Sequence record: PZ053912.1 | Source: a phage | Length of the DNA stretch: 64,000 nucleotides | Strand: one strand, 5' to 3' | In this document: piece after piece, positions 1 through 64,000 of the stretch | How the letters are laid out: every line of letters begins with the position of its first letter | How positions within the stretch are numbered: position 1 is the stretch's first letter | Program-made: the position numbers and the translations under genes | The notes under the pieces: generated by a model | Told to the model about the DNA's origin: nothing | Seen by the model: the letters and a program-made list of their open reading frames with translations, nothing else | Database searches by the model: none

Positions 1-115
<115 letters not shown>

Positions 116-116
116 T

Positions 117-752
117 ATGGCAACATACTACAGATTGTATATTACAACATTTGAAACATCCACCGGTATAAAGATTTATGGTGGTAAACACAAATCAGTT
201 TACGAAGACCCTTCAAAAGACCCTTATACTGGGTCTGGCACCTTTATACGAAGGGCCAAAAGAAAATACGGTCCGTCTTGTATAAAAGAAATTATATGGT
301 CTAAGCCATTTGAATCTAAAGCTCTAATGGATGAAGCTGAAGAGTTACTGGTAGATGAATTATCCATTTTAGAAAATTGCGCAAATCTTGTTAAAGGTGG
401 TGCAGGCGGAAGGTCGTATATTAACCCAGAAGATAATCCATCTATAGGACAAAAACGTTCAGCCCAATCTAAAAAGAAAATGTCTGACGCCGCAAAATCA
501 AGAAAATGGACTGAAGAAGGGTTAAGAAAACGTAAAGAATCTACAGCAAGAATGTGGAAAGATTTCAAACATAGACATCCTGATTTTTCTGGTTCAAAAA
601 ATCCAGCAGCTCGAAAAGTTAGTGTAAATGGTAAAATATTTAACACCTGCAAAGAATGTGGTGAAGAATTTAATATCACATCAAGCGCGGTTATAGGCCG
701 ATGCAAAAACAACAAACCTAAATGGGCAGGATGGAATTATGTCGACGTATAA
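117..752 (+). CDS. putative Seg-like GIY-YIG family homing endonuclease (211 aa)
   Basis: Degenerate GIY/YIG-like N-terminus (YYRLY...IKIYGGKH), RRAKRKYG and NLVKGGAGG motifs, basic S/K-rich linker ([21 protein letters not shown]), C-terminal CxxC...C cluster; sits between genes 13 and 14, which are adjacent in T4; 3' end overlaps gene 14 start. Confidence 0.55.
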
Positions 753-1503
753 TTCAAATTTATTTGCAAAGTTAGAAAACCGAGAAGGCTATTCTAAAAC
801 TAATGAAACCGAGATTTTAAACAAATACGTGAACTTCAACAAATACGAAAATAGTCAAACCCTAGCTGATGTTCTAGTGGCAGAAAGCATACAGATGCGC
901 GGTATTGAATGTTTTTATGTTCCACGTGAATATGTTGCCGTGGACCTTATCTTTGGTGAGGACCTTAAAAATAAATTTACTAAAGCATGGAAATTTGCTG
1001 CATATCTGAACTCTTTTGAAGGTTATGAAGGAGCGAAATCCTTCTTCAGCAACTTCGGAATGCAAGTTCAAGACGAAGTTACATTATCTATTAACCCGGG
1101 TCTTTTCAAACACCAGGTCAACAATCAGGAGCCCAAGGAAGGTGATTTAATATACTTCCCAATGGACAATAGTTTGTTTGAGATTAACTGGGTTGAACCA
1201 TATGACCCATTCTATCAAGTAGGTAAAAATGCGATTCGTAAAATTACTGCAGGCAAGTTTATTTACTCTGGCGAAGAAATCAATCCGGTGCTTCAGAAAA
1301 ATGAAGGTATCAATATACCTGAATTTAGTGACTTGGAACTTAACCCTGTTAGAAATCTTGACGGTATCCATGACATTAATATCGATGAATATTCTGAAGT
1401 TGAGCAAATCAATTCAGAGGCAAGTGAATACGTTGAGCCGTATGTAGTAGTTAACAACCGTGGTAGACAAAATTCACCATTTGACGATGGGTTTATGAAT
1501 TAA
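739..1503 (+). CDS. 14: neck protein gp14
   Basis: 254 aa ORF with AGGA RBS; size and position match T4 gp14; followed by gp15. Confidence 0.85.
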
Positions 1504-1552
1504 TAAATAGATAAGATAAAGCAAACACCGGTCGAAAGGCCGGTTAGGAGAA

Positions 1553-2377
1553 ATGATGTTTGGCTATTTTTACAACTCGTCGTTCAGGCGATATATCACA
1601 ATGATGGGCGATTTGTTTTCAAATATCCAAGTTAACCGTCAATTGTCTACAGGCAATAAATTAATTAGAGTTCCTATTACGTATGCATCTAAAGAGCACT
1701 TTATGATGAAACTTAATAAATGGACCTCTATAAACTCACAAGAAGATGTGGCTAAAGTCGAAACTATTCTACCACGTATAAATCTCCAAATGGTAGATTT
1801 CGTTTATAACCCGACGTTTAAAACGAATATATTGAATAACTCTCTTTTGAGTAAATCGACTAAGGATATTGTAGACCAATACAACCCATCACCAATTAAA
1901 ATGATTTTTGAACTGAGCATCTTTACTCGTTATGAAGATGATATGTTCCAAATCGTTGAGCAAATTATTCCATATTTTCAGCCGCATTTTAATACGACTA
2001 TGATTGAGCAATATGGGCAGGATATTCCATTTGAAAGGGATATTAAAGTCGTATGGATGGCAGCAGCAATGGATGAACAAATAGACGGTGATAATTTATC
2101 CCGTCGACGTTTAGAGTGGTCATTAACATTTGAAGTAAATGGATGGATGTATCCTCCGGTAGGCGCAGCTGAAGGCCTTATTAAAACGACTTATCTTGAT
2201 TTTCATGCTAATGAGCGAGACCTTCAAACAGCCGCCAGTGTTTTTGAATCAGTTGATACAGAAATTAAACCGAGAGACGTTGAAGCACAAGATTGGAATG
2301 GTGAAGTTGAACAAACTTATACTCATGATATTCCAATCCCGACTCCACCAACCCCTCCTGGTCCTAGAAAACAATAA
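1553..2377 (+). CDS. 15: tail sheath stabiliser / tail completion protein gp15
   Basis: 274 aa; N-terminus MFGYFYNSSFRRY and overall sequence match remembered T4 gp15; GGAG RBS. Confidence 0.9.
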   Translation: MMFGYFYNSSFRRYITMMGDLFSNIQVNRQLSTGNKLIRVPITYASKEHFMMKLNKWTSINSQEDVAKVETILPRINLQMVDFVYNPTFKTNILNNSLLSKSTKDIVDQYNPSPIKMIFELSIFTRYEDDMFQIVEQIIPYFQPHFNTTMIEQYGQDIPFERDIKVVWMAAAMDEQIDGDNLSRRRLEWSLTFEVNGWMYPPVGAAEGLIKTTYLDFHANERDLQTAASVFESVDTEIKPRDVEAQDWNGEVEQTYTHDIPIPTPPTPPGPRKQ

Positions 2378-4703
<2,326 letters not shown>

Positions 4704-4730
4704 AAATAAAGCAAATTAAGAGGAATTAAA

Positions 4731-6713
4731 ATGGCACTTCTCTCTCCGGGCGTTGAGCTCAAAGAAACTACCGTACAGAGTACTGTAGTTAATAACTCCA
4801 CTGGTACTGCTGCCCTGGCTGGAAAATTCCAATGGGGACCTGCATTCCAGATTAAACAAATCACTGATGAAGTTGCATTAGTTGATATGTTTGGTACTCC
4901 TAATACGGATACAGCAGATTATTTCATGTCTGCTATGAACTTCCTTCAATATGGTAATGACCTTCGTGTTGTACGCGCAGTTGACCGTGATACTGCTAAG
5001 AACTCATCTCCTGTAGCAGGCAATATTGAATTCACAATCTCTGCTGCTGGTAGTAACTATGCAGTTGGTGATAAAATTATCGTTAAGTATTTGACCGAAA
5101 CTGTCGAAGCAGATGGTTATGTCACTTCAGTTGATGTCGATGGTAAAATTCTTAACATTTATATCCCGACCGGTAAAATTATTGCTCGTGCAAAAGAAAT
5201 TAACGAATATCCGGCATTGGGTTCTAACTGGACCGCCGAAGTTGCCAGTTCTTCTTCTGGACTCTCTGGCGTTATTACAATTGGTTCTATCGTAACCGAT
5301 TCCGGTATTCTGTTAACTGAAGTTGAAACTTCTGAAGAAGCTATTACTTCTCTAACTTTCCAAGAATCTATTAAAAAATATGGCGTCCCAGGCGTAGTTG
5401 CTCTTTATCCTGGTGAACTTGGCGACCAGCTCGAAATTGAAATCGTATCTAAAGCAGACTACGACAAAGGTGCTTCAGCCCAGTTAAAAATTTATCCTGA
5501 TGGTGGTACTCGCGCATCTACTGCTAAAGCAATATTTGGGTATGGCCCACAAACTGATGACCAATATGCAATTATCGTTCGTCGTAACGATGCTGTAGTC
5601 CAGAGTGTAGTTCTTTCTACTAAACGCGGTGAACGCGATATTTATGGTAGTAATATCTTTATTGATGATTTCTTTGCTAAAGGCGCAAGCAATTATATTT
5701 TCGCTACTGCACAAGGTTGGCCAAAAGGTTTCTCTGGCGTAATCAAACTGGGTGGTGGCTTATCATCTAATGAAACGGTTGACGCTGGTGATTTAATGGA
5801 AGCTTGGGATTTGTTTGCTGACCGCGAATCTGTTAATGCGCAGTTGTTTATTGCCGGTTCTTGTGCAGGTGAATCTTTAGAAGTTGCTTCTACAGTTCAG
5901 AAACATGTTGTAGCAATTGGTGATTCTCGCCAAGATTGCTTGGTTCTTTGCTCACCGCCACGTGCAACTATAGTCGGTATTCCTGTTAATCGTGCAGTTG
6001 ATAATCTGGTTGATTGGCGTACTGCGTCAGGAACTTACACTGATAATAACTTTAATGTAAGTTCTACTTATGCTGCTATTGACGGTAACTATAAATATCA
6101 ATATGACAAATATAATGACGTGAATCGTTGGGTTCCATTAGCTGCTGATATTGCTGGTCTTTGTGCTCGCACAGACAATATTTCTCAGCCTTGGATGTCT
6201 CCTGCCGGTTATAACCGTGGACAGATTCTTAACGTTATTAAGCTTGCAATTGAAACTCGTCAACCACAGCGTGATCGTTTGTATCAGGAAGCTATTAACC
6301 CTGTTACTGGTACAGGTGGTGATGGGTATGTTCTGTATGGTGATAAAACTGCCACTTCTGTTCCTTCACCATTTGACCGTATTAACGTTCGTCGTTTGTT
6401 CAATATGGTTAAAACGAACATTGGTTCAGCATCTAAATATCGCCTGTTTGAATTGAACAACGCATTTACCCGTTCTTCTTTCCGTACAGAGACTTCTCAA
6501 TATCTACAGGGTATTAAAGCTCTCGGTGGTGTATATAACTTTAAAGTTGTTTGTGATACTACCAATAACACGCCAGCAGTTATCGACCGTAATGAATTTG
6601 TAGCTACTTTCTACTTACAACCTGCCCGCTCGATAAATTATATTACGTTGAACTTTGTAGCAACAGCAACTGGTGCCGATTTCGACGAACTGATTGGTGC
6701 TGTAGGTGGTTAA
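4731..6713 (+). CDS. 18: tail sheath protein gp18
   Basis: 660 aa (T4 gp18 659 aa); starts MALLSPGVELKETT; preceded by TATAAATA late promoter. Confidence 0.95.
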   Translation: MALLSPGVELKETTVQSTVVNNSTGTAALAGKFQWGPAFQIKQITDEVALVDMFGTPNTDTADYFMSAMNFLQYGNDLRVVRAVDRDTAKNSSPVAGNIEFTISAAGSNYAVGDKIIVKYLTETVEADGYVTSVDVDGKILNIYIPTGKIIARAKEINEYPALGSNWTAEVASSSSGLSGVITIGSIVTDSGILLTEVETSEEAITSLTFQESIKKYGVPGVVALYPGELGDQLEIEIVSKADYDKGASAQLKIYPDGGTRASTAKAIFGYGPQTDDQYAIIVRRNDAVVQSVVLSTKRGERDIYGSNIFIDDFFAKGASNYIFATAQGWPKGFSGVIKLGGGLSSNETVDAGDLMEAWDLFADRESVNAQLFIAGSCAGESLEVASTVQKHVVAIGDSRQDCLVLCSPPRATIVGIPVNRAVDNLVDWRTASGTYTDNNFNVSSTYAAIDGNYKYQYDKYNDVNRWVPLAADIAGLCARTDNISQPWMSPAGYNRGQILNVIKLAIETRQPQRDRLYQEAINPVTGTGGDGYVLYGDKTATSVPSPFDRINVRRLFNMVKTNIGSASKYRLFELNNAFTRSSFRTETSQYLQGIKALGGVYNFKVVCDTTNNTPAVIDRNEFVATFYLQPARSINYITLNFVATATGADFDELIGAVGG

Positions 6714-6745
6714 TAAGACGCCTGATGGGCTATTTCGGTAGCCCA

Positions 6746-6753
6746 TATAAATA
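6746..6753 (+). promoter_or_regulatory. late promoter (TATAAATA) for gene 19
   Basis: Exact TATAAATA in the 18-19 intergenic region. Confidence 0.6.
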
Positions 6754-6825
6754 TACTATATCATTTAAAAATTAATTCTATGGGCATCAGGTTAATCCTA
6801 AGCCCATATTACTACAGAGGCTAAT

Positions 6826-7317
6826 ATGTTTGTAGATGACGTAACTCGTGCCTTCGAATCCGGTGATTTCGCTCGCCCTAACCTGTTCGAAGTAGAAATC
6901 TCTTATCTTGGGCAAAACTTTAGCTTCCAGTGTCGTGCTACGGCTCTTCCTGCTGCGATCGTTGAAAAGGTTCCTGTTTCTTATATGAACCGTAAAATTA
7001 ACGTTGCTGGTGATCGTACATTCGATGATTGGACTATTACAGTAATGAACGATGATGCTCATAGCATTCGTCAGAAATTTGTTGATTGGCAAGGTATTGC
7101 AGCAGGACAAGGTAATGAAATTACCGGTGGTAAACCTGCTGAATATAAAAAGTCTGCTATCGTTCGTCAATTTGCTCGTGATGCTAAAACGGTCACTAAA
7201 GAAGTTGAAATTGTCGGCTTGTGGCCTACTAACGTTGGTGAAGTATCTCTTGATTGGGATTCTAATAACGAGATTGAAACGTTCGAAGTAACTCTTGCTC
7301 TTGATTGGTGGGAATAA
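6826..7317 (+). CDS. 19: tail tube protein gp19
   Basis: 163 aa; starts MFVDDVTRAFESGDFARPNLFEVEI; synteny between 18 and 20. Confidence 0.95.
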   Translation: MFVDDVTRAFESGDFARPNLFEVEISYLGQNFSFQCRATALPAAIVEKVPVSYMNRKINVAGDRTFDDWTITVMNDDAHSIRQKFVDWQGIAAGQGNEITGGKPAEYKKSAIVRQFARDAKTVTKEVEIVGLWPTNVGEVSLDWDSNNEIETFEVTLALDWWE

Positions 7318-7365
7318 TCTGGTTGGGGAGAAATCCCCAGCTTCCCGTGATGACGGAGAAGTCCA

Positions 7366-7373
7366 TATAAATA
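7366..7373 (+). promoter_or_regulatory. late promoter (TATAAATA) for gene 20
   Basis: Exact TATAAATA about 29 nt upstream of gene 20 ATG. Confidence 0.65.
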
Positions 7374-7401
7374 TAACTATAATTCCCATTCGGAGAATAC
7401 A

Positions 7402-8973
7402 ATGAAATTTAATATCTTAAGTTTGTTTGCTCCATGGGCAAAAATGGACGAACGTGATTACAAAGACCAAGAAAAAGAAAATTTAGAATCTATCACCACA
7501 CCAAAATTAGACGATGGTGCTAAAGAATACGAAGTATCTGAAAATGAAGCACAGCAAACATATAATGCTATGTTTCAGAGAATGTTTGGTAGTCAAGAAC
7601 CAGGGCTCAAATCAACCCGTGAATTAATCGATACGTATCGAAATTTGATGACGAACTATGAAGTGGATAACGCGGTCTCTGAAATAGTTTCTGATGCTAT
7701 AGTGTATGAAGATGATACGGAAGTCGTTTCTATAAATTTAGACAACACAAAATTTAGTCCAAATATCAAATCAATGATGTTGGATGAATTTAACGAAGTG
7801 TTAAATCATTTATCTTTCCAACGTAAAGGTTCAGACCATTTTAGACGTTGGTACGTAGATTCTCGAATTTTCTTCCATAAAATTATTGACCCTAAACGCC
7901 CTAAAGAAGGTATTAAAGAGCTTCGTCGTTTAGACCCACGCCAAGTTCAATATGTCCGTGAAGTTATTACAACCACTGAAGCCGGTGTTAAAATAGTCAA
8001 GGGTTATAAAGAATATTTCATTTATGACACATCACACGAATCTTATGCTTGTGATGGTCGCATATATGAAGCTGGCACAAAAATAAAAATCCCTAAAGCC
8101 GCTATTGTTTATGCCCATTCTGGTTTAGTTGATTGTTGTGGTAAAAATATCATCGGTTATTTGCATCGGGCTATTAAGCCAGCGAACCAATTAAAACTTC
8201 TTGAAGATGCTGTCGTAATTTATCGTATTACTCGTGCTCCCGATCGTCGTGTATGGTACGTTGATACAGGTAATATGCCTTCAAGAAAAGCAGCAGAACA
8301 TATGCAACATGTTATGAATACGATGAAAAACCGTATTGCATATGATGCTACTACAGGCAAGATTAAAAACCAGCAGCATATTATGTCGATGACCGAAGAT
8401 TATTGGTTACAACGACGTGATGGTAAAGCAGTAACAGAAGTTGATACATTACCAGGTGCAGATAATACTGGAAATATGGAAGATGTACGTTGGTTCCGTA
8501 ATGCGCTTTATATGGCTTTACGTATTCCTATTACCCGTATTCCAAGTGACCAAGGTGGTATACAGTTTGATGCTGGTACTTCTATTACACGAGATGAATT
8601 GTCGTTTGGTAAATTTATTCGTGAGCTGCAACATAAATTTGAAGAGATATTCCTAGACCCGCTTAAAACTAATTTAATTCTTAAAGGAATTATTACAGAA
8701 GATGAGTGGAATGATGAAATAAATAATATTAAGATAAAATTTCATCGGGATAGTTATTTCTCGGAATTAAAGGATGCTGAGATTCTGGAGCGCCGCATTA
8801 ATATGCTTCAGATGGCCGAACCATTTATTGGTAAATATATTTCTCACAGAACAGCTATGAAAGATATTCTTCAGATGTCTGACGAGGAAATTGAACAAGA
8901 GGCTAAGCAAATTGAAGAAGAGTCGAAAGAGGCTCGTTTCCAAGACCCCGACCAAGAACAAGAGGATTTTTAA
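7402..8973 (+). CDS. 20: portal vertex protein gp20
   Basis: 523 aa; near-identical to remembered T4 gp20 ([18 protein letters not shown]...); late promoter upstream. Confidence 0.95.
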
Positions 8974-9209
8974 TGGACGATTTAATTCAAGCTATTAAAT
9001 CAAACGACCTCGTTGCTACTCGAAAGTTTTTTGAAAGTGCAATGGCAGAAAAAACGGTTCGTTTGATTGAAGCACGCAAAGCAGAAATCGCTTCTCAATT
9101 TTTAATTGAAGGCGAAGAACCTGAAGAAGAAAAGAAAGCTAAAGCTTCGGAAGACGACGCTGATGAAGGCGATGACGACGAAGACGAAGATGATGAGGAC
9201 GATGAATAA
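8973..9209 (+). CDS. 67: prohead core protein gp67
   Basis: 78 aa with acidic D/E-rich C-terminus; position between 20 and 68 as in T4. Confidence 0.8.
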
Positions 9210-9634
9210 TGTATCTTATCCCTGAATCTTATGAATTGGTACTCGAAAATGTCGAAGCACTTATTCCTGAAGCACAGGGCCGAATCGATGCATTGTCTTC
9301 TGCTCTCGATATTGACGATATAAATACTATTATCGAGAACATGCTTGAAACTGAAACGGATTTAGCTGTTGCAATGGCTTCCATTATTAATGAAGAACAG
9401 TTAAATGAGTTTATCGTTAAACATGTTTCTTCTCGTGGTGAAGTCACCCGCACTAAAGACCGTAAAACTCGTGAACGTAACGCGTTCCAAACCACTGGTC
9501 TTTCTAAAGCAAAACGTAGACAAATCGCTCGTAAGGTCGTTAAAGCTAAAAAAGCTAACCCTTCAGGCCAAGTTAAAGGCTTGCGTAAGCGTAAAAAGGC
9601 TCTTAAACGTCGTAAAGCATTAGGATTAAGCTAA
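9209..9634 (+). CDS. 68: prohead core protein gp68
   Basis: 141 aa, basic C-terminus; ATGA-type overlap with flanking genes; T4 synteny. Confidence 0.8.
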
Positions 9635-10275
9635 TGAATAAACCCGAGTTACTTATTGAAACTTGGGGTCAACCCGGTGAGATTATTGATGGCGTTCCAA
9701 TGTTGGAATCTCATGATGGAAAAGATTCTGGCTTAAAACCAGGGCTTTATATAGAAGGTATTTTTCTTCAGGCAGAGGTTGTTAACCGAAATAAACGTTT
9801 ATATCCTAAACGCGTTTTGGAAAAAGCAGTAAGTGACTATATTAAAGAACAAGTCGCAACCAAACAAGCCCTTGGAGAATTAAACCATCCACCTCGTGCA
9901 AATGTTGACCCTATGCAAGCCGCTATCATTATTGAAGATATGTGGTGGAAAGGAAACGATGTATATGGACGTGCTAGAATTATTGAAGGCGACCATGGTC
10001 CCGGCGATAAATTAGCTGCTAATATACGAGCTGGTTGGATTCCAGGTGTTTCCTCTCGTGGTCTTGGTTCTTTAACCGACACCAATAAAGGGTACCGTAT
10101 CGTGAACGAAGGATTTAAATTAACCGTCGGCGTAGATGCCGTATGGGGACCTTCTGCTCCAGATGCTTGGGTTACTCCTAAACAAATATCAGAATCAGAA
10201 AATTCGGTGGAAACCACCAAAAACAGTGCTGATGAAGCATTTAAAGCTCTCGCAGAGAGTTTAAAAGCATTATAA
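9634..10275 (+). CDS. 21: prohead core scaffold protein and protease gp21
   Basis: 213 aa; sequence matches remembered T4 gp21 (LLIETWG..PGEIIDGVPMLESHDGKD). Confidence 0.95.
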   Translation: MNKPELLIETWGQPGEIIDGVPMLESHDGKDSGLKPGLYIEGIFLQAEVVNRNKRLYPKRVLEKAVSDYIKEQVATKQALGELNHPPRANVDPMQAAIIIEDMWWKGNDVYGRARIIEGDHGPGDKLAANIRAGWIPGVSSRGLGSLTDTNKGYRIVNEGFKLTVGVDAVWGPSAPDAWVTPKQISESENSVETTKNSADEAFKALAESLKAL

Positions 10276-10278
10276 ATA
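10271..10278 (+). promoter_or_regulatory. late promoter (TATAAATA) for gene 22
   Basis: Exact TATAAATA about 31 nt upstream of gene 22 ATG. Confidence 0.65.
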
Positions 10279-10308
10279 ATAATGTAATCTAAACCACAGG
10301 ACACTAAA

Positions 10309-11121
10309 ATGATCAAAGAACAACTTTTGAAAGAAGCTCAGAACATCGAGACTTCAGTTGCTCTTAATAGTGTTTTCGAATCAGTAGAACTGTCTCCGGA
10401 CGTTAAAGCTAATTTCAGCACTGTATTCGAAGCCACCGTTAAGCAGGAAGCAGTCAAACTGGCTGAATCTCATATCAAAGCCATCGCCGAAAAAGCCGAA
10501 GAAGAAGTTGAAAAGGCTAAAGAAGATGCTGAAGAGAAAGCTGATAAAAAATTGGCTGAACAAGCTTCTAAATTCCTAGACCATCTTGCAAAAGAATGGC
10601 TCGCAGAAAACCAAATCGCAGTTGATAAAGGCATTAAAGCTGATTTGTTCGAATCCATGCTTGGTGGTCTGAAAGAACTGTTTGTTGAACATAACGTTGT
10701 TGTTCCAGAAGAATCTGTAGATGTTGTAGCAGAAATGGAAGAAGAGCTGGCCGAACATAAAGAAGAAACCGCTCGTTTGTTCGAAGAAGTTACCAAACGT
10801 GATGCATATATCAATTACGTTCAGCGTGAAACCGCTATTAATGAAAGCGTAAAAGACCTGACTGAATCTCAGAAAGAAAAAGTTATTGGCCTGGTTGAAG
10901 GTATGGATTATTCTGACGCATTTGGTACTAAGTTAACTGCTATTGTAGAAATGGTTAAAGGTTCTACTAAAGAAGAAGCCGCTATTACCGAAAGTATAAA
11001 TACAGTTGACAATGACGCTGCCGGTCTTAATTTTGTTGCCGAAGCAGTTGACACTACCACAACTCAGGTAGAACAGAATTCTAATGTAAGTTTATATGCG
11101 AAAGTCGCATCTCGTTTCTAA
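10309..11121 (+). CDS. 22: prohead core scaffold protein gp22
   Basis: 270 aa acidic coiled-coil-rich protein; TATAAATA late promoter upstream; T4 synteny. Confidence 0.9.
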   Translation: MIKEQLLKEAQNIETSVALNSVFESVELSPDVKANFSTVFEATVKQEAVKLAESHIKAIAEKAEEEVEKAKEDAEEKADKKLAEQASKFLDHLAKEWLAENQIAVDKGIKADLFESMLGGLKELFVEHNVVVPEESVDVVAEMEEELAEHKEETARLFEEVTKRDAYINYVQRETAINESVKDLTESQKEKVIGLVEGMDYSDAFGTKLTAIVEMVKGSTKEEAAITESINTVDNDAAGLNFVAEAVDTTTTQVEQNSNVSLYAKVASRF

Positions 11122-11138
11122 TTTAAAGGTTAACACAA

Positions 11139-12707
11139 ATGACTACTATCAAAACTAAAGCTCAGCTCGTAGACAAATGGAAAGAACTGCTGGAAGGTGA
11201 AGGCCTGCCGGAAATCGCTAATAGCAAGCAGGCTATTATCGCTAAAATCTTCGAAAACCAGGAAAAAGATTTCGAAGTATCCCCTGAATATAAAGACGAG
11301 AAAATCGCTCAGGCATTTGGTTCTTTCTTGACCGAAGCTGAAATTGGTGGTGACCATGGTTATAATGCTCAGAACATCGCAGCAGGTCAAACCTCTGGTG
11401 CAGTAACCCAAATTGGGCCGGCAGTTATGGGTATGGTTCGTCGTGCTATTCCTAATCTGATCGCTTTTGATATTTGTGGTGTTCAGCCTATGAACAGCCC
11501 GACCGGTCAGGTATTTGCTCTCCGCGCAGTATATGGTAAAGACCCTATCGCTGCTGGCGCTAAAGAAGCTTTCCATCCGATGTATGCCCCAGACGCGATG
11601 TTCTCTGGTCAGGGTGCTGCTAAGAAATTCCCAGCTCTGGCTGCTGACACTACTACTGTTGTAGGTGATATCTATACTCACTTCTTCCAAGAAACTGGTA
11701 CTGTATATCTGCAAGCTTCTGCTATCGTAACACTTGATTCTGGTGCAACTGATGCAGCTAAATTAGATGCAGAAGTTAAGAAACAAATGGAAGCTGGTGC
11801 ACTGGTAGAAATCGCTGAAGGTATGGCTACTTCTATCGCTGAACTCCAGGAAGGTTTCAACGGTTCTACCGATAACCCATGGAATGAAATGGGCTTCCGT
11901 ATCGATAAACAAGTTATTGAAGCTAAATCTCGCCAGCTGAAAGCTGCTTACTCTATCGAATTAGCACAAGACCTTCGTGCAGTACACGGTATGGATGCTG
12001 ATGCTGAACTGAGCGGTATTCTGGCTACAGAAATTATGCTAGAAATCAACCGTGAAGTTGTTGATTGGATTAACTACTCTGCACAGGTTGGTAAATCTGG
12101 TATGACCCTGACTCCGGGTTCTAAAGCTGGTGTATTTGACTTCCAGGACCCGATTGATATCCGTGGTGCTCGTTGGGCCGGTGAAAGCTTTAAATCTCTG
12201 TTGTTCCAGATTGATAAAGAAGCAGTTGAAATTGCTCGTCAAACCGGTCGTGGTGAAGGTAACTTCATTATCGCTTCCCGTAACGTAGTTAACGTACTGG
12301 CTTCAGTTGATACTGGTATTTCTTATGCTGCACAGGGTCTGGCTTCTGGTTTTAATACCGACACTACTAAGTCTGTATTTGCCGGTGTACTTGGTGGTAA
12401 ATACCGCGTATACATCGACCAGTATGCTAAACAGGATTACTTCACCGTTGGTTACAAAGGCGCTAACGAAATGGATGCAGGTATTTACTATGCTCCTTAC
12501 GTTGCACTTACCCCACTGCGTGGTTCCGATCCTAAGAACTTCCAGCCGGTAATGGGCTTTAAAACTCGTTACGGTATCGGTGTTAACCCGTTTGCTGAAA
12601 GTTCCCTGCAGGCTCCAGGTGCTCGCATCCAGTCCGGTATGCCGTCTATCCTGAACAGCCTTGGTAAGAACGCTTACTTCCGCCGTGTATATGTAAAAGG
12701 CATCTAA
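11139..12707 (+). CDS. 23: major capsid protein gp23
   Basis: 522 aa; near-identical to remembered T4 gp23 over most of its length; followed by strong hairpin terminator. Confidence 0.98.
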   Translation: MTTIKTKAQLVDKWKELLEGEGLPEIANSKQAIIAKIFENQEKDFEVSPEYKDEKIAQAFGSFLTEAEIGGDHGYNAQNIAAGQTSGAVTQIGPAVMGMVRRAIPNLIAFDICGVQPMNSPTGQVFALRAVYGKDPIAAGAKEAFHPMYAPDAMFSGQGAAKKFPALAADTTTVVGDIYTHFFQETGTVYLQASAIVTLDSGATDAAKLDAEVKKQMEAGALVEIAEGMATSIAELQEGFNGSTDNPWNEMGFRIDKQVIEAKSRQLKAAYSIELAQDLRAVHGMDADAELSGILATEIMLEINREVVDWINYSAQVGKSGMTLTPGSKAGVFDFQDPIDIRGARWAGESFKSLLFQIDKEAVEIARQTGRGEGNFIIASRNVVNVLASVDTGISYAAQGLASGFNTDTTKSVFAGVLGGKYRVYIDQYAKQDYFTVGYKGANEMDAGIYYAPYVALTPLRGSDPKNFQPVMGFKTRYGIGVNPFAESSLQAPGARIQSGMPSILNSLGKNAYFRRVYVKGI

Positions 12708-12730
12708 TCTTAATTGATTAAATCTTATTT

Positions 12731-12755
12731 TGGGAGACTTCGGTCTCCCATTTTT
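12731..12755. terminator. bidirectional intrinsic terminator (UUCG-loop hairpin) after gene 23
   Basis: tgggagacTTCGgtctccca palindrome followed by TTTTT; A/T runs on both sides. Confidence 0.75.
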
Positions 12756-12759
12756 GGTT

Positions 12760-13029
12760 TTATTTCTGTGCAATTTCGATGTAAGTTTTCAAAATATTTT
12801 GCCAATTAGGCATACCTTCTTGGACATATGCTAGAGAACCGTCTTTGTTTTTGAATGATGCAAGTTTATCAGTGGCCCAATAACCTTTAGCTCGAGCTTC
12901 AGAATCAACTTTCATCCATACTTTGTTGAAGGCATTACCATTAACTTTTGCACCATATTTTTCTACTAACTTAACTGCTTCAGCTTCTAGAACTTTTAAA
13001 GTATCTCGTAAGAAACGTGCTTTAGTCAT
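12760..13029 (-). CDS. hypothetical protein (89 aa), antisense to the late capsid genes
   Basis: ORF on minus strand with GAGGAG RBS, early-promoter-like motif upstream and hairpin terminator downstream; no recognisable domain. Confidence 0.6.
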   Translation of the reverse strand: MTKARFLRDTLKVLEAEAVKLVEKYGAKVNGNAFNKVWMKVDSEARAKGYWATDKLASFKNKDGSLAYVQEGMPNWQNILKTYIEIAQK

Positions 13030-13059
13030 TTTGTTTACTCCTCTGTAGTTGATAAGTCT

Positions 13060-13089
13060 ATAGTATCACATACCAAATACGTTGTAAAC
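13060..13089 (-). promoter_or_regulatory. early-type promoter (GTTTAC-N18-TGnTACTAT) for antisense 89-aa gene
   Basis: Minus strand GTTTAC, 18 nt spacer, TGaTACTAT, about 30 nt upstream of the ORF start. Confidence 0.5.
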
Positions 13090-13095
13090 AATCTT

Positions 13096-13103
13096 TATAA
13101 ATA
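13096..13103 (+). promoter_or_regulatory. late promoter (TATAAATA) for gene 24
   Basis: Exact TATAAATA about 28 nt upstream of gene 24 ATG. Confidence 0.65.
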
Positions 13104-13130
13104 ATCTATATCACATAAGGAAAAAATGCA

Positions 13131-14414
13131 ATGAGTAAAATCCAAAAATTATTGCGTGAATCTACAACGTCTACTAGCAACTCAGTTGGTCGCCCAAATC
13201 TCGTTGCTTTGACTCGCGCTACGACTAAATTAATATATTCTGACATTGTAGCAACACAAAGAACTAATCAACCTGTTGCTGCTTTTTATGGTATCAAATA
13301 TCTTAACCCAGATAACGAATTCACATTTAAAACTGGTGCTACTTATGCAGGCGAAGTTGGATATGTGGACCGAGAAAAAATTACTGAGCTCACAGAAGAT
13401 TCAAAAGCCACACTAAATAAAGGCGATTTTTTCAAATATAATAATATCGTCTATAAAGTGTTAGAAGATACACCGTTTGCAGATATTCAAGAAAGTGATC
13501 TAGAACTAGCTCTTCAGATTGCAATCGTTCATTTAAAGGTACGGTTATTTTCAGATGCAGCGGTAACAAGCAAATTTGAAAGCTCTGATAGCGAAATTTC
13601 TGATGCAAGATTCCAGATTAATAAATGGCAAACTTCAGTCAAATCTCGTAAACTTAAAACTGGTCTCACGGTTGAATTAGCACAAGATTTGGAAGCGAAT
13701 GGATTTGATGCCCCTAACTTCTTAGAAGATTTGCTTGCTACTGAAATGGCTGATGAAATTAATAAAGATATTCTTCAGTCTTTAATTACTGTATCTAAAC
13801 GCTATAAAGTTACTGGAATTACTGACACCGGATTTATTGACTTGAGCTATGCATCCGCTCCAGAAGCAGGTCGTTCATTATATCGAATGGTGTGTGAAAT
13901 GGTATCACACATTCAAAAAGAGACAACTTATACTGCAACGTTTTGTGTAGCCTCAGCTCGTGCAGCTGCTATTCTTGCTGCTTCTGGTTGGTTAAAACAT
14001 AAGCCAGAAGATGACAAGTATCTTTCACAAAATGCTTATGGATTCTTGGCAAATGGATTACCTCTTTACTGCGATACCAACAGCCCGTTAGATTATGTTA
14101 TTGTGGGTGTTGTAGAAAATCTCGGCGAAAAAGAAATTGTAGGGTCCATCTTTTATGCTCCATACACTGAAGGAGTGGATTTAGATGACCCGGAACATGT
14201 CGGTGCATTTAAAGTTGTAGTTGATCCAGAAAGCTTGCAACCGTCTATCGGATTATTGGTTAGATATGCCTTATCAGCAAATCCTTACACAGTAGCAAAA
14301 GATGAAAAAGAAGCGAGAATAATTGATGGCGGGGACATGGATAAAATGGCAGGACGTTCAGACTTGTCTGTTTTACTCGGTGTTAAGCTACCAAAAATTA
14401 TCATTGATGAATAA
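13131..14414 (+). CDS. 24: capsid vertex protein gp24
   Basis: 427 aa (same as T4 gp24); gp23 paralog; late promoter TATAAATA upstream. Confidence 0.95.
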   Translation: MSKIQKLLRESTTSTSNSVGRPNLVALTRATTKLIYSDIVATQRTNQPVAAFYGIKYLNPDNEFTFKTGATYAGEVGYVDREKITELTEDSKATLNKGDFFKYNNIVYKVLEDTPFADIQESDLELALQIAIVHLKVRLFSDAAVTSKFESSDSEISDARFQINKWQTSVKSRKLKTGLTVELAQDLEANGFDAPNFLEDLLATEMADEINKDILQSLITVSKRYKVTGITDTGFIDLSYASAPEAGRSLYRMVCEMVSHIQKETTYTATFCVASARAAAILAASGWLKHKPEDDKYLSQNAYGFLANGLPLYCDTNSPLDYVIVGVVENLGEKEIVGSIFYAPYTEGVDLDDPEHVGAFKVVVDPESLQPSIGLLVRYALSANPYTVAKDEKEARIIDGGDMDKMAGRSDLSVLLGVKLPKIIIDE

Positions 14415-14420
14415 AACAAA

Positions 14421-14443
14421 AGGGACCTTACGGTCCCTTTTTC
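14421..14443. terminator. bidirectional terminator between gene 24 and rnlB
   Basis: agggaccTTACggtccct hairpin flanked by A-run and T-run between convergent genes. Confidence 0.7.
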
Positions 14444-14444
14444 G

Positions 14445-15443
14445 TTATGATACTAATTCAATCCATGCAGGACGCAGAACATCTTGCACCATTCGGACTA
14501 ATTCTTTCTTAACAAGATTCGGATTATCAGATGTTGTTAATACAATACCTTCACGAGAAGTTTCTTCCAGAATATCTTGAACAGTCAATCCCATCACTTT
14601 GCCAAAATCTTTTGGCGTTACAGTCCCAATCTTAGAAATCACATTATTAACACGATTTAATGTAACATAACAAGCTAGAACATCAAGCAAGTTTTTGTCA
14701 ATTTCGGTTAATGGAACCTGAGTTTTAATAGGCTTATCAGACTTTTTCTTTTCACTGAATTTAGAGTTCTTGCACTTAATAGCTACACGAGTACCGTTTG
14801 GCAACCATTTAGGGAAACAAGGCTTCAGAACATAACCTTCTGCTGTATTATCGCCAATAACATTAGCATCAAATACACAATTATTTGCTTCTACAAGATC
14901 TTCTGACGCAGTAGCATTATAAGCGGCTAAGACAGAATCAAGGTCGTTTGGAATCATGATAAGAGCATCGAATGTTCCACGACCGAGCATTGGTGCCATT
15001 TTAAAACCGAATTCATTACAGAAATCTTGCATTTCGTAATCGGTCAAATACGTATTATCACCACTTTCTGTATTGATAAGGATATCGAACACATAAAAAT
15101 CTTTTTCACCGTAGTCAACACCTTTCTGGATTCCACCACCAGCGAATTCACCGAATACTTGATATGATACGGCTCGAGCTGTGTGCATTAATTCCTGAAC
15201 GGCTTTAATAGCTTTATCATACTTCTTGAGTACGACTTCATAACCATAAAAATCTTCTGCTGGAAGAATAGGGCCTGTGCGCTTGGCGCATGTGACGTTG
15301 TCACGTTCAATTATTAACGAGAAGTTGGTCCCATGGATTTTCTCACGTGCTACCCAAACACCAGTAGTCAAACCATTAGTGTAGAGTTTTTCAATAAACT
15401 TAGAGTTGTAGTGGTTTTCAAGACTGCTGTATTTCTTAAACAT
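14445..15443 (-). CDS. rnlB: RNA ligase 2 (RnlB)
   Basis: 332 aa; N-terminus [21 protein letters not shown]...[10 protein letters not shown] (KxHG adenylation motif) and C-terminus ...[12 protein letters not shown] match remembered T4 Rnl2. Confidence 0.95.
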
Positions 15444-15561
15444 AAATCACCATTATAAATAATAATATCAAATAATTAGCAGAGACTCTATCTCTGACCA
15501 GATGTTTAATTTGAATGGATAGAACCTAGATTCATTATACCATCAAAAAATGTAAAGCATA

Positions 15562-15813
15562 TTAGAACTTGATTTCTATCCAGTGCCCATCACGTTGGTC
15601 GTGATTAATTTTATACTGAAAGCCATTATCACGTAACCACTGCCCGACTTGCTCTGTGATAGTTAAATCATTCTTTGATGGATAGTATGTGAATTGTGTC
15701 TGACCTTTGTCAGCAGCTTTCTCTGCTATTACTGAGAAGTTAGTAATAAAATCACTCAACAAATTGGCTTTAGTGGCCAGAGCCCTTTCTCTTAATTCCT
15801 GTGCAAAACTCAT
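15562..15813 (-). CDS. hypothetical protein (83 aa; 24.2-like position)
   Basis: ORF in rnlB-hoc interval, overlaps next gene by 4 nt. Confidence 0.55.
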   Translation of the reverse strand: MSFAQELRERALATKANLLSDFITNFSVIAEKAADKGQTQFTYYPSKNDLTITEQVGQWLRDNGFQYKINHDQRDGHWIEIKF

Positions 15814-16016
15814 TTCTTCACCTTTTTGTTAATCAAACGTTTACGGTATACAACTTTTTCTTTTGCTTTAAACTTTGACCGAGCTGTCTCGGCTTTAGTC
15901 CATAGTAATCCAACTTCTTTAGGTTGTAAACCGATTTTTTGAGCAATTTCTACGAATGAAAATCCCGCCTCGTGTAATGTATAAACTTCAACTTCAGCTC
16001 TCATAATCAATCCCAT
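15810..16016 (-). CDS. hypothetical small protein with HTH-like segment (68 aa; 24.3-like position)
   Basis: ORF with FSFVEIAQKIGLQPKEV helix-turn-helix-like segment and basic C-terminus. Confidence 0.5.
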   Translation of the reverse strand: MGLIMRAEVEVYTLHEAGFSFVEIAQKIGLQPKEVGLLWTKAETARSKFKAKEKVVYRKRLINKKVKK

Positions 16017-16085
16017 ATTATTTGGTTTGTGCCATTATACACATCAATCTCAAGTTGTGTTTTGTATGCTTTAAAAACGAAGAAA

Positions 16086-16099
16086 GGGGCCGAAGCCCC
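16086..16099 (-). terminator. terminator hairpin after hoc
   Basis: ggggcCGAAgcccc; minus-strand reading is followed by a U-rich tract. Confidence 0.55.
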
Positions 16100-16105
16100 T
16101 TACGA

Positions 16106-17524
16106 TTATGGATATGTATAGATGATACCAGTTTCCAAAGCAGTTTTATGGATGATGTATCCATTACGTGATTCTTGAACATCAACTTCTGGATAGTCTT
16201 TCATCATCTTCTGAAGGGTGTAACGATGCAGGTAATATTTACTATCTGGGTCGTCAGTTTTCCAATCTTTACCTTCTTCAGTCATTTTTTGGATTTCATC
16301 CATAACCCACCAACCGCACCAGATGTAAGCTGAAGTACGATGTGGAAGAGGATGAACATAAGGTAGTTCACCTTCTGGTTCTGGAGCAACTTTATCAGTT
16401 ACCTGAACTTGACCTTCTGCTGTAATAGTTTTGCTATCGTAATCAGTTGCAGTAATAGTTGCAGTAACTTCAATAGTTTGACTTCCAATAGATGATGTAT
16501 CAACGGTGTATACATTAGTTGACCCTTCTACAGGAGAAGAATCTTTCTTCCATGAATACGTAATTTGTGCTTCTTCCGGAGCACCCGTAACGTTAGCAGT
16601 AAATGTAGCCGAAGCATCTTGCTGAACGTTAATAGAAGGAGGAGTCAATGTAACCTGTGGATTCATTGTCTTCTTATTAACCGTTAATGATACTTCATTC
16701 GAAGTAACTTCCTTTGCATCATAATCTGTCGCAGTTACTTGGGCTACACATTTAATTCTTTTTACACCACTTGTAGTTGGAGTATAGCTAAATGTAGAGT
16801 TAGTTTCTCCACCAACCTGTGAATCATCTACATACCACTGGTACGTAGCAGACGCTCCAGCCGGTTGAGAAGCTAAGGCAGCAGTAAATTGAACTGGGGT
16901 TCCAATTACTCCAGCTGAAGGACTATTGGGAGTTACTGCCAAGGTAGTTGTCTGCGTCTTTTTATTAACTGTTAATGATACTTCATTAGAAATAACGCTT
17001 AGTGCATCATAATCTGTCGCAGTTACTTGAGCTACACACTTGATTTTTTTAACTCCGCTTGTGTCAGGAGTGTAATTGAATGTAGCAGAAGTTGCTTCGT
17101 CCACAGGAGAACCGTCAACGTGCCATTGATACGTAGCGTTTGCACCTGATGGTTGTGAAGCTAAGGCAGCGGTAAATTCAATTGGAGTTCCAATCACTCC
17201 AGCATCAGGGCTACCAGGAGTTACAGCTAAGGTAGTTGTCTGCGTCTTATTTTGAACTGTAATAGTTGTACTAATTTCAGCTGTTTCAGCTTCAGAGTCA
17301 GGAATAGTATTTGTTGCAACAACTTTAATAGTCTTTTGACCAGCAGGTCCTTTTAACACATAATCAAAAGTTTCTGCTGATCCTACTTGAGGAGCATCGT
17401 CTACACTCCATGCATAAGTAATAGTTCCACCTCCAGTTTCACCACTGGGAGTAGCAGTAAACTGCTTAGTCTCATCTATAACTCCAGTAGGTGTTTTAGG
17501 AGTTATATCAACTGTAAAAGCCAT
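16106..17524 (-). CDS. hoc: highly immunogenic outer capsid protein Hoc (472 aa, Ig-like repeats)
   Basis: Repeated ~95 aa Ig-like modules (TTTLAVTP..ATYQW..VKxIKCVAQVTATDYDA) plus C-terminal capsid-binding-like tail ending GIIYTYP; position between 24-region and inh. Confidence 0.9.
   Translation of the reverse strand: MAFTVDITPKTPTGVIDETKQFTATPSGETGGGTITYAWSVDDAPQVGSAETFDYVLKGPAGQKTIKVVATNTIPDSEAETAEISTTITVQNKTQTTTLAVTPGSPDAGVIGTPIEFTAALASQPSGANATYQWHVDGSPVDEATSATFNYTPDTSGVKKIKCVAQVTATDYDALSVISNEVSLTVNKKTQTTTLAVTPNSPSAGVIGTPVQFTAALASQPAGASATYQWYVDDSQVGGETNSTFSYTPTTSGVKRIKCVAQVTATDYDAKEVTSNEVSLTVNKKTMNPQVTLTPPSINVQQDASATFTANVTGAPEEAQITYSWKKDSSPVEGSTNVYTVDTSSIGSQTIEVTATITATDYDSKTITAEGQVQVTDKVAPEPEGELPYVHPLPHRTSAYIWCGWWVMDEIQKMTEEGKDWKTDDPDSKYYLHRYTLQKMMKDYPEVDVQESRNGYIIHKTALETGIIYTYP
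16670..17248 (-). repeat. tandem direct duplication (2 x ~290 bp) inside hoc encoding adjacent Ig-like domains
   Basis: Two consecutive ~290 bp units with clearly similar sequence ending in the same ggtagttgtctgcgtctt block. Confidence 0.8.
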
Positions 17525-17533
17525 AAGTTATCC

Positions 17534-18202
17534 TTATTTTAATGTTACGAAAGAAGAATTACGAGTTTCACGAATTAGAACTGATCCATCGCGATTAATA
17601 TAATAAATTAAACTAAATAATGTTTGGTGAGCAGAAGCATGCACAAAACTAGTTGGGCGAGATTTCCAATCTGGGGTTTCGGCTATCCATTGATAAATCC
17701 ACCAAGGAACAGTAACATATCCAGGGCCTTTGCCTAATTTAATGAGTGTAGGACTAAAATTTTCAGGCAGAACAAATTTTACTTCTTTATTTACCTCTGA
17801 CTCAGGCTCTTTTTCAGATTCAACAACCTGAGTAATTGCTTCTTCGAATTTATCATGGTCGAATTCTTTTTCTTGTTCGACAACTTCTAATACTTCAACT
17901 TGTTCTGTTGGAGAATCAAACAACAGAATAGCTTCTTCTTTAACTTCTTCGTTGGTGAAATTAACACCGTCTACATCATCTGCGGCAGTAATTAAATCGG
18001 TGATAGATAATCCATCAGTTTCAGGTAATGGTTCATCAGCCAGTGCGTTAAGAGCTTCTTCGATATCAATAACAATATTATCGAATGATTTTGTTTTCTT
18101 AACACTAATGCCAAATTGTTCCGCATATTCAAACAGTTTAGCTTTGGCTTCCTTTTTATCAGAAAGAGCACGTAACTCTTCAATATAGTCTTTATCGATC
18201 AT
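17534..18202 (-). CDS. inh: inhibitor of prohead protease (Inh)
   Basis: 222 aa acidic protein adjacent to hoc, size and position as T4 inh. Confidence 0.7.
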   Translation of the reverse strand: MIDKDYIEELRALSDKKEAKAKLFEYAEQFGISVKKTKSFDNIVIDIEEALNALADEPLPETDGLSITDLITAADDVDGVNFTNEEVKEEAILLFDSPTEQVEVLEVVEQEKEFDHDKFEEAITQVVESEKEPESEVNKEVKFVLPENFSPTLIKLGKGPGYVTVPWWIYQWIAETPDWKSRPTSFVHASAHQTLFSLIYYINRDGSVLIRETRNSSFVTLK

Positions 18203-18215
18203 GGTATTTCCTCAT

Positions 18216-18223
18216 TATAAATA
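18216..18223 (+). promoter_or_regulatory. late promoter (TATAAATA) for uvsW
   Basis: Exact TATAAATA about 30 nt upstream of uvsW ATG. Confidence 0.6.
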
Positions 18224-18252
18224 TAACTATATTTATTACATGGTAATTTGAC

Positions 18253-19767
18253 ATGACTGACATTAAAGTACATTTTTATGATTTTAGTCACGTGCGCATT
18301 GAATGCGACGAAAGTACGTTTTACGAACTTCGTGACTTTTTTAGCTTTGAAGCTGACGGGTATAAATTTAACCCAAAATATCGCTATGGGCAATGGGATG
18401 GTAGAATTCGACTTTTAGATTACAACCGTTTGTTACCATATGGACTTGTAGGACAAATAAAAAAGTTCTGTAACAATATGAGTTATTCTGTATGGATTGA
18501 CCCTAAAATCTTTGAGACCGAAGACCTTACCAGGGAAGATTTTGACGCATGGCTTTCTAAACAAGAGATTTATTCGGGCAACGCCAAAATCGAACCACAT
18601 TGGTATCAAAAAGATGCAGTATATGAAGGACTAGTTAATCGTCGTCGAATTTTAAACCTTCCGACATCAGCAGGTAAATCACTAATCCAAGCACTTTTAG
18701 CTCGATATTATCTAGAGAACTATGAAGGTAAAATTCTCATTATCGTCCCTACAACAGCATTGACAACCCAGATGGCTAATGATTTTGTTGATTATCGCTT
18801 GTTTAGTCATTCGATGATTAAGAAAATTGGCGGTGGTGCTGATAAAGCAGACAGAGCTAAAAACGACGCTCCAATTATTGTTGGCACATGGCAAACGGTA
18901 GTTAAGCAGCCTAAAGAATGGTTCTCTCAATTCGGTATGATGATGAACGATGAATGCCACTTAGCAACAGGCAAAAGTATTTCTTCAATCATCTCAGGAT
19001 TAAATAATTGCATGTTTAAATTCGGTTTATCTGGCTCATTAAGAGACGGAAAAGCCAATGTAATGCAGTACGTAGGTATGTTCGGCGAAATCTTCCGTCC
19101 TGTTAGCACGTCTAAATTAATGGAAGACGGACAGGTAACTGAGCTTAAGATTAATAGTATTTTCCTTCGTTATCCGGACGAATTCACCGTTAAATTAAAA
19201 GGTAAAACATACCAAGAAGAAGTTAAAATTATTACCGGACTAAAACGACGTACAAAGTGGATTGCTCAACTGTCAGTCAAATTGGCTAAGAAAGACGAGA
19301 ACGCCTTTGTAATGTTTAAACACGTTACACACGGTAAAGAAATATTTGAAGCTATTAAAGAGCTTGGATACGAAAAAGTTTATTACGTATCAGGTGAAGT
19401 TGATACTGAAACACGTAACGCGCTTAAAGTCATGGCAGAAAATGGTAAAGGCATTATTATTGTCGCATCATATGGAGTATTCTCTACTGGTATTTCAGTC
19501 AAGAATCTTCATCATGTTATTTTCGCCCATGGTGTTAAATCAAAAATTATCGTACTTCAAACCGTAGGTCGCGTGCTTCGTAAGCATGGTTCTAAAGCTG
19601 TTGCTACAGTTTGGGATCTCATCGATGACGCAGGTGTAAAACCTAAATCATTAAATACTAAAAAGAAGTATACTCATCTTAATTACTTGTTAAAACACGG
19701 TATTGATCGTATCCAACGTTACGCTGATGAGAAATTTAACTATGTAATGAAAACAATTAATTTATAA
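18253..19767 (+). CDS. uvsW: UvsW helicase (SF2 ATPase)
   Basis: 504 aa; N-terminus MTDIKVHFYDFSHVRIECDESTFYELRDFF as T4 UvsW; helicase motifs (TSAGKS, DECH); late promoter upstream. Confidence 0.95.
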   Translation: MTDIKVHFYDFSHVRIECDESTFYELRDFFSFEADGYKFNPKYRYGQWDGRIRLLDYNRLLPYGLVGQIKKFCNNMSYSVWIDPKIFETEDLTREDFDAWLSKQEIYSGNAKIEPHWYQKDAVYEGLVNRRRILNLPTSAGKSLIQALLARYYLENYEGKILIIVPTTALTTQMANDFVDYRLFSHSMIKKIGGGADKADRAKNDAPIIVGTWQTVVKQPKEWFSQFGMMMNDECHLATGKSISSIISGLNNCMFKFGLSGSLRDGKANVMQYVGMFGEIFRPVSTSKLMEDGQVTELKINSIFLRYPDEFTVKLKGKTYQEEVKIITGLKRRTKWIAQLSVKLAKKDENAFVMFKHVTHGKEIFEAIKELGYEKVYYVSGEVDTETRNALKVMAENGKGIIIVASYGVFSTGISVKNLHHVIFAHGVKSKIIVLQTVGRVLRKHGSKAVATVWDLIDDAGVKPKSLNTKKKYTHLNYLLKHGIDRIQRYADEKFNYVMKTINL

Positions 19768-19792
19768 GGGCTTCGGCCCTTAGGAGATAAAA

Positions 19793-20026
19793 ATGGTACT
19801 TGAATTTAAACAATTTTTATACGAAGCATCTATTGACGAATTCATGGGTAAAATTGCTAGTTGTCATACCTTAGAAGGGCTTGAAGAATTGGAAGCTTAT
19901 TATAAGAAACGTATAAAAGAAACGGAATTAAAAGATACAGATGATATTTCTGTCAGGGATGCCTTAGCAGGTAAGCGTGCCGAACTTGAAGGCGACGATG
20001 ATGAGGATGAGGAAGAAGACTTCTAA
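19793..20026 (+). CDS. uvsW.1: UvsW.1 small acidic protein
   Basis: 77 aa with acidic DDDEDEEEDF tail directly after uvsW. Confidence 0.8.
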   Translation: MVLEFKQFLYEASIDEFMGKIASCHTLEGLEELEAYYKKRIKETELKDTDDISVRDALAGKRAELEGDDDEDEEEDF

Positions 20027-20084
20027 TTAAAAAAAGGCCCGACCTTTTTGGAAGGGCCAAAAACCATAGGCAAAAAAGGTAACA

Positions 20085-20252
20085 CTATAGTAAAAGTTGG
20101 GTTTCGTTCAATTGCTCTTCTGAACTTTCTGAAACCGGCATTTGTTGGACATAATTATAACAAGGACCAGGATGTGCTGGACCTTTGTCTGTTTCAACAA
20201 CCAATGCAGAATCGATTGGAGTTTTACAGACAACACAAATCTTATCTGACAT
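20085..20252 (-). CDS. uvsY.-2: UvsY.-2-like small cysteine-rich protein (55 aa; not in ORF track)
   Basis: Minus-strand ORF MSDKICVVCKTPIDS...PGPCYNY with CxxC...C and strong AGGAGG RBS; below the 60 aa ORF-track threshold. Confidence 0.6.
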   Translation of the reverse strand: MSDKICVVCKTPIDSALVVETDKGPAHPGPCYNYVQQMPVSESSEEQLNETQLLL

Positions 20253-20284
20253 GATTGCCTCCTAAGTTGAAATTACATATCTAT

Positions 20285-20509
20285 TTATACCATTCGCATG
20301 CACATATCGATACCCATATCTTTTGTATAAAAATACTCGTCGATGTACCCAGCAAACTTCCCTTTAATATAAAGGACGTCTTCGCCACAAGGATGGTCTG
20401 CCAGAATACGAATATCCTGGCGACGCAGACGATACTTTTCCATTAAGAATTTAATTTCAGTTTCAAATTCTTCATCATTATTAAAGGCATCTTCAATTGA
20501 ATAACGCAT
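20285..20509 (-). CDS. uvsY.-1: UvsY.-1 conserved hypothetical protein
   Basis: 74 aa ORF immediately downstream of uvsY, T4 synteny. Confidence 0.7.
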   Translation of the reverse strand: MRYSIEDAFNNDEEFETEIKFLMEKYRLRRQDIRILADHPCGEDVLYIKGKFAGYIDEYFYTKDMGIDMCMRMV

Positions 20510-20922
20510 TATTGTCCCGCTTCAAATTCTCGCATATCCTGGATATGTTTAAGTGCAAAACTACGAGACTTAACTGCGTCAAGTGCACCACTACAGAACT
20601 CAAGTAAAATTCCCCAGTATTGTAAAGTAGTCTCTATTTTAAGCACATCTTTATCTGCAGCCAGGACAGTTTTCATTTCAGATTTCTCGTATCGGTCCAT
20701 ACTGAATTCATCACCATCACCTCGTCCCGAGTAGTAGTCTAATCTTGCTTTTAGAGCAGTTTTCTTCTGGGTCTCTATACGCAACATTTCTTTACGAATA
20801 AATGAGTGCTTACGTAGCCATTTGCTGTATAACTTAACATTATTCGCCGTCTCATATTGCAACTTTGTCGTATCAATAGCTAAGTCTGCGTCTAACTCTT
20901 CCTGTAAATCTTCCAGCTTCAT
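20509..20922 (-). CDS. uvsY: recombination mediator UvsY
   Basis: 137 aa from internal ATG (MKLEDLQEEL...), matches remembered T4 UvsY in length and sequence; longer track ORF rejected. Confidence 0.95.
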   Translation of the reverse strand: MKLEDLQEELDADLAIDTTKLQYETANNVKLYSKWLRKHSFIRKEMLRIETQKKTALKARLDYYSGRGDGDEFSMDRYEKSEMKTVLAADKDVLKIETTLQYWGILLEFCSGALDAVKSRSFALKHIQDMREFEAGQ

Positions 20923-20977
20923 AATATTCTCTCTTTTAACTAATAATCTCCCGGCTGTATCGGAAGGACCTAAAACC

Positions 20978-21002
20978 ATTATACATAGGTTGCCTTGAAG
21001 CA
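20978..21002 (-). promoter_or_regulatory. MotA-dependent middle promoter for uvsY
   Basis: Minus strand reads aTGCTTCA-12 nt-TATAAT, i.e. MotA box followed by sigma70 -10, about 55 nt upstream of uvsY ATG. Confidence 0.6.
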
Positions 21003-21401
21003 TTACACTCTATTGCTTGACGCTAACTGAAGTTTAATTTGTTCGATATCATCAGGGTTATCTACGACCGAAAATCTAATCTCTACTATAACCGTATAGT
21101 CATCATATACTGGCGTTACACTCACAGAAAGTTTGTCGATGCGTGGCTCATAGTTACGAACAGCTGCCTGGATATTACGCTCAATCGTATCGGCTGTAAG
21201 TGGTGTCATGTTCTCGAAAAGTTCGTCGACCAAATCGCATCCAAATTCAGGGTCGAAGGGGCGTGAGCCTTTTCTAGTTGTCACTATACCAAGAAGACTA
21301 TTTTTAATAGAACGAAGTCCTACAGAACGAGCAACGTCCTTGTTCCAATCCATACGCATTTCTGGGTCGATATCTGAATAAAGTTTATTGATATTAGACA
21401 T
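21003..21401 (-). CDS. 25: baseplate wedge subunit gp25
   Basis: 132 aa; near-identical to remembered T4 gp25 (NINKLYSDIDPEM..IKLQLASSNRV). Confidence 0.95.
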   Translation of the reverse strand: MSNINKLYSDIDPEMRMDWNKDVARSVGLRSIKNSLLGIVTTRKGSRPFDPEFGCDLVDELFENMTPLTADTIERNIQAAVRNYEPRIDKLSVSVTPVYDDYTVIVEIRFSVVDNPDDIEQIKLQLASSNRV

Positions 21402-22027
21402 TATAGTAACTCAAAGAATTCTTTGAGGCCTCGTATTGTGTGAACGTGTGACGCCCCACATTTGGGACATTTAATAGGGGTTGCCAGATAAATTGATGGC
21501 GATACTAAAAGATTTTTAATATTGATCATGTCATCTTCTGTTATAAGGCCGTAAAGGTCGTTTATTTCTGCTTCAGTTAAATCTTCAACAGGGATGGACT
21601 CTCCATTGACAAAAACGGCCTCAATACATGAAGCAATCATTAATGCGATATTTTTATCGTCAAATAATTTAGGTTGACGGAACTTAATTTTAATACCACT
21701 GAACGAATACCAGGGATTGGCCTGTTCATCTAATTGAGTGTGCAATAAATTCATATAGACTTGAAATGAATGCCCACAGGAACAATTCCAGGTGTGTTCT
21801 TGATTCACTTCACCTAATGAATGTGCCCACAGATTTACCAACAATAACTCGGCTTCTTGTTTAGTCAAGTTTTTAGCGTTAGAGCAATTAGTGATAATAT
21901 TGTTCACTGCCGATTCAATAGTACCGGTAGCCCGCGCACCTATGAGTCCTAAATATTCTTTTAAAGTAAAGGCTCTACAATTCACTTCTTTATCGCCTAA
22001 ACGTACGGTAAACGTATATTTGTACAT
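21401..22027 (-). CDS. 26: baseplate hub subunit gp26
   Basis: 208 aa; position upstream of 25; paralogous to gp51. Confidence 0.85.
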   Translation of the reverse strand: MYKYTFTVRLGDKEVNCRAFTLKEYLGLIGARATGTIESAVNNIITNCSNAKNLTKQEAELLLVNLWAHSLGEVNQEHTWNCSCGHSFQVYMNLLHTQLDEQANPWYSFSGIKIKFRQPKLFDDKNIALMIASCIEAVFVNGESIPVEDLTEAEINDLYGLITEDDMINIKNLLVSPSIYLATPIKCPKCGASHVHTIRGLKEFFELL

Positions 22028-22045
22028 GTTAACTCCTTTATTGTG

Positions 22046-22053
22046 TATTTATA
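22046..22053 (-). promoter_or_regulatory. late promoter (TATAAATA on minus strand) for genes 26-25
   Basis: Plus strand tatttata; overlaps the divergent gene 51 promoter. Confidence 0.55.
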
Positions 22054-22057
22054 AATA
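22050..22057 (+). promoter_or_regulatory. late promoter (TATAAATA) for gene 51
   Basis: Exact TATAAATA 18 nt upstream of gene 51 ATG. Confidence 0.6.
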
Positions 22058-22074
22058 ATAGAAAAGGAGTAATT

Positions 22075-22827
22075 ATGGCTAATATAATTCGTTGTAAATT
22101 ACCGGATGGTGTTCATCGTTTCAAGCCGTTCACCGTAGCGGATTATAGAGACTTTTTACTAGTTAGAAATGATATCGAACATCGTTCGCCACAAGAACAA
22201 AAAGAAATAATTGCCGATCTGATTGATGATTATTTTGGCGAGTACCCTAAAACATGGCAACCATTTATATTCCTGCAAGTTTTTGCAGGCTCTATAGGCA
22301 AAACAAAAGTTCCCGTTATTTTCACTTGCCCTAAATGCTCTAAAGAAAAAACTGCACCATTTGAGATATATCAAAAAGAACTAGTCGAACCTGAACTTGA
22401 TGTTGCTGGTATAAAAATACGTTTTTCTTTCCCTGAAAAGTTTTATGACAATAAAGCATTAATGATAAGTGAAAACATAAAGGAAATATATTATAATGAT
22501 GAATGGTACCCATGGAATGATTTGACTGAAGAGAACCAAATCCAAGTAATAGAAGCAATAGACATTGACTCGCTCGAGAAGGTTATTGCTTCTATGAACC
22601 CTATTAATTTGACCCTTAGATTAGGTTGTTGTGAACGTCATGTTAAAACATATACTGATATCTTAGAGGTTTTTAAATTGTTAGTTAACCCTGATGAGAT
22701 TTTTACATTCTATCAGATAAACCATTCACTAGTAAAGAGTCAATACACATTGGATTCTATTATGCAAATGATTCCTGTTGAACGTGGTATTGCTTTAACA
22801 TTAGTAGAAAAGGACCATAAAAAATGA
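22075..22827 (+). CDS. 51: baseplate hub assembly catalyst gp51
   Basis: 250 aa; divergent from gene 26; shares GIKIxF..P(K/E)xFxDxKALMI block with gp26. Confidence 0.85.
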
Positions 22828-23996
22828 AAGTATTCCAACGTCCAGGATATCCTAACTTAAGCGTTAAATTATACCAAGATTATTCGGCTTGGCAAGAAAA
22901 TAGATACGTTGAACTCGCAGCAACAATAACAACTTTAACCATGCGAGATTCGCTATATGGAAGAAATGAAGGGATTCTTCAATTTTATGACACTAAAAAC
23001 ATCCACACTAAAATGGATGGTAGACAGATAGTCCAAATCTCTGTTTCAAATTCAAACACACCTCTCCAAGTTAGAACTCGAATTTATGGATGTAGACATT
23101 ATTCTGTGTCTGTGGACTCAAAAGGTGACAATATTATTGCAATTGAGCTTGGAACAATACATTCTATAGAGAACCTTAAATTTGGGCGACCATTCTTCTC
23201 AGACGCAGGAGAATCTATACGTGAAATGTTAGGTGTCATATATAAAGACCGTACGTTAATTACTCCGCCAATAAACACTATTAATGCTTATGTTCCTGAT
23301 ATTCCTTGGACAAGCACATTTGATGATTATTTGGCATATGTCAGAGAATTAGGACTTGCTACAGCGAGTGATAAGTTCGTATTCGTATGGCAAGATATTT
23401 TAGGCGTAAACATGATTGACTATGATACTCTTATTGGTCAGGAAGGCATTAAGATGATTGTAGGCGAGCCAAATACTGTAGGTCAGTATATTCAAGAGCT
23501 TGAGTATCCATTAGTATGGGATTTCACCTGGATGACTAAAGCTAACCAATTTACAAGAGACCCTATTAAAAACGCCACGATATTTGCTCATTCATTTTTA
23601 GATACATCTATTCCGGTTATTGTTACAGGTGATGGTGATAATGCTATTCTTGTGTCAAGATCAGGTGGATATTCCGAAATGACCTATCGTAATGGATTTG
23701 AAGAAGCAAGTCGTCTTCAGACAATGGCTCAATATGACGGATATGCTAAATGCACTACTACAGGTAATTTTAACATAACGCCTGCTACTAAAATTATATT
23801 TGTTGACCAAAAGAACCAATTCAAATCCGAATTTTACGTGGATGAAGTTATTCATGAGTTATCAAATAACAACTCACAAACTCATCTGTACATGTTTACC
23901 AACTCAATGGTGTTAGAACCTGTTAACCCAGTTAAGGTTAAAAATGAACTTAAATCTGATTCTACCTCTAAAGAAAATAATTCTACCACAGTCTAA
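22824..23996 (+). CDS. 27: baseplate hub subunit gp27
   Basis: 390 aa (T4 gp27 391 aa); synteny 51-27-28-29. Confidence 0.9.
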
Positions 23997-24477
23997 TAAA
24001 AAGGTAATGATTCCTAAATTAGGACTCAAACATTATAATCTTTTAAAGGACGTTAAAGGTCCTGACGAAAACATGAAAATCTTAGCAGATTCTATTTGTA
24101 AAAATATGAGTCCAGCAGATTTTGATTTTGCATGTCTACACATATTGGAATTTAATAACAAACTTAAGTCTGAAGTTGAAAAAGATGGATTCACTTATAA
24201 ACTAGATGACGTCTATGTATGCCAACGAACAGAATTCCAATTTCAAGGTAATACTTTTTATTTTAGACCACCGGGCAAATTTGAACAATTCGCTACAATC
24301 AGTGAAATGCTATCAAATTGCTTAATAAAAGTTAATGACGAAGAGAAAGAAATTTCTTTCCTTGAGATGCCTGCTTTTGTAATCAAATGGGCAGAAGACC
24401 TTTCGACAACTATTGCTATTCCAGGCCCTAATGGCCCTATTAAGGGTATAGCAGAAATTATTGGATTGCTTGAATGA
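23944..24477 (+). CDS. 28: baseplate hub distal subunit gp28 (alternative start possible at 24007)
   Basis: 177 aa ORF overlapping end of gene 27; an internal ATG at 24007 with AAGG RBS is an alternative start. Confidence 0.75.
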
Positions 24478-26246
24478 AACCTGAAGAAATGAAATCCATG
24501 CGTAGAAATAAGGTCATTGCCGATAATAAACCACAAAAAGTAGCTGCAACAGCAGCTACCGATTCATTAGAAGCATTGAATGACATTTCATCAAAACTAG
24601 ACGATGTCCAAGCCGCGTCTGAACTCACATCACAAAGTGTAGAAGATAAAGGCAATGGAATTATTGAATCAATTGGAGACTTAAAGAATTCGACAGATAA
24701 TACTGCTGAAGGCACAGAGCTTATCGCAGAAGTTATTGAAAAACAAACTGAAGTCACTAAAAGTATAAACGAAGTTTCTAGTGCAATAAGCTCTAAGTTA
24801 GATCGATTAGCTACATTATTAGAGCAAAAATTACAAACATCCACCGCTATTCAAAATACAGGAGGCACCTCTCTTGAAGTAATTGAGAACGCAATACCTG
24901 TTAAAGTGGTTGAGAATGAAACTTATGATGAGCTGTTTAAAGCATTACCTACACCTGAAAAGATTGATAATAAGCCAGACGAAGATTTCTTCCCAGCCCC
25001 GGTTCAAGAAAGTGCTAATTCTACTTCCGATTCTAAAGGCGGAATTAGCTTTAAATTGAGCGATAAAATCGCAATGCTCACCAAAACAGTTCAAGCCGGG
25101 TTTAATAAATCAATATCAATTTCAGACAGAATTGCTGGAATGCTTTTCAAATACACTATAACGGCTGCTATTGAAGCAGCAAAAATGGCCGCACTTATTC
25201 TTGGTATTGTTATCGGTATTGATTTATTGATAGTCCATTTCAAATATTGGACAGACAAGTTCACTTCTGCCTGGGATTTATTTGATGAAAACTTTACTAA
25301 ATTCTCCGATGAAGCTAAAGAGTGGGGTAAATTCTTAAGTGATATATTCACTTCTATTGACTCTATAAAACAATTGTGGGAAGCTGGAGACTGGGGTGGT
25401 TTAACCGTTGCTATTGTCAAAGGTGTAGGAACAGCATTAATGAACTTAGGTGAACTAATTCAATTAGGAATGGCTAAACTCTCTGCGTCTATATTGCGTG
25501 CTATAGGTTTTGGTGATACCGCGGACGAAATAGAAGGACGTGCTTTGGAAGGATTCCAAGAAACTACTGGGAACACATTAAAGAAAGAAGACCAAGAGAA
25601 AGTCGCTAAATATCAAATGAAGCGTGACGATGGGGAATTAGGAACCGTTTCTAAAGGTCTTGATATGTTACAACGCGGCAAAACATTCGTTACTAACTGG
25701 GTTCGTGGTAATGACAATAAAGAAGAGTTTAGTACAAGCGATGAGCGTGCTGCGGAATCGGCAAAATTAAAAGAGTTACCTGAAGAGGAGCGTAAAGAGG
25801 CGTATATAAAAGCTAATGAAACTCGTGCGGCACTGGTTAGATTTGAGGATTATATCGATAAAATCGATATGACTAATCCAGAAAATGCTAAAAACGTCGA
25901 GAAGTCTTATGCTGATTTAAGTAAACTTATTAAAGACCCTGAACTTAATAAAACTCCTGTTGTTAAAAAGGAATTAGATGCTAGATTTGAAAAGCTAAAT
26001 AATAAAATGGCTGAAGCCAAAAAGGCTCAGACAACAGTTAAGCCTGAATCTTCGACTAAATCTCCTGAAGCAAAACAAGTTCAGTCAATAGAGAAAGGAC
26101 GTGCTTCTGAATCTAAACAACAGCAACCGGTAGCGGCGATTAGTAACACAAATAATGTCGTCAAAAAGAATACCGTAGTCCAGAATATGACCCCTGTAAC
26201 AAGTACAACGGCTCCTGGAATTTTCCATGCTACCGGTGTTAATTAA
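24474..26246 (+). CDS. 29: baseplate hub subunit / tail length determinator gp29
   Basis: 590 aa, same size as T4 gp29; internal hydrophobic segment; synteny. Confidence 0.9.
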   Translation: MKPEEMKSMRRNKVIADNKPQKVAATAATDSLEALNDISSKLDDVQAASELTSQSVEDKGNGIIESIGDLKNSTDNTAEGTELIAEVIEKQTEVTKSINEVSSAISSKLDRLATLLEQKLQTSTAIQNTGGTSLEVIENAIPVKVVENETYDELFKALPTPEKIDNKPDEDFFPAPVQESANSTSDSKGGISFKLSDKIAMLTKTVQAGFNKSISISDRIAGMLFKYTITAAIEAAKMAALILGIVIGIDLLIVHFKYWTDKFTSAWDLFDENFTKFSDEAKEWGKFLSDIFTSIDSIKQLWEAGDWGGLTVAIVKGVGTALMNLGELIQLGMAKLSASILRAIGFGDTADEIEGRALEGFQETTGNTLKKEDQEKVAKYQMKRDDGELGTVSKGLDMLQRGKTFVTNWVRGNDNKEEFSTSDERAAESAKLKELPEEERKEAYIKANETRAALVRFEDYIDKIDMTNPENAKNVEKSYADLSKLIKDPELNKTPVVKKELDARFEKLNNKMAEAKKAQTTVKPESSTKSPEAKQVQSIEKGRASESKQQQPVAAISNTNNVVKKNTVVQNMTPVTSTTAPGIFHATGVN

Positions 26247-26254
26247 GGATTATT

Positions 26255-27364
26255 ATGATTAGTGTAAAAGAAATAGTAGTAGATGCAAAGGATTTAAATA
26301 AAGCAATCCCAGTCTCAGAAAGTGCTGGGCAAAGCACTAAAACCGAAACAACTACTAAAACTTATGTTGCTCAATTTCCTACAGGAAGAGCAGCCGGAAA
26401 TGACTCCACAGGAGACTTCCAGGTAACAGACCTTTATAAGAATGGATTATTATTTACCGCGTACAATATGTCTGCACGCGATTCAGGATCCCTCAGGAAT
26501 TTACGTCCGGCATACGCCGGCACTTCATCTAATGGTATCATATCAGATTTAACTGATAATGTGAAAGATGCAGTGACTAAATTCTCTAATGGGTTGCTTC
26601 CTGCCGGAGCTAATAAACCTACTATAAATAAAACTCCTGTTGCTAATATACTTTTGCCACGTTCCAAATCTGACGTTGATACAACTTCACACCGTTTTAA
26701 TGATATTGGCGATAGCCTTATTACTAAAGGTGGAGGTACTGCTACAGGTGTTTTAAGTAACATTGCTTCTACCGCAGTTTTTGGTGCATTAGACTCTATT
26801 ACTCAAGGGCTTATGGCCGATAATAACGAACAGATTTATACGACTTCTCGTAGTATGTATGGCGGTGCTGAGAACCGTACTAAAGTCTTTACATGGGATT
26901 TAACTCCACGTTCAACTGAAGACCTTATGGCTATTATAAACATTTACCAGTATTTTAACTATTTCTCATATGGTGAGACTGGTAAATCACAGTACGCCCA
27001 AGAGATTAAAAGTTATTTAGACGAGTGGTACCGTTCAACGTTTATTGAGCCTATGACACCAGACGATGCAGTAAAAAATAAGACATTGTTTGAAAAGATT
27101 ACTGCGTCATTAACAAATGTATTAGTTGTAAGCAACCCTACAATTTGGATGGTTAAAAACTTTGGTTATACGTCTAAATTTGATGGATTAACTGACGTAT
27201 TTGGCCCATGCCAAATTCAAAGCGTACGTTTTGATAAAACTCCAAATGGACAATTTAATGGTCTCGCTGTTGCTCCTAACTTACCGTCAACATTTACGTT
27301 AGAGATAACAATGCGAGAAATTATTACATTAAACCGTTCTTCACTTTATGCGGGGACTTTCTAA
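26255..27364 (+). CDS. 48: baseplate tail tube junction protein gp48
   Basis: 369 aa; synteny between 29 and 54. Confidence 0.85.
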   Translation: MISVKEIVVDAKDLNKAIPVSESAGQSTKTETTTKTYVAQFPTGRAAGNDSTGDFQVTDLYKNGLLFTAYNMSARDSGSLRNLRPAYAGTSSNGIISDLTDNVKDAVTKFSNGLLPAGANKPTINKTPVANILLPRSKSDVDTTSHRFNDIGDSLITKGGGTATGVLSNIASTAVFGALDSITQGLMADNNEQIYTTSRSMYGGAENRTKVFTWDLTPRSTEDLMAIINIYQYFNYFSYGETGKSQYAQEIKSYLDEWYRSTFIEPMTPDDAVKNKTLFEKITASLTNVLVVSNPTIWMVKNFGYTSKFDGLTDVFGPCQIQSVRFDKTPNGQFNGLAVAPNLPSTFTLEITMREIITLNRSSLYAGTF

Positions 27365-28326
27365 TGTACTCTTTAGAAGAATTTAATAACCAAGCTATAA
27401 ATGCAGATTTCCAACGAAACAATATGTTTAGTTGTGTATTTGCTACTACACCATCAACCAAATCGTCTTCACTAATTTCGTCAATTGGTAGTTTTGCTTA
27501 TAATAACTTAGGGTTGGATTCTGATTGGTTAGGATTAACTCAAGGTGATATCAATCAGGGCGTAACAACCCTGATTACAGCAGGAACACAGAAATTAATT
27601 CGAAAATCAGGTATAAGTAAATATCTGATTGGAGCAATGAGTCAACGTACGGTACAAAGCTTGTTAGGCGAGTTCACAGTAGGAGCTTATCTGATAGACT
27701 TCTTCAATATGGCATATAATAATACAGGTTTAATGATTTATTCTGTAAAAATGCCTGAGAACCGATTATCTTATGAAACAGATTTCAACTATAACTCCCC
27801 GAACATCCGAATTACCGGCCGTGAAATGGACCCGTTAGTAATAAGCTTTAGAATGGATTCTGAAGCATCTAACTTTAGAGCAATGCAAGACTGGGTAAAC
27901 TCAGTCCAAGACCCTGTAACAGGTCTTCGTGCTTTACCACAAGACGTCGAAGCAGATATTCAGGTTAATTTACATGCACGAAATGGTTTACCACATACCG
28001 CTGTCATGTTCACCGGATGTATTCCTGTTAGTGTCTCTTCTCCTGAGTTAACGTATGATGGTGATAATCAGATAACAGTTTTTGATGTAACATTTGCTTA
28101 TCGCGTTATGCAATCAGGTGCTGTAAATAGACAGGCTGCTTTAGAATGGCTGGAATCAGGACTTATTAGTAGTGTTTCAGGAATGTTTGGAAATAATCAG
28201 AATGATTCTGGTCTAGGAAGTGCAGTATCAAGACTTTCTAGATTAGGTGGGACTGCTGGAGGTGTGTCTAATATAAACACATTGACAGGTGTTGTGAATT
28301 CTGCGTCAAGAGTTTTAGGACTATAA
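27364..28326 (+). CDS. 54: baseplate tail tube initiator gp54
   Basis: 320 aa (same as T4 gp54); followed by hairpin terminator. Confidence 0.85.
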   Translation: MYSLEEFNNQAINADFQRNNMFSCVFATTPSTKSSSLISSIGSFAYNNLGLDSDWLGLTQGDINQGVTTLITAGTQKLIRKSGISKYLIGAMSQRTVQSLLGEFTVGAYLIDFFNMAYNNTGLMIYSVKMPENRLSYETDFNYNSPNIRITGREMDPLVISFRMDSEASNFRAMQDWVNSVQDPVTGLRALPQDVEADIQVNLHARNGLPHTAVMFTGCIPVSVSSPELTYDGDNQITVFDVTFAYRVMQSGAVNRQAALEWLESGLISSVSGMFGNNQNDSGLGSAVSRLSRLGGTAGGVSNINTLTGVVNSASRVLGL

Positions 28327-28333
28327 GAAAAAA

Positions 28334-28354
28334 GGGAGACAACGTCTCCCTTTA
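28334..28354. terminator. bidirectional terminator between gene 54 and the convergent minus-strand block
   Basis: gggagacAACgtctccc hairpin flanked by A-run upstream and T-rich tract downstream. Confidence 0.65.
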
Positions 28355-28359
28355 GGGGT

Positions 28360-28653
28360 TTATTTACGGAATGAAAGGAATGCTGGTGCTCGGAATGGAG
28401 TATCATCTTTAGAGTATTTAACTAATACGACCATTGGTACCTCTGTTTCTAAATGACCTGTCACTACACCGACAAAAATTTGATCAGTGTGCTCAGGGTC
28501 ACGAAAGTTTTTAAGAGGTTCCATAGCAATATGGAATGCACCTGGGAATACTCGATTCAATTCGTCAATCACAGCTTCGTTAAAAACATCATCCGCTGGG
28601 ATAACATCTTCAACTACTAGTTCTTGACCATTAAAGCGAAGCATAGATTTCAT
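28360..28653 (-). CDS. hypothetical protein (97 aa from internal ATG)
   Basis: Minus ORF; start placed at ATG 28653 with GAGGAAA RBS because an early-promoter-like motif lies inside the longer track ORF. Confidence 0.5.
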   Translation of the reverse strand: MKSMLRFNGQELVVEDVIPADDVFNEAVIDELNRVFPGAFHIAMEPLKNFRDPEHTDQIFVGVVTGHLETEVPMVVLVKYSKDDTPFRAPAFLSFRK

Positions 28654-28683
28654 AACGTTTTCCTCATGTTGTTGATGGGATGA

Positions 28684-28711
28684 TAGTATCACACATCCAT
28701 GTGTTTGTAAA
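28684..28711 (-). promoter_or_regulatory. early-type promoter (GTTTAC-N16-TACTAT)
   Basis: Same motif family; directly downstream of alt stop, upstream of the 97-aa ORF. Confidence 0.45.
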
Positions 28712-30799
28712 CTATCCTTGGACAAATTTAAACGGAACTGATTCTAAATCCATTAAAGATGCTAACAATTTCAATCCTTTAGGAGCACTAGTTTTTTCTA
28801 CAAACGTGGAGAACGATACCAGCTCATCTGATTCGATTTCACCCGTCATAGCAACCACCTCGCCTGTTTCCATGAGAACATCACCGTCGTAAATGACAGC
28901 TTCGTCCAACTGGTCTGAGGACATGACTTCAGCTTGAATAAATTTAAGGTTGGATTCTAAACCTGCACCAGTGTCAGATGACGCATCTGTAATTTTATTT
29001 ATCTGCAAGAGAATGCCTCTAGGCAAAATAATTTCTTGCTCGTTAGGGTGATTACTCAACTGTCCAGGATAAATCACGTTAACTTTATGGGCGCCATCAA
29101 TAGCCCATCCAACGTTAACACGGATTTGGTCTGGTGCATGCATAGCTGTTCTTACTTGACTAGGAGAAATAGTAACACCTTCGTCATTATTGTCAATGTT
29201 AAGCTCTTTGCGAACTTCTTCAGGAGCAAGTCCAAGGGCAACGTTCTCTTTAAACCCACCGAAAATAATAGGAGCTAGTGAAGTGGAAACATAGTTTCTG
29301 AAGTAGAATACCTTATTTTTAACCATTGCTTCGTAAATAGGCATTCTGATAGACTGAGCTCTATATAACGTTAGTCCTTCAGGTAAACGGTCTCCATTTA
29401 AAAACGCTGAATCAAGACCATCAATAGCGCGCTTAACTTCATCTTCATCTGCAACATCGTAAAAATCTGGTTTATAACGACCTAACAACATATTATTGAT
29501 ATCGGTATACGCAGAAGAGGCATATTCACGAATAGCTCGTTTTTCAGCAACAGAGTATTGTTTAGGGTCCCGATTCATTGTTATATTAAAGGTGCCTCTA
29601 GCCGATTCTCGTGCATAAGTATACATCACATTAGACAAGAACGCTGATTTACGTTGTTTCCAAGTTCTTTCAGATACTTCAGCTAAAACATCGTCAGGCA
29701 GTTGGAAATTATCACGTCTAAAATCTTCAAACCATTCGTCTCTAATAGAGTCTGCAATTTCGTTTGCAGCTTCAACAAAAGCGGCTAATGCTTTAACAGA
29801 TGTTGTTTTTTCAGTTTTAATTTTCTTAGCAAACTTTTCTAAAGTCGGCTTAATAACACTACCATAAGAAACTTCATCAGCAAATTTAAAGGATTCATCA
29901 ATACGATTATAAATCTTATTTTCGATATCAGCAACTAAAGTGCCTTTTGCTGTGGACGATGCTTGGGCTAGTACAATTTCATATGCTTCAGGAAGTAATT
30001 CGGCTGTAGCCGGGCCACTAACTTCTTTAGCAGAATTTTCGTATTTCTGGAATAACTCACCTTCTTGTCGGTCAGCTTCTAAAGATTGACTTGCTGCAAT
30101 AGCACGACGAGAAATTTTAGTACGAGCAATAACAGGCTTATCTTTACGTTTTTCTTCTACAGCAGCAATAGAACCAGCGATAGCCGTTTCTTTGGTGACC
30201 TTTTCGCCAGTCTTTTTACTCACATAAACTTCGCCAACATCAGAATCTACTTTCGTGTACAACTCTGTGTTAATGTTAGGGATGCCTTTAATATCTTCAA
30301 TGTTGGCATTTTTACGAACCATCATCACATAGGTGTGTTTACCTGTGAATTGATACATTGCCGACAATACTTTAAAACGACCACCGGTTTTAGTAGAAAC
30401 TAAACGAGCAAGAAGAGTTTGAAGTTGTTGTCCACGGCCTTTCAATTTCTTGGTAGGGAACCGGAACAGAACTGCATCCATACGAAGAGCTTTAACCTGT
30501 TCATATACTGTATTGAAAATAGTGTTGATTGCATCAATAGGAGCAGGACCAAGGCCATTTTTCAATTCAGCGAGATTGCCCTTTTCAGATAGACTCATAA
30601 TAACAACATGAGCGTATTTGTCGCCAAGTTTAACTTGTTTTACAGCATCACCTTCGGAAAGGTAAGAGAATAAGCGAACTACGATGTTTGTATCGATATC
30701 ACCAATTTTCCAGACTTGTGGAACTTTAGCTTTAGGGTTCAAATTGACGACAGGAAGACTGCCTTCAGATTCAAACACTTCATTTAATTGTTCAGACAT
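28712..30799 (-). CDS. alt: Alt-like mono-ADP-ribosyltransferase (packaged RNAP-modifying enzyme)
   Basis: 695 aa (T4 Alt 682 aa); R...STS...ExE arrangement (LYRAQS, YVSTSL, EQEIILPRG); position between 54 and ligase as in T4. Confidence 0.85.
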   Translation of the reverse strand: MSEQLNEVFESEGSLPVVNLNPKAKVPQVWKIGDIDTNIVVRLFSYLSEGDAVKQVKLGDKYAHVVIMSLSEKGNLAELKNGLGPAPIDAINTIFNTVYEQVKALRMDAVLFRFPTKKLKGRGQQLQTLLARLVSTKTGGRFKVLSAMYQFTGKHTYVMMVRKNANIEDIKGIPNINTELYTKVDSDVGEVYVSKKTGEKVTKETAIAGSIAAVEEKRKDKPVIARTKISRRAIAASQSLEADRQEGELFQKYENSAKEVSGPATAELLPEAYEIVLAQASSTAKGTLVADIENKIYNRIDESFKFADEVSYGSVIKPTLEKFAKKIKTEKTTSVKALAAFVEAANEIADSIRDEWFEDFRRDNFQLPDDVLAEVSERTWKQRKSAFLSNVMYTYARESARGTFNITMNRDPKQYSVAEKRAIREYASSAYTDINNMLLGRYKPDFYDVADEDEVKRAIDGLDSAFLNGDRLPEGLTLYRAQSIRMPIYEAMVKNKVFYFRNYVSTSLAPIIFGGFKENVALGLAPEEVRKELNIDNNDEGVTISPSQVRTAMHAPDQIRVNVGWAIDGAHKVNVIYPGQLSNHPNEQEIILPRGILLQINKITDASSDTGAGLESNLKFIQAEVMSSDQLDEAVIYDGDVLMETGEVVAMTGEIESDELVSFSTFVEKTSAPKGLKLLASLMDLESVPFKFVQG

Positions 30800-30839
30800 A
30801 GTGTTTTCCTTTTAGTAATAATTTATATTTATGCCAAAA

Positions 30840-30855
30840 AGAGCCCGAAGGCTCT
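30840..30855 (-). terminator. terminator hairpin upstream of alt
   Basis: agagccCGAAggctct; minus-strand reading followed by UUUUUGG. Confidence 0.55.
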
Positions 30856-31064
30856 TAATCCACAATCGGGAGCAAAGTACGATAAACTTCAAAATTAGGG
30901 CCTTTTTCGTACTTATCAAAATTGTCCATAAAAATATTATAGGAATCGTTATTAGGAAAATCTAATATAATCTGAGAGCAAGAGGTGGAAACATCTCCAC
31001 CATCCTTCTTAGCTACAATAACTGTTTCTAAATAAGCTTTCATTATAAACCTGTCTGGGACCAC
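30855..31064 (-). CDS. hypothetical protein (69 aa)
   Basis: Small ORF between ligase and alt, followed by hairpin terminator. Confidence 0.5.
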   Translation of the reverse strand: MVPDRFIMKAYLETVIVAKKDGGDVSTSCSQIILDFPNNDSYNIFMDNFDKYEKGPNFEVYRTLLPIVD

Positions 31065-32536
31065 GGTCCAAATACGTCTTCAAATGAATCCGCTTCTGTT
31101 TTATCAAAACGGAACCCTTTAATAATTGGAAGGAAAATACCTACAGTGCCTTCACGGCCTTTAGAATGAACCCAACCATTACATTCACAATCAGCGATAC
31201 GTCCGATTAATTTACCTTCACGAGCTTCGGTCATTAATCGTTCACGGTCTAAATCATGACGCTCGTCTAAAGGAATAAGAACCTTTACACCGTCAACTGT
31301 TTTATGAGTTGTATCTTTAAACCCTGAACCACAATCGGTTGTAATACGACGACAACGTGATACGAGTTCGACACCACCTAATTTGTTAGGGTCTTTAGAG
31401 TGTTCATAGTATCCTACAACTTCTAAAGCGATATCAATAACTTCTTTAAATTTAATTAGGTTCTTAGAGCGTTTGTTTTCCCAATATGAATCACGGTTTT
31501 TAAGGATAATACCTTCAAGACCTTGGTCAACATATTTTTTATAAACCACTTTAGCTTCATCAAGATTACGAACTAACTGATTTTCAATTGGCTCGATTCG
31601 CTTAAAGCCTTCAGCCATATTTTCAAGAGCAGCAAAACGAACATCGTATTTCTGACCTTTAATTTTGCCGTCAGAATAGACTTCATCTAAAGGAACATAG
31701 TCCCAGGCTTGAAGAACCATACCTTCCGCTTCTTTAGGAGAAATAGTCCCTTGAAGAGATTTATTTGCTAAACCATTTGAAGTGCTACGGTCTGCAACTT
31801 GTACTTCTTCAGATTCTTCATTATCACCAAATAAGAATGACAGGTCATTTCCTGAGCTCACAGCCTTTTTAATATCGAATGAATGATAAACTAATTCACC
31901 GTCGATTAAAACCCCATTAGGGTGTCTTTCACGAGCTTCTTTAGTCATTTCCATTAGTTCATCCTCTAATAGAGTAAGACCATGGTATTCGTTACCGGCA
32001 CGAGAAAAGAATTGAACACCATCATCGCGAACTTCAGCGAAACAACGAGCGCCATCTGCTTTTAATTGGGCAAATGCAGGCCATTTAATATTTTTAGTAA
32101 TCAATTTCTCATCATATGCAGATGCTAACATCTGTGGTTGCAATTGAATAAGTCCAGGCCACACCTTATTAGCAATAGACACTGAAGCACCTACTTCAAG
32201 GTCGCGCATCATTACACGACGAAGGACTTCTACATCATCAGGTTTACCATCAGCGATATAACCCATGAGCTCTTTAATTGCAGCATTACCAGTGAGTTTA
32301 CGAGTGGCTAATGTGAACTCAATAAAATCCAACATGTCATCTAATTCAAGAAGACCATATGCTTGAGACCTTTCACCCGGCCCTGGCCATTTCTTAATAT
32401 AATACTGGATACCACGTGCATATGTTAAACGATACACACGTTCAAGTAATTTGTTGTCCTTATTTCTCTTAAGGATTTCTTGTTTTGTTTTAGTAGAACC
32501 GATCGCAGCTATTTGGTTTAAAATATCTAAAATCAT
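31043..32536 (-). CDS. 30: ATP-dependent DNA ligase gp30
   Basis: 497 aa; adenylation motif I KADGARC; size and position as T4 ligase. Confidence 0.95.
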   Translation of the reverse strand: MILDILNQIAAIGSTKTKQEILKRNKDNKLLERVYRLTYARGIQYYIKKWPGPGERSQAYGLLELDDMLDFIEFTLATRKLTGNAAIKELMGYIADGKPDDVEVLRRVMMRDLEVGASVSIANKVWPGLIQLQPQMLASAYDEKLITKNIKWPAFAQLKADGARCFAEVRDDGVQFFSRAGNEYHGLTLLEDELMEMTKEARERHPNGVLIDGELVYHSFDIKKAVSSGNDLSFLFGDNEESEEVQVADRSTSNGLANKSLQGTISPKEAEGMVLQAWDYVPLDEVYSDGKIKGQKYDVRFAALENMAEGFKRIEPIENQLVRNLDEAKVVYKKYVDQGLEGIILKNRDSYWENKRSKNLIKFKEVIDIALEVVGYYEHSKDPNKLGGVELVSRCRRITTDCGSGFKDTTHKTVDGVKVLIPLDERHDLDRERLMTEAREGKLIGRIADCECNGWVHSKGREGTVGIFLPIIKGFRFDKTEADSFEDVFGPWSQTGL

Positions 32537-32802
32537 TTGATGTCCTCGATTTTGGTTACGGTTCTATTATAAGCCACTTCATCTAGAAGCGATTTCAACG
32601 TTTTCTGATAAGTGGTAATCCATTTACCAAGACCTTCAACATAATATTCTGAAATGTAGATGAACCCTTGTTCAACACACTCTTTAAATATTTCTGCGTC
32701 TTTTACTGAACGAAACAATGGCCAGTCTCGAAAGAACATGTTAACGTGACCGTAGTCACGCGTTGTGTTTTTACCATCTGTAATATCATGAACTACAAAC
32801 AT
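32533..32802 (-). CDS. hypothetical protein (89 aa; 30.1-like position)
   Basis: ORF overlapping ligase start by 4 nt. Confidence 0.55.
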   Translation of the reverse strand: MFVVHDITDGKNTTRDYGHVNMFFRDWPLFRSVKDAEIFKECVEQGFIYISEYYVEGLGKWITTYQKTLKSLLDEVAYNRTVTKIEDIK

Positions 32803-32811
32803 AATTAACCC

Positions 32812-33636
32812 TTAACAATTTGTAGACCAAGTCCATTTGGACGAATCTAAAGGAAAGTTTTGAATCGTCCACCACGGCTGCATATCAGTTGGTCCTGGGG
32901 TTCGCCAGGTATATGGAGTACGTGTTGTCGAGGGGCCACCAATTTGATTAGGCCATGCACCTGGACTTGTTGCACCAGATTCTTTAAGCAAATCCGCCAA
33001 TCGTTTTAAAAGGTCTTCACGATCTGAATCTGAATTATTCTTAGGCAGAACCAAACGAGATTCAATATCATCCCACGTGTGTACACGTTGTGCAGTACGA
33101 GGAATGGCATCACGTTCACCACGAGCCAACCAATAAATCGGTACATTAAGAATTTCTGCCGCATGGTCACAGTGATGAGCTAAATCGTCAACGTAACAAA
33201 TCACGTTATATTTTGTTTTAGCTAGTTCAAATAATTGTTCCTTTGACGAATCATGACCACACATCATTACTTCAGAGAAAGCGCCTGGGAACAAAGCATT
33301 CAAATTAAATTGTCTATTCAATCGAGCATCAATTGAATCACCTAGCGCCGTCACGGCTACAAAATTATAGTCTTCTTTTAGTTTATTGATAACTCGAAGA
33401 GCATCCGAATAAGGCGCTAAGTAACGAATAAAATCAGAGCTATTATATTTTTCTATTAATTGTTTACCGAGGTTATCGTCGGTATTGAATAGTTTACCAG
33501 GAGAAATAAATTTTTCATCCTGAATCATTTTTAAAATATGTTCTAATGGAAGATTATATTTTTGGGCAAAATAAGGAAGTCCAGATTGCCAGCTTAAACA
33601 TACACCATCAATATCAGTCAAAATAGTAGGTTTCAT
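32812..33636 (-). CDS. HAD-superfamily hydrolase-like protein with W/P/T-rich C-terminal tail (274 aa)
   Basis: N-terminal DIDGV (DxDG[TV]) motif and later YVDD motif typical of HAD phosphatases; unusual Trp/Pro-rich last ~50 aa. Confidence 0.5.
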   Translation of the reverse strand: MKPTILTDIDGVCLSWQSGLPYFAQKYNLPLEHILKMIQDEKFISPGKLFNTDDNLGKQLIEKYNSSDFIRYLAPYSDALRVINKLKEDYNFVAVTALGDSIDARLNRQFNLNALFPGAFSEVMMCGHDSSKEQLFELAKTKYNVICYVDDLAHHCDHAAEILNVPIYWLARGERDAIPRTAQRVHTWDDIESRLVLPKNNSDSDREDLLKRLADLLKESGATSPGAWPNQIGGPSTTRTPYTWRTPGPTDMQPWWTIQNFPLDSSKWTWSTNC

Positions 33637-34100
33637 AAAGAGTCTCTTAATAGGTTTAACACATCAACAAATTCAGCTTCGGTTAGTATTGTATCATCTT
33701 TTGTTAGACCGCTAGCCATGCTGTGCTTCAAAATTTTTCCTTTAGAGGCTTGTAAGGCATCACGAAACCCCTTGTTTTGGAACGCTGCTTCAAAATATGC
33801 ATTTGTGTATAATTCTTTCCACGCCGGAGAGTATCTTGAAAACGGAACTCCAAGCCAAAAGAGGGTCCCACGGTCCTGAGCTCTAGCATAAGACCTTCCA
33901 GCTTGTTGGGCGGCAAGCCCGGATAACCCAAATATACGACGTTGCTGTTCAACATTTTTCACCTTACATCCTTGGAGAAATCCTTCAAGACCTCCGAATT
34001 GAATACCATCCATAACAAAAGGCCATTGGGCAAAGTTACTTAATGCACATGATGGCCATTTGAAATTGCTTCTTATTTCTAATTCAGACATCTTTAACAC
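33633..34100 (-). CDS. NADAR (YbiA/DUF1768)-like domain protein (155 aa)
   Basis: LSNFAQWP...DG...EGFLQGCK and later FEAAFQNKGFRDALQAS blocks resemble YbiA-type NADAR proteins (FSNFAAWP...EHYFQAQK); assignment from memory. Confidence 0.45.
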   Translation of the reverse strand: MLKMSELEIRSNFKWPSCALSNFAQWPFVMDGIQFGGLEGFLQGCKVKNVEQQRRIFGLSGLAAQQAGRSYARAQDRGTLFWLGVPFSRYSPAWKELYTNAYFEAAFQNKGFRDALQASKGKILKHSMASGLTKDDTILTEAEFVDVLNLLRDSL

Positions 34101-34302
34101 TTATAATTTCAACATCAGCCCAATGGCCATATCCAGGTATACGGTCTTCGATAGATAAATTTCCGTCATTTTTAGGAATTTTAATTGACGTAACATATGG
34201 TTCTAAACGGTTTTCTGCATAATATGGAAAAACGTCTGTTACACGATAAGTAACTTCGATCATTTCCGTACCAAACAATTTCTGGATTAATTTATTCAAC
34301 AT
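34084..34302 (-). CDS. hypothetical protein (72 aa)
   Basis: Small ORF in operon-like overlap with neighbours. Confidence 0.5.
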   Translation of the reverse strand: MLNKLIQKLFGTEMIEVTYRVTDVFPYYAENRLEPYVTSIKIPKNDGNLSIEDRIPGYGHWADVEIISVKDV

Positions 34303-34489
34303 GTTTCAACCCTTTAATAGGAGATAACTCTTTACCCATACGTATGTCAGAAGTCCAATCAACCCATTGAACAGCATACGCTTCATTGATAATTCCAGCG
34401 CCGGTTTTAAATTCAGGGAGAACTTTAAAAATCACCCCAGGAATTCCAACACCTTTTAATTGAACTGTTTGTGCTATTAAAAATTTCAT
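34292..34489 (-). CDS. hypothetical protein (65 aa)
   Basis: Small ORF, overlapping arrangement. Confidence 0.45.
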   Translation of the reverse strand: MKFLIAQTVQLKGVGIPGVIFKVLPEFKTGAGIINEAYAVQWVDWTSDIRMGKELSPIKGLKHVE

Positions 34490-34543
34490 ATTTTTCCACT
34501 TACTAAAGAAATCATTATACTCTAATCCGTCCTTGGATGTAAA

Positions 34544-35158
34544 CTACTTAACGAAATTAATTTCCACCGGATGAACAACAGGTTGAGCAGTGATATATTG
34601 AGTAATTGCTTTCATGACTAGAGCTTCAGAACCAGGATTTTTCTCAACGAATTCACGTGCTTGGTTATGAGCTTCAAGTTCACTTAGTAAACCACTTCGT
34701 TGGCATCCACGGTCTTGAGTACCCTGTTCAGATAAAAAGACGACGATGTATTTTTCATCGTCATACGGTTTAGACGGTTGAGCAAATGTTCCTTTACTTC
34801 CAAAAGGAGAGTTATGACGCCACATCACGCCATGAGGAGTTTCAACCTTGGTATATTCGTGCGGACCATTTTTCTTAGTTTCTTGTTGCGGAACTTCATG
34901 GACCTTATGGTTATGACATTCAATAAAATGCTCATCTAAATCAGTCGAGAATATTAAAGTAAAACAATTACTGAATTTACCAACACCTGCCTGATAAATT
35001 TTACCTTCAGAAGTTCTAATTTCACAAACCGAGCCGGCGTCAGTAACTTCTAAAACTTCAAAAGGCTCGATAAGGTCATATGAGAACATGTTTTTAAGGC
35101 GTGGAGTAATATCCCCATTTTTAAAATTCATTTTATAAAAAGTATTAACTTTAAACAT
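34544..35158 (-). CDS. hypothetical protein (204 aa)
   Basis: ORF with GAGGAAA RBS immediately after a UUCG-loop hairpin; no recognised domain. Confidence 0.6.
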   Translation of the reverse strand: MFKVNTFYKMNFKNGDITPRLKNMFSYDLIEPFEVLEVTDAGSVCEIRTSEGKIYQAGVGKFSNCFTLIFSTDLDEHFIECHNHKVHEVPQQETKKNGPHEYTKVETPHGVMWRHNSPFGSKGTFAQPSKPYDDEKYIVVFLSEQGTQDRGCQRSGLLSELEAHNQAREFVEKNPGSEALVMKAITQYITAQPVVHPVEINFVK

Positions 35159-35193
35159 AATTTCCTCAGTGGGAGCCGAAGCTCCCAGTTAAA

Positions 35194-35559
35194 TTAGATA
35201 TCGAATTCGTTAAGAACTACATCAAAGATTGCTTCGAGATGTTCATGTTTAGCTCGGTTACTCAGGATATGACGAATCCAAGTTTTAACCAGAAGTTTAC
35301 GATTAACACCGTTCCAGCAAGGATGAGTACCTAAATCACGTTGACGGAAATCGTCATCTAATGCAATTTTGAAGTTGGAACCTTCCATCGTGATTGAAAC
35401 CGTGATGCCATTTTCAAATCGCATATAAACGTAATTAGGAGTCATATACTGCTCAATTTCGCATACTGAACCATTTTTATGCTTCCACAAACAAACCATA
35501 TCGATAGAACCAGCGATACCGTTAGAAACATATTTACGTTCGAAGTTGATGTAGTTCAT
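35194..35559 (-). CDS. hypothetical protein (121 aa)
   Basis: ORF preceded by early-promoter-like motif at 35601-35629. Confidence 0.6.
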   Translation of the reverse strand: MNYINFERKYVSNGIAGSIDMVCLWKHKNGSVCEIEQYMTPNYVYMRFENGITVSITMEGSNFKIALDDDFRQRDLGTHPCWNGVNRKLLVKTWIRHILSNRAKHEHLEAIFDVVLNEFDI

Positions 35560-35600
35560 TTTATTCTCCAGATGTTTAAGTTGTTTATTGGTACAGGTCT

Positions 35601-35629
35601 ATAATAACATAACCTGTACCAAAGTAAAC
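35601..35629 (-). promoter_or_regulatory. early-type promoter (GTTTAC-N17-TATTAT) overlapping a 9-bp inverted repeat
   Basis: Motif on minus strand; inverted repeat GGTACAGGT...ACCTGTACC spans the spacer and -10. Confidence 0.45.
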
Positions 35630-35633
35630 TGTT

Positions 35634-36002
35634 TTATGCAACTTTAATCCAATTGTCTAAATTTAAAACACCTTTGGCTTTCATTTTTTCGATCAGGTTA
35701 TCTGCTGTAATGCGTCCATTTTGATACCATGTAACATCTTCAGAGTAACCAGTTTCTTCGTCAACATATGTTTCTGAACGAATTTTACCGGTAATAATAG
35801 TTTTTAATTCGTATGTGTCACCTGTGAAAAAGTTTGCTAACACAATTTTCCAAGAGAAATCATCTGAAGGACCTTCAGGGGTCATACAACCTACGAACTC
35901 AAATTGCTCTTTGTATAACATCCACTGGAATTCTTTAATTTCGATAGCTTTATAACCATCGTGGTCTTTACATTTGATGTATGAGTTCAGATTGATTTTC
36001 AT
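35634..36002 (-). CDS. hypothetical protein (122 aa)
   Basis: ORF preceded by early-promoter-like motif at 36045-36073. Confidence 0.6.
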   Translation of the reverse strand: MKINLNSYIKCKDHDGYKAIEIKEFQWMLYKEQFEFVGCMTPEGPSDDFSWKIVLANFFTGDTYELKTIITGKIRSETYVDEETGYSEDVTWYQNGRITADNLIEKMKAKGVLNLDNWIKVA

Positions 36003-36044
36003 TTTGTTCTCCGGTTTGTTTTATTGATTAGGTGGTACAAGTCT

Positions 36045-36073
36045 ATAGTAACACATCCTACAGGAGAGTAAAC
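36045..36073 (-). promoter_or_regulatory. early-type promoter (GTTTAC-N17-TACTAT)
   Basis: Motif on minus strand about 40 nt upstream of the 122-aa ORF. Confidence 0.45.
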
Positions 36074-36110
36074 ATCTTTTTTAAACTTTTTCTGCCCTAA
36101 ACGCACAAAA

Positions 36111-36128
36111 GGGAGACCGAAGTCTCCC
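36111..36128 (-). terminator. terminator hairpin (GGGAGACUUCGGUCUCCC-UUUU) after small basic ORF
   Basis: Same 18-nt element as at 12733 and 60440, here on minus strand followed by U4. Confidence 0.65.
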
Positions 36129-36133
36129 TAAAA

Positions 36134-36313
36134 TTATGCAACAACCTTTCCAAAACGAGAAGCATCATCTCGAAGAACTGCACGTGCTCTGCGCATGATC
36201 TTCTCAACTGTTTGATTAATACGAGAGTTCGACCCACGCTTGTATCCAGCGCGTTTAGAGGTACCATCAACTTTCTTTTCAACTGCTTTCTTTGCTTTAG
36301 CTTGTTTTGCCAT
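36134..36313 (-). CDS. small basic lysine-rich protein (59 aa; not in ORF track)
   Basis: Hand-translated minus ORF MAKQAKAKKAVEKK...RFGKVVA ending TAA, immediately followed by GGGAGACUUCGGUCUCCC-UUUU terminator; weak RBS. Confidence 0.45.
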   Translation of the reverse strand: MAKQAKAKKAVEKKVDGTSKRAGYKRGSNSRINQTVEKIMRRARAVLRDDASRFGKVVA

Positions 36314-36476
36314 TATAAATTCTCTTTAAATGAAAATGCAGGACTTATTGACATTGCCTGCGCAAGCCCTCAATGGGAACATAGGTTTTGGGTATTTAAC
36401 GACAGGATAACCATAAACCCGTCATCATACTTACCATGACTTACACAGCTAACCTTTTGCTGACGCATGATAGTAA

Positions 36477-36725
36477 TTATTTCAAAGTAATAACAAAATG
36501 ACGAACTGCTTTGCGTGCTGCAGAAGCCAGAGGCTTAGCATATTTCAATTCATCTTTAGCTTCCAGTTCAGAAGCCAGAGTAGCCTGAGCAGGATTCAGG
36601 TGTTTGAAATAACGCAGGATTTCCAGTGCTTCGGCTTCAACATCAATCGACGCGCCATAGTTTTCGTGACCGTTATTCCATGCGTTGCGTTGCAGTTCAA
36701 GAGCGTGTTGTAATTGTTTAATCAT
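36477..36725 (-). CDS. rIII: lysis inhibition accessory protein rIII
   Basis: 82 aa; near-identical to remembered T4 rIII (MIKQLQHALELQRNAWNNGHENYGAS...). Confidence 0.95.
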   Translation of the reverse strand: MIKQLQHALELQRNAWNNGHENYGASIDVEAEALEILRYFKHLNPAQATLASELEAKDELKYAKPLASAARKAVRHFVITLK

Positions 36726-36849
36726 TTTAAATTCTCAATTCGAGATAATATTTAGTAGCCACGTTCGTCTGAATTTCACCTTCTTTCGACAAGTCTCTCA
36801 GTTGTAGGCTACCGCTTAGAAGAGTGTTCTCTTCATATAGTTATTTATA

Positions 36850-37182
36850 TCACTTATAAAGACACGGAATAGCTTTATAGTGGCATGTTACGAATTTCTG
36901 TTTAATTTCTTTAGGTTGTTTAAGTCCCAAAGCCACAAATGGATGTGGAACATTTCGAATTTGTCCAACTGGTAGTGGAGTCAAATCACCGACTTCAACA
37001 AAACCTTCAGGAACATCAGGACCTACAGAATGAACTACACATAGTTCAGGAACTTCACCTTGAACACGTTTACCAATCACAAGTCCTGATTCTGTAACTT
37101 CTTCATCACCTGCTTGAGCGGGTTCAGAAACCAGAATGACATATTCACCAACAGCACGAATTGGGAGTTGTACTTCAGACAT
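36850..37182 (-). CDS. 31: head assembly co-chaperonin gp31 (GroES-like)
   Basis: 110 aa; near-identical to remembered T4 gp31 ([25 protein letters not shown]...). Confidence 0.95.
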
Positions 37183-37239
37183 CTTATTTCCTTGTTGTTT
37201 GACGATAGATTAATAATACCATACTATTCGTAAAGCATA

Positions 37240-37536
37240 TTACATAAGAAGCAAACGTTCCGCCGGAGTACCATCAACCGAAATTACTTTATCAAGGCGG
37301 AAAGAACGCCACTGACCTAACTTGGTATCGAATGCTCGAACTGATTCACGAGGTTCATAACGAACTTCTGTTGCCGGATTGTTATTTTCGTATTTGACTT
37401 CAAGTTCATCGCGCGAAGCAAACATAGTGCGTACCTCACCGTTAGCCTTTTCAAATACAACACAATGAACGCCTACAGACAGAATAGTTTTAATACGTTC
37501 ACGAAGAACCATAGTTTCTTGTTCAGTTAAAATCAT
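37240..37536 (-). CDS. hypothetical protein (98 aa; 31.1-like position)
   Basis: ORF between cd and 31. Confidence 0.55.
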   Translation of the reverse strand: MILTEQETMVLRERIKTILSVGVHCVVFEKANGEVRTMFASRDELEVKYENNNPATEVRYEPRESVRAFDTKLGQWRSFRLDKVISVDGTPAERLLLM

Positions 37537-37538
37537 AA

Positions 37539-38120
37539 TTATTCACCACAAAAGTTTCGGATTTGTTCCCAATTCAGAGAACGAAGATTATTACGAGAGT
37601 ACTGAATTACTTCAATACCGGCTTGTTTTAGAATGTCTGCCCAATTTTCAGGAGATCTGTCATATAATTCTGCGTATACAACCTTTTTAATACCTGACTG
37701 CGTAATAGCTTTAGTGCAATCAGGACATGGAGAAAGTGTCGTATACAACGTAGCACCTTCAATAGAATTACCTTTACGAGCTGCAAACAAAATGGCATTC
37801 AATTCAGCATGGATTTCGTTATTAGCAGACCATGCACTATGAGCGGCCCGATGTTCTTTAGCCAAAACAAAATTATCCACCCGTCCAAATGCTGTAGTGC
37901 CTTCTTTATGTCCAGCAACGATGACCGGGCTTGGTTTATTCTTCAACCAACCATTTTCGGATGCATGTTCACAACAGTTAACGCCACCTGCTGGTGAGCC
38001 ATTATATCCAGTAGAGATAATGCGTCCATCTTTTTCAATGACTGCGCCAACTTTCCATGAACAACATTTTGATTCTTGAGAAATCAGATATGCAATCTGA
38101 AGGTATGTGCTAGCTTTCAT
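37539..38120 (-). CDS. cd: dCMP deaminase
   Basis: 193 aa; zinc-binding HAE and PCxxC motifs (NEIHAELNAI, SPCPDCTKAI); size as T4 cd. Confidence 0.95.
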   Translation of the reverse strand: MKASTYLQIAYLISQESKCCSWKVGAVIEKDGRIISTGYNGSPAGGVNCCEHASENGWLKNKPSPVIVAGHKEGTTAFGRVDNFVLAKEHRAAHSAWSANNEIHAELNAILFAARKGNSIEGATLYTTLSPCPDCTKAITQSGIKKVVYAELYDRSPENWADILKQAGIEVIQYSRNNLRSLNWEQIRNFCGE

Positions 38121-39112
38121 TATTGAACCTTATTAATATAAGTTAACAGCTCTTTAGTTTGTTCCCAACTGATGCACGCATCGGTAACGGAAACACCATA
38201 GGACATATTATCGGAAATTTTTTGATTTCCTTCATGTAGGAATGATTCTATCATAATTCCTTTGACCAAATCATTAGCTGCTAAATTTTTACCAATACCA
38301 ATTTGATTGCTATAATGTCCATCAGCGTTTGCATGGCTACAGTCAACCATTACATAATGATTCAGACCTACTGCCCTTGCTTTGTTAGAAGCTTCTTGAA
38401 TATCAGAAGAATGATAGTTCGGGCCGTTAGTCCCGCCACGCAATACGATATGCGTATTCTGATTACCTTCAGCTTCAACAATGCCTACAGTACCATCGAC
38501 GTCCATACCCATATACCGATGAGGCCAGGCGGCACTATACATCGCGTCTGTAGCTACTTTAATAGAACCATTGGTTGCGTTCTTGAAGCCTACGCACATC
38601 GGTAGACCTGAAGCAATTTCACGATGCGTCTGACTTTCAGTCGTACGGGCGCCAATAGCAACCCATGAGAAAATACCAGAAAGATACTTAATCGTGAATG
38701 GGTCTAATACTTCAGTTGCTAATGGAAGTCCCATACGTAGAAGTTTACGACACAATGTTCGTGCAACTATAAGACCGTGGTTCATATCAAAACTTCCGTC
38801 AAGATATGGATCATTTACAAGACCTTTCCAACCTACGGTAGTTCGAGGCTTTTCAAAATAAACGCGCATCACTAACAGAACATTAGGAAGACGAGTTTGA
38901 AGTTCAGCCAGACGTTTGCCGTATTCAACAGCAGCAATAGGGTCATGAATTGAACAAGGACCTACAACAATAAGTTTGCGTGGGTCTTCACCGTTCATAA
39001 TCGAATTAACTTGTTCGCGATGAGAAGCCACTTGTGATGCGTAAGCTTCCGACAAAGGAATAATCTCAGCCAGTTCTTTTGGAGAAATAAGTTTTCTGAT
39101 GACAGGTAACAT
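38120..39112 (-). CDS. 3-deoxy-D-arabino-heptulosonate-7-phosphate (DAHP) synthase, class I AroG-like
   Basis: 330 aa aligns along its length with remembered E. coli AroG: LIVVGPCSIHDP, RVYFEKPRTTVGWKGL, AIGARTTESQ.HRE.ASGL, FSHAN, ESFLHEGNQ, TDACI.WE; metal ligands Cys/His/Glu/Asp conserved; AAGGA RBS; stop overlaps cd start. Confidence 0.9.
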   Translation of the reverse strand: MLPVIRKLISPKELAEIIPLSEAYASQVASHREQVNSIMNGEDPRKLIVVGPCSIHDPIAAVEYGKRLAELQTRLPNVLLVMRVYFEKPRTTVGWKGLVNDPYLDGSFDMNHGLIVARTLCRKLLRMGLPLATEVLDPFTIKYLSGIFSWVAIGARTTESQTHREIASGLPMCVGFKNATNGSIKVATDAMYSAAWPHRYMGMDVDGTVGIVEAEGNQNTHIVLRGGTNGPNYHSSDIQEASNKARAVGLNHYVMVDCSHANADGHYSNQIGIGKNLAANDLVKGIMIESFLHEGNQKISDNMSYGVSVTDACISWEQTKELLTYINKVQ

Positions 39113-39233
39113 AACAATCCTTAGGAGATATAAACAGATTCTGATTCAACAATACCTTTAACCGGATTAGACAGGCTAAGTTGGTAGTGCTCAGATTTAT
39201 GACCATTCACGATAGTAATGAGATAGCTCCTCA

Positions 39234-39470
39234 TTATAGTGTTCCATATACTCGAGTTGCTTCAACAAGACCATCACTGCCTAATTTAAGATTAGTAATT
39301 TGGTCACCATCTTTAGGATTAACGATTATGAGAAAAGAACGTGGAGATTCTTGAATAACTCGTAATGTTGCATCTTGGAAACGTTCAGACACTTTATTGA
39401 TGAGTGCTTGAGCAAATTCTTTTACTTTAATCTGAAATTCGTGTACTGTAATTGGGTTTTCACTTAGCAT
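39234..39470 (-). CDS. hypothetical protein (78 aa)
   Basis: ORF preceded by early-promoter-like motif 39499-39528. Confidence 0.55.
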   Translation of the reverse strand: MLSENPITVHEFQIKVKEFAQALINKVSERFQDATLRVIQESPRSFLIIVNPKDGDQITNLKLGSDGLVEATRVYGTL

Positions 39471-39498
39471 TTCTATTTCCTCATTTGTTGGTAGAGTT

Positions 39499-39528
39499 AT
39501 AGTATCACAACTCCACCATGTTGTAAAC
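39499..39528 (-). promoter_or_regulatory. early-type promoter (GTTTAC-N18-TGaTACTAT)
   Basis: Motif on minus strand about 30 nt upstream of the 78-aa ORF. Confidence 0.45.
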
Positions 39529-39530
39529 CA

Positions 39531-39806
39531 TTAAATTGCTTTGCATTCAATTTTTTGTGTACCGAAATTGATATCACATTGGATAACTAAATCGCCGTCA
39601 AGATCAAATACCACTATGACGTGTGCAGACCCAGGGAGAAGAGTAATAGCAATAGAATCTACTTGGTCTGGGAGCAAAGCATTGAGTACATGAGTTAGTT
39701 GAGCATGAACTCTGAGTTCGGCTGCATTATCAAGCACTTCAAACATATTATTAGCAATAATCTGACTGAAGACTACCTTTACAATTTCAGAATAAGTTGG
39801 GAACAT
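39531..39806 (-). CDS. hypothetical protein (91 aa)
   Basis: ORF in pseT-cd hypervariable interval. Confidence 0.5.
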   Translation of the reverse strand: MFPTYSEIVKVVFSQIIANNMFEVLDNAAELRVHAQLTHVLNALLPDQVDSIAITLLPGSAHVIVVFDLDGDLVIQCDINFGTQKIECKAI

Positions 39807-39813
39807 AATTACC

Positions 39814-40038
39814 TCAGTGTACAGTATTTACTTTAACTCGAACAACAAATCGCTCGGTCGGTTCACCTACAGGAACAAACTCTACATGATATTCACCTTT
39901 GTAACGAGTATTCAGATCATTACGAATTCCTGCGAGTTTGTTGATTAATGTAGGACTCATATTAAGTCCCACTAGTTTACGAAGCATTTTGTATGCTTCA
40001 TCTTCGATTTCATGATGTTTATCGTACATAGTTTTCAT
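39814..40038 (-). CDS. hypothetical protein (74 aa)
   Basis: ORF in pseT-cd interval. Confidence 0.5.
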   Translation of the reverse strand: MKTMYDKHHEIEDEAYKMLRKLVGLNMSPTLINKLAGIRNDLNTRYKGEYHVEFVPVGEPTERFVVRVKVNTVH

Positions 40039-40209
40039 TTAACCATTCAATTGCCTGGTCGACGTTATCAAATATACCGCCGTCCAACCATTCTTCATGT
40101 TCATAGTCCAGCACATCAATACCGAACCGTCCATTTACTAAAGGCCATACTACAAACAAATATTCTTTATGCTGTTCGATGGCCTCAATCACTTCATATA
40201 ATCGTTTCA

Positions 40210-40210
<1 letters not shown>
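40019..40210 (-). CDS. hypothetical protein (63 aa)
   Basis: ORF immediately downstream of pseT. Confidence 0.45.
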
Positions 40211-41296
<1,086 letters not shown>

Positions 41297-41297
<1 letters not shown>

Positions 41298-41596
41298 TAT
41301 TTTATTCCTAAGAAAATTTCAAGAATACGAATGTTATGCTCGCGCCGGTCTTTATTAATTTCAGCAACGTTTTTATTAATTGACGTACTTCTAACGTTTG
41401 AAGAAATAAATTTAATCATATGACTTTTGAGTTGTTGCAAATCCAACCCTTTTTCTTTAGCAGCTTTACGAAGAGCTTTACCTGCTTCATCTAGTGCCTT
41501 TGCTGCATCTTTGTCATAATTGCCGAGTGACATTCCACGACAGATATCAATGTACTCATCAGACCGTTTGATGTAATTCTCTAGTAATGTTTTCAT
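41297..41596 (-). CDS. hypothetical protein (99 aa)
   Basis: ORF upstream of pseT. Confidence 0.5.
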
Positions 41597-41653
41597 TTAG
41601 ATTTCCTCAATTATCCATAGGAGCATTATACTCTGCTCCCGAGAGTTTGTAAA

Positions 41654-41878
41654 CTATTTTACTAAAGATTCAATATACTCATGAAGAGCTTTAGTCGCTA
41701 CTGCCCACTTATTCCGGTATTCATTTTTCAGATTAGCACGAGACTGAACTAACAAGCGGTCATTAGTTGGAGGCAAAGATTCTAATCGTTGAATCTGTCG
41801 CCCATAAATCATAGCCGCCATTTCAGATTCATAGATAAGCCCTTTAATGTATTCATGCTGTTCTTTAGTCATTGGCAT
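41654..41878 (-). CDS. hypothetical protein (74 aa; pseT.1-like position)
   Basis: ORF overlapping o-spanin end. Confidence 0.5.
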   Translation of the reverse strand: MPMTKEQHEYIKGLIYESEMAAMIYGRQIQRLESLPPTNDRLLVQSRANLKNEYRNKWAVATKALHEYIESLVK

Positions 41879-42159
41879 TTTTCCTCTTTTAAACCACTAC
41901 GATAATAACATAACATAGTCTTCTGGTCATGTACATATCTTTTTACGTCGTTTAACCAGATACGAAATTCTTGAGAGTCTTCAAACGGCATTCCAACCCA
42001 TGGATTACCATCAATAACCTTTACTTGCCATTTCTGGTTATATTCAACAATAGATTCTGGCCATGGCGGATGTAAAGTTTCTTTAGGGCTTAAAGGCACA
42101 TCCTGGGCACATCCGGCCAAAATGCCAATAGATAATACAACTGCGGTTAATTTAATCAT
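41869..42159 (-). CDS. outer-membrane spanin (Rz1-like lipoprotein; T4 pseT.2 equivalent)
   Basis: 96 aa with signal peptide and lipobox LAGC; 4 nt overlap with upstream i-spanin. Confidence 0.7.
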   Translation of the reverse strand: MIKLTAVVLSIGILAGCAQDVPLSPKETLHPPWPESIVEYNQKWQVKVIDGNPWVGMPFEDSQEFRIWLNDVKRYVHDQKTMLCYYRSGLKEEKCQ

Positions 42160-42512
42160 TCTGAGAGCTTCCTGAGGTCTTCTGCAAAGGAATCGAAGGA
42201 CTTGTTGATTTGTTTTTCGACCAATCCTGGCTTACTCGCCACCACGTTCTTCTTCTTCGAATCCTTACGGAGCTTTTCATTTTCGGCCTTAAGTTGGTCA
42301 ACTAAAACACGGTTCTTATAAGTCATTTCTTCGATTGACTGATACTGAACCTTGAAGTCGTCTAATACTTTAGCATTGTTTTTAGCGGTCTCTTTGACAG
42401 AAGCTAATTCAGTATTCAACGAATCAACTTTGTTGTTTAAGACAACTATTGTTACCGTAGAAACTAGAGCAAAAGCTGCTACTATAGTATAAATCGGATT
42501 TACTTTAAGCAT
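42156..42512 (-). CDS. inner-membrane spanin (Rz-like; T4 pseT.3 equivalent)
   Basis: 118 aa with N-terminal TM helix (IYTIVAAFALVSTVTIVVL) then charged coiled-coil-like region. Confidence 0.7.
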   Translation of the reverse strand: MLKVNPIYTIVAAFALVSTVTIVVLNNKVDSLNTELASVKETAKNNAKVLDDFKVQYQSIEEMTYKNRVLVDQLKAENEKLRKDSKKKNVVASKPGLVEKQINKSFDSFAEDLRKLSE

Positions 42513-43000
42513 GTTTTAATAATCTCAATGATTTCATCTCGGGATAATCCATTGATAAGAACGGTTTTCGGACCATCGCACTGGATTTTGTACGATTCAA
42601 ACAATACACACAACTCTTCTGCTGTATGATACGGACTTGAAATTCCGAGGCGGTTGAATTTGTCGGTAAGAGGGTCGCAAATAATGTAGAATTTTATACC
42701 TGCGATATGTACATTTGGTTGACTAATATTAATGAACACATTAGCGTCATATTTAGTCAAATTGTTTTGAAGAAATTCTACCATGGCATTAACTGCTTCT
42801 GGCATCGCTTCACGTTTCTCTTCGGTGTAACGTGTTGAATATTCCTTTTGCTTTAACTTCTTTTTAGCATTTTTGGCCAGTGTAACACGTAGGTCAGTAA
42901 GATAACCAACTGGACGTCCTTTCTTAAAGACCCTGATTCCATCTGAAGAATCACCAAATGCTGCCACAACCATATCGTTAGTAATCAATTGCATATTCAT
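42500..43000 (-). CDS. alc: Alc-like host transcription inhibitor (position-based)
   Basis: 166 aa from internal ATG with GGAG RBS; size and position between pseT region and rnlA as T4 alc; sequence identity not confirmed. Confidence 0.55.
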   Translation of the reverse strand: MNMQLITNDMVVAAFGDSSDGIRVFKKGRPVGYLTDLRVTLAKNAKKKLKQKEYSTRYTEEKREAMPEAVNAMVEFLQNNLTKYDANVFINISQPNVHIAGIKFYIICDPLTDKFNRLGISSPYHTAEELCVLFESYKIQCDGPKTVLINGLSRDEIIEIIKTCLK

Positions 43001-43030
43001 AATTTTCTCCTCGTGATGTTGATAAAAGCC

Positions 43031-43060
43031 ATAGTAACACCTTCCTTGGTGTTTGTAAAC
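43031..43060 (-). promoter_or_regulatory. early-type promoter (GTTTAC-N18-TGtTACTAT) upstream of alc
   Basis: Motif on minus strand in the rnlA-alc gap. Confidence 0.5.
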
Positions 43061-43062
43061 CA

Positions 43063-44196
<1,134 letters not shown>

Positions 44197-44214
44197 TCAG
44201 TTAGTTTTTTTTAA

Positions 44215-44244
44215 ATTGTACCACAATCCTTGTGGCATGTAAAC
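44215..44244 (-). promoter_or_regulatory. early-type promoter (GTTTAC-N18-TACAAT) upstream of rnlA
   Basis: Motif on minus strand; spacer contains palindrome CCACAAGGATTGTGG. Confidence 0.4.
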
Positions 44245-44654
44245 TACTTTTTCTTATGTTGGATATTCCAAGGCGGGTTGAACTTTTTGATAAAAAGCGG
44301 TTCTTCAAGGTCCATTGTTGCGATGGTCATTGAACCAAGTTCGTTGGTGACTGAAAGGTCAAAACATTGGCGGGCCCAGAATTCAACCTTTTTGCCTTGC
44401 ATTAAGGCATCCAAAATCATAAGTGATTTTCTTGAATCTGAAGTCTGGTCTTTTCGATTTATGGCTGTTCGATAATAGTTAATGCGTTTCTTTAAATTCT
44501 TGGTTTTACCAATATACACAAGTTCGTCATCTATAGCAATAGCGTATATGACATTTTTCTTATTAGGGACATCAACTGTTTTAATTGTTGCATCTTCTAA
44601 TAGCTCCAATTCTGTATATTTAATAAAGGAATATTCGGCGGCAATATCTTTCAT
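44244..44654 (-). CDS. denA: endonuclease II (GIY-YIG family)
   Basis: 136 aa; matches remembered T4 EndoII (YSFIKYTELEL...VIYAIAI.DELVYIGKTKNL.KRINYYR...FNPPWNIQHKKK). Confidence 0.95.
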   Translation of the reverse strand: MKDIAAEYSFIKYTELELLEDATIKTVDVPNKKNVIYAIAIDDELVYIGKTKNLKKRINYYRTAINRKDQTSDSRKSLMILDALMQGKKVEFWARQCFDLSVTNELGSMTIATMDLEEPLFIKKFNPPWNIQHKKK

Positions 44655-44680
44655 AATAAAGTGGGACCGAAGTCCCGTCC

Positions 44681-45820
44681 TTAGAAATATTTTTTGTATG
44701 AATTGATTACATTTTGGTCTACATCATTATCAATTTGTGCGACAAGATAAGAACTGATTTCAACTTCCTGAGGAGCTGCTTGAACTAAATCAGAGTTCAG
44801 ATATTCACGAATCCAAGGATACGGATGCTTGGTCGGAGCATCAGTGATTGGGCATGGCAAACCACACTGTTTCATACGAGACACAGTCAAGTAATCAACA
44901 AAAGCACACATACTCTGCGTATTGATACCTGGGCATGTACCGTCTTTAAAGAGGTGTGCGGCCCATTCCTTCTCTTGACGGTTAACTTCCATAAAAATGT
45001 CAACTGCTTCTTGTTCACATTCTTTAGCAATTTGAACCCACTCATCGCCGTCAATACCAGATTGAAGTTGACGAATAATGTACTGAGTACCCTTGAGGTG
45101 GAGTTGTTCGTCACGAGCAATGAACTTCATAATCTTTGCATTACCTTCCATGATTTCCATATTTTTATGGAAGTTGAAAGTACATGCAAATGATACGTAA
45201 AAACGAATAGCTTCCAGAGCGTTGATTACATGCAGACAGAGGTAAAGAGAACGCATTAGTTCGTATTTAGCCTGTTTTACGCCTTCGCTAAACTCGTGAT
45301 ATTCTTCTAAAGCATTCTGGTAAAGGCGAGTCTTGACTAGAACATCATCGTAATATTTACCTATTGATTCAGCTCGTTTCATGATTGCTTCGTCTAATAC
45401 AATTTCATCAAATACCTTAGATGGATCCGTATAAAGATTTCGCATAATATGAGTATACGAACGAGAGTGAATAGTTTCACTGAATGTCCATGTTGCAACC
45501 CACGTATCTAATGAAGGGTCGGAAATCAGTGCCATAAGTACCGCAGATGGGGCCCTGCCTTGGATAGAATCTAATAATGATTGATACTTAAGATTGTTTG
45601 TAAAGATGTCCTGTTGGAACTGAGGAAGCTTATTGAACTGCGCAGAGTCCAACATCAAGTTTACCTCTTCTGGGCGCCAAAAAAACGATAATTGCTTTTC
45701 GGTCAAATCTTCAAAAACTTTATGGCGTTGAATATCATAACGCGCAATACCAAGACCAGAACCAAAGAACATCGGTTCATTCAAAACATCAACTTGTTGT
45801 GTGTTAAAAACTGTACTCAT
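44681..45820 (-). CDS. nrdB: ribonucleotide reductase small subunit NrdB (uninterrupted)
   Basis: 379 aa from ATG at 45820 (MSTVFNTQQVDVLNEPMFFGSGLG); continuous reading frame; the track start 12 nt upstream is a GTG. Confidence 0.95.
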   Translation of the reverse strand: MSTVFNTQQVDVLNEPMFFGSGLGIARYDIQRHKVFEDLTEKQLSFFWRPEEVNLMLDSAQFNKLPQFQQDIFTNNLKYQSLLDSIQGRAPSAVLMALISDPSLDTWVATWTFSETIHSRSYTHIMRNLYTDPSKVFDEIVLDEAIMKRAESIGKYYDDVLVKTRLYQNALEEYHEFSEGVKQAKYELMRSLYLCLHVINALEAIRFYVSFACTFNFHKNMEIMEGNAKIMKFIARDEQLHLKGTQYIIRQLQSGIDGDEWVQIAKECEQEAVDIFMEVNRQEKEWAAHLFKDGTCPGINTQSMCAFVDYLTVSRMKQCGLPCPITDAPTKHPYPWIREYLNSDLVQAAPQEVEISSYLVAQIDNDVDQNVINSYKKYF

Positions 45821-45872
45821 TATATTTCTCACTTAGTTTAACTCATCCATGAGTAAATTATAATCAAAAGTC

Positions 45873-46862
45873 TTAAAGCTTACAAGCAGAACAATCTTCA
45901 GCTTTAGGTGTTTCTAATTCATAGTCATCTGTACCTGACCCATCACGAGTGTTATGATAGTAGAGGTTTTTTCCGCCAAAGTACCAGAAGTAAAGTAGAT
46001 CGTCAAGCATTACTGACATTGGTACTTTACCTTTCTCAAATACTGCAGGGTCATAGTAAGTATTAGCAGAAGCAGATTGGCACACCCATTTCAACATGAT
46101 AGCAACTTGGGTCAAATAAGGTTTATTACCTTTCTTGGCAAGTTTCCACGCGTAGTCGTAAAGACTCATGTTATGTTCTATATTAGGAACAACCTGACGG
46201 AAGTTGCCTTCTTTAGATTCTTTAATACTTACTGGACCGCGCGGTGGCTCAATCCCGTTTGTAGAGTTTGATACTTGACTGCTTGACTCGCAAGGCATGA
46301 GTGCAGACAACGTTGAGTTACGAATTCCATGTTCTTTGAGTTCAGCTCGAAGTTCTTCCCAGTCACAGACGTAGTTCGGGGCTGCGATTTGGTCAATCTT
46401 TTTATTGTACCAGTCGATAGGTAATTCGCCTCTAGACCATTTAGTGTCTGAATAATACTCGCAACATCCTTTTTCTTTGGCGAGTTTGATTGAAGCTTTG
46501 ATAAGGCCATATTGCAATCTCTCAAACAATTCATGAGTCAAATCGTTAGCGTCTTCATACGAAGCAAAGTTAGAAGCTAACCATGCAGCATAGTTCGTAA
46601 CACCAACACCAAGATTACGACGCTTTTTGGCTTTTAAAGCTTCTGGAACCGGATAATCTTGATAGTCTAACAGGTTATCAAGTGCACGTACTTGTACTTC
46701 AGCAAGTTCATTAATTTTATCTTGGTCTTGCCAATCAAATTTATCAAGAACAAAGGCAGAAAGAGTGCAGAGGCCCACTTCACCTTTGTTTTCAATAACT
46801 TGTATTGTTGTATACTCATCATCTTCGTAAAATTCATCTACAAATTCATAATCAATATTCAT
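45873..46862 (-). CDS. nrdA: ribonucleotide reductase large subunit, C-terminal piece (NrdA-b)
   Basis: 329 aa starting with own ATG; carries GEVGLCTLSAF and C-terminal ...CSACKL redox tail matching the C-terminal third of class Ia NrdA. Confidence 0.9.
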   Translation of the reverse strand: MNIDYEFVDEFYEDDEYTTIQVIENKGEVGLCTLSAFVLDKFDWQDQDKINELAEVQVRALDNLLDYQDYPVPEALKAKKRRNLGVGVTNYAAWLASNFASYEDANDLTHELFERLQYGLIKASIKLAKEKGCCEYYSDTKWSRGELPIDWYNKKIDQIAAPNYVCDWEELRAELKEHGIRNSTLSALMPCESSSQVSNSTNGIEPPRGPVSIKESKEGNFRQVVPNIEHNMSLYDYAWKLAKKGNKPYLTQVAIMLKWVCQSASANTYYDPAVFEKGKVPMSVMLDDLLYFWYFGGKNLYYHNTRDGSGTDDYELETPKAEDCSACKL

Positions 46863-47562
46863 TTAATTCTTCTACCTTTTTTCGAGATATTCCTAGAGCT
46901 TTAGATGCTCGATGTATTGATTGATATTCTATACCGTTTATTTTTACAGCAATTAAGTTATGGGGTTTTAATCCCTTTGGATGAGGTTTACTGACGTATT
47001 CTTGATTATCGTTTTCAGAGATATTATCAAGCTTTCGACACTTAAAGCCTTTATGTTGAGACCTTTTGCCTTTGCATACGGCCGACATTGCCGAAGCATT
47101 GAGTGAATGTAGTTCGCAAAATTCTCTTAGGCCTTTATGGATTTCTTCATGACCGTCTGGGAAAGTAAATACCCAAGTTGTTTGAAGTTTTTCTCTATGC
47201 TCGTCAGTTACCGGAATACCTTTGTTCCAAGCTGGTTTGCCTTTATTATTTTCAGATACAGAAATAGCCAATTTTCTTCTAAGCCACCCATGGCGTTTAT
47301 TGGTGTTCTTTCGTTCAATATTATCTTCAGAATAAACACACATCATATTAGCGGCAAATACCAATTTATGATTATCTGGATATATCTTTACTAATAATTG
47401 ATGAGCTATGTAATGCTCTTCGGGTGTCAAATCTACCAGGTTTTCCTTTGTATCAGAACCACCAATACACAGAGGTATAATATGGTGTGATTCGGTATAG
47501 CAATCTAATTTTCTGTTCTTAGCTTTAGAAATAAGGTTATTGTAAATTTTAGAATAATCCAT
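46852..47562 (-). CDS. HNH homing endonuclease (MobE-like), free-standing within nrdA
   Basis: 236 aa; HNH motif ESHHIIPLCIGGSDTKENLVDLTPEEHYIAH; own GAGGAAA RBS; stop overlaps start of nrdA C-terminal piece by 11 nt. Confidence 0.85.
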   Translation of the reverse strand: MDYSKIYNNLISKAKNRKLDCYTESHHIIPLCIGGSDTKENLVDLTPEEHYIAHQLLVKIYPDNHKLVFAANMMCVYSEDNIERKNTNKRHGWLRRKLAISVSENNKGKPAWNKGIPVTDEHREKLQTTWVFTFPDGHEEIHKGLREFCELHSLNASAMSAVCKGKRSQHKGFKCRKLDNISENDNQEYVSKPHPKGLKPHNLIAVKINGIEYQSIHRASKALGISRKKVEELNEY

Positions 47563-47607
47563 AACTTTTCCTCTTGTTATGGATTATTTATTAACGGTCT
47601 GTGTACT

Positions 47608-49032
47608 TTATTTGCTTTGAATTATACCGCCAGGATTAGCTTCATAAAACTTAGCTACATCCGACTTCTTAATTTTGATTAAACGGGTTTGTTGGCTATT
47701 CACATCATTAGTTGGAATAGCGATTTCACAACATAAGTTACTCTGACGAATTGGAGCTTTTTCGCGAATAAACGGAGTGTAGTTATTCGTGTTATCAACG
47801 AATTGTGGATAAATTCGAGCAGTGCCAGAACGTTCAGTCATGAACAATTCAAAGAGTTCTAGTGCTTTGATTCTTTTCTTTCTGATTGTTGGGTCTTTTT
47901 CAGCTTTCTCATAAAGCTCACGGAATTTATCTTGATCTTCAAAGAATGAGTAGTATAGTTCGCCTGACATTTCGTGAGGGCTAAATAAAGTAATATAATC
48001 ATTTTTACCAAGGCGTTCCATCATAAGGTCATTAATCTGAATTCCGTAGTCCATATGTCGAATACGGTTTTCATCCACGCCTTTGTTATTTTTCAGAACT
48101 AATAGGTTCTCTACTTCTAAGTGCCACATCGGATAATACGCTGTAGCAGCACCACCACGAATACCACCTTGAGAACAAGATTTTACTGCCGTTTGGAAAT
48201 GTTTCCAGAATGGAATAACACCCGTATGTCGAACTTCACCCATACCGATCTTAGAACCTTCTGCACGAAGCATACCAACGTTGATACCGATGCCAGCTCG
48301 TTTAGAAATATATTCAATAATTGATGCTGAAGTTTTGTTAATAGATTTTAACGAATCACCTGCTTCAATAACTACACAACTAGAGAACTGGCGAGTTGGA
48401 GTACGAGCACCCGCCATAATTGGGGTTGGCAATGAAACTTGATGAGTAGAAACGGCATCATAAAAACGAATAATATGTTTCAAACGGTCATGAGTTTCGT
48501 CTTGGTGTAAGGCCATACCAATAGCCATGATAGCAAACTGTGGAGTTTCATAAATCTTCCCAGTTGTTTTATCTTTAACTAGATATTTTTCTTTAAGCTG
48601 CATAGCACCGGCATAAGTCAGGTCAAAGTCTCGTTCATGTTTAATCTGTGAATCGAGATAAATGATTTCTTCTGCTGAATATTGAGACAACAGCTCAGGG
48701 TCATATTTGCCTTCATTAACACAGTAAGAAATATGGTCGATAAAAGCAGGCGGTTCAAACTGCCCGTATACATCTTTACGAAGTGCAAACATTAGTCCTT
48801 TAGCGGCGACATACTGATAATCAGGTTCTTCGACAGAAATCGAGTTAGCTGCAACTTTAATACAAATCTTCTGAATATCTTTGGTGCTCATCCCGTCGAC
48901 AAGATGGGGTTTAATTTCTTCATATAATTCATATGGGTCAATTTGTGTTCCTTCACATTGCCAAGTTAAGACTTGAATAATTTTCTGTGCATCAAAATTT
49001 TGGGATACACCACTACTCTTAGTTACTTGCAT
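47608..49032 (-). CDS. nrdA: ribonucleotide reductase large subunit, N-terminal piece (NrdA-a)
   Basis: 474 aa; ATP-cone and catalytic region through SNLCCEIAIPT, then a short non-homologous tail and stop. Confidence 0.9.
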   Translation of the reverse strand: MQVTKSSGVSQNFDAQKIIQVLTWQCEGTQIDPYELYEEIKPHLVDGMSTKDIQKICIKVAANSISVEEPDYQYVAAKGLMFALRKDVYGQFEPPAFIDHISYCVNEGKYDPELLSQYSAEEIIYLDSQIKHERDFDLTYAGAMQLKEKYLVKDKTTGKIYETPQFAIMAIGMALHQDETHDRLKHIIRFYDAVSTHQVSLPTPIMAGARTPTRQFSSCVVIEAGDSLKSINKTSASIIEYISKRAGIGINVGMLRAEGSKIGMGEVRHTGVIPFWKHFQTAVKSCSQGGIRGGAATAYYPMWHLEVENLLVLKNNKGVDENRIRHMDYGIQINDLMMERLGKNDYITLFSPHEMSGELYYSFFEDQDKFRELYEKAEKDPTIRKKRIKALELFELFMTERSGTARIYPQFVDNTNNYTPFIREKAPIRQSNLCCEIAIPTNDVNSQQTRLIKIKKSDVAKFYEANPGGIIQSK

Positions 49033-49120
49033 ATATTCCTCAGTATAGGTTGATAGACATTACTCCAAACGGGATAGTATTTATCCCGTTAATTTATTAT
49101 ACAACTTTTAAACTGAAGCG

Positions 49121-49375
49121 TTAATTATCCTCAGCAATAATTTCTTTGTATTCTTTAGGTGTCAAGACTGTGATATCGAAATAAACCAACGGTTCTTTTT
49201 CTATACCGTAACCACCACAAAATTCACGATATTCATAAATTCGTTCATGTGAATAGCAAATGAATCGTTCACCTTTAATTGTGATTTCACTATTCGGTGA
49301 AGGGATATCCAGTTCGGTAGGATTTTTCATTTCAAAAATTGTGGTGCCATATGAATTAATAAAACGTAAAATCAT
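49121..49375 (-). CDS. hypothetical protein (84 aa; nrdA.1-like position)
   Basis: ORF between td and nrdA. Confidence 0.5.
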   Translation of the reverse strand: MILRFINSYGTTIFEMKNPTELDIPSPNSEITIKGERFICYSHERIYEYREFCGGYGIEKEPLVYFDITVLTPKEYKEIIAEDN

Positions 49376-51061
<1,686 letters not shown>

Positions 51062-51063
51062 AA

Positions 51064-51312
51064 TTATTTCCTCAGATTTTTCTTAACAACTTTCCAATCA
51101 GCTTTAAACTGATCGACGTCAGAATGATAAATCCAGAATCCTGCACTTTCACCATCTTCGTAGAGTGGACATCCATCACATTCTTCGTTCCAACCCATTT
51201 CTCGTAAAGCTTCTTCAGCTTGTTCAAGGAGTTCAGCGTCTTTACCGACGATGTTGAAGTACCATTTACCTCTAACTTCCGAATCTTTGATGCTCTGGCG
51301 TTGCAATCTCAT
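51064..51312 (-). CDS. hypothetical protein (82 aa)
   Basis: ORF between frd and gene 32. Confidence 0.55.
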   Translation of the reverse strand: MRLQRQSIKDSEVRGKWYFNIVGKDAELLEQAEEALREMGWNEECDGCPLYEDGESAGFWIYHSDVDQFKADWKVVKKNLRK

Positions 51313-51376
51313 TTTATTCTCCGCTTCACTTTTGATTTGATAGGGCTACTATAACATAGCCCTATCTTGTTATAAA

Positions 51377-51769
51377 CTACTTTTTAAAAGTTTTTTGCAA
51401 AAGTTCAATGACTTCGTCGACGTTGGTTTCATCTACAATACAATGTATTTTTGTTACACCTAAAGCTATACCTTTGTTAGTAGGTTGAGGCTTTACTAAA
51501 TCTACCTCAGTAAAGTATTTGAACTCGTCAGGATAAATCTCAAAATAAGTTTCAATTTCACCACCAGCAGAACATACCGTACCATCTTCCATAGTTACAC
51601 TTACTACGTTTGACGTATCGCTATCATAATCAGGTTCCATTCCGTTTACAACAAAACTAGGCCCGTGGAGTTCAATCAATTTTAACATCTTAGCGTTATT
51701 GTGTGGTGCTTCTTGAACAAAGTCGTCTTTAAACAAAGGGTTAATGATATAAGATTTTCCGATTTCCAT
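51377..51769 (-). CDS. hypothetical protein (130 aa from internal ATG)
   Basis: Start chosen at ATG 51769 with GAGGAAA RBS to avoid overlap with upstream ORF. Confidence 0.5.
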   Translation of the reverse strand: MEIGKSYIINPLFKDDFVQEAPHNNAKMLKLIELHGPSFVVNGMEPDYDSDTSNVVSVTMEDGTVCSAGGEIETYFEIYPDEFKYFTEVDLVKPQPTNKGIALGVTKIHCIVDETNVDEVIELLQKTFKK

Positions 51770-51779
51770 TTTGATTTCC

Positions 51780-52031
51780 TCATTTGTTGATGTGTTGTAA
51801 TAAAGATTCTGCAAACATCTCATATGATTCCAGGTGTTCTTCTTTAATGCGAACTGCATGATTATCACCCGAAGAATAGAACATCTGTACGATAAGAGCT
51901 TCGTAATCAGACGAAATACATGCTACGTTTTCCGGCTTCAGGCATTCATTGTATGTCGCAACTGGGTCAGTGAAAGCTGCAACGTTTTTGCTACCGCAGT
52001 AATCCATACTTCTTTGAATAATAAAAATCAT
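51780..52031 (-). CDS. hypothetical protein (83 aa)
   Basis: ORF preceded by early-promoter-like motif 52062-52090. Confidence 0.55.
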   Translation of the reverse strand: MIFIIQRSMDYCGSKNVAAFTDPVATYNECLKPENVACISSDYEALIVQMFYSSGDNHAVRIKEEHLESYEMFAESLLQHINK

Positions 52032-52061
52032 TTTATTTTCCTCTCATTTGTTGATAAGTCT

Positions 52062-52090
52062 ATAGTATCATGTTTAAAGGAAAAGTAAAC
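52062..52090 (-). promoter_or_regulatory. early-type promoter (GTTTAC-N17-TGaTACTAT)
   Basis: Motif on minus strand just downstream of the gene 32 terminator. Confidence 0.5.
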
Positions 52091-52121
52091 AACTTTTTTG
52101 GCAATTTACAGATACTCAAAA

Positions 52122-52139
52122 GGGAGACCGAAGTCTCCC
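52122..52139 (-). terminator. terminator hairpin after gene 32
   Basis: Same GGGAGACUUCGGUCUCCC element on minus strand followed by UUUUG. Confidence 0.65.
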
Positions 52140-52145
52140 AATTTA

Positions 52146-53045
52146 TTATAGACCAGCTAACAGGTCATCGAGGTCGCCATCGTCAGAAGACGAGGAACTC
52201 ATGAAGTCATCTTCAGTTTTTGCAGAACTAAAGGCTTCCATGTCTTTATCAAAATCGTCGAGGTCAGAAGCAACTTTATCTGCAACAGAAGCTGCGGCAG
52301 CTGCTGCACCACCAAGAGCGGCAGTACCAAGAACTTGAGTAAATTTAGTATTCAATTCTTCAAACGATTTGAACTTATCTTTAGAAGTCATTTCAGAAAG
52401 GTCAACCATTTGTTCGAACAATTCTTTCTGGAAAGATTCATCATCAATGTTTGGAATCGCAGATTGATTCAGGAATTTAGATTCGTCGTAGTTACTGAAA
52501 CCAGAAACCTGTTTAACTTTCAGCACAAAGTTAGCACCTTCCCATGGGCAAGTTACATCAACAGGAGTTTCACCCATTTCAGTATCGACTGCAATCATTG
52601 CATTGATTTTGTCCCAAATCTTTTTACCGAAACGATATTTGAATACTTTACCTTCATTATCTGGAGCTTGTGGGTCTTTAACAACCAGGATATTAGCCCA
52701 ATAAGAAGTTTTACGTTTCAGTTGAGAATATTCTGTTTTGTTTGTATTGTACAGGTCATTTTTACTAATGTACTGACATACCGGACAAGAGTCGTAATCG
52801 CCGTGTGTAGATGAACAGGTTTCAATATACCATTTACCATTTTTCTTGAACCCGTGGTTAACAAGAATTGCAAACGGAAGTGCGTCATCTGTTTTTGCCG
52901 GCAGGAAACGAATTACCGCTTGACCATTACCGGACGCATCGAGTTTCAGCTTCCATTCACCTTTATCTTCTGAAGAGAAACCTTTGTTACCATTCAGTTT
53001 AGCCATCTGAGCTGCGAGGTCTGCGGTACTTTTACGTTTAAACAT
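52146..53045 (-). CDS. 32: single-stranded DNA-binding protein gp32
   Basis: 299 aa; Zn-binding core and acidic C-terminal tail ([17 protein letters not shown]) as in T4 gp32; terminator hairpin downstream. Confidence 0.95.
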
Positions 53046-53158
53046 TTTATTTGCCTTTATTTAGATTAATTAAATTTTACAGTTGGTTGCTACGACACTT
53101 ATACCTCGTAGCTGGTATGATTTATTTATAAAGTAATTTAACACACAAGAAATAAAGC
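53046..53158 (-). promoter_or_regulatory. gene 32 leader: late promoter, hairpin and AU-rich unstructured region (autoregulatory translational operator)
   Basis: Minus strand carries TATAAATA (plus-strand coordinates 53123-53130), then 7-bp stem GCUACGA...UCGUAGC, then A/U-rich UAAAAUUUAAUUAAUCUAAAUAAA immediately before the ATG. Confidence 0.55.
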
Positions 53159-53812
53159 TTAATACTTACATGATTTGATTGTTTCTATGAACAATTTCTT
53201 AGCAGCATTTCCATCGATTTGAAGTATTTTTCGATATGCCTTTAATCTGGTAGAATAATTTTGCCAGACTAAGTTATCGGTGAGTTCGTCGTGCTTATCT
53301 ATAATATTCAAAAATGAGTCCAACAATAAGAAAGTCTCAAATGAAATTATATTGCTTTGTAGCAATTTGAATATGTAGCTCGACTGAACGTTGTTATTAT
53401 AATCAAATATCTCTTGAAGCGCACTAACTTCAACTTTCTTACTGAAATAGTAGATGTTACGTACATCTTCAGCAAACGTCTCTTTAGCTTGTTTGAGACG
53501 TCCAATATATTCCCTATAGAAAACTAATGCATCAGCGTCTGATATCTCACCAATCCATGCGTCTTGGTTAGCAACTAAGTTGCTTATGAATATCAAGGTG
53601 AGTTCCTTCAATTTATATTTCTCTGATAGTTTTTCAAAGAAATATTTATCTCGGCGTTTTTGATACGCATTATCAGAAACACGCATGCACCAGTTATATT
53701 TGATTACGTCATACCGACCACCAAAATGGTTTTTGCACATCAAGTATAGTTTATATACCGATTTTCCGTTAATATAACGTTCTCCATCAGGAGGCATGCG
53801 TATTTTAATCAT
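53159..53812 (-). CDS. 59: helicase loader gp59
   Basis: 217 aa, same length as T4 gp59; position between 33 and 32. Confidence 0.9.
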   Translation of the reverse strand: MIKIRMPPDGERYINGKSVYKLYLMCKNHFGGRYDVIKYNWCMRVSDNAYQKRRDKYFFEKLSEKYKLKELTLIFISNLVANQDAWIGEISDADALVFYREYIGRLKQAKETFAEDVRNIYYFSKKVEVSALQEIFDYNNNVQSSYIFKLLQSNIISFETFLLLDSFLNIIDKHDELTDNLVWQNYSTRLKAYRKILQIDGNAAKKLFIETIKSCKY

Positions 53813-54147
53813 AATAAGAAATCTAACGTATTAGTTTTTTCGCCACGAGCAACTGATGGGCGAAGCATGTTTTCGTCAATTGCTTCGCTTGTAATTTTTT
53901 CAACAATTCCTGTAGGAATAAATTTAGCAAATTGTGTTTCTGGAATAGAATTTTCTTCCAAGAAAGCAGTTGTTGCTTCTAAATAAGACATACCAAATCG
54001 TTCAACCATGGATTCGATAATGAATCCGTTTTCTTGTCGGTCAAGTAATTTAGCGATATCATCTTTATCGTGTTTTACTGCTAATTCTTGTTCAGATAAA
54101 CCGGCCTCATCAACCGGTTTAATATCACTTAGTGAAAACTGTGTCAT
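53809..54147 (-). CDS. 33: late transcription accessory protein gp33
   Basis: 112 aa, same length and position as T4 gp33. Confidence 0.9.
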   Translation of the reverse strand: MTQFSLSDIKPVDEAGLSEQELAVKHDKDDIAKLLDRQENGFIIESMVERFGMSYLEATTAFLEENSIPETQFAKFIPTGIVEKITSEAIDENMLRPSVARGEKTNTLDFLL

Positions 54148-54394
54148 AAAGCTCGACTACCTCTTCGTTTTCAGCTTCAAATTGATCACGAGCGTCTTTA
54201 TGATAAAGAGCTAACAAACGATTAAACATTTTTCCATCGACGCCAAGCTCTTCTTTAGCACGAGTACGAATGTCTTTAATCAGTTCATTATAACCAGAAA
54301 TTTTAAGTTTGTTATCGGAAGCTTCCTTGACTAGTTTAGCCAGTTCTTCACCATGCACATCTTGATTAAATTCAACTGCTTCTTTCTTAGCCAT
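54125..54394 (-). CDS. dsbA: dsDNA-binding protein DsbA
   Basis: 89 aa from ATG at 54394 with GAGG RBS (MAKKEAVEFNQ...); position between rnh and 33. Confidence 0.8.
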   Translation of the reverse strand: MAKKEAVEFNQDVHGEELAKLVKEASDNKLKISGYNELIKDIRTRAKEELGVDGKMFNRLLALYHKDARDQFEAENEEVVELYDTVFTK

Positions 54395-54401
54395 GTTTAC
54401 C

Positions 54402-55319
54402 TCAGAATTCATTAATTACACTTGTTAATTTAGAAAGACCAGATTTTACAAAGTATGAATAAATCTTGCCTTTAGGTTGTGGTTTATATGAGTTATAATA
54501 CTCTATAATGGTTGAAGCAATATTATCAGGGATATAATCAAAATCAATAAGAACCAAATTTTCTTGATACCGTTTATATTCTTCCGCACTTAATAATACT
54601 TCAGCTTGAGAACGGTCATTGGCAATTGCTTCAATAATCGTTGTTTTCATGCTCGGAGTTCGTTCACCATCAACTCTGGTAAACCAGAAGTCGCCACGAA
54701 CTCGAACAGATGCAACGCCGTCTTTACGGTCACCTTTAAGAATTTTAGTCATGCAATCAATTTCAGCAGAACCGTTCTTAATTTTAACCCATTTTTTCTG
54801 TGGTGGCGACCACTGTTTAACGTTAGGATATTTGTGTAATTGTGTAAAGTCACCATCTGATGCAACAATACATACCTTATGTCCAGCTAATGACAAATAT
54901 TTAGTTAATACACCGATATGGTCATCCGCTTCGTATTTGTCAATATCCATTACAACGTATGGCATGTATTTCTTAATCTCATCAACAACTTGATGGAGTG
55001 CAGTAAAATATCCTTCCCAATCCCACTTTGAAGCTTCACGATCGGTTTTACGATTTTTCTTATAATAGTAAGCAAAGTCACGTCGCCAATAACCTGAAGT
55101 AGCATTATCCATACACAATACAAATTTTGTATAACCTTGCTTACGGAACATCACTACGTTTTTACGAATTGAATTCAAGATTACATGGCGAACCATCGGA
55201 ACAGTAATTTTATCGCCGTCTTCAAAGTTGTTTAATGCGGCTGCCAATGCAATGTTACTAAAGTCGGCAAGTGCAATACCTTCTTTGTAATCTTCATCCA
55301 ACATCATTTCTAAATCCAT
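54402..55319 (-). CDS. rnh: RNase H (5'-3' exonuclease, FEN-like)
   Basis: 305 aa, same as T4 RNase H; acidic active-site clusters (DDHIGV, ASDGDF); early-promoter-like motif upstream. Confidence 0.9.
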   Translation of the reverse strand: MDLEMMLDEDYKEGIALADFSNIALAAALNNFEDGDKITVPMVRHVILNSIRKNVVMFRKQGYTKFVLCMDNATSGYWRRDFAYYYKKNRKTDREASKWDWEGYFTALHQVVDEIKKYMPYVVMDIDKYEADDHIGVLTKYLSLAGHKVCIVASDGDFTQLHKYPNVKQWSPPQKKWVKIKNGSAEIDCMTKILKGDRKDGVASVRVRGDFWFTRVDGERTPSMKTTIIEAIANDRSQAEVLLSAEEYKRYQENLVLIDFDYIPDNIASTIIEYYNSYKPQPKGKIYSYFVKSGLSKLTSVINEF

Positions 55320-55351
55320 ATGAACCTCTTGTTCAGTTAGTCAACTTGTCT

Positions 55352-55381
55352 ATAGTAACACACTCATTTGAAAGCGTAAAC
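55352..55381 (-). promoter_or_regulatory. early-type promoter (GTTTAC-N18-TGtTACTAT) upstream of rnh
   Basis: Motif on minus strand about 33 nt upstream of rnh ATG; back to back with the gene 34 late promoter. Confidence 0.5.
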
Positions 55382-55384
55382 TGG

Positions 55385-55392
55385 TATAAATA
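55385..55392 (+). promoter_or_regulatory. late promoter (TATAAATA) for gene 34
   Basis: Exact TATAAATA about 31 nt upstream of gene 34 ATG. Confidence 0.65.
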
Positions 55393-55422
55393 AGTATTAT
55401 TGAAACAATAAAGGAAAAACGA

Positions 55423-58400
55423 ATGGCCGACATCAAACGTAAGTTCAGAGCCGAAGACGGTCTGGACGCCGGTGGCGACAAGATTGTTAACGTAGCATTA
55501 GCCGACCGTACAGTAGGTACTGATGGCGTAAACGTTGACTTCCTGGTACAAGAAAACACCGTTCAAGTATATGATTCTACGCGTGGATATAACAAAGGAT
55601 TTGTTGTTCTTTATGACAACCGTTTATATCAAGCAATAAATGATATCGTGTCTCCTTCCGGGGCATTTAACCTTTTACAATGGCGTGCAGTTCGTACCGA
55701 TGCACAATGGATAACTGTAGCTTCTGGGACTTATCAACTTTCTTCAGGTGAATCGATTTCGGTTAACACTGGTGCCGGCAATGATATGGTTTTCACGTTG
55801 CCAAATGCGCCGGTTGATGGTGACACTATTGTTTTAGCTGATATCGGTGGAAGAACCGGGACAGTTAAAGTACAGATTAACGCGTCTGTGCAGAGTATTT
55901 TAAACTTTAGAGGTGAACAAGTTCGTACAGTTTTAATGACGCGCCCACGTTCACAACTATTGTTTGTGTTTAGTAATCGTTTGTGGCAGATGTATATCAT
56001 TGATTACGGTAAAGAATCAATCACTGTTACACCTGCTACACCACATCAAGCGCAAGCAAACGATTTTATTGTTCTTCGTTTTACTAGTGCAGCACCAATC
56101 AACATTACACTTCCACGTAATGCTAACAATGGTGATATAATCAGCCTAGTTGATTTAGATAAATTAAACCCACTGTATCATACGATTATTAAAACATTTG
56201 ATGATACAACGTCTATTGGCGAAGTCGGGACTCATATCGTCGAAGGTAGAACTTCTTCTGACGCGTTTTTTGTTTTTGATGCTGCAAATAGTTTATGGCG
56301 TATATGGGAAGGCGACCAGAAATCACGTCTTCGTATTATCCGTACAGATTCAAATATTCGCCCAAATGAAGAAGTTCTTATTTTTGGTACAAATAACGCT
56401 ACAGCAGAAACTATTAACCTTACGCTTCCTACAGGAATTTTGACCGGTGACACTGTTAAAATTTCAATGAACTACATGCGTAAAGGCCAAACAGTAAAAA
56501 TTAAAGCTGCCGAAGGTGATACAATTGCTTCTTCTGTCGCATTACTTCAGTTCCCTAAACGTTCTGAATATCCACCTGATACTCAATGGGTCTCTGTTAC
56601 TGAACTAGAATTCAATGGCACTACTTCATATGTTCCTGTATTAGAATTAGCGTATATCGAAGACACCGATTCTGACACTCATTATTGGGTTGTGCAACAG
56701 AATGTCCCTACGGTAGAACGTGTTGATGCTGGAACTGATGCTACACGAGCTCGTTTAGGTGTTATTGCTCTTGCTACTCAAGCGCAAGCAAATGTTGATT
56801 TAGAGAATACTCCAGCTAAAGAAGTGGCTATTACTCCTGAAACGTTGGCAAATCGTACAGCAACTGAAGCTCGACGCGGTATCGCTAAAATTGCTACAAC
56901 AGCACAAGTTAACCAGAATTCCACAGCATCATTTGTGGACGATACTATTGTTACGCCTAAAAAACTAAATGAGCGTACAGCAACTGAAACTCGTCGCGGT
57001 CTTGCTGAAATTGCTACTCAGACTGAAACCGATGCTGGTCTTGATGACGCAACGATTATTACGCCTAAGAAATTGCAGGCACGTCAGGGCTCTGAAACGC
57101 TGTCTGGTATAGTTAAATATGTATCGACTACTTCTGCTACTCCTGCTGAAACTCGTGGGGCTGCAGGCACTAACGTTTATAATAAAACCGTAAATAATTT
57201 AACTATTTCTCCTAAAGCCCTTGACCAATATAAAGCAACTTATGCTCAACAAGGCGCAGTAATTTTAGCTATTGATAGTGAAGTAATTGCTGGTCAATCA
57301 CAAGCAGGTTATTCTCACGCTGTAGTAACTCCTGAAACACTACATAAGAAAACTTCTACTGATGGACGTATTGGTTTAATTGAAATTGCTACGCAAGCAG
57401 AAACTAATGCTGGGACTGATTATACACGTGCAGTAACGCCTAAGACGTTAAATGATAGGAGAGCGACAGAAGGATTATCCGGCATAGCCGAAATTGCTAC
57501 GCAAGTTGAATTTGATACTGGAACTGATGATACTCGTATCTCAACTCCACTGAAAATTAAAACTCATTTTGATTCTTCCGACCGTACCAGTGTTAATTCT
57601 GATTCCGGACTTATTGAAGAAGGAACCTTGTGGAACCATTATACTCTTGATATTTCTAAAGCAAATGAAACACAACGTGGTACACTTCGCGTAGCGACCC
57701 AGGCAGAATCTAAAGCAGGAACTTTAGATGATGTTCTTATTACTCCTAAAAAGCTTTTAGGGACTAAGTCCACTGAAACGTCTGAAGGCGTAATTAAGGT
57801 TGCTACTCAGGCTGAAACTGTAACAGGAACTTCTGCTAATACTGCTGTATCTCCTAAGAATTTAAAATGGATTGTGCAGAGTGAACCAACATGGGCTGCT
57901 ACTACAGCAATTCGTGGATTTGTTAAAACTTCATCAGGTTCTATTACATTCGTTGGTAATGATACAGTCGGTTCTACACAGAACTTAGAGCTATACGAGA
58001 AAAATAGCTATGCAGTATCACCGTATGAATTAAACCGTGTATTAGCAAATTACTTGCCATTAAAAGCAAAAGCTGCTGACACGAATTTATTGGATGGCCT
58101 AGATTCATCTCAGTTCATTCGTAGGGACATTGCACAGACGGTTAATGGTTCACTAACCTTAACCCAACAAACGAATCTGAGTGCCCCTCTTGTATCATCT
58201 AGTACGGCTACGTTTGGTGGTTCGGTATCTGCTAATAGTACATTAACTATTTCTAATACAGGTGCTTCAACTCGCTTAATATTTGAAAAAGGTCCACAAA
58301 CTGGAAACAACCCTGCTCAGGCGATGAATATCCGTGTATGGGGTAACAAATTCGCCGGCGGTTCTGATACATCTCGTGCTACGATATTTGAAGTTGGTGA

Positions 58401-59298
58401 TGAAACATCTAACCACTTTTATTCACAACGGGATAACCTTGGTAATATTACTTTCAGCATCAACGGTACAGTTCGGCCGATTAATGTTAATGCATCCGGA
58501 ACATTGAATGCTAATGGTGCGGCAACATTTGGACGTTCGGTGACAGCACAGGGTGAATTTATAACCTATAGTGCAAATGCTTTCAGAGCAATAAATGGTG
58601 ATTATGGATTCTTTATTCGCAATGATGCTGCTAACACCTATTTTATGCTTACTGCATCAGGTGATCAGACTGGCGGATTTAATGGATTACGTCCTTTGGC
58701 TATTAATAATGCATCTGGACAAGTAACGATTGGTGAAAGCTTAATCATTGCCAAAGGTGCTACTATAAATTCAGGTGGTTTAACTGTTAACTCGAGAATT
58801 CGTTCTCAGGGTTCTAAAACTGCTGATTTATACACTCGTGCTCCTACTGCTGATACAGTCGGATTCTGGTCAATCGATATTAACGATTCAGCCACTTATA
58901 ACCAATTCCCGGGTTATTTTAAAATGGTTGAAAAAACTAATGAAGTGACTGGGCTTCCGTACTTAGAACGTGGCGAAGAAGTTAAATCTCCTGGTACATT
59001 GACTCAGTTTGGTAACACGCTTGATTCACTTTACCAAGATTGGATTACTTATCCAACAACTCCGGAAGCACGTACCACTCGCTGGACCCGTACATGGCAG
59101 AAAACTAAAAATTCTTGGTCAAGTTTTGTTCAGGTATTTGATGGTGGAAACCCTCCTCAACCTTCTGATATTGGCGCTTTACCTTCTGATAATGCAACAA
59201 TCGGAAACTTGACAATAAGGGATTTCTTAAGGATTGGTAATGTCCGCATTATTCCAGACCCTGTGAATAAATCTGTTAAATTTGAGTGGATTGAATAA
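55423..59298 (+). CDS. 34: long tail fibre proximal subunit gp34
   Basis: 1291 aa; N-terminus MADIKRKFRAEDGLDAGGDKIVNVALADRTVGTDGVNVDF and C-terminus ...NKSVKFEWIE closely match remembered T4 gp34. Confidence 0.95.
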   Translation: MADIKRKFRAEDGLDAGGDKIVNVALADRTVGTDGVNVDFLVQENTVQVYDSTRGYNKGFVVLYDNRLYQAINDIVSPSGAFNLLQWRAVRTDAQWITVASGTYQLSSGESISVNTGAGNDMVFTLPNAPVDGDTIVLADIGGRTGTVKVQINASVQSILNFRGEQVRTVLMTRPRSQLLFVFSNRLWQMYIIDYGKESITVTPATPHQAQANDFIVLRFTSAAPINITLPRNANNGDIISLVDLDKLNPLYHTIIKTFDDTTSIGEVGTHIVEGRTSSDAFFVFDAANSLWRIWEGDQKSRLRIIRTDSNIRPNEEVLIFGTNNATAETINLTLPTGILTGDTVKISMNYMRKGQTVKIKAAEGDTIASSVALLQFPKRSEYPPDTQWVSVTELEFNGTTSYVPVLELAYIEDTDSDTHYWVVQQNVPTVERVDAGTDATRARLGVIALATQAQANVDLENTPAKEVAITPETLANRTATEARRGIAKIATTAQVNQNSTASFVDDTIVTPKKLNERTATETRRGLAEIATQTETDAGLDDATIITPKKLQARQGSETLSGIVKYVSTTSATPAETRGAAGTNVYNKTVNNLTISPKALDQYKATYAQQGAVILAIDSEVIAGQSQAGYSHAVVTPETLHKKTSTDGRIGLIEIATQAETNAGTDYTRAVTPKTLNDRRATEGLSGIAEIATQVEFDTGTDDTRISTPLKIKTHFDSSDRTSVNSDSGLIEEGTLWNHYTLDISKANETQRGTLRVATQAESKAGTLDDVLITPKKLLGTKSTETSEGVIKVATQAETVTGTSANTAVSPKNLKWIVQSEPTWAATTAIRGFVKTSSGSITFVGNDTVGSTQNLELYEKNSYAVSPYELNRVLANYLPLKAKAADTNLLDGLDSSQFIRRDIAQTVNGSLTLTQQTNLSAPLVSSSTATFGGSVSANSTLTISNTGASTRLIFEKGPQTGNNPAQAMNIRVWGNKFAGGSDTSRATIFEVGDETSNHFYSQRDNLGNITFSINGTVRPINVNASGTLNANGAATFGRSVTAQGEFITYSANAFRAINGDYGFFIRNDAANTYFMLTASGDQTGGFNGLRPLAINNASGQVTIGESLIIAKGATINSGGLTVNSRIRSQGSKTADLYTRAPTADTVGFWSIDINDSATYNQFPGYFKMVEKTNEVTGLPYLERGEEVKSPGTLTQFGNTLDSLYQDWITYPTTPEARTTRWTRTWQKTKNSWSSFVQVFDGGNPPQPSDIGALPSDNATIGNLTIRDFLRIGNVRIIPDPVNKSVKFEWIE

Positions 59299-59306
59299 GA
59301 GGTATT

Positions 59307-60434
59307 ATGGAAAAATTTATGGCTAAGTTTAGACAAGGATACGTCCAAACGCCATTTTTATCGGAAAGCAATTCAGTACGATTTAAATTAAGCATAGCGG
59401 GATCTTGCCCGCTATCAACATCTCCTGCTTATATTAAGTTCCAGGATAATCCACTTGGGTCCCAGGTTTTTTCCGTTGGATTAAACGTTCGTGTAATAAA
59501 TCCTACAACAGGTGCAGTAGTTGAATCTAAGACATATAATTTCTCTACTGAAAACGACGCCACGTCAAGTGCATTTGTTACTTTCATGGACACATATGCT
59601 TCAAATTTTATATTTGCTCTTGTTACTAACGCTAAAACAAACTTTCCACCGGAAGTTCTTGCATGGTTTAATAAAGCCGGGAGTTCTGCTATTCCATTAG
59701 CTCAACAAGTTTTAAATATAGTGGACATTTCTTATTCGGCATTTTATATTTCTGGTAAGAATGCTATAGCACTAGAACATATTAAGTATAGTAATAAGAA
59801 AACTTCAACCGACTATAGTACACCACTTGATGTTGTGTATGACACGATCGACGATATTGGTGCTACCGGCTTCCCTAGTCGTACGTATGAATCGACAGAC
59901 ACATTTTTATCTGCCGTTGGAGGTACTAATAATGAAATTAAAAGGATGCCTACAACATCCCTTATTACACCTCTCGCTGGGTATAAATTGAAGCCTGGAG
60001 ATTTCCTTTATATGAAATTCCAACTAATGGCCGATGCCGATTTGTTAGCACAAGGGACGACACGACTTTCTATTCGGTTCTTTAAATCTCCTTCTACTTC
60101 ACCTATTTCATTTAAGGATATAAACTTTGATGGGGGTGCAGGTGAATGGAAGATATATGAAGACTACATAGAAATTCCTGCCGGTGCTGACGGGTTCACG
60201 ATTTATTGTTATCGTACAGCTCCAGTCGGGCAAGGTGGATTAAGAAACGTTATATTCACTGAAGTATCATGTAATGGAAGCGTTTCAAAACCTGCCGAGT
60301 TTGGTATAAATGGTATTCGTGTAAATTATGTTTCAGAATCTTTAAGTGCCCCAGACATAATGACATTACCTACTCAATCTTCAACTGATACTGGTAAGGT
60401 ATTTGGACAAGAATTTAAAGAAGCGTCAGAATAA
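59307..60434 (+). CDS. 35: long tail fibre hinge connector gp35
   Basis: 375 aa (T4 gp35 372 aa); synteny 34-35-36-37. Confidence 0.85.
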   Translation: MEKFMAKFRQGYVQTPFLSESNSVRFKLSIAGSCPLSTSPAYIKFQDNPLGSQVFSVGLNVRVINPTTGAVVESKTYNFSTENDATSSAFVTFMDTYASNFIFALVTNAKTNFPPEVLAWFNKAGSSAIPLAQQVLNIVDISYSAFYISGKNAIALEHIKYSNKKTSTDYSTPLDVVYDTIDDIGATGFPSRTYESTDTFLSAVGGTNNEIKRMPTTSLITPLAGYKLKPGDFLYMKFQLMADADLLAQGTTRLSIRFFKSPSTSPISFKDINFDGGAGEWKIYEDYIEIPAGADGFTIYCYRTAPVGQGGLRNVIFTEVSCNGSVSKPAEFGINGIRVNYVSESLSAPDIMTLPTQSSTDTGKVFGQEFKEASE

Positions 60435-60439
60435 ATTTA

Positions 60440-60464
60440 GGGAGACTTCGGTCTCCCATTTTTG
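60440..60464 (+). terminator. terminator hairpin after gene 35
   Basis: gggagacTTCGgtctccc followed by atttttg, then late promoter for gene 36. Confidence 0.7.
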
Positions 60465-60472
60465 TATAAATA
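60465..60472 (+). promoter_or_regulatory. late promoter (TATAAATA) for gene 36
   Basis: Exact TATAAATA directly after the gene 35 terminator hairpin. Confidence 0.65.
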
Positions 60473-60496
60473 TGGTATACATATAAGGAGACAACT

Positions 60497-61159
60497 ATGG
60501 CCGATTTAAAAGCTGGTAGTACAACTGGTGGTGCTGTTATATGGCACCAAGGTAATTTCCCTTTAATGCCAGCAGGTGATGACGTCCTGTATAAAACGTT
60601 TAAACTCTATTCAGAATATAATAAACCACAAGCGGCTGATAACGATTTCGTTTCTAAAGCTAATGGTGGTACTTACTCCGCGACTGTTCGATTTAATGGA
60701 GGCGTACATGTTCCTACTATAGGTAGTAGTCAACAGTGTGGTGTTTATCCAGGTAACGGTGATGCAGCTACTTTTGCTATGGCAAATATTGACATCGTTT
60801 CGTGGAATGGTATTGGTTTTAAGTCATCACAAGGTTCAGCAGACCGAACTGTTGTAATTAATGCACGTAATGGTGATATTAGTACAAAAGGCGTTGTGAC
60901 AGCAGTAGGTCAAATAAGAAGTAATGCAGTTGCTCCAGTTGCAGTGAATGACCTTACTCGTAAAGATTATGTTGATGGACGAATAAATATTGTTACGGAT
61001 AACGCAAATTCCCGTGTATTGCGTTCTGGCGATACCATGACTGGTACTTTAACAGCACCAAACTTTTTCTCACAGAATCCGGCGTCTGAGGCTAATCATG
61101 TTCCTCGTTTCGACCAGATTGTAATTAAAGATTCTGTTCAAGATTTCGGCTATTATTAA
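60497..61159 (+). CDS. 36: long tail fibre distal subunit, small (gp36)
   Basis: 220 aa; late promoter TATAAATA upstream; synteny. Confidence 0.85.
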
Positions 61160-61167
61160 GAGGACTT

Positions 61168-64000
61168 ATGGCTACATTAAAACAGATACAATTTAAAAGA
61201 AGCAAAGTAGCAGGAGTTAATCCTACTGCAGCACAATTAGCCGAAGGCGAATTAGCGATAAACTTAAAAGATCGAACTCTTTTTACTAAAGATGACCTCG
61301 GTAATATTATTAGCCTAGGCTTTGCTAAGGGTGGGGATATTAACGGTAATGTAACTCAAAATGGTGATTATTTACAAAACGGCACGTATAATCTTAATGG
61401 AAACCAGTTTGTTTATGCCGGTAAATATATTGAATTTTTACCTAAGACCGTCGGTAACGGTGCCTGGGCTAACCAACATAAAAATAAAGCTCCTATCTTT
61501 ACAGATTTGAGTTCAACTACTTCTACTTCAGAATACCATCCGCTAATTAAGCAGCGTTATAAAAATGGGACTTTTTCTGTTGGCACGTTAGTAAACAAAG
61601 GAAGTTTTAAAATTCATTATATCGATGAAACAGGTGTGTCCAAATATTGGACCTTTAATCGTAATGGTAATTTTCAAGTTGATACCGGTGATATTGCTGC
61701 AGGTGCTGGTAATATCTGGGCTTTAGGTAACTTGGAATCTCGTAATGGATTTATTTCAGGTCCTCGTGTTATCACCAAAAATATCAACGTAAGCACCAAA
61801 ACATTTATCCCAAATAACGACGCAGGTTATGATATTGTTTCTTTACCGACTTGGATTTATAATCCACCAGCAGATGGTTCCGACCGTGATACAAACGGAT
61901 TGAACTACATGCGGAAAATGCGAGCTTCAAATACTTCTAGCATTTTCCATGAAATAGTTGACTGTCGTTCGGGAAAGCCACAGGAAATTTCTTGGTGGAC
62001 CGGCGTAGGACCTTCGTCTTTCCAGTGGGCCTTTGATACCTCTGGTCGTATTACTGCAGGTAAATCTATTTCAGTAGGTCTTCCTGATAGCGGTACAAAT
62101 GGTCGTTATCCACTTGAATCTGCAATTTCTATTGGTATTGCAATTGGTGATAATGACACTGGTATTAAATGGGTTCGTGATGGCGTTTATGACCTGATGG
62201 CTAATGGTATTTCAACTGCTACCATTTTGAATAACGGTATTAACAGCACTAAGAAATTGACAGTTGGTTATAGTCGAGATTCCGGTTCTACTTGGGATTT
62301 CCCAAATAACAACCAAGCAATGTTTACTGCGCGCACCGATATTGATGGTAATAATAACGGCGATGGTCAGACTCATATCGGTTATAGCAGCAATTCTAAA
62401 ATGTATCACTATTTCCGTGGTACAGGTCGTATGGCTGTTGGTATGTCCCAAGGTCTCCTTGTTGAACCAGGAATTTTAGATATTAACACTGGTTCTAACA
62501 GAGTTGCTATTAGAGCAGATGGTACATTTGATTCAACCCAGCGTATTTCTATGCGTACAGGTTTATTTTTTGGCGGCGATGATAACACTAATGCCTTATC
62601 ATTTAAAGCGCCTACAGGTGTTGACGGGACAAAAACCATTAACTGGGATGCAGGTACTCGTAATGGACAGAATAAAAATACTGTAACCATTAAAGCGTGG
62701 GGTAACTCATTTAACTCAACTCCAGGTAATAGAGAAACTGTATTCGAAGTTTCAGATTCACAAGGTTATTATTTTTACGCTCAACGTACCAACCCGGCTT
62801 CTGGTGAAACAGTAGGTCCGGTTAACTTTAAATTTAACGGAACTGTCGAAACAGGCCATATCATAGGCCTTGGTAATATAAGTGCCTCCGGTACAGGTTC
62901 TTTTGGTGGTAATGTTACCATGTCTAATGGTTTGTTTGTCCAAGGCGGTTCTTCTATTACAGGCCAAGTAAAAATTGGTGGAACAGCAGATGCATTGAGA
63001 ATTTGGAACGCCGAATATGGCGCTATTTTCCGCCGTTCTGAAGATAAGCTTTATATTATTCCAACCCCGCAGAATGCTGGTGAATCAGGTGGTATTTCTA
63101 ATTTACGTCCGTTCTATATTACATTAAGTAATGGTAAAGTTTCCATGGATCATGATGTAGATATCGGTGGCGGTAGATTTAAAGTAGAAGTGGCTGGAAC
63201 AACATCAGGGCAACGTATTACAGTTAATATGGCATCAGATGCTATTAGAATAAATGCTCCAACGCAAGAGTCTTCTAACTTCATCCAAGGACGTAAAGCA
63301 GATGTTCCGAAATGGTATTTAGGTATTGGCGATGGCGGCAACGTCGTTCGTATGCACAGTTACACCTACTCCCACGGTATTGCATTAAACTCTGATACGG
63401 TTGATATAGCTAAACCTCTTAGAATAGGTTCAGCTCAATTAGGCACTGATGGTAATATCACCGGTGGTTCTGGCAACTTTGCTAATTTGAATACCACAAT
63501 AAATAACCTTAAGACGGATATTGTCTCAAGTTACCCAATTGGCGCTCCGATTCCTTGGCCTACTGATACACCTCCTGAAGGTTATGCCATAATGGAAGGT
63601 CAAACATTTGATGCTGACTTGTATCCTAAGTTAGCTGCTGTGTATCCTTCCGGCGCTCTGCCTGATATGCGTGGTCAAACTATCAAGGGTAAACCATCTG
63701 GGCGCGCTGTATTAAGTACAGAAGCAGACGGTGTTAAGTCACATAGCCATAGTGCAAGTGCATCAAGCACAGATTTGGGTACTAAGACCACTTCTAGTTT
63801 TGATTACGGTAGCAAAACGACTTCAAGCTTTGATTATGGTACTAAGACCAGTAATACCACTGGTAACCATAACCATACAGTGAGTGGTAATACTAGTTCC
63901 GCAGGAGCTCACCAACACGCGCGTTCAGGTCCTCAGGTACAAGGCGGCATACCCACTAGCGTATTCTATGATGGATACAATAGTGCGGGTCCAAACGGCA
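61168..64000 (+). CDS. 37: long tail fibre distal subunit, large (gp37), 3' end outside window
   Basis: Open frame from ATG 61168 to window edge; N-terminus [13 protein letters not shown] and distal His-rich receptor-binding region (SHSHSAS...GNHNHT) as T4 gp37. Confidence 0.95.
63781..63840 (+). repeat. 30-nt tandem duplication in gp37 tip region ([20 protein letters not shown])
   Basis: Two adjacent 30-nt units encoding near-identical decapeptides. Confidence 0.8.

Follow-up and report, generated by a model that had tools for sequence, protein, structure and literature searches.

The open reading frame (ORF) at positions 117-752 on the plus strand of a 64,000-nucleotide stretch of phage DNA (record PZ053912.1, here called the window) is very probably a free-standing SegC-like GIY-YIG homing endonuclease gene in a T-even phage of Mosigvirus type, with a predicted nuclease activity and a putative target near its own site of insertion. 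We regard it as a clear example of a selfish endonuclease gene that has been fitted into the translation signals of a late structural gene and leaves that gene intact.

A seg-like gene at the junction of neck genes 13 and 14

The ORF has an ATG start and encodes 211 amino acids. The window begins within the last 38 codons of gene 13, which encodes the neck protein gp13; this 3' end (1-115, plus strand) aligns with the annotated gp13 of phages F2 and KAW3E185, its translation ends in ...PPAGILVG and its TAA stop occupies 113-115. A single base, T116, separates this stop from the seg ATG, and at its other end the ORF overlaps gene 14 (neck protein gp14; 739-1503, plus strand; Pfam T4_neck-protein, E = 2e-127) by 14 nt (739-752), with gp15 as the next gene in the window. 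The original prediction, that a 211-residue ORF fills the 13/14 junction and overlaps the start of gene 14, is thereby borne out, as is its remark that the two genes adjoin in T4: gp13 and gp14 are contiguous in T4 (MT984581), with a 1-nt spacer, and likewise in seg-less relatives.

Base composition was considered as a sign of foreign origin and rejected, as the GC content of the ORF (36.6%) is the same as that of genes 14 and 15. No paralogue of the ORF was found in the window; a weak tblastn match at 51969-52055 has no corresponding ORF and was put down to chance. The choice of start codon for gene 15 varies between records: the gp15 ORF of the window (1553-2377) has 274 codons from its first ATG, the KAW3E185 annotation has 273, and the F2 record carries a shorter version of 257 codons (3104-3877 of locus excerpt L002).

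A divergent, predicted GIY-YIG nuclease with an I-TevI-type DNA-binding domain

A single-sequence search matched the protein to the homing endonuclease family PHROG_314 (E = 2.6e-37). It resembles T4 SegC over its whole length, with 33% identity across amino acids 4-197 (E = 2e-16) and the same order of domains, namely a GIY-YIG domain with a YxGSG motif, NUMOD3 and then an I-TevI-like DNA-binding domain. In SegC the Pfam families SegE_GIY-YIG and NUMOD3 score above threshold, whereas the catalytic domain of the window protein is more divergent and, searched as a single sequence, matches neither GIY-YIG (PF01541) nor SegE_GIY-YIG (PF19835) even at E ≤ 1. Only profile comparisons and intermediates with PF01541 connect it to GIY-YIG: a family profile of 12 homologues aligned with a profile of I-TevI and PF01541-bearing homing endonucleases at an hhalign probability of 99.4% (E = 3e-21). 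An α/β GIY-YIG fold is predicted for the catalytic domain, and a Foldseek search of the PDB with the full-length model recovered the DNA-binding domain alone, with 1i3j_A as best match (probability 1.00), and missed the catalytic one.

The catalytic domain spans amino acids 4-100 (126-416, plus strand) and contains Y8 in a GIY-like 'RLY', Y21 in 'IYGG', YxGSG at 37-41, KYG at 50-52, E75 and N90. The degenerate GIY/YIG N-terminus of the original prediction corresponds to R6-L7-Y8 and I20-Y21-G22-G23, which are invariant in the family of 12 homologues and lie on model strands E4-14 and E17-27; the motifs it quoted, RRAKRKYG and NLVKGGAGG, are indeed present at amino acids 45-52 and 90-98. Across the same homologues, which are only 53-64% identical, the invariant positions are R6-L7-Y8, Y21-G-G, Y37-x-G-S-G, K50-Y51, E73-A-E75, N90 and G94-G95, and in an alignment of 42 sequences N90 never varies and E75 reaches a conservation of at least 90%. 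Three of these residues, Y21, E75 and N90, face Y17, E75 and N90 of I-TevI in the hhalign alignment. Because Y8, Y21, E75 and N90 remain invariant at such low identity, their conservation argues for selection on catalysis.

The catalytic arginine of I-TevI, R27, is the single canonical residue without a counterpart at its aligned position: hhalign puts Y37 and G41 of the YxGSG motif, which also occurs in T4 SegC, opposite R27 and H31. Residues K24, H25 and K26 lie near the R27 position and could substitute for the arginine. The lack of an arginine there, a catalytic domain too divergent for Pfam GIY-YIG, and the pair H25-K26 at two nearly invariant positions where the homologues have R-H would all suit a defunct or decaying homing endonuclease gene, one that is hard to lose in that its 3' end supplies the start and ribosome-binding site of the essential gene 14 and its 5' end occupies the original start. 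We consider this reading unlikely. The invariance of the four residues named above speaks against it, as does the H-K pair itself, which matches T4 SegC exactly at that point (GVHKT versus GKHKS); SegC is listed as an active endonuclease (PMC2988022). The ORF is moreover intact in all 13 phage records of our collection that contain it.

The basic linker holds a NUMOD3-like motif (amino acids 105-123; 429-485, plus strand) with a Pfam NUMOD3 E value of 6e-3, below the gathering score; the equivalent position of T4 SegC scores above the NUMOD3 threshold. The HMM search suggested with the original prediction returned NUMOD3, at this sub-threshold level, and no Pfam GIY-YIG match. The basic, S/K-rich repeat linker that had been described holds as to composition, the region of about amino acids 100-160 being rich in K, S and R; as to repeats it does not, with one sub-threshold NUMOD3 motif and no clear repeat array.

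The C-terminal domain (amino acids 145-208; 549-740, plus strand) is a DNA-binding domain of I-TevI type, with a helix-turn-helix, and ends in a conserved KW..W.Y. The family profile matches PDB entry 1i3j_A over residues 145-206 (E = 2.7e-5), and Pfam I-TevI_DNA-bd matches the single sequence at amino acids 159-204 (E = 1e-4, below the gathering score). The C-terminal NUMOD/I-TevI-type DNA-binding module that marks Seg-type genes is present, and together with the likeness to SegC it upholds the Seg-type identity that had been proposed. The C-terminal cysteine cluster claimed at the same time does not stand: C181 alone of C178, C181 and C196 is invariant in the 12 family members, and there is therefore no conserved metal-binding cluster. 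A zinc-finger reading of these cysteines was tried and rejected, because C178 and C196 vary and the region corresponds to the helix-turn-helix subdomain of I-TevI, within which C181 sits. No zinc finger like that of I-TevI is found in the linker either, and I-TevI is encoded in the T4 td intron, whereas the window gene is free-standing.

Insertion into the start of gene 14

Alignment of occupied and empty alleles, in agreement with the annotation coordinates of F2 and KAW3E185, reveals a clean indel, a net insertion of 622 nt (129-750, plus strand). Empty Mosigvirus alleles have the context ...GGTTAAtATGGCAACTTATGATAAAAATCTT..., in which gp14 opens as MATYDKNLF from the start TAAtATGGCAACTTATGAT (MATYD...). 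In the occupied allele the same place reads ...GGTTAAtATGGCAACATACTACAGA... and opens the seg protein, MATYYRLY. As read from this comparison, the seg ORF begins with the ribosome-binding site and first four codons of gene 14, ATGGCAACATAC (MATY; 117-128, plus strand), so captured from the host gene. The seg starts of Gaprivervirus track the local polymorphism of the gp14 start: that of SP18, ATGACTACATAC, equals the empty VR25 start, and that of VR26, ATGGCTACATAT, resembles ATGGCTACTTAT of phage 212. This correspondence shows that the first 12 nt of the ORF are host sequence and not part of the element. The placement of the ORF 'between' genes 13 and 14 is thus correct as to the junction and imprecise as to the point of insertion, which lies 12 nt inside the original gene 14.

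The insert is flanked by an imperfect direct repeat of 12 nt of the gene 14 start, ATGGCAACATAC at 117-128 and ATGTCGACGTAT at 739-750, identical at 8 of 12 positions. The exact boundaries of the insert are ambiguous inside this repeat, which has the appearance of a scar left by an initial illegitimate insertion through microhomology.

Gene 14 restarts at 739 with ATGTCGACGTAT... (MSTYNSNLF), its ATG lying within the codon for Tyr208 of the seg protein. Inside the seg codons W-A-G-W, 7 nt before this ATG, the sequence AGGA (728-731, plus strand) resembles a Shine-Dalgarno element and would serve the relocated start; AG-rich stretches stand at the equivalent position in the occupied alleles of MX01, Slopekvirus and Krischvirus. 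The arrangement recurs in seven of seven occupied alleles from five genera, each with the gp14 ATG within the conserved C-terminal Tyr codon of KW..W.Y and an overlap of 8 or 14 nt. Because seg and gene 14 overlap in all lineages, only a precise deletion would be viable, and this is the point at which the anatomy of the locus favours the reading of a decaying gene that is retained.

Two annotations at this junction appear to start in the wrong place. In SP18 (GQ981382; gene 14 at 2129-2917 of locus excerpt L004), gp14 is annotated from an internal ATG at 2231 ('MHHENTQ...'), about 34 codons short; the full-length frame opens at 2129 (MRNSYDASLFARLEDG...), with an 8-nt overlap of the seg stop like that of VR26. 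In VR26 (KP007362; 698-1333 of locus excerpt L008), the 'putative endonuclease' is annotated from 752, and in this form it is without the GIY-like strand; the ORF really opens at 698 (MATYYRLYV...), overlapping the gp13 stop (TAATG).

A diverged tract at the 5' end of gene 14

Compared with the empty allele of KAW3E185, gene 14 of the window has 16 differences in its first 48 nt (739-786, plus strand; all are substitutions in nt 4-48) and 2 in the other 717 nt (binomial P ~8e-18). Within the tract, 8 codons are changed synonymously and 4 non-synonymously. The left flank of the insert has no comparable patch, the near-junction sequence of gene 13 showing no insert-linked substitutions relative to the seg-less allele. 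At 98.6% identity or above, the tract occurs solely in the 13 seg-positive records, the next best match being 80%, and a search for its donor found no empty-site or foreign gene 14 that matched above about 80%. A resemblance to the homologous cassettes of MX01 and of a metagenomic contig (L016) is confined to its first 17 nt; the remainder is without close match.

The tract may be donor flank carried over by co-conversion, a form of the target that resists cleavage, or both. Characterized free-standing endonucleases often cut hundreds of base pairs from their own gene (PMC2988022), and because of this reach the 48 nt are best taken as a candidate position for the target. The tract accounts for a local patch of anomalous divergence in gene 14, which might otherwise be read as a sign of selection acting on the neck protein.

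Presence and absence among close relatives

The window derives from a Mosigvirus-type genome that is 99.4% identical to phage F2 over the region. Across the phage collection, the 13 records with the ORF encode proteins of 99-100% identity, and the identical protein is labelled 'GIY-YIG endonuclease', 'homing endonuclease' or 'putative endonuclease' in GenBank. A clean empty junction is found in about 140 Mosigvirus records whose flanks match at 90% identity or more, KAW3E185 (99.2%) among them, and the comparison of junctions that the original prediction called for thus yields 13 occupied against some 140 empty alleles. The carriers are a minority among RB69-type (Mosigvirus) coliphages. Identities at a control locus 20 kb distant place seg-positive and seg-negative phages in mixed order within the range 98.6-99.3%, from which it follows that the gene is patchily distributed in a near-uniform population. 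Gaprivervirus is likewise polymorphic, with 9 records occupied and all others empty.

The locus therefore has a free-standing ORF between conserved genes, outside any intron or intein, that is present or absent at one site among close relatives. The polymorphism of the insertion among near-identical phages supports a gain or loss in recent times, in keeping with the recent lateral insertion proposed at the outset. The 13 copies are nearly identical and could for that reason originate in few transfer events. Both the linkage of the diverged tract to the gene and the interleaving at the control locus are compatible with biased inheritance and co-conversion. The polymorphism among phages of 99% identity and the many clean empty sites also show turnover of the locus, which speaks further against a decaying gene that is merely difficult to shed.

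The same data bear on whether the ORF might be a conserved structural or assembly gene of the neck module, a reading that its position inside the late 13-14-15 cluster and its co-transcription with these genes could suggest. We give it practically no credence: the gene is absent from the approximately 140 close relatives and from T4, empty alleles that already refute such a role, and its homologues are nucleases and not virion proteins. The two findings that the original prediction had named as fatal to it, conservation as a structural or assembly gene and the lack of a GIY-YIG fold, have both turned out the other way.

The same junction carries homologues of 53-63% identity in Dhakavirus MX01, Gaprivervirus SP18 and VR26, Krischvirus G5211, Slopekvirus phT4A and KpF2, and a metagenomic T4-like contig, which with the window brings the occupancy to five genera (Mosig-, Dhaka-, Gapriver-, Krisch- and Slopekvirus). 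The location had been called unusual for a mobile endonuclease, an assessment that does not hold in view of these homologues and of T4, where segC is located in the baseplate cluster, between 5.1 and 5.3, and segD is flanked by 23 and 24 (PMC2988022); homing endonuclease genes are reported to lie preferentially near essential and structural genes (PMC10448857). A search of a library of 1.84 billion cluster representatives found 1657 relatives of the protein at E ≤ 1e-3 and 38 at E ≤ 1e-10, and by sequence similarity the protein is one twig of a very large Seg-like radiation.

That the family has stayed at a single junction across five genera, its translational overlap with gene 14 conserved, might also mean that a Seg-derived protein has been domesticated and serves the phage, as a DNA-binding regulator of the neck/terminase operon, much as I-TevI moonlights as an autorepressor, or as a competition factor against co-infecting phages, and is not purely selfish. 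DNA-binding domains of I-TevI type can act as repressors (PMC2988022), and marker exclusion would favour the neck alleles of a carrier. We nonetheless judge domestication very improbable. Most close relatives, with apparently complete phage genomes, are without the gene, which is therefore dispensable, and the junctions showed neither an operator-like repeat nor a special RNA structure. We accordingly retain the reading of a selfish, Seg-type homing endonuclease gene.

The F2 record (MN864145; L002) is classed as Tequatrovirus efftwo and its nearest relatives at the locus (KAW3E185, F27 and AV109) as Mosigvirus, and the label looks inconsistent. The NCBI entry 'hypothetical protein ABH225_001158 [Shigella flexneri]' is the identical protein (P0001) on a 90-kb contig; the likeliest source is phage DNA within a bacterial assembly, not a gene of the chromosome.

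Expression and a proposed route of homing

No exact copy of the late-promoter sequence TATAAATA was found in the 4.6 kb around the locus, where one-mismatch and sigma-70-like matches, the other candidates for a dedicated promoter, occur at chance frequency only. Nor were RNA hairpins found that would sequester either start codon (z-scores of +0.8 and -0.4). The T4 genes segC, segF and segG are promoter-less cassettes too (PMC2988022), and like them the window cassette would ride a late transcript, here that of genes 13 and 14. Translation of the endonuclease would use the ribosome-binding site and first four codons that belonged to gene 14, the cassette lying 12 nt inside the original gene, and gene 14 would be re-started from the ATG and AGGA within the last seg codons.

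Intronless homing has been shown for T4 SegB, SegC, SegE, SegF and SegG (PMC2988022; PMC2330249), and we build our model by analogy with these enzymes. In a mixed infection, the C-terminal I-TevI-type domain and NUMOD3 linker would let the protein bind an extended, degenerate site in a seg-less phage, at its 13/14 junction or close by, and the GIY-YIG domain would introduce a double-strand break. Repair from the seg-carrying genome would then copy the 622-nt cassette and adjacent markers into the recipient, the outcome being intronless homing with co-conversion and marker exclusion. The carrier allele would most likely be rendered uncleavable by the recoded 48-nt 5' end of gene 14 and by the insertion itself, which splits the empty-site sequence.

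The junction of T4, TTGGTAGGTTAAtATGGCTACTTATGATAAAAATCTT, is almost identical to the empty site of Mosigvirus; in the T4 excerpt (MT984581, locus excerpt L009, ~3000-3060) it reads TTGGTAGGTTAAtATGGC[T/A]ACTTATGATAAAAATCTT. T4 is a predicted substrate because of this near identity, and if it were cut, marker exclusion of neck genes would be expected in co-infections of T4 with a Mosigvirus. In its fullest form our proposal is of a cassette built to fit gene 14, one that takes the start of the gene, re-creates a start and ribosome-binding site within the codons for KW..W.Y, carries the 48-nt recoded end as an immunity patch, has tracked one junction through at least five genera, and would cut T4 at 13/14 with exclusion of T4 neck markers. 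We hold this combination tentatively, at somewhat less than an even chance. What the locus adds is of modest weight, a SegC-like lineage with a candidate target in the 5' end of the essential neck gene 14 that is nearly identical in T4.

Comparison with known systems

Selfish phage genes of this class are well known; the window gene is an unremarkable representative and carries such an annotation in public records already. Capture of a start codon and the recoded tract are refinements of a known theme; our analysis flags annotation errors in related records and reveals no new kind of system. A search of the literature found neither experimental work on the seg family of the 13/14 junction nor a description of start-codon capture or of a recoded tract.

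With T4 segC the gene shares the form of a promoter-less cassette within a late structural operon, overlapping neighbouring ORFs in both cases. The two differ in their insertion site (13/14 here, the 5.1/5.3 region in T4) and presumably in their target; unlike segC, the window ORF is fused to the first four codons of a downstream host gene, and its protein is known from sequence. T4 SegF and SegG have the same expected mode of spread, and in the window a donor-type tract beside the insertion is linked to the gene. The experimentally mapped cleavage sites and co-conversion tracts of SegF and SegG lie hundreds of base pairs off (PMC2988022), in contrast to the 48 nt found here, whose role is putative.

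Different lineages of the same family are the genes labelled 'segC' or 'homing endonuclease' in SP18, VR26, MX01, G5211, phT4A and the Klebsiella Slopekviruses, which share the junction, the orientation, the overlap of seg stop and gp14 start, and 53-63% identity with the window gene. The copies of Slopek-, Krisch- and Dhakavirus have a start of their own, whereas those of Mosig- and Gaprivervirus have the captured gp14 start; the Slopek- and Krischvirus copies additionally have a spacer and a Shine-Dalgarno sequence of their own. The SP18 homologue has carried the name segC from the time its record was deposited, and the sole related mention in the literature found gives 'segC' as unique to phage phi1 relative to RB49 (PMC2839356).

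A relative in the catalytic domain alone is the 269-residue protein P0018, encoded on metagenomic contig SRR31864812_7989 (3001-3810 of locus excerpt L015). It shares the unusual catalytic subtype, with 44% identity over amino acids 4-128 and the motif 'YRTYI...YYAGKRKS', and differs in its C-terminal half. Its gene follows an nrdD/nrdG/glutaredoxin cluster, another insertion site within the clade, and the protein is an example of the domain shuffling that is typical for such enzymes.

Follow-up and report, generated by a model that had tools for sequence, protein, structure and literature searches.

The accessory ORFs, or "morons," of T4-type phages are small and dispensable, carry their own sigma-70 early promoters, are present in some genomes and absent from others, and are exchanged between phage backbones (PMC1524935, PMC2993671). 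About 90% of novel ORFs cluster among the early and middle genes (PMC1524935). In T4, the gap between genes 23 and 24 is the site of segD, which encodes a free-standing GIY-YIG homing endonuclease of 223 aa. According to a review from 2010, no segD-specific promoter could be found and segD transcripts were probably vanishingly low (PMC2988022); in the supplements of a time-resolved study from 2022, segD is entered as "early RNA, middle protein," and the intensity of its protein increases in the course of infection (PMC9697503).

Here we compare with these systems a small ORF that encodes a protein of 89 aa and occupies the same gap in the window, by which we mean the whole 64,000-nucleotide stretch of phage DNA that was analyzed (record PZ053912.1). 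The window is a Mosigvirus genome (an RB69-like T-even phage), and its small ORF belongs to a known kind, the small early accessory ORFs of T4-like phages: it shares with the morons the small size, the sigma-70 early promoter of its own, the dispensability, the presence/absence polymorphism, and the exchange between backbones. Unlike them, it is embedded alone in the late head-gene cluster, which is its only unusual trait and one that it has in common with segD in T4, and it has no clear terminator to itself, sharing the terminator hairpin of gene 23. We give a probability of roughly 60% to the explanation that the locus is an early expression unit in an exchangeable cargo slot, encoding a nonessential accessory factor of the host takeover or counterdefense type. 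Three rival explanations, namely, a passenger of segD, a capsid helper, and a role at the RNA level, were rated below it and are weighed with the evidence that bears on them.

Results

Genes 23 (major capsid protein, 11139-12707) and 24 (capsid vertex protein, 13131-14414) are both on the plus strand, form the left and right flanks of the slot, and are separated by a 423-bp gap at 12708-13130. The region 12650-13180 is 100% identical to the corresponding sequence of Escherichia phages HX01, JS09, DCP548, and others, all of them Mosigvirus. The preliminary description of this DNA had placed in the gap an 89-aa ORF opposite to the two late genes, with a GAGGAG ribosome-binding site. The ORF list and the sequence confirmed an ATG ORF of this length at 12760-13029 on the minus strand, and at 13038-13043, as read on the minus strand, the Shine-Dalgarno sequence GAGGAG precedes the ATG by 8 nt. 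Either GGAG or GAGGAG is kept at the same site in all relatives in our alignment of the upstream sequences. The gene, its early promoter, and the terminators are already in public records and are not new as features: record OL960576 marks the early promoter, the late promoter, and the terminators of the interval, and an evenly spaced tblastn sample contained 29 annotated Mosigvirus records, every one of which labels the protein "hypothetical protein." The "hypothetical protein" SA79RD_184 (UIU27163.1), for instance, lies in the gp23/gp24 gap of a Mosigvirus at the same position and on the same strand as the ORF of the window.

The protein belongs to the PHROG 6003 family, with residues 1 to 89 matching positions 1 to 90 of the 90 positions of the phrog_6003 profile (HMM search, E value = 7.2e-45); the family match thus spans the full length, and the RB69 genes RB69ORF188c and 189c are broken remnants of the same gene. 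A full-text literature search with phrog_6003 and the RB69 ORF names retrieved no paper. By tblastn, the protein was found in 240 phage records, comprising about 120 Mosigvirus copies with at least 94% identity and about 119 copies with less than 60% identity, nearly all of which belong to Dhakavirus and Gaprivervirus. Full-length, syntenic homologues with 28 to 38% identity are present in Dhakavirus, in Gaprivervirus, and in metagenomic T4-like contigs; in VR20, JS10, and three metagenomic T4-like contigs, the homologue lies antisense in the gap between gene 23 and gene 24. Within Dhakavirus, where dS is unsaturated (0.08 to 0.69), dN/dS ranged from 0.03 to 0.13, which shows that selection acts on the protein itself. 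In comparisons between genera, synonymous sites are saturated, and yet the protein can be aligned end to end. These results indicate, from the family match, the distribution, the synteny, and the selection taken together, that the 89-aa ORF is a real gene and that its protein is under strong purifying selection. The GC content of the ORF is 0.344, against 0.381 for the window, and its GC3 of 0.22 is close to that of gp24 and hoc. The window holds no paralogue, the next best six-frame match having a score of 11.8 bits.

Homology searches and structure prediction, both of which the preliminary description had proposed, gave a confident fold and no relative that points to a function. The AlphaFold2 model, made from an 18-sequence alignment, had a pLDDT of 94.4 and a pTM of 0.80 and predicted a helix (residues 3 to 25), a second helix (31 to 48), a beta-hairpin (52 to 60 and 66 to 70), and a third helix (76 to 88). 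M1, K3, F6, N30, G31, N32, N35, A45, and Q70 are invariant in the family alignment. The protein is basic (pI 9.6), and the family is hydrophilic, with a pI of 9.2 to 9.9 in 17 of its 18 aligned members. This charge hints at an acidic partner or a nucleic acid, and it could also do no more than mirror Lys-rich coding in an AT-rich genome. An exhaustive profile search against 1.84 billion representative sequences returned five full-length clusters of the family, one truncated copy (P0022), and three artifacts, with no relatives beyond phage ORFs. Among the artifacts, P0024 and P0025 (996 and 1,347 aa) are not remote homologues, their scores being driven by many weak repeats, and neither is P0026, a likely assembly chimera with a tail that closely matches a Dhakavirus copy. 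A match to Pfam DUF4859 (E value = 0.0032, 17.8 bits versus a gathering cutoff of 22.6) was rejected as chance; it appeared in only 3 of the 18 members, all of them near-identical Mosigvirus variants. Profile searches of NCBIfam, PADLOC, and PDB gave no match, no specific fold match was found in PDB or BFVD, and no homology to a characterized antidefense or host takeover inhibitor was detected in sequence or structure.

Upstream of the ORF, the sequence GTTTAC-N18-TGaTACTAT at 13060-13089 had been described as an early-type promoter, and the sequence and a pattern scan bear this out. On the minus strand, the element consists of GTTTAC (the reverse complement of 13084-13089), an 18-nt spacer ending in TGa, and TACTAT (the reverse complement of 13060-13065), and it can be written as GTTTACA-N13-TGTGATACTAT. 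It scored 9 of 12, with TG, in a sigma-70 scan and has the makeup of a T4-type early promoter, that is, a GTTTAC(A) −35 box and an extended −10 box (TGn-TAnnnT) at a spacing of 17 to 18 nt; transcription would start near 13053 on the minus strand. In the 64-kb window, the pattern GTTTAC-N14-RTGNTAYTAT is found six times, always on the minus strand, compared with 0.02 matches expected by chance from shuffled sequence; one of the six deviates by a single mismatch, and the other five, including the site at 13060-13089, are exact. The five matches elsewhere in the window, likewise on the minus strand, are at 28683-28712, 39499-39528, 43031-43060, 44215-44244, and 55352-55381 and are likely the early promoters of downstream small ORFs. 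Four of these five lie in stretches where only minus-strand genes are annotated (the neighborhoods of alt, cd, and rnlA), and the match at 55352 lies past the annotated stretch. Several of them fall inside the 3′ or 5′ parts of annotated minus-strand genes (for example, the end of alt and within rnlA).

The promoter is conserved together with its surroundings. The late promoter of gene 24, TATAAATA, at 13096-13103 on the plus strand, which was identified in the sequence and is annotated as a late promoter in OL960576, stands back-to-back with the early promoter, with 6 nt separating it from the −35 box; in the direction of the ORF, it makes up the A/T-rich region upstream of the early promoter. 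Fourteen distinct upstream sequences share a single layout, in which the reverse complement of the late promoter is followed by 6 nt, GTTTAC(A), a variable spacer, and (G/A)TG-TA(C/T)TAT. The start-to-start offset from TATTTATA to GTTTAC is 14 nt and is invariant in all occupied slots with an exact GTTTAC. At least three genera have kept the −35 box and the extended −10 box, with free drift of the spacer between them, and the exact 30-nt pattern recurs in 20 related loci, including those of RB69 and mogra, phages in which the ORF is broken. Empty slots lack the early promoter, and there the late promoter and the gene 23 terminator stand next to each other, which indicates that the early promoter travels with the cargo.

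As first described, segD is at this locus in T4, and we found it there in the slot and orientation of the small ORF, antisense to its neighbors, with its likely promoter at a distance of 6 nt from the late promoter box of gene 24. The description of the window protein as unrelated to SegD also appears correct, given that Pfam showed no GIY-YIG or endonuclease domain in its 89 aa, as against the 223-aa endonuclease of T4. Upstream of segD, at the homologous position, T4 has the element ATTTAC-N14-ATGATATTAT, one mismatch away from the Mosigvirus pattern (NC_000866, 107253-107282, equivalent to 2454-2483 on the minus strand of the T4 locus in our survey, L029). This element probably explains the expression of segD, and the early segD RNA is indirect experimental support, by analogy, for early activity at this promoter position. 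A literature search for Mosigvirus transcript data or a Mosigvirus transcriptome found none. The match to the phage's own promoter pattern, the conserved boxes, and the T4 segD data all point to early expression and favor the proposal that the locus is a stand-alone early-type unit antisense to late capsid genes.

At the other end of the ORF, the hairpin TGGGAGAC-TTCG-GTCTCCCA at 12731-12750 consists of a tetraloop on a stem of 8 bp, 5 of them GC pairs. Its fold energy was −16.8 kcal/mol on the plus strand and −13.5 kcal/mol on the minus strand (z scores versus shuffles, −3.8 and −4.3, respectively), and it is conserved in Mosigvirus, Dhakavirus, and other contigs. On the plus strand, the stem is followed by TTTTTGGTTTT, a U-run, and we therefore take the hairpin to be the intrinsic terminator of gene 23 (GGGAGAC-UUCG-GUCUCCC plus the U-run, 12731-12757, plus strand), as the terminator scan, the fold energies, and the conservation also suggest. 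A terminator has been predicted downstream of gene 23 in six of the six genomes compared, those of T4, RB69, and four other T4-like phages (PMC1524935). On the ORF strand, the hairpin lies 9 nt past the ORF stop and is followed by AAAAUAAGAUUU (AAAATAAGATTT), with no U-tract, so that the 3′ end of the mRNA is not defined. The preliminary description had called the hairpin a bidirectional terminator. The hairpin and its role on the plus strand stood up to analysis, but the bidirectional reading is not supported for the window phage, as the scan called 12731-12757 on the plus strand only and the ORF strand has no U-tract. Record OL960576 lists a WebGeSTer terminator on the ORF strand, and T-runs on both sides of the hairpin were seen only in Gaprivervirus relatives. 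The more likely role of the hairpin on the ORF strand is to stabilize the 3′ end, and read-through would yield an untranslated RNA antisense to gene 23.

Such read-through, which the lack of an ORF-strand U-tract makes likely, could be taken to mean that the functional product is the RNA, as an antisense or convergent transcript, or transcription itself, modulating the termination of gene 23 or read-through into gene 24, with the ORF incidental. The promoter is indeed kept where the ORF is frameshifted, in RB69 and mogra. Early promoters of T4 are, however, silent when genes 23 and 24 are transcribed, and the phages with empty slots manage with neither the promoter nor the ORF. Moreover, the ribosome-binding site is conserved, the predicted fold is confident, and purifying selection at the protein level is strong while synonymous sites are saturated, all of which make a role of the RNA highly improbable. 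The explanation that we prefer remains an early unit that works through its protein.

We surveyed the slot between genes 23 and 24 in T4-like loci, T4, and the window and found it in four states. In the first state (L030 to L032, L040, and L043 to L045), the slot is empty, without the ORF and the early promoter. The second state, an early promoter with the small ORF, is that of the window and of most Dhakavirus and Gaprivervirus loci. In the third, found in IME341-type Dhakaviruses (L017/L038 and L020), the early promoter and small ORF are joined by a 223-aa GIY-YIG gene (2771-3442, plus strand, in L017), which is 56% identical to T4 SegD and starts 3 nt past the stop of the small ORF on the same strand. 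In the fourth, found in T4 and L042, segD alone lies behind the early promoter (2752-3414 in L042), and the promoter and the start of the leader in L042 are recognizably as in the contigs with the small ORF. Since the two genes stand in tandem in IME341-type phages, the small ORF and segD are not alleles of one gene. Compared across these loci, the slot reads as an exchangeable site for early-promoter cargo, in which the promoter is constant and the cargo is variable. In one of the empty slots (L043, approximately 3392-3510), GTTTTACA follows right after the late promoter box, without a −10 element or an ORF, and may be a remnant of a deleted cassette.

The small ORF itself has two allele types that are about 30% identical. 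In the 173-kb ENA contig k123_278436 (L007), gp23 and gp24 are of the Dhakavirus/Gaprivervirus kind (92 to 93% identical), and the small ORF at 4001-4273, encoding a 90-aa protein, is of the Mosigvirus type (61% versus 28 to 30% identity), which indicates that cassettes have been exchanged between backbones. In one source, the 90-aa protein is called "NADPH-dependent curcumin reductase CurA," which is plainly a misannotation. Outside the slot, distant homologues with 27 to 38% identity were found in Acinetobacter phage ABPH49 (assigned in its record to Vequintavirinae) and in two unclassified contigs. These three homologues (L004, L011, and L012) lie in long same-strand arrays of small unknown ORFs, an arrangement typical of early regions.

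The tandem arrangement in IME341-type phages bears on the possibility that the ORF and its promoter are a passenger of segD-type GIY-YIG homing traffic, moved by coconversion of flanking DNA; the ORF may then serve the homing element, as an expression platform or an immunity factor, and not the phage. A segD-like gene 3 nt downstream on the same strand, segD alone behind a homologous promoter in T4 and L042, and a phylogeny of the small ORF that is incongruent with those of gp23 and gp24 are all as this explanation would have it. Against it, segD is absent from the window and from eight of the nine small-ORF loci of the slot survey, a count kept apart from the roughly 120 Mosigvirus records; the homologues of the ABPH49 type have no adjacent homing endonuclease by annotation or Pfam; any transfer must be ancient, as the two allele types are only about 30% identical; and the low dN/dS values attest to selection on the protein itself. 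We therefore regard the passenger explanation as unlikely and return to an accessory gene that serves the phage.

Disruption of the ORF in close relatives, which the preliminary description had said would count against its reading, was found in RB69, in the mogra lineage, and in the Dhakavirus 310Ecol104PP. The ORF of RB69 is interrupted by two frameshifts, one of +1 and one of −1, and its annotation is split in two, as RB69ORF188c and 189c. Besides the two frameshifts, the RB69 ORF (L005, 5292-5532) contains a 16-nt patch of clustered substitutions, TTTCGGTTACAGATCC versus TAAC-TTAACTGCTTC, which suggests a scar of local repair or recombination and not simple slippage. In the mogra lineage, a run of five A residues has been shortened to four, a deletion that we verified in two long contigs whose sequences differ elsewhere; eight contigs in total encode the resulting product of 51 aa. 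In 310Ecol104PP, a truncated product of 64 aa is annotated. By comparison, all 30 Mosigvirus records of an evenly spaced sample gave a single, uninterrupted tblastn alignment over residues 1 to 89; the population-wide count of intact and broken copies rests on this sample and on the sizes of protein clusters. A scan of IMG/VR with the exact promoter pattern returned no Mosigvirus copy, and the collection seems to be without these genomes. With the ORF broken in the viable phages RB69 and mogra and truncated in 310Ecol104PP, the gene is dispensable, and because its protein is under purifying selection elsewhere, we read the broken copies as the loss of a nonessential gene and not as the mark of a spurious ORF. 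That viable phages have lost the gene more than once would also fit a marginal or niche function. The moron-like character that had been proposed for the gene is in keeping with its presence/absence polymorphism, the exchange of its alleles, and these natural null alleles.

The null alleles are equally relevant to the idea that the protein is a helper of the capsid, such as a chaperone, an assembly modulator, or a decoy for defenses that sense the capsid. Strict synteny with genes 23 and 24 in at least three genera speaks for such a role, as does the parallel with gp31 of T4, the cochaperonin that folds gp23, which is also made before the late genes. The gene is broken, however, in RB69, whose heads assemble normally, and neither T4 nor the phages with an empty slot possess it; in the empty-slot phages, the C-terminal 99 residues of gp23 are 94% identical and gp24 is 95% identical. 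The homologues of the ABPH49 type, moreover, are surrounded by small ORFs of the early type and have no capsid gene closer than about 5 kb, and the early promoter and the antisense strand do not fit the part either. These observations leave a capsid helper very unlikely and turn us back to an accessory factor that acts on the host or on a competitor.

Discussion

Strong purifying selection on a protein whose loss is tolerated marks the gene as one for a nonessential accessory factor, a protein selected for in nature and dispensable in the laboratory. We have high confidence in the gene and its accessory nature and likewise in its early expression, as predicted from the promoter and from the analogy with T4. 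The host's sigma-70 RNA polymerase, still unmodified in the first minutes of infection, would start at the promoter at 13060-13089 on the minus strand, at about 13053, and would produce a short mRNA of about 300 nt if its 3′ end is at the gene 23 terminator hairpin. The hairpin would probably stabilize the 3′ end of the mRNA rather than terminate transcription efficiently, and any RNA reading through it would be untranslated and antisense to gene 23. From the strong GAGGAG site, a soluble, basic protein of 89 residues would be translated, with a predicted fold of two helices, a beta-hairpin, and a third helix, and this protein would most probably act early by binding a host or competitor macromolecule one to one.

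A protein that is small, basic, early, exchanged, and dispensable has the profile characteristic of host takeover or counterdefense factors that bind a target. Judged from this profile and from analogy, an effector role of either kind is a tentative proposal to which we would give slightly less than even odds. In a bolder form, which we consider possible but rather doubtful, the protein would found a family of early phage effectors not described before, its fold would be without structural relatives, and its gene would sit in a slot of the head-gene cluster that is swapped by recombination driven in part by segD-type homing endonucleases. A more specific form of this proposal, suggested by the adjacency of gene 23, is that the protein preempts a host system that senses the major capsid protein.

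As it stands, the gene matters little, being one more catalogued and uncharacterized small early gene of T-even phages. What the present analysis adds to the public annotation is the selection on the protein, the four-state slot with its back-to-back pair of early and late promoters, the exchange of alleles between backbones, the natural null alleles, and the likely promoter of T4 segD. The null alleles of RB69 and mogra, beside near-isogenic phages with intact copies, make the gene a clean candidate for screens for antidefense or host takeover functions, for which the compact expression unit and the confident predicted fold without known relatives are further advantages. To T4 specialists, the four-state slot with a constant early promoter may be of modest interest, and the one-mismatch element of T4, taken together with the published early RNA, offers a simple account of how segD could be expressed.

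Two features of the neighborhood complete the description of the locus. Downstream of gene 24, the genes rnlB, 24.2, 24.3, and hoc are all on the minus strand, and a 10-bp GC-rich hairpin lies at 14418-14441, between gene 24 (plus strand) and rnlB (minus strand). The terminator scan called this hairpin on the minus strand, OL960576 annotates it as a terminator on both strands, and of this hairpin and that at 12731-12750, it is the stronger candidate for terminating transcription in both directions. Two tandem gp24 paralogues stand beside the slot in Dhakavirus, Gaprivervirus, and related contigs (L002, 830-3394; L003, 833-3399; L007, 1337-3901), whereas the window, like T4, has a single gp24.

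Follow-up and report, generated by a model that had tools for sequence, protein, structure and literature searches.

The hoc gene in the phage DNA analysed here (64,000 nucleotides of sequence record PZ053912.1, called the window throughout) carries two head-to-tail copies, a and b, of the unit that encodes the second Ig-like domain of its product. It is probably a functional allele with four Ig-like domains, whose a-b array goes back to an ancient duplication and has since been contracted, expanded and reshuffled by recombination, the shorter gene of T4 representing a contraction. The gene and its putative signals lie on the minus strand:

16106..17524, minus strand: hoc coding sequence, an intact single ORF of 472 aa plus stop (predicted 50.6 kDa, pI 4.5)
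17531..17535, minus strand: Shine-Dalgarno-like AAGGA, 6 nt 5' of the ATG of hoc, in overlap with the stop codon of inh, read from the sequence
16073..16099, minus strand: intrinsic-terminator-like hairpin GGGGC-TTCG-GCCCC with a T-rich run, 7 nt past the hoc stop, read from the sequence

In T4-like phages Hoc is present on the mature capsid at one copy per hexamer centre of the major capsid protein, from which it extends a string of Ig-like domains outward, and is dispensable for growth. A phmmer search of PDB sequences aligned the window protein with T4 Hoc (5vf3_Z) at E = 8.7e-224, pairing residues 1–115 with T4 1–115 and residues 189–472 with T4 93–376; T4 Hoc has 376 aa in that entry, and the T4 GT7 CDS measures 1131 nt. 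ORF length and alignment both agree with the preliminary description of this DNA, which had named the gene hoc and compared its length of 472 aa with about 376 aa for T4 Hoc. The surroundings are likewise those of hoc: inh (17534–18202) and homologues of gp24.3, gp24.2 and rnlB flank the gene, uvsW lies past inh and gp24 is near, a T4-like order that matches T4 itself as well as annotated records with 98–100% flank identity. The C-terminal domain is homologous to T4 residues ~281–376, differs from T4 Hoc by about one residue and keeps all published gp23-contact residues: Y293, H295, R300, W309, W310 and the loop E355-SRNG-359 of T4 Hoc (PMC10385173) are Y389, H391, R396, W405, W406 and E451-SRNG-455 in the window. 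In the NBG2 and Kha5h records, a terminator is annotated at the equivalent place 3' of hoc. Small overlapping ORFs inside hoc, on both strands, were set aside as unsupported. Judged by its sequence, the window gene appears to be a functional allele of a T4-type capsid decoration gene of the non-essential kind.

A repeat search found a direct, gap-free tandem of 2 x 288 nt at 16668–16955 and 16956–17243 with 77% identity, and Tandem Repeats Finder gave a period of 288, 2.1 copies and a score of 711. Put into codon register, unit a comprises aa 93–188 (17248–16961) and unit b aa 189–284 (16960–16673); together, at 16673–17248, they coincide almost exactly with the tandem duplication of 2 x ~290 bp first placed at 16670–17248. 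The units match at 221 of 288 nt and 76 of 96 aa (77% and 79%), far above the nucleotide identity of ~25–30% expected by chance, and their differences are distributed 12/15/40 over codon positions 1/2/3. Both units open with KTQTTTLAVTP and close with SNEVSLTVNK. The duplication is in frame and head to tail, 288 nt making 96 codons, and it is cut exactly at the domain boundaries (model limits 93–187 and 189–283). Because the T4 alignment covers all but one unit, the additional 96 aa amount to one more copy of domain 2. The comparison of hoc with itself and with T4, proposed at the outset, in this way returned both an internal 288-nt repeat and an alignment complete except for one unit. The extra length had been attributed to Ig-like sequence, correctly, as what is added is one further Ig-like domain, in frame and in tandem; the more diverged Ig-like domains said to flank the repeat are also there, domains 1 and 3 (D1 and D3) being 31–42% identical to the units and to one another. 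Only the wording 'nearly identical' was overstated, as the copies differ at 23% of nucleotides and 21% of residues. Unit b is nearer to T4 D2 (91% at the nucleotide level) than unit a is (80%), unit b being the counterpart of T4 domain 2 and unit a the one that T4 is without. The domains map as follows:

17249..17524, minus strand: Ig-like domain 1, aa 1–92; AlphaFold2 beta-sandwich, pLDDT 85–93; holds E29 and G33
16961..17248, minus strand: domain-2 unit a, aa 93–188, absent from T4; from repeat searches, AlphaFold2 pLDDT 93–96; loop cassette VDGSPVDEATSAT
17038..17120, minus strand: central cassette of unit a (~unit nt 128–211, aa ~135–163), containing all fixed a/b diagnostic sites; loops after the strand aa 129–136
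17044..17050, minus strand: A7 homopolymer in unit a (codons K-K), from sequence comparison of the locus
16673..16960, minus strand: domain-2 unit b, aa 189–284, counterpart of T4 domain 2; aligns with T4 93–188; loop cassette VDDSQVGGETNST
16750..16832, minus strand: corresponding central cassette in unit b (aa ~231–259), from diagnostic sites and between-type distances
16385..16672, minus strand: Ig-like domain 3, aa 285–380; sub-threshold Pfam Ig_3 and I-set matches, AlphaFold2; D342 corresponds to T4 D246
16109..16384, minus strand: C-terminal capsid-binding domain, aa 381–472; from the T4 alignment and residue check, AlphaFold2 being of low confidence here

In Pfam searches PKD (41.3 bits, cut-off 23.5) and Ig_2 scored above threshold, Ig_3 and I-set just below it. 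An AlphaFold2 model, computed from an input alignment of 53 sequences, has four beta-sandwich domains (1–91, 93–187, 189–283 and 285–376; pLDDT 85–96) and a poorly modelled C-terminal domain. This domain prediction, also advised in the preliminary description, speaks for its Ig-like assignment. Foldseek against the PDB returned multi-Ig proteins (Dscam, ICAM-5 D1–D4, NCAM) together with RB49 Hoc (3SHS, E = 3.7e-10), so that the N-terminal string of Ig-like domains typical of Hoc is found by Pfam, AlphaFold2 and Foldseek alike. The window Hoc consists of four Ig-like domains and a C-terminal anchor, five domains in all. At the A-run equivalent to that in unit a, the PM105 record has an indel in each of its two units.

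The age of the array can be read from synonymous divergence. Between units a and b of the window dS is about 0.93 and dN/dS 0.157; between the window and T4 the corresponding values are 0.46 and 0.259 for D1, 0.26 and 0.163 for unit b against D2, 0.41 and 0.222 for D3, and 0.24 and 0.019 for the C-terminal domain. The divergence of a from b is thus 2–4 times that of window hoc from T4 hoc (dS 0.24–0.46), which means that the two units split before the two genes did. The low dN/dS (~0.16) and the 12/15/40 codon-position pattern point to constraint on both copies. The duplication is old, and both units are under purifying selection. These values contradict a recent, lineage-specific duplication yielding two nearly identical domains, which was the implicit reading of the preliminary description. 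Such an event would readily produce a tandem, in-frame repeat with a unit of exactly one domain, but copies that are 77% identical in nucleotides and 79% in residues, with a dS of ~0.93, are not of recent origin, and a and b are each 90–99% identical to units in dozens of other phages, closer than they are to one another. We consider this reading refuted by unit typing, by dS and by the neighbour-joining (NJ) and distance comparison, and give it practically no credence. That the extra unit arose as an artefact of assembly, or is a non-functional insert in decay, is just as hard to believe. Several records of two-unit hoc genes are indeed annotated as split or frameshifted (PM105, PST, NHEP10, FriedrichMiescher); yet the ORF in the window is intact, 77% identity is too divergent for an assembler to have created or collapsed the repeat, numerous independent assemblies share the structure, and the substitution pattern just described indicates constraint on both copies.

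For typing, units from 31 genes were compared as DNA, since only three strict positions separate a from b at the protein level. Identity is 82–95% within types a and b and 73–81% between them, and a third type, c (loop VDGSLVDGETTTT), is present in genes with three units. Arrays of the order a-b were found in the window, pEK20, DCP548, teqsoen, PST, NBG2, Sf21, PM105 and three metagenome or virome contigs, and a-b-c arrays in UGKSEcP1 and the metagenome contig OARM01; protein data add the rarer a-c and b-c. The order a-b(-c) is kept in at least 13 arrays at the DNA level and about 38 at the protein level. Single-copy genes may carry a (Kha5h), b (T4, T2, APCEc01, JK45) or a mixed, chimeric unit (308Ecol101PP, AV117, Nami), and among 79 protein clusters with a single copy 47 are of a-type and 26 of b-type. 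A candidate chimeric single unit, a at its 5' and b at its 3' side, was seen when OZAP01 was compared with IMGVR_3300010279.

The differences between types are not spread evenly over the unit. All 11 fixed a/b diagnostic sites lie in alignment columns 129–211, that is, in the loop cassette of the central ~85 nt. Types differ by a distance of 0.386 in the centre against 0.19–0.23 at the unit ends (0.07–0.15 within types), and at the ends polymorphisms are common to types a and b. Such a distribution is compatible with the ends of the units having been partly homogenised, and from the confinement of fixed differences to the centre, together with the shared polymorphisms of the ends, we infer gene conversion, which appears to have blurred the history of the units. 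The exact tracts of a/b identity, of 20, 14, 27 and 17 nt, would serve as substrate for in-register recombination. The NJ tree, a single unbootstrapped, midpoint-rooted tree of 288 nt of recombining sequence, read alongside nearest neighbours and within- and between-type distances, separates a from (b, c), and c falls outside the clade that unites all b units. Both clades contain single-copy units scattered among those of arrays.

The longer gene is by no means rare. Among the best 120 clusters of a protein search, 79 have 376 aa, 29 have 472 aa (some 440 member sequences by the sum of the listed counts) and eight have 568 or 570 aa. Hoc lengths in this gene pool step by 96 aa, through 282, 376, 472 and 568 aa, the forms of 282–283 aa being without D3 and matching a published variant, that of PNJ-9 (PMC11853027). 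In the phage-record collection hoc was matched in 659 records. An evenly spread sample of 60 of them contained the 1419-nt form 16 times, the 1131-nt form about 35 times and a form of ~850 nt a few times, and a 60-nt query spanning the junction of a and b (E ≤ 1e-10) was matched in at least 62 records, a lower bound given the 28-nt exact word of megablast. These counts suggest that the 472-aa form occurs in about a quarter or more of hoc-bearing records. Most of the DNA came from individual phage records, with four loci of the same gene pool from IMG/VR and eight from metagenomes. Shigella phage KNP5, with a 2072-nt span in a 193-kb record and only a 3' hoc fragment annotated, was excluded as unreliable. 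Deposited 472-aa genes are annotated as 'PKD domain protein', 'Hoc-like head decoration' or 'capsid and scaffold protein', the duplication passing without comment. The longer hoc of the window is a common, ordinary natural allele class in T4-like coliphages.

Over 20 kb around hoc the window is 98.7% identical to Escherichia phage vB_EcoM-pEK20 (Mosigvirus JS09), and ~155 records match the same stretch at 95–99%; these matches place it in a JS09-like Mosigvirus, distinct from T4 itself. A sliding comparison across the 4.4-kb hoc locus revealed that uvsW, inh and the genes downstream of hoc are 97–100% identical between JS09-like phages and the window, the differences lying in the interior of hoc. 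APCEc01 and JK45 are without unit a, their single unit and D3 being 97–99% identical to b and D3 of the window (99% for the b unit); 308Ecol101PP and AV117 are without unit b, and their unit aligns with a at 83–93%. The same 288-nt length difference recurs among the JS09-like relatives in the 20-kb matches. Repeat-number polymorphism among isolates, which the preliminary description had recommended looking for, is therefore present between near-isogenic phages. The reverse situation is seen in the Tequatrovirus teqsoen, whose flanks are 60–88% identical to the window whereas hoc is 81–96% and unit a 95–96% identical; NBG2 displays the same contrast. High identity in hoc despite low identity of the flanks shows that the gene is exchanged between the two genera as a cassette, whose limits lie approximately where inh ends and at the terminator of hoc.

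These comparisons bear directly on the direction of change. The description of hoc as 'enlarged' took T4 for the baseline, but a and b are two deep DNA types, each of which also occurs singly. Since both are found in single copy and also together with c in the 568-aa forms, T4 is questionable as a starting point, and its b-only gene could equally be a contracted array. The mechanism that we favour would begin with an ancient tandem duplication giving a and b, followed by a second giving c, so that an array was formed. Homologous recombination in register, between units and with co-infecting relatives, would then contract, expand and reshuffle the array, and the 376-aa form of T4 would be a product of contraction and not the ancestor. 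The opposite course is that a, b and later c were diverged single-copy alleles, joined in tandem by rare out-of-register recombination during co-infection, in which case the single-copy gene is ancestral and the 472-aa gene truly enlarged. In keeping with this, single-copy genes of both types are common (47 and 26 in the 79 clusters mentioned above), hoc is exchanged between genera (87–96% identity to Tequatrovirus inside hoc against 50–80% in the flanks), and unit a of the window is nearer to teqsoen (95–96%) than to most near-isogenic relatives (83–89%). Stacking of this kind, however, requires an illegitimate join that is exactly in frame at a domain boundary; the conserved order a-b(-c) and the interspersion of single-copy units in the tree fit repeated contraction at least equally well; and the independent tandem duplications of D2 or D3 in other Tevenvirinae are instances in which hoc domains were duplicated in place. 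We regard it as unlikely. L035, at 62% identity the closest outgroup found, possesses two middle domains, which are only 40% identical to one another and about equidistant from a, b and c; as they are not orthologous to a or b, L035 does not polarise gain against loss. Of the two courses we prefer that of an old a-b-c array contracted time and again, a direction of change that is inferred.

A bolder version of the same idea, possible in our view although doubtful, is that in the gene pool shared by Tequatrovirus and JS09-like Mosigvirus the domain-2 region is a variable-number cassette array of one to three units of types a, b and c that recombines often, even among near-isogenic phages, and so tunes the reach and ligand specificity of the fibre quickly and reversibly; T4 Hoc would then be the contracted form of a laboratory lineage. 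Variation in repeat number in bacterial surface adhesins offers a likeness to such an array.

Hoc is the main display platform in vaccine and nanoparticle work with T4, and the protein behind the phage-adherence-to-mucus model. Its C-terminal domain in T4 binds the centres of gp23 hexamers, at 155 sites per capsid, and its Ig-like domains are strung into an approximately linear fibre of 18 nm (PMC10385173). On the T4 scale of 18 nm for four domains, the additional unit would make the fibre longer by roughly the length of one Ig domain, ~4–4.5 nm, and unit a would provide another loop surface, unlike the first, through which glycans or cell surfaces could be bound weakly. E29 and G33 were reported as critical for MUC2 binding in PNJ-6 Hoc (PMC11150434), S183-L184-T185 as a MUC2 contact in PNJ-9 Hoc and D246N as a mucin-adaptation mutation of T4 Hoc (both PMC11853027). 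The window Hoc has E29, G33, D342 (T4 D246) and SLT twice, at 183–185 and 279–281; this is conservation of residues only, the binding data being those of T4, PNJ-6 and PNJ-9 Hoc. Hoc occurs naturally in coliphages as discrete forms with two, three, four or five Ig-like domains, assembled from exchangeable cassettes of domain 2, and the 376-aa Hoc of T4 is not a safe baseline for the family. The near-isogenic sets that differ only in the cassette (pEK20, APCEc01/JK45 and 308Ecol101PP/AV117) are ready material for questions of mucus adherence, immunogenicity and dispersal. For the window itself nothing fundamental changes, its hoc being an unexceptional example of a widespread class of alleles.

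Variation in the number of Ig-like domains among Hoc proteins is already in the literature (PMC10385173, PMC11150434, PMC11853027). Homologues have from 1 to 10 such domains, the Hoc of Serratia phage Muldoon reaching 1174 aa (PMC10385173), and T4-like phages differ in both number and arrangement (PMC11150434). On the a-b or a-b-c array of domain 2 we found no paper in the literature, only general statements that the domain number of Hoc varies, and a preprint on phage contingency loci (10.1101/2025.10.21.683753) makes no mention of hoc. Domain-number variation is accordingly known, and the 472-aa form is already in many deposited genomes.

Among the known relatives, T4 Hoc (PDB 5vf3 and 8t1x; Fokine et al. 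2023, PMC10385173) belongs to the same family and has the same gene position and capsid-binding residues. When D1, unit b, D3 and the C-terminal domain of the window are set against it, 340 of 376 residues match, and both proteins are acidic (pI 4.5 in the window, 4.7 in T4). They differ in the extra 96-aa unit of type a, which in the window stands between D1 and the T4-like domain 2 and gives four Ig-like domains instead of three. The other 472-aa Hocs (pEK20/pJBK, DCP548, teqsoen, NBG2, PST, phiD1, Sf21 and others, from JS09-like Mosigvirus and Tequatrovirus) have the same a-b architecture with point differences only; at the nucleotide level the hoc genes of pEK20 and the window share 98.2% identity, and the pJBK/pEK20 protein P0009 is 99% identical to the window protein. 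In the 568/570-aa Hocs of UGKSEcP1, UGKSEcP2 and OARM01, a and b stand in the window order and a third unit, c, makes five Ig-like domains. At the other extreme, PNJ-9 Hoc and its relatives (~282 aa; Fu et al. 2024, PMC11853027) share D1, a domain-2 unit and the C-terminal domain with the window, but have one unit and are without D3, where the window has two units and D3.

More distant Hocs follow the same plan. RB49 Hoc is only 22% identical to T4 Hoc (PMC10385173), and its N-terminal domains (3SHS) form the same linear Ig-like string as in the window while being too diverged for phmmer at E ≤ 0.01. The Hocs of Klebsiella, Enterobacter and Salmonella T4-like phages, ~37–50% identical to the window, occur in forms of 279–282, 367–377, 468–472 and 565 aa and, like the window, combine a conserved C-terminal anchor with a variable Ig string; the longer ones (468–565 aa) contain tandem duplicates of D2 (71–76% aa identity) and/or D3 (59–79%), duplications that are independent of that in the window and sometimes affect D3 and not D2. 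The tandem D2 and D3 duplicates in these other Tevenvirinae Hocs make tandem duplication of Ig-like domains a recurrent mode of Hoc evolution.

The hoc gene of the window (16106-17524, minus strand) is, by pairwise sequence identities, a mosaic island in its locus. The region at about 16100-17560 is 81-96% identical to its counterparts in the Tequatrovirus phages teqsoen and NBG2, whereas the flanks at 14600-16000 and 17560-19000, which carry inh, uvsW, the gp24.3/24.2-like genes and rnlB, reach only about 50-88% identity to the same two phages. Within the JS09-like group the contrast is the opposite: here the flanks are 97-100% identical to the window, while the Ig-like region of hoc is only 83-93% identical. 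Taken together, these contrasts suggest that phages of different genera have exchanged the hoc cassette. The downstream edge of the high-similarity cassette coincides with a hairpin:

16073-16099, minus strand: strong GC hairpin (GGGGC-TTCG-GCCCC, with a UUCG-type loop) followed by a T run, directly after hoc.

Terminators annotated in NBG2 and Kha5h occupy the position equivalent to this hairpin.

On the upstream side, a homing endonuclease gene, segE, separates inh from uvsW in T4, PST, NBG2 and Kha5h, and the annotations of PST and NBG2 split uvsW around it. No segE is present in the inh-uvsW intergenic region of the window (18203-18252), nor at this place in the other JS09-like phages, and uvsW is intact (504 aa).

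Several of the deposited hoc genes with two tandem copies of domain 2 (units a and b, 288 nt each) are disrupted. One place where this occurs corresponds to a homopolymer in the window:

17044-17050, inside unit a: run of seven A residues.

At the equivalent A-run, hoc of PM105 carries +1 and -1 indels, one per unit, at nt ~1980 and ~2267 of its locus, spaced exactly 288 nt apart. The PST gene has a +1 insertion close to its 5' end (locus nt ~1539), hoc of NHEP10 and FriedrichMiescher spans 1420 nt with a two-part annotation, and the T2 record AP018813 has the gene in three fragments, with gaps that include an 11-nt deletion. Such records could reflect sequencing or polishing errors in a repeat, or they could represent genuine inactivation of a dispensable gene.

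In Shigella phage KNP5 (NC_055713.1, 2001-4072 of the locus), the hoc match falls into three pieces over 2072 nt, and the Hoc-like annotation covers only a 3' fragment. At 193.6 kb the record is unusually long for a Tequatrovirus, and the locus may be misassembled or its hoc disrupted. The metagenome contig ULRM01008302.1 (1501-2912) encodes a hoc relative with 62% identity and four Ig-like domains, the middle two only 40% identical to one another, and has a frameshift at about codon 205. A second metagenome contig, OBRH01000009.1 (1501-3198), encodes a 565-aa Hoc in which domains 2 and 3 are each tandemly duplicated. Its Ig region is similar to those of T4-like phages of Salmonella, Klebsiella and Enterobacter, and the final ~290 nt, encoding the C-terminal domain, are 92-98% identical to hoc of E. 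coli Tequatrovirus phages; by these similarities, this Hoc is a domain-level chimera.

Follow-up and report, generated by a model that had tools for sequence, protein, structure and literature searches.

The gene described here lies in a window of 64,000 nt (the whole stretch that was analysed) from a T4-like coliphage of the genus Mosigvirus, 99% identical to PNJ-9, JS09 and HX01. The coding strand of the gene is the minus strand, not specified in the first-pass annotation, on which an open reading frame of 330 codons plus stop (38120..39112, with the start codon ATG at 39110-39112) was identified as a DAHP synthase of type I-alpha and of AroF-like lineage, using the ORF list, profile and PDB matches and a structural model. 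The upstream neighbour, also on the minus strand, is a homologue of cd.2 (39234..39470; 78 aa, with a profile match to PHROG 1504), and the next gene downstream, again on the minus strand, is cd (37539..38120), recognized as the dCMP deaminase gene from its ORF and from the annotation of phages that are 98-99% identical. Reading of the minus-strand sequence revealed a Shine-Dalgarno motif, AAGGA (39118..39122), 5 nt upstream of the DAHP synthase ATG, and a TAATG stop/start overlap (38118..38122) at the opposite end of the gene, where one base is common to the DAHP synthase TAA (38120-38122) and the cd ATG (38118-38120). The Shine-Dalgarno motif of cd, AAGG (38128-38131), falls within the final DAHP synthase codons, and from the TAATG overlap the DAHP synthase gene is predicted to be translationally coupled to cd. 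The first-pass annotation had placed the gene in the variable interval upstream of cd, with its stop codon overlapping the cd start, as is indeed the case; it had also called the gene "fused" into the cd operon, which does not hold, as this is a separate ORF between cd.2 and cd that shares a single base with the latter. Between cd.2 and the DAHP synthase gene there is a 121-bp spacer (39113..39233, minus strand), overlapped by a possible ORF of 37 codons (39121-39234), which begins with an ATG overlapping the stop of cd.2 and is inconsistently annotated among relatives.

A scan for expression signals detected an early-promoter-like site, GGTTTACA-N17-(TG)TACTAT (39499..39527, minus strand), in the cd.3/cd.2 spacer. 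This site aligns to the T4 spacer that, according to the T4 record, holds the early promoter Pe133295, and it is the likely source of a transcript covering cd.2, the DAHP synthase gene and cd. The arrangement comprises a promoter-like site upstream, a DAHP synthase gene on the same strand as cd and the TAATG overlap, and no terminator-like site was found by scanning the minus strand from the promoter-like site to cd. A MotA-box match within the gene (38609-38617) is not regarded as a middle promoter, since a TAnnnT -10 element is missing downstream of it and since it falls in the codons of the conserved residues IAS. The late promoter TATAAATA was not found upstream of the DAHP synthase gene, its nearest copy (36842-36849) being located downstream of gene 31. 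Neither tRNAs nor Rfam families were found anywhere in the 64,000-nt window.

In T4 the order of genes at this locus is cd.2-cd.1-cd, without a DAHP synthase, as the first-pass annotation had stated. The idea that the DAHP synthase gene replaces cd.1 was rejected, since EcS1 and CHI14 carry both genes in the order cd.2-DAHPS-cd.1-cd. The spacer and the DAHP synthase gene form a cassette flanked by an imperfect direct repeat on the minus strand, with a left copy ATAATGAGGAGCTA (39224..39237) and a right copy ATAATGAAAGCTA (38111..38123) at the start of cd; RB69 and mar005P1 contain a single copy of the repeat and lack the cassette. About 140 other Mosigvirus records carry the DAHP synthase gene, which is precisely absent from RB69 and mar005P1 and is therefore not universal in the genus. 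The survey of related phages that the first-pass annotation had proposed yielded 213 matching phage records of seven or more genera, each with at least 80% coverage and all (213/213) with an intact ORF. The same locus is occupied in Kanagawa-, Kagamiyama-, Marfa-, Winkler- and Bragavirus; the position is conserved in seven genera and the gene is an accessory one. All homologues from T4-like phages (28/28) form one clade, monophyletic in NJ trees. A contig named "Acinetobacter phage MD-2021a" was rejected as a phage homologue, being bacterial DNA with a cob operon beside aroF, and the unverified and unannotated "Bacteriophage sp." clones of human-faecal origin were set aside as evidence.

Its absence from RB69 and mar005P1, in which the locus is otherwise unchanged, and its location in a hyperplastic region might suggest that the gene is a neutral passenger bringing no benefit to the phage. 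We regard this as extremely improbable in view of the ORFs kept intact throughout the matching records, the invariance of all catalytic residues, and the low dN/dS within Mosigvirus (0-0.2, calculated from just a few substitutions in each pair). Moreover, nucleotide conservation of the DAHP synthase gene within Mosigvirus (99.0-99.6%) exceeds that of cd (94-96%) and pseT (96-98%). Between genera its identity tracks that of cd, pseT and gp31. A recent host origin was rejected, because the best cellular matches reach only 50-55% identity and come from scattered taxa, with no close cellular donor found, and because the composition is fully phage-like (GC 41% and GC3 29%, as against 52% and 50% in E. 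coli aroF).

The gene is already known: it is annotated in about 200 phage records and catalogued as PHROG 5045, and annotated proteins of NBG1, AV117, JS09, HX01, ST0 and others share 98-100% identity with the window protein. The novelty implied by the first-pass annotation therefore disappears, and the gene call as such adds nothing new. Two phage-genome papers list a phage DAHP synthase as a candidate auxiliary metabolic gene, with a role that is at most hypothesised, and mentions of the phage gene in the literature searched are only in passing (10.1101/2020.01.19.911818, PMC8022965, PMC11845039). No functional study (enzymology, genetics or expression) of any phage DAHP synthase was found in the full-text literature searched, and neither the pocket signature described below nor a test of function is reported in the annotated phage records or papers compared.

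The identity of the protein is well established by comparison with curated families. Over its full length it passes the cut-offs of Pfam DAHP_synth_1 (PF00793; E=5.2e-75, 252 bits against a cut-off of 25.5), TIGR00034 aroFGH (428.5 bits; cut-off 173.2) and NCBIfam NF009395 (455.9 bits; cut-off 343), while residues 8-327 match the E. coli AroF structure 6AGM (E=4e-105), a similarity to DAHP synthases far beyond chance. Residues 1-330 align with profile positions 8-337 of 341 of PHROG 5045 (E=2.5e-182), an auxiliary metabolic gene family found in phage genomes; "auxiliary metabolic gene", the term already used in the first-pass annotation, is the best description of the phage gene. The label "AroG-type" proved imprecise: the NCBIfam AroG equivalog NF006723 is matched with only 364.5 bits, below its cut-off of 568, and sequence identity, together with an AroF-like Gly residue, places the protein nearer to AroF than to AroG.

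All motifs quoted in the first-pass annotation were found in the translation, i.e. GPCSIHD (51-57), KPRTTVGWKG (88-97), SHAN (259-262), ESFLHEGNQ (289-297) and TDACI (310-314). According to alignments, the metal ligands are Cys53 (codon 38954..38956; AroG C61), His260 (38333-38335; AroG H268), Glu289 (38246-38248; AroG E302) and Asp311 (38180-38182; AroG D326), and the KPRT motif of PEP/E4P binding (residues 88-91) is encoded at 38840..38851, all on the minus strand. The PEP/E4P residues of AroG (R92, K97, P98, R99, T100, R165, K186 and R234) are likewise all kept, and the 12 metal, PEP and E4P residues (12/12) show no variation among the 28 phage and 95 bacterial homologues, which bears out the claim of conserved metal and substrate ligands and shows, at the level of sequence, an intact active site. 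The structure prediction agrees with this assignment. The AF2 model (pLDDT 92.3) superimposes on solved type I-alpha DAH7PS (NmeDAH7PS and AroG) with a TM score of 0.96 and an rmsd of 1.3-1.4 A, and displays a (beta/alpha)8 barrel with an internal beta-hairpin (beta6a/6b; E198-203, E209-214) and an N-terminal extension that is present but 8-9 residues shorter. Sequence and predicted fold together confirm that the window protein is a full-length type I-alpha DAHP synthase (EC 2.5.1.54). As KDO8P synthases also belong to PF00793, one might consider a shift to another reaction, with a different aldose phosphate as substrate (KDO8P-type chemistry), or to a non-catalytic role. Such a shift is very improbable for a protein that has kept the KPRT motif and every substrate ligand of DAHP synthases, scores above the aroFGH equivalog cut-off and superimposes so closely on DAH7PS.

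The regulatory part of the protein presents a different picture. The allosteric Phe site of type I-alpha enzymes is composed of the N-terminal extension and the beta-hairpin (PMC4735112). Measured to the conserved Pro19 column, the N-terminus of the phage protein (39083..39112, minus strand) has 10 residues before this Pro, as against 18 in AroG and 19 in AroF; the shortening reported in the first-pass annotation is therefore real, although the difference from AroG is 8 residues (9 from AroF) and not "about 7". The same annotation had supposed that a shorter N-terminus could alter feedback inhibition, an idea strengthened by the clade-wide substitutions predicted to line the inhibitor pocket. 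In the segment D137-P-F-T-I141-K142-Y-L-S-G146 (38675..38704, minus strand), Ile, Lys and Gly replace AroG P150, Q151 and D155; Pro171 (38600..38602, minus strand; alignments) corresponds to AroG Ser180, and Tyr200-Met-Gly202 (38507..38515, minus strand; alignments) covers AroG Phe209 and Ser211. In AroG numbering, the substitutions fixed in the phage clade are P150I, Q151K, D155G, S180P and F209Y, giving the signature P-I-K-G-P-Y-G at positions 147/150/151/155/180/209/211, compared with P-P-Q-D-S-F-G in AroF. The replacement residues are fixed in 27-28 of the 28 phage sequences, in spite of an overall identity across genera of only 58-77%. The canonical residues prevail in the 95 nearest bacterial proteins (P150 in 89/95, Q151 in 95/95, D155 in 92/95, S180 in 94/95 and F209 in 94/95), and most of approximately 70 further homologues from viral contigs (39-53% identity, mostly giant-virus MAGs) keep all five, with each one kept by a large majority; across about 170 cellular and giant-virus homologues these residues are thus near-invariant.

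Studies of AroG indicate what such replacements might mean. Q151 and S180 contact the main chain of the inhibitor, D155 makes a salt bridge that stabilises the pocket, and feedback-resistant mutants include P150L (fully resistant), S180F and D146N (PMC9529685). The phage enzyme could nevertheless be an ordinary Tyr-sensitive, AroF-like isozyme that replaces host DAHP synthases no longer made after shut-off and retains normal feedback. Its best solved relative is the Tyr-sensitive AroF, Gly202 and Pro138 match the Gly at AroF 212 and the Pro at AroF 148, the pocket residues D146, L179 and V221 are retained, and the model contains the beta6a/6b hairpin; Gly202, as in AroF, falls at the position of the NmeDAH7PS S213G variant. 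We consider this explanation unlikely, as the phage protein departs from regulated enzymes at five pocket positions that hardly vary among them, one being the site of the fully resistant P150L mutation and two being the direct inhibitor contacts Q151 and S180, and as its N-terminal extension lacks the first 8-9 residues. An intact AroF inhibitor site was not found, since Lys142, Pro171, Ile141 and Gly146 stand in place of Gln152, Ser181, Pro151 and Asp156.

It is also conceivable, if distinctly unlikely, that the pocket has been re-targeted and not lost, the set of Ile, Lys, Gly, Pro and Tyr binding another effector (such as a nucleotide, chorismate, prephenate or some metabolite specific to the phage) and tying entry into the shikimate pathway to the infection programme. 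The fixation of the substitutions among such divergent genera, the cationic group brought by the Gln-to-Lys change, and the neighbouring cd, whose T4 counterpart is annotated as encoding an allosteric enzyme, are in line with this proposal. Against it stands the high conservation of the same segment in cellular enzymes, which has structural causes, and conservation by itself is therefore no sign of ligand binding. The near-invariant replacement residues are as compatible with a constrained pocket, possibly still functional, as with a dead one, and Lys142 could still bind the carboxylate of a ligand. There is an even chance, in our estimation, that the DAHP synthases of T4-like phages represent a natural, clade-wide deregulated or re-targeted type I-alpha form, either blind to Tyr, Phe and Trp or answering to an infection-specific ligand.

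The route to aromatic amino acids, folate, quinones and siderophores begins with DAHP synthase, an entry step that controls flux and is subject to feedback inhibition. This enzyme governs the flow of carbon into the shikimate pathway (PMC9529685). We think it probable, judging from sequence, that the gene between cd.2 and cd encodes an early-expressed, feedback-insensitive DAHP synthase of a distinct T4-like-phage clade, which reopens the supply of chorismate in infection. Transcription would most likely start at the conserved early promoter upstream of cd.2, within the early string of nucleotide-metabolism genes; the adjacency to cd, frd and td may merely reflect a permissive insertion site. 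In the infected cell the phage enzyme would condense PEP and E4P and so raise the entry flux into the shikimate pathway during the shut-off of host genes. From its shortened N-terminal extension and the five altered positions of the inhibitor pocket, we infer that it would not be inhibited by Tyr, Phe or Trp. The supply of chorismate, for aromatic amino acids and possibly for folate and quinone precursors, would in this way be uncoupled from host end-product control, making the phage gene a one-gene analogue of the "aroG-fbr" trick of metabolic engineering. If this is true, a single early phage gene overrides the main control point of the host for chorismate supply, and a natural feedback-resistant type I-alpha DAHP synthase is available ready-made for metabolic engineering; if the pocket has been rebuilt as read here, the phage enzyme illustrates cleanly how a virus can override the metabolic feedback of its host by means of a single protein. 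The presence/absence polymorphism within Mosigvirus, combined with simple assays of the enzyme, makes the hypothesis cheap to test.

Among known enzymes, the Tyr-sensitive AroF of E. coli (6AGM/6AGL) has the same type I-alpha fold as the phage protein, to which it is 51% identical over residues 8-330, and both have every ligand of the metal, PEP and E4P as well as the Pro and Gly residues mentioned above. The phage protein differs from AroF in the absence of 9 N-terminal residues, in the replacements P151I, Q152K, D156G, S181P and F210Y (AroF numbering), in two short internal deletions and in the phage-like GC content of its gene. The Phe-sensitive AroG (1KFL/1QR7) has the same fold and catalytic residues, but only 47% identity, and Gly occupies the position of its Ser211 in the phage protein. 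With respect to the feedback-resistant AroG mutants P150L, S180F and D146N, the phage protein is naturally substituted at two such positions (PMC9529685). The annotated phage homologues grouped in PHROG 5045 represent the same gene at the same locus, and nothing material differs. A purely functional analogy may also be drawn with the PhzC-type (type IIB) DAH7PS of phenazine clusters, an extra DAH7PS copy tied to a specialised programme. Insensitivity to Trp, Tyr and Phe has been demonstrated for this enzyme, and chorismate supply thereby escapes amino-acid feedback (PMC6435475). The PhzC-type enzymes are, however, of type II and not I-alpha, bacterial and not viral, and they have lost their allosteric sites by a different structural route.

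The 330-aa ORF on the minus strand of the window (38120..39112), in whose translation every motif quoted in the first-pass annotation was found, encodes a conserved, intact DAHP synthase. The protein matches the Pfam family DAHP_synth_1 (E=5.2e-75), NCBIfam NF009395 (455.9 bits, cut-off 343) and the aroFGH equivalog TIGR00034 (428.5 bits, cut-off 173), and misses the AroG- and AroH-specific NCBIfam cut-offs (364 vs 568 and 387 vs 463, respectively). Its closest solved relative is the Tyr-sensitive AroF of E. coli (E=4e-105, 51% identity, vs 47% for AroG), so that the protein is AroF-like and not "AroG-type", as had been proposed. The identification is upheld by an AlphaFold2 model obtained with 49 homologues as input (pLDDT 92.3, pTM 0.91), which matches solved type I-alpha DAH7PS structures with a TM of 0.96 and an rmsd of 1.3-1.4 A. 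When 28 homologues from T4-like phages (the phage clade) were aligned with the 95 nearest homologues from bacteria, each of the twelve residues that bind metal, PEP or E4P (AroG C61, R92, K97, P98, R99, T100, R165, K186, R234, H268, E302 and D326) proved invariant in the phage clade, in line with the conservation originally claimed; the metal ligands of the window protein are C53, H260, E289 and D311. The first-pass observation is confirmed and its interpretation essentially supported, with corrections concerning enzyme type, fusion and N-terminus.

The gene as such is not new; it was known and annotated before. The window represents a Mosigvirus: Escherichia phages PNJ-9, F2, JS09, HX01 and ST0, along with over 130 others, are 98-99% identical to it in nucleotide sequence. 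With tblastn, the protein was found in 213 phage records. The protein is matched over its full length by PHROG 5045 (E=2.5e-182), which bears the same name and is assigned to the category 'moron, auxiliary metabolic gene and host takeover'. The Mosigvirus DAHP synthase has been placed among suggested auxiliary metabolic genes (AMGs) of unknown function (Olsen et al., 10.1101/2020.01.19.911818), the domain is recorded in the phiC120 genome paper (PMC8022965), and its Kanagawavirus counterpart has been treated as an amino-acid AMG in a Klebsiella-phage paper (PMC11845039); no enzymatic, genetic or expression study of a phage DAHP synthase was found in the literature searched. In one record of the phage collection, CAKLQH020000056.1 ('Acinetobacter phage MD-2021a'), aroF adjoins cobS, cobT, cobU and further chromosomal genes; the DNA is evidently bacterial, and the record should not be counted as a source of a phage DAHP synthase.

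Type I-alpha DAH7PS bind an aromatic amino acid as inhibitor at the interface of the tight dimer, where the N-terminal extension together with an internal beta-hairpin forms the site (PMC4735112). In AroG, the contacts to the main chain of the inhibitor come from Q151 and S180, a salt bridge made by D155 stabilizes the pocket, and the substitutions P150L, S180F and D146N confer feedback resistance (PMC9529685). The phage clade has the pocket signature P-I-K-G-P-Y-G, as opposed to P-P-Q-D-S-F-G in AroF. Position P150 is Ile in 27/28 phage sequences (Pro in 89/95 bacterial ones), Q151 is Lys in 27/28 (Gln in 95/95), D155 is Gly in 27/28 (Asp in 92/95), S180 is Pro in 28/28 (Ser in 94/95) and F209 is Tyr in 28/28 (Phe in 94/95), while S211 is Gly in all 28, as in AroF and in all 95 bacterial homologues. 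The N-terminus is indeed shorter, as the first-pass annotation had stated, by a measured 8-9 residues and not "about 7": the conserved Pro19 column is preceded by 10 residues in the window protein, 18 in AroG, 19 in AroF and 17 in AroH, by 8-12 in 28/28 members of the phage clade, and by at least 16 in 95/95 bacterial homologues. The residues that replace the canonical ones are in turn fixed throughout the phage clade, as might be expected of a pocket re-targeted to another ligand, a reading that we consider improbable. Since several of the changes match or resemble single AroG mutations that abolish feedback, the sequences suggest that canonical inhibition by Tyr, Phe and Trp has most likely been lost.

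NJ trees recover the 28 phage sequences as a monophyletic group. A scan of IMG/VR contigs yielded about 70 further homologues (39-53% identity), chiefly from giant-virus MAGs; most have all five canonical residues (P150, Q151, D155, S180 and F209), each of which is kept by a large majority. This indicates that the pocket remodelling is a specific trait of the T4-like-phage clade, not one general among viruses.

Dozens of the putatively viral GVMAG contigs (L037-L099) encode type I-alpha enzymes of 39-48% identity, in which canonical pocket residues are mostly retained. Two other viral contigs, L033 (3971-5020; IMGVR_UViG_3300028829_003504, 262 kb) and L034, encode a homologue (48% identity) that is sister to the phage clade in the NJ tree, with a 16-residue N-terminus and a partial pocket, P-P-N-H-P-Y-G, sharing S180P and F209Y with the phages. 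Its neighbours are genes for a NUDIX protein, a eukaryotic-type topoisomerase IB and thymidylate kinase, and the source may therefore be a giant virus. The non-strabovirus Aeromonas phage HJ05 (3399-4562, 79 kb) carries a distant homologue (38% identity) devoid of canonical pocket residues (P150A, Q151H, D155P, S180P, F209V), which could represent independent remodelling; its long N-terminus, counted from the annotated start, may be a mis-call.

The start codon of the gene (ATG, 39110-39112, minus strand) lies 5 bases after an AAGGA Shine-Dalgarno sequence. The stop codon and the ATG of cd have one base in common (TAATG, 38118-38122, minus strand), an overlap that had been correctly noted; DAHP synthase is a separate gene, not "fused" into the operon. 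In the early gene string it is followed by cd (dCMP deaminase, 37539-38120), 31.1, gene 31 and rIII; on the upstream side come cd.2, cd.3 and cd.4 homologues, with pseT beyond them; frd and td lie about 10 kb upstream in the same orientation. The order is cd.2-DAHPS-cd vs cd.2-cd.1-cd in T4, which, as previously remarked, has no DAHP synthase at this position. The cd.2-DAHP synthase spacer contains a possible 37-codon ORF (39121-39234, minus strand), whose ATG overlaps the cd.2 stop and whose own stop lies inside the Shine-Dalgarno sequence. Among relatives, a 1-nt indel is found close to its start, and the annotation of the spacer is inconsistent (41-aa ORFs, 50-aa ORFs or none); other genera, whose spacer measures 9-43 bp, lack the ORF.

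A promoter-like site, GGTTTACA-N17-TACTAT with an upstream TG, occupies the cd.3/cd.2 spacer (39499-39527, minus strand) and aligns with the T4 spacer holding early promoter Pe133295 (placed according to the T4 record). Between this site and cd, the minus strand yielded no terminator-like hairpin, and no late-promoter TATAAATA was found upstream of DAHP synthase; from these signals, we infer that the gene is probably co-transcribed early with cd.2 and cd. Across the whole window, T4-type regulatory motifs are enriched: there are 33 copies of the MotA-box pattern WWTGCTTYA, where 10 are expected, and 18 of the late-promoter core TATAAATA, where 7 are expected, with 0/100 shuffles reaching either count; no tRNA genes or Rfam families were found in the 64 kb.

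DAHP synthase also lies between pseT and cd in five genera besides Mosigvirus: Kanagawavirus (Entb_45, PEi20), Kagamiyamavirus (EcS1), Marfavirus, Winklervirus (CHI14) and Bragavirus (PM2). In EcS1 and CHI14 a homologue of T4 Cd.1 (39% identity, E=3e-13) separates it from cd, giving the fuller order cd.2-DAHPS-cd.1-cd. Protein identity between genera (76, 76, 68, 66, 67 and 58%) ranks as for cd, pseT and gp31, the GC (41%) and GC3 (29%) values are phage-like (52% and 50% in E. coli aroF), and the closest cellular homologues are merely 50-55% identical and taxonomically scattered. Taken together, these features speak for a long stay of the gene in this phage lineage and against a recent capture from a host.

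Within Mosigvirus the gene is accessory. RB69 and the mar005P1 record LR027390.1 precisely lack it, the cd.2 stop there overlapping the cd start; a second record named Mosigvirus mar005p1 (OZ035759.1) covers the entire interval. The 1.1-kb cassette, i.e. the 121-bp spacer (39113..39233, minus strand) plus the gene, is flanked by an imperfect direct repeat (left copy ATAATGAGGAGCTA, 39224-39237; right copy ATAATGAAAGCTA, 38111-38123), which duplicates the first cd codons and is single-copy in phages lacking the gene. In carriers, the dN/dS of DAHP synthase is 0-0.2, a figure based on few substitutions. Compared with four other Mosigviruses, nucleotide identity is 99.0-99.6% for DAHP synthase, 94-96% for cd and 96-98% for pseT. 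Divergence over 36850-41109 is mosaic in the same comparison, and the identity of the cd.3 homologue (39531-39806) falls to 70-71% in LF82-9 and in ESh27, suggesting that recombination has replaced the allele.

We propose that the phage enzyme would be active in infected cells and would add entry flux to the shikimate pathway that escapes end-product inhibition. As DAHP synthase is the flux-controlling step of this pathway (PMC9529685), a single deregulated enzyme might plausibly increase the supply of chorismate. Whether aromatic amino acids or cofactors derived from chorismate, such as folate, would bring the benefit is a matter of speculation, and the proximity of the gene to folate and nucleotide genes is only suggestive. 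The clade-specific pocket signature provides a concrete and cheaply testable hypothesis. A precedent is offered by PhzC of phenazine clusters, a dedicated feedback-insensitive DAH7PS serving a specialised programme (PMC6435475).

What the first reader, a model, noticed from the sequence alone, without database searches (positions are those of the whole stretch)
39234..40210. Block of four small unknown ORFs between the DAHP synthase gene and pseT
Four consecutive minus-strand ORFs (78, 91, 74 and 63 aa) with no recognisable domains fill the interval that is hypervariable among T4-like phages. The first is served by an early-type promoter. Such blocks commonly encode host-takeover or anti-defence factors and are where lineage-specific novelties are expected.
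Basis: inference. Interest (0 to 1): 0.45.

Follow-up and report, generated by a model that had tools for sequence, protein, structure and literature searches.

The report
Conserved T4 cd.2–cd.4 small early genes
The four small genes are real and expressed, but they are well-known, widely conserved "hypothetical" early genes of T4-type phages (cd.4, an RB69ORF227c-type gene, cd.3, cd.2), not lineage-specific novelties, and their function remains unknown.

Summary
The four minus-strand ORFs exist exactly as described (63, 74, 91, 78 aa; 40210→39234). The window is a Mosigvirus-type coliphage, 99.9% identical here to published phages. Three ORFs are orthologues of T4 Cd.4 (52% id), Cd.3 (79%) and Cd.2 (65%). 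The fourth is the RB69ORF227c family, which T4 lacks but 338 other sequenced phages have. All four fall in PHROG families, and three in Pfam DUF families. All are under purifying selection. Published T4 data show the three T4 orthologues are transcribed early, detected as proteins and dispensable in laboratory hosts. The early promoter in front of the 78-aa ORF is real and conserved with T4. The variable parts of the interval are its edges. T4's cd.5 is missing, and cd.1 is replaced by a DAHP-synthase cassette that carried in the 3' half of a foreign cd.2 (a 37-aa remnant ORF). AlphaFold models of Cd.3 and ORF74 are confident small α/β sandwiches. Their nearest free-standing relatives are gp25/IraD-like proteins, with no catalytic signature. 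The most likely role is stoichiometric protein-binding "monkey-wrench" factors that are useful only under some conditions. No target was identified. This is ordinary and already annotated; interest is low.

The parts
40019..40210 (-). ORF63: orthologue of T4 Cd.4 (phrog_2360; PF26883 by precomputed annotation). Acidic, pI 4.3, net charge about -9. Its start overlaps the pseT stop (TAATG).
   Evidence: 52% id to T4 Cd.4, E 1e-26; 687 phage records
39814..40038 (-). ORF74: RB69ORF227c family (phrog_3609). Absent from T4 and not related to T4 Cd.5. The conserved start is probably the ATG at 40029 (71 aa). Basic, pI 9.0. The AF2 model is helix-helix-strand-strand.
   Evidence: 338 records; pLDDT 86.1
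39531..39806 (-). ORF91: orthologue of T4 Cd.3 (Pfam DUF7355, phrog_1695). Acidic and unusually hydrophobic (GRAVY +0.59). The AF2 model is a two-helix, four-strand sandwich.
   Evidence: 79% id to T4; 912 records; pLDDT 89.4
39499..39528 (-). T4-early-type promoter (GTTTAC -35, TG-extended -10 TACTAT) serving ORF78. It is homologous to T4 Pe133295.
39489..39518 (-). Conserved stem-loop that encloses the -10 element of that promoter. It would form only in read-through RNA from the pseT operon and has no U-tract after it.
   Evidence: dG -16.9 kcal/mol, z -5.7; 11 pairs, 3 with compensatory changes, none broken, across Mosig-, Tequatro- and Dhakavirus
39234..39470 (-). ORF78: orthologue of T4 Cd.2 (Pfam DUF7320, phrog_1504).
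   Evidence: 65% id to T4; 794 records
39121..39234 (-). ORF37: 3' remnant (residues about 46-77) of a second, foreign cd.2 that arrived with the DAHP synthase cassette. The reading frame is intact in 140 Mosigvirus records (phrog_15876).
   Evidence: (matches DUF7320 positions 44-76)
38120..39112 (-). DAHP synthase (context). It occupies the place of T4 cd.1. It is collinear at 82% nucleotide identity, from window 39225 downward, with a metagenomic contig that carries a full-length cd.2 followed by DAHP synthase.
40210..41109 (-). pseT polynucleotide kinase/phosphatase (context). It is the upstream gene of the same operon.
41625..41653 (-). Strong sigma-70/early-type promoter (TTTACA-N17-TATAAT, 11 of 12 matches). 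It is the likely source of the transcript covering pseT, ORF63, ORF74 and ORF91.
   Evidence: the same site is annotated as a promoter in phage SA79RD

Best explanation
SHOWN: the block is the ordinary pseT-to-cd early gene cluster of a Mosigvirus-type T-even phage. In transcription order it encodes the orthologue of T4 Cd.4, an RB69ORF227c-family protein that T4 has lost, the orthologue of T4 Cd.3, an internal early promoter, and the orthologue of T4 Cd.2. A 37-aa remnant of a foreign cd.2 and the DAHP synthase it arrived with follow. All four are genuine protein-coding genes under purifying selection. The T4 orthologues of three of them (Cd.2, Cd.3, Cd.4) are transcribed early, detected as proteins and dispensable for growth on laboratory E. 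coli; ORF74 has no T4 counterpart, so there is no expression or fitness evidence for it. INFERRED: they are non-enzymatic proteins of 7-10 kDa that act stoichiometrically by binding another macromolecule, a host or phage protein. This is the class of non-essential early T4 products that Kutter called 'monkey wrenches', which adjust the infected cell and matter only in some hosts or conditions. Cd.3 and ORF74 are predicted to be compact two-layer alpha/beta sandwiches whose nearest free-standing structural neighbours are gp25/IraD-type proteins. IraD itself works purely by binding a partner (RssB). Cd.4 and Cd.3 are strongly acidic. The targets are unknown.
Confidence: 0.55

Rival explanations
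1. They are dedicated anti-defence proteins, each inhibiting a specific bacterial immune system. This is the sharper form of the first reader's suggestion.
For: They are small, early and dispensable in K-12/B-type laboratory hosts. They sit next to pseT, itself a counter-defence gene that repairs PrrC-cleaved tRNA (established knowledge) and that scored as conditionally important on clinical isolates in HIDEN-SEQ. Other T4 genes of unknown function, nrdC.1 and tk.4, have recently proved to be anti-defence factors.
Against: Known anti-defence genes are usually patchy and fast-evolving. These four are present in 338-912 phage records across many genera. Cd.3 is more conserved than the neighbouring enzymes. 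None of cd.2-cd.5 is named among the highlighted conditionally essential hits in the parts of the HIDEN-SEQ preprint I read, which covered T4 and Bas37 on RexAB, RnlAB, CBASS, DarTG1/2, Mokosh, Septu, Druantia and clinical isolates. There is no match to PADLOC models, though that library holds defence proteins and not anti-defence proteins.
Confidence: 0.2
2. They are accessory or regulatory subunits of phage enzyme machinery encoded around them. The candidates are the PseT/RnlA RNA-repair pair or dCMP deaminase and the dNTP-synthesising complex.
For: The position between pseT and cd is invariant in 11 lineages. In Karam-, Gelderlandvirus and Citrobacter phages, O74, Cd.3, Cd.2, Cd.1 and cd are joined by 1-11-nt stop/start overlaps, suggesting translational coupling and fixed stoichiometry. 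Conservation is strong, and Cd.3 is hydrophobic, as expected for a buried subunit.
Against: Gene order is conserved genome-wide in T-even phages, so adjacency is weak evidence. In E. coli T-evens an early promoter, and sometimes an extra 175-184-aa gene, splits Cd.3 from Cd.2. cd.1 can be replaced by an unrelated DAHP synthase. No such subunits are known for T4 PseT or Cd (my knowledge of the T4 literature, not searched exhaustively).
Confidence: 0.13
3. The block consists of lineage-specific novel genes produced by a hypervariable region.
For: The interval does vary in content among genera, and one of the four has no T4 counterpart.
Against: Searches show orthology to T4 for three of them. 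Searches show the fourth in at least six other genera. One search shows 99.9% nucleotide identity to many published phages.
Confidence: 0.02

Closest known systems
Bacteriophage T4 Cd.2 (P39498), Cd.3 (P39499) and Cd.4 (P39500), 'conserved hypothetical' early proteins
   Same: Sequence identity is 65%, 79% and 52% over the full length. They have the same order and strand between pseT and cd. The same early promoter lies between cd.3 and cd.2. They belong to the same Pfam/PHROG families.
   Different: The window lacks T4 cd.5 and cd.1. It has an extra gene (ORF74) between cd.4 and cd.3, and a DAHP synthase cassette after cd.2.
RB69ORF227c family (phrog_3609)
   Same: ORF74 is a full-length member. 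The family shows 22 invariant residues across genera, including the C-terminal TVH.
   Different: None of substance. The annotated start in the window's lineage is three codons longer than the conserved start.
GpW/gp25/IraD-like fold (T4 gp25 sheath initiator, T6SS TssE, E. coli anti-adaptor IraD)
Small non-essential early T4 effectors ('monkey wrenches'), e.g. Dmd, IPI*, Arn, AsiA
   Same: Similar size (60-90 aa), early expression, dispensability in laboratory hosts, and absence of catalytic motifs.
   Different: No target or phenotype is known for these four, and there is no sequence relationship to any characterised effector.

Membership tests
T4 Cd.2 / Pfam DUF7320 (PF24005) | Full-length match above the Pfam gathering score | tested here: met
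   ORF78 scores 121.5 bits against a cutoff of 27, covering 1-77 of 78. It is 65% identical to T4 Cd.2.
T4 Cd.2 / Pfam DUF7320 (PF24005) | Syntenic position immediately after cd.3 and upstream of cd | tested here: met
   Gene-order table across 24 loci.
T4 Cd.3 / Pfam DUF7355 (PF24051) | Full-length match above the Pfam gathering score | tested here: met
   ORF91 scores 119.4 bits against a cutoff of 27. It is 79% identical to T4 Cd.3. BFVD structural matches to DUF7355 proteins have TM 0.8-0.97.
T4 Cd.4 (phrog_2360; PF26883) | Full-length sequence match and position directly after pseT/cd.5 | tested here: met
   PHROG E 2e-33. ORF63 is 52% identical to T4 Cd.4. Relatives carry PF26883 in precomputed annotation; that model is not in the local Pfam copy. 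Synteny is shown.
T4 Cd.5 (Pfam T4_Y13H, PF25744) | Sequence match of ORF74, or of any ORF in the block, to Cd.5 | tested here: not met
   BLASTP of ORF74 against T4 Cd.5 gives no alignment. There is no Pfam hit for ORF74, whereas T4 Cd.5 hits PF25744. The Cd.5 family HMM finds no member in the window.
RB69ORF227c family (phrog_3609) | Full-length profile match | tested here: met
   E 3.5e-41, with residues 4-74 covering profile positions 1-71 of 71. The SA79RD annotation names RB69ORF227c as the relative.
GpW/gp25/IraD family (PF04965) | Sequence-profile match to the family | tested here: not met
   The Pfam scan at E <= 0.1 gives only DUF7355 for ORF91 and nothing for ORF74.
GpW/gp25/IraD family (PF04965) | Shared fold | tested here: inconclusive
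   [not shown]
Anti-defence proteins | Relief of a specific defence system by the protein, or sensitisation of the phage on deletion | not testable with these tools
   This needs experiments. Only indirect literature evidence was available.
Tandem paralogue array (my own hypothesis that Cd.2, Cd.3, ORF74 and Cd.4 are diverged copies) | Significant profile-profile similarity between the families | tested here: not met
   hhalign best probability is 10.5% (Cd.3 against Cd.2, 9 columns), and all other pairs are below 2%.

The most novel reading that the evidence does not exclude
Cd.3 and ORF74 may be phage-encoded, free-standing IraD/gp25-fold binders. With Cd.2 and Cd.4 they might form a translationally coupled module that captures a host regulator, much as IraD sequesters RssB. 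Alternatively the module might dock onto the phage's dCMP-deaminase/dNTP machinery. Either would give the first function for a gene set conserved across essentially all enterobacterial T-even phages.
Probability: 0.07. Interest if true: 0.6.

Novelty: already known. Interest (0 to 1): 0.15.

Why it matters
As it stands, it matters little. These genes are annotated as conserved hypotheticals in hundreds of T-even genomes, and the window's copies are 99.9% identical to published ones. The useful points are corrective and contextual. First, the pseT-cd interval is a conserved small-gene core with mosaic edges, not a nursery of lineage-specific genes. Second, Cd.3 is more constrained than the enzymes beside it, so it is a sensible first target among the many unknown T4 early genes. 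Third, the truncated foreign cd.2 next to the DAHP synthase gene shows how that metabolic gene entered Mosigviruses: by recombination inside cd.2 with a phage that already had the cd.2-DAHP synthase arrangement.

Tried and rejected
1. I tested whether ORF74 is T4 Cd.5, as its position near pseT suggests. There is no similarity. Both genes coexist in Melville, QL01 and Ursula.

3. PDB sequence and profile searches found nothing below E 0.1.

4. NCBIfam, PADLOC and Rfam scans gave nothing usable.

5. Literature searches by gene name, DUF number and RB69 ORF name found no paper on function. The 'cd.N' strings mostly hit Crohn's and coeliac disease papers.

6. An exhaustive HMMER search of 1.84 billion representatives with Cd.2 found only 9 clusters. 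The two long proteins among them are low-scoring multi-repeat matches and were ignored.

7. P0010 and P0013, ORF74 relatives with a PF03484 (PheT B5) hit, are chimeric metagenome contigs. The ORF74 N-terminus is joined to a bacterial PheT fragment, so this is not a domain clue.

8. I tested whether two unassigned ORFs of Serratia phage 4S are divergent Cd.3 genes. The result is inconclusive (E 0.018 and 0.16).

9. Reading the stem-loop at 39489-39518 as an intrinsic terminator, as annotated in phage SA79RD, is not supported. No U-tract follows the stem, and the consensus scan did not call it.

Full report
**What is in the sequence**

- 40019-40210, 63 aa
- 39814-40038, 74 aa
- 39531-39806, 91 aa
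- 39234-39470, 78 aa

Upstream is pseT (40210-41109; PNKP phosphatase and kinase domains). Downstream is a class-I DAHP synthase (38120-39112), followed by dCMP deaminase and the gp31.1/gp31 homologues.

The genes are packed as an operon:
- The pseT stop overlaps the ORF63 start (TAATG).
- ORF63 and ORF74 overlap by 20 nt, or 11 nt if ORF74 starts at its fourth codon.
- ORF74 and ORF91 are 7 nt apart, with a GAGG ribosome-binding site.
- A 60-nt spacer precedes ORF78, which has a GAGGAAA site.

A 1.5-kb query across the block is 99.9% identical to Shigella phage SSE1 and Escherichia phages F2, ST0 and HX01. It matches 252 phage records. The taxonomy line read (phage SA79RD) is Straboviridae, Tevenvirinae, Mosigvirus.

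**Identity of the ORFs**

Pairwise BLASTP against the T4 reference region gives the following:

| Window ORF | T4 counterpart | Identity |
|---|---|---|
| ORF63 | Cd.4 | 52%, E 1e-26 |
| ORF91 | Cd.3 | 79%, E 3e-53 |
| ORF78 | Cd.2 | 65%, E 7e-35 |
| ORF74 | none (Cd.5 tested) | no alignment |

- The phage SA79RD annotation names the ORF74 homologue as RB69ORF227c.
- All four hit PHROG families of unknown function at E 1e-33 to 1e-41.
- ORF78 is Pfam DUF7320 and ORF91 is DUF7355.
- Relatives of ORF63 carry PF26883 in precomputed annotation.
- tblastn against 50,697 phage records finds Cd.4 in 687, ORF74 in 338, Cd.3 in 912 and Cd.2 in 794.
- ORF74 relatives are 65-75% identical in Dhakavirus, Karamvirus, Gelderlandvirus, Marfavirus and Citrobacter phages, and 41% identical in Serratia phage 4S. 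Twenty-two residues are invariant.
- All relatives start at the window's fourth codon, so the true product is probably 71 aa.

**Synteny**

I fetched the pseT-cd interval from 24 loci, with named phage representatives of Tequatro-, Mosig-, Dhaka-, Marfa-, Jiaoda-, Karam- and Gelderlandvirus plus unclassified Klebsiella, Citrobacter and Serratia phages. I classified every ORF with iteratively built HMMs.

The common order is pseT, Cd.5, Cd.4, ORF74, Cd.3, Cd.2, Cd.1, cd.
- Salmonella phage Melville has all six small genes.
- T4 lacks ORF74.
- The window lacks Cd.5 and has DAHP synthase where Cd.1 sits.
- Some phages carry an extra 175-184-aa gene with no Pfam match between Cd.3 and Cd.2.
- Karamvirus KMB20 has a GIY-YIG endonuclease after pseT.

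So the interval is mosaic, but the four flagged genes are its conserved core.

**Evidence that the genes are real and expressed**

- Nei-Gojobori estimates against T4, QL01, Melville and another locus give saturated dS and much lower dN.
- dN/dS is 0.06-0.48 where dS is estimable.
- Cd.3 has dN 0.137 against T4, lower than PseT (0.236) and Cd (0.237).
- In T4, published time-resolved omics class Cd.2 as early RNA/early protein and Cd.3 and Cd.4 as early RNA/middle protein (PMC9697503 supplementary files 4 and 6).
- The CRISPRi-ART knock-down screen scores cd.1-cd.5 near zero and calls them 'Not Fit' (PMC11879866 supplementary file 15). I read this as dispensable on the laboratory host.
- None of them is named among the highlighted conditionally essential genes in the parts of the HIDEN-SEQ preprint I read.

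**Promoters**

- The consensus scan finds TTTACA-N17-TACTAT with an upstream TG at 39527-39499.
- This promoter aligns base-for-base with the T4 sequence annotated as early promoter Pe133295, and with the homologous sites in SA79RD and QL01.
- That fits Cd.2 being the only 'early protein' of the set in T4.
- ORF63, ORF74 and ORF91 have no promoter of their own. The nearest strong site is TTTACA-N17-TATAAT at 41653-41625, upstream of two small genes and pseT.
- The total number of promoter-like hits in the region is below the shuffle expectation (6 against 10.1). The case for these two sites therefore rests on conservation and position, not on the scan alone.

**Structure**

AlphaFold2 with shallow alignments still gave confident models.

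| Protein | Mean pLDDT | pTM | Secondary structure |
|---|---|---|---|
| Cd.3 | 89.4 | 0.81 | helix 5-20, helix 27-44, four strands |
| ORF74 | 86.1 | 0.72 | two helices, two strands |

- Pilins and Tctex light chains also appear.

Foldseek against BFVD returns DUF7355 orthologues (TM up to 0.97). After those come weak baseplate-wedge and IraD/Gp25-like proteins at E 1e-3 to 1e-2.

The fold is a common two-layer alpha/beta sandwich. The gp25/IraD class is the nearest set of free-standing small proteins, but Pfam PF04965 is not matched, so I do not file these proteins there.

Charges:
- Cd.4 has pI 4.3 and net charge about -9.
- Cd.3 has pI 4.45, net charge -7 and GRAVY +0.59.
- ORF74 has pI 9.0.
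- Cd.2 has pI 5.7.

**Mechanism**

Nothing points to catalysis. The proteins are small, early, conserved, dispensable in the laboratory and confined to T4-like phages. An exhaustive HMMER search with Cd.2 found 9 clusters in 1.84 billion representatives.

My best reading is that they are stoichiometric binding proteins of the non-essential early 'monkey wrench' class described for T4 (PMC6071114). I put confidence at about 0.55 for the class. The targets are unknown.

The rivals are:
- Specific anti-defence factors (0.2). Their breadth and conservation argue against this.
- Accessory subunits of the PseT/RnlA or Cd/dNTP machinery (0.13). Invariant position and translational coupling in several genera favour this, but the evidence is weak because T-even gene order is conserved everywhere.

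**By-products**

- *ORF37 (39121-39234) is not an independent invention.*
  - It matches positions 44-76 of DUF7320 and converges on the Cd.2 HMM.
  - It is closer to the Cd.2 C-terminus of Marfavirus AmPh_EK29 (52-55% identity) than to the resident Cd.2 (32%).
  - A Cd.2 variant from the representatives search (P0044) has a visibly closer C-terminus.
  - P0044 lies on a contig where a full-length cd.2 is followed 10 nt later by a DAHP synthase gene.
  - That contig is collinear with the window at 82% nucleotide identity, from window 39225 (codon about 46 of the donor cd.2) through the DAHP synthase gene. Its two indels are in-frame.
  - The remnant is intact in 140 Mosigvirus records. The same number of records cover at least 80% of the query that spans the cassette junction.
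  - Marfavirus also has cd.2 directly followed by DAHP synthase.
  - I conclude that the DAHP synthase gene entered Mosigviruses by recombination inside cd.2.
- *A 13-bp stem-loop (39489-39518) encloses the -10 element of the internal promoter.*
  - Its free energy is -16.9 kcal/mol, with z -5.7.
  - The stem is kept in Tequatro-, Mosig- and Dhakaviruses.
  - Three of its pairs are compensated in Dhakavirus and none is broken.
  - The compensations probably reflect only one or two evolutionary events.

**Verdict**

The genes are already known as families and their function is unknown. Interest is low.

Noticed in passing
window 39121-39234 (-), junction near 39225-39234; L024; L017: The 37-aa ORF is the 3' remnant of a foreign cd.2 that came in with the DAHP synthase gene. 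It is collinear at 82% nucleotide identity with a contig carrying a full cd.2 followed by DAHP synthase. It is closer to the Marfavirus-type Cd.2 than to the resident copy and is intact in 140 Mosigvirus records. It is a recombination scar showing how the metabolic gene was acquired.
   Followed up: yes
window 39489-39518 (-): A conserved 11-13-bp stem-loop wraps the -10 element of the cd.2 early promoter (dG -16.9 kcal/mol, z -5.7). Three pairs show compensatory changes in Dhakavirus and none is broken. No U-tract follows, so it is not a canonical terminator, and its function is unknown. Phage SA79RD annotates it as a terminator.
   Followed up: partly
window 40029 versus 40038 (-): The annotated 74-aa ORF probably starts three codons later (MYDKH..., 71 aa). 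That is the start used by all relatives in other genera and by the PHROG profile.
   Followed up: partly
[not shown]
   Followed up: no
L005-L007, L011-L015 (between cd.3 and cd.2); L020 2772-3491: Some Tequatro-like and Dhaka-like phages carry an extra 175-184-aa gene with no Pfam match, inserted just after the cd.3-cd.2 promoter. Karamvirus KMB20 has a GIY-YIG/NUMOD3 homing endonuclease between pseT and the ORF74 homologue, where cd.5 and cd.4 would be.
   Followed up: partly
P0010, P0013 (relatives of ORF74): Two metagenome-derived 'relatives' are chimeras. The ORF74 N-terminus is joined to a bacterial PheT B5-domain fragment (PF03484). This is most likely an assembly artefact.
   Followed up: partly
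public records H41 (T6, AP018814.1) and H12 (HX01, NC_018855.1): The Cd.3 orthologue is annotated as 'DNA methylase' in a T6 record. One ORF of this block is annotated as 'olfactory receptor-like protein' in HX01. Nothing found here supports either name.
   Followed up: no
L023 3501-3786 (Klebsiella phage Nispero); L019 1525-2421 (Serratia phage 4S): Cd.3 is split into two ORFs in Nispero, and pseT is split into two ORFs in 4S. These may be frameshifts or sequencing errors in those records.
   Followed up: no
window 37240-37536 (-): The gp31.1 homologue downstream of cd carries a WYL_2 / Sm-like SH3 beta-barrel domain (PF10902, E 2e-9). Some records label it 'tail fiber protein', which looks like annotation drift.
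   Followed up: no
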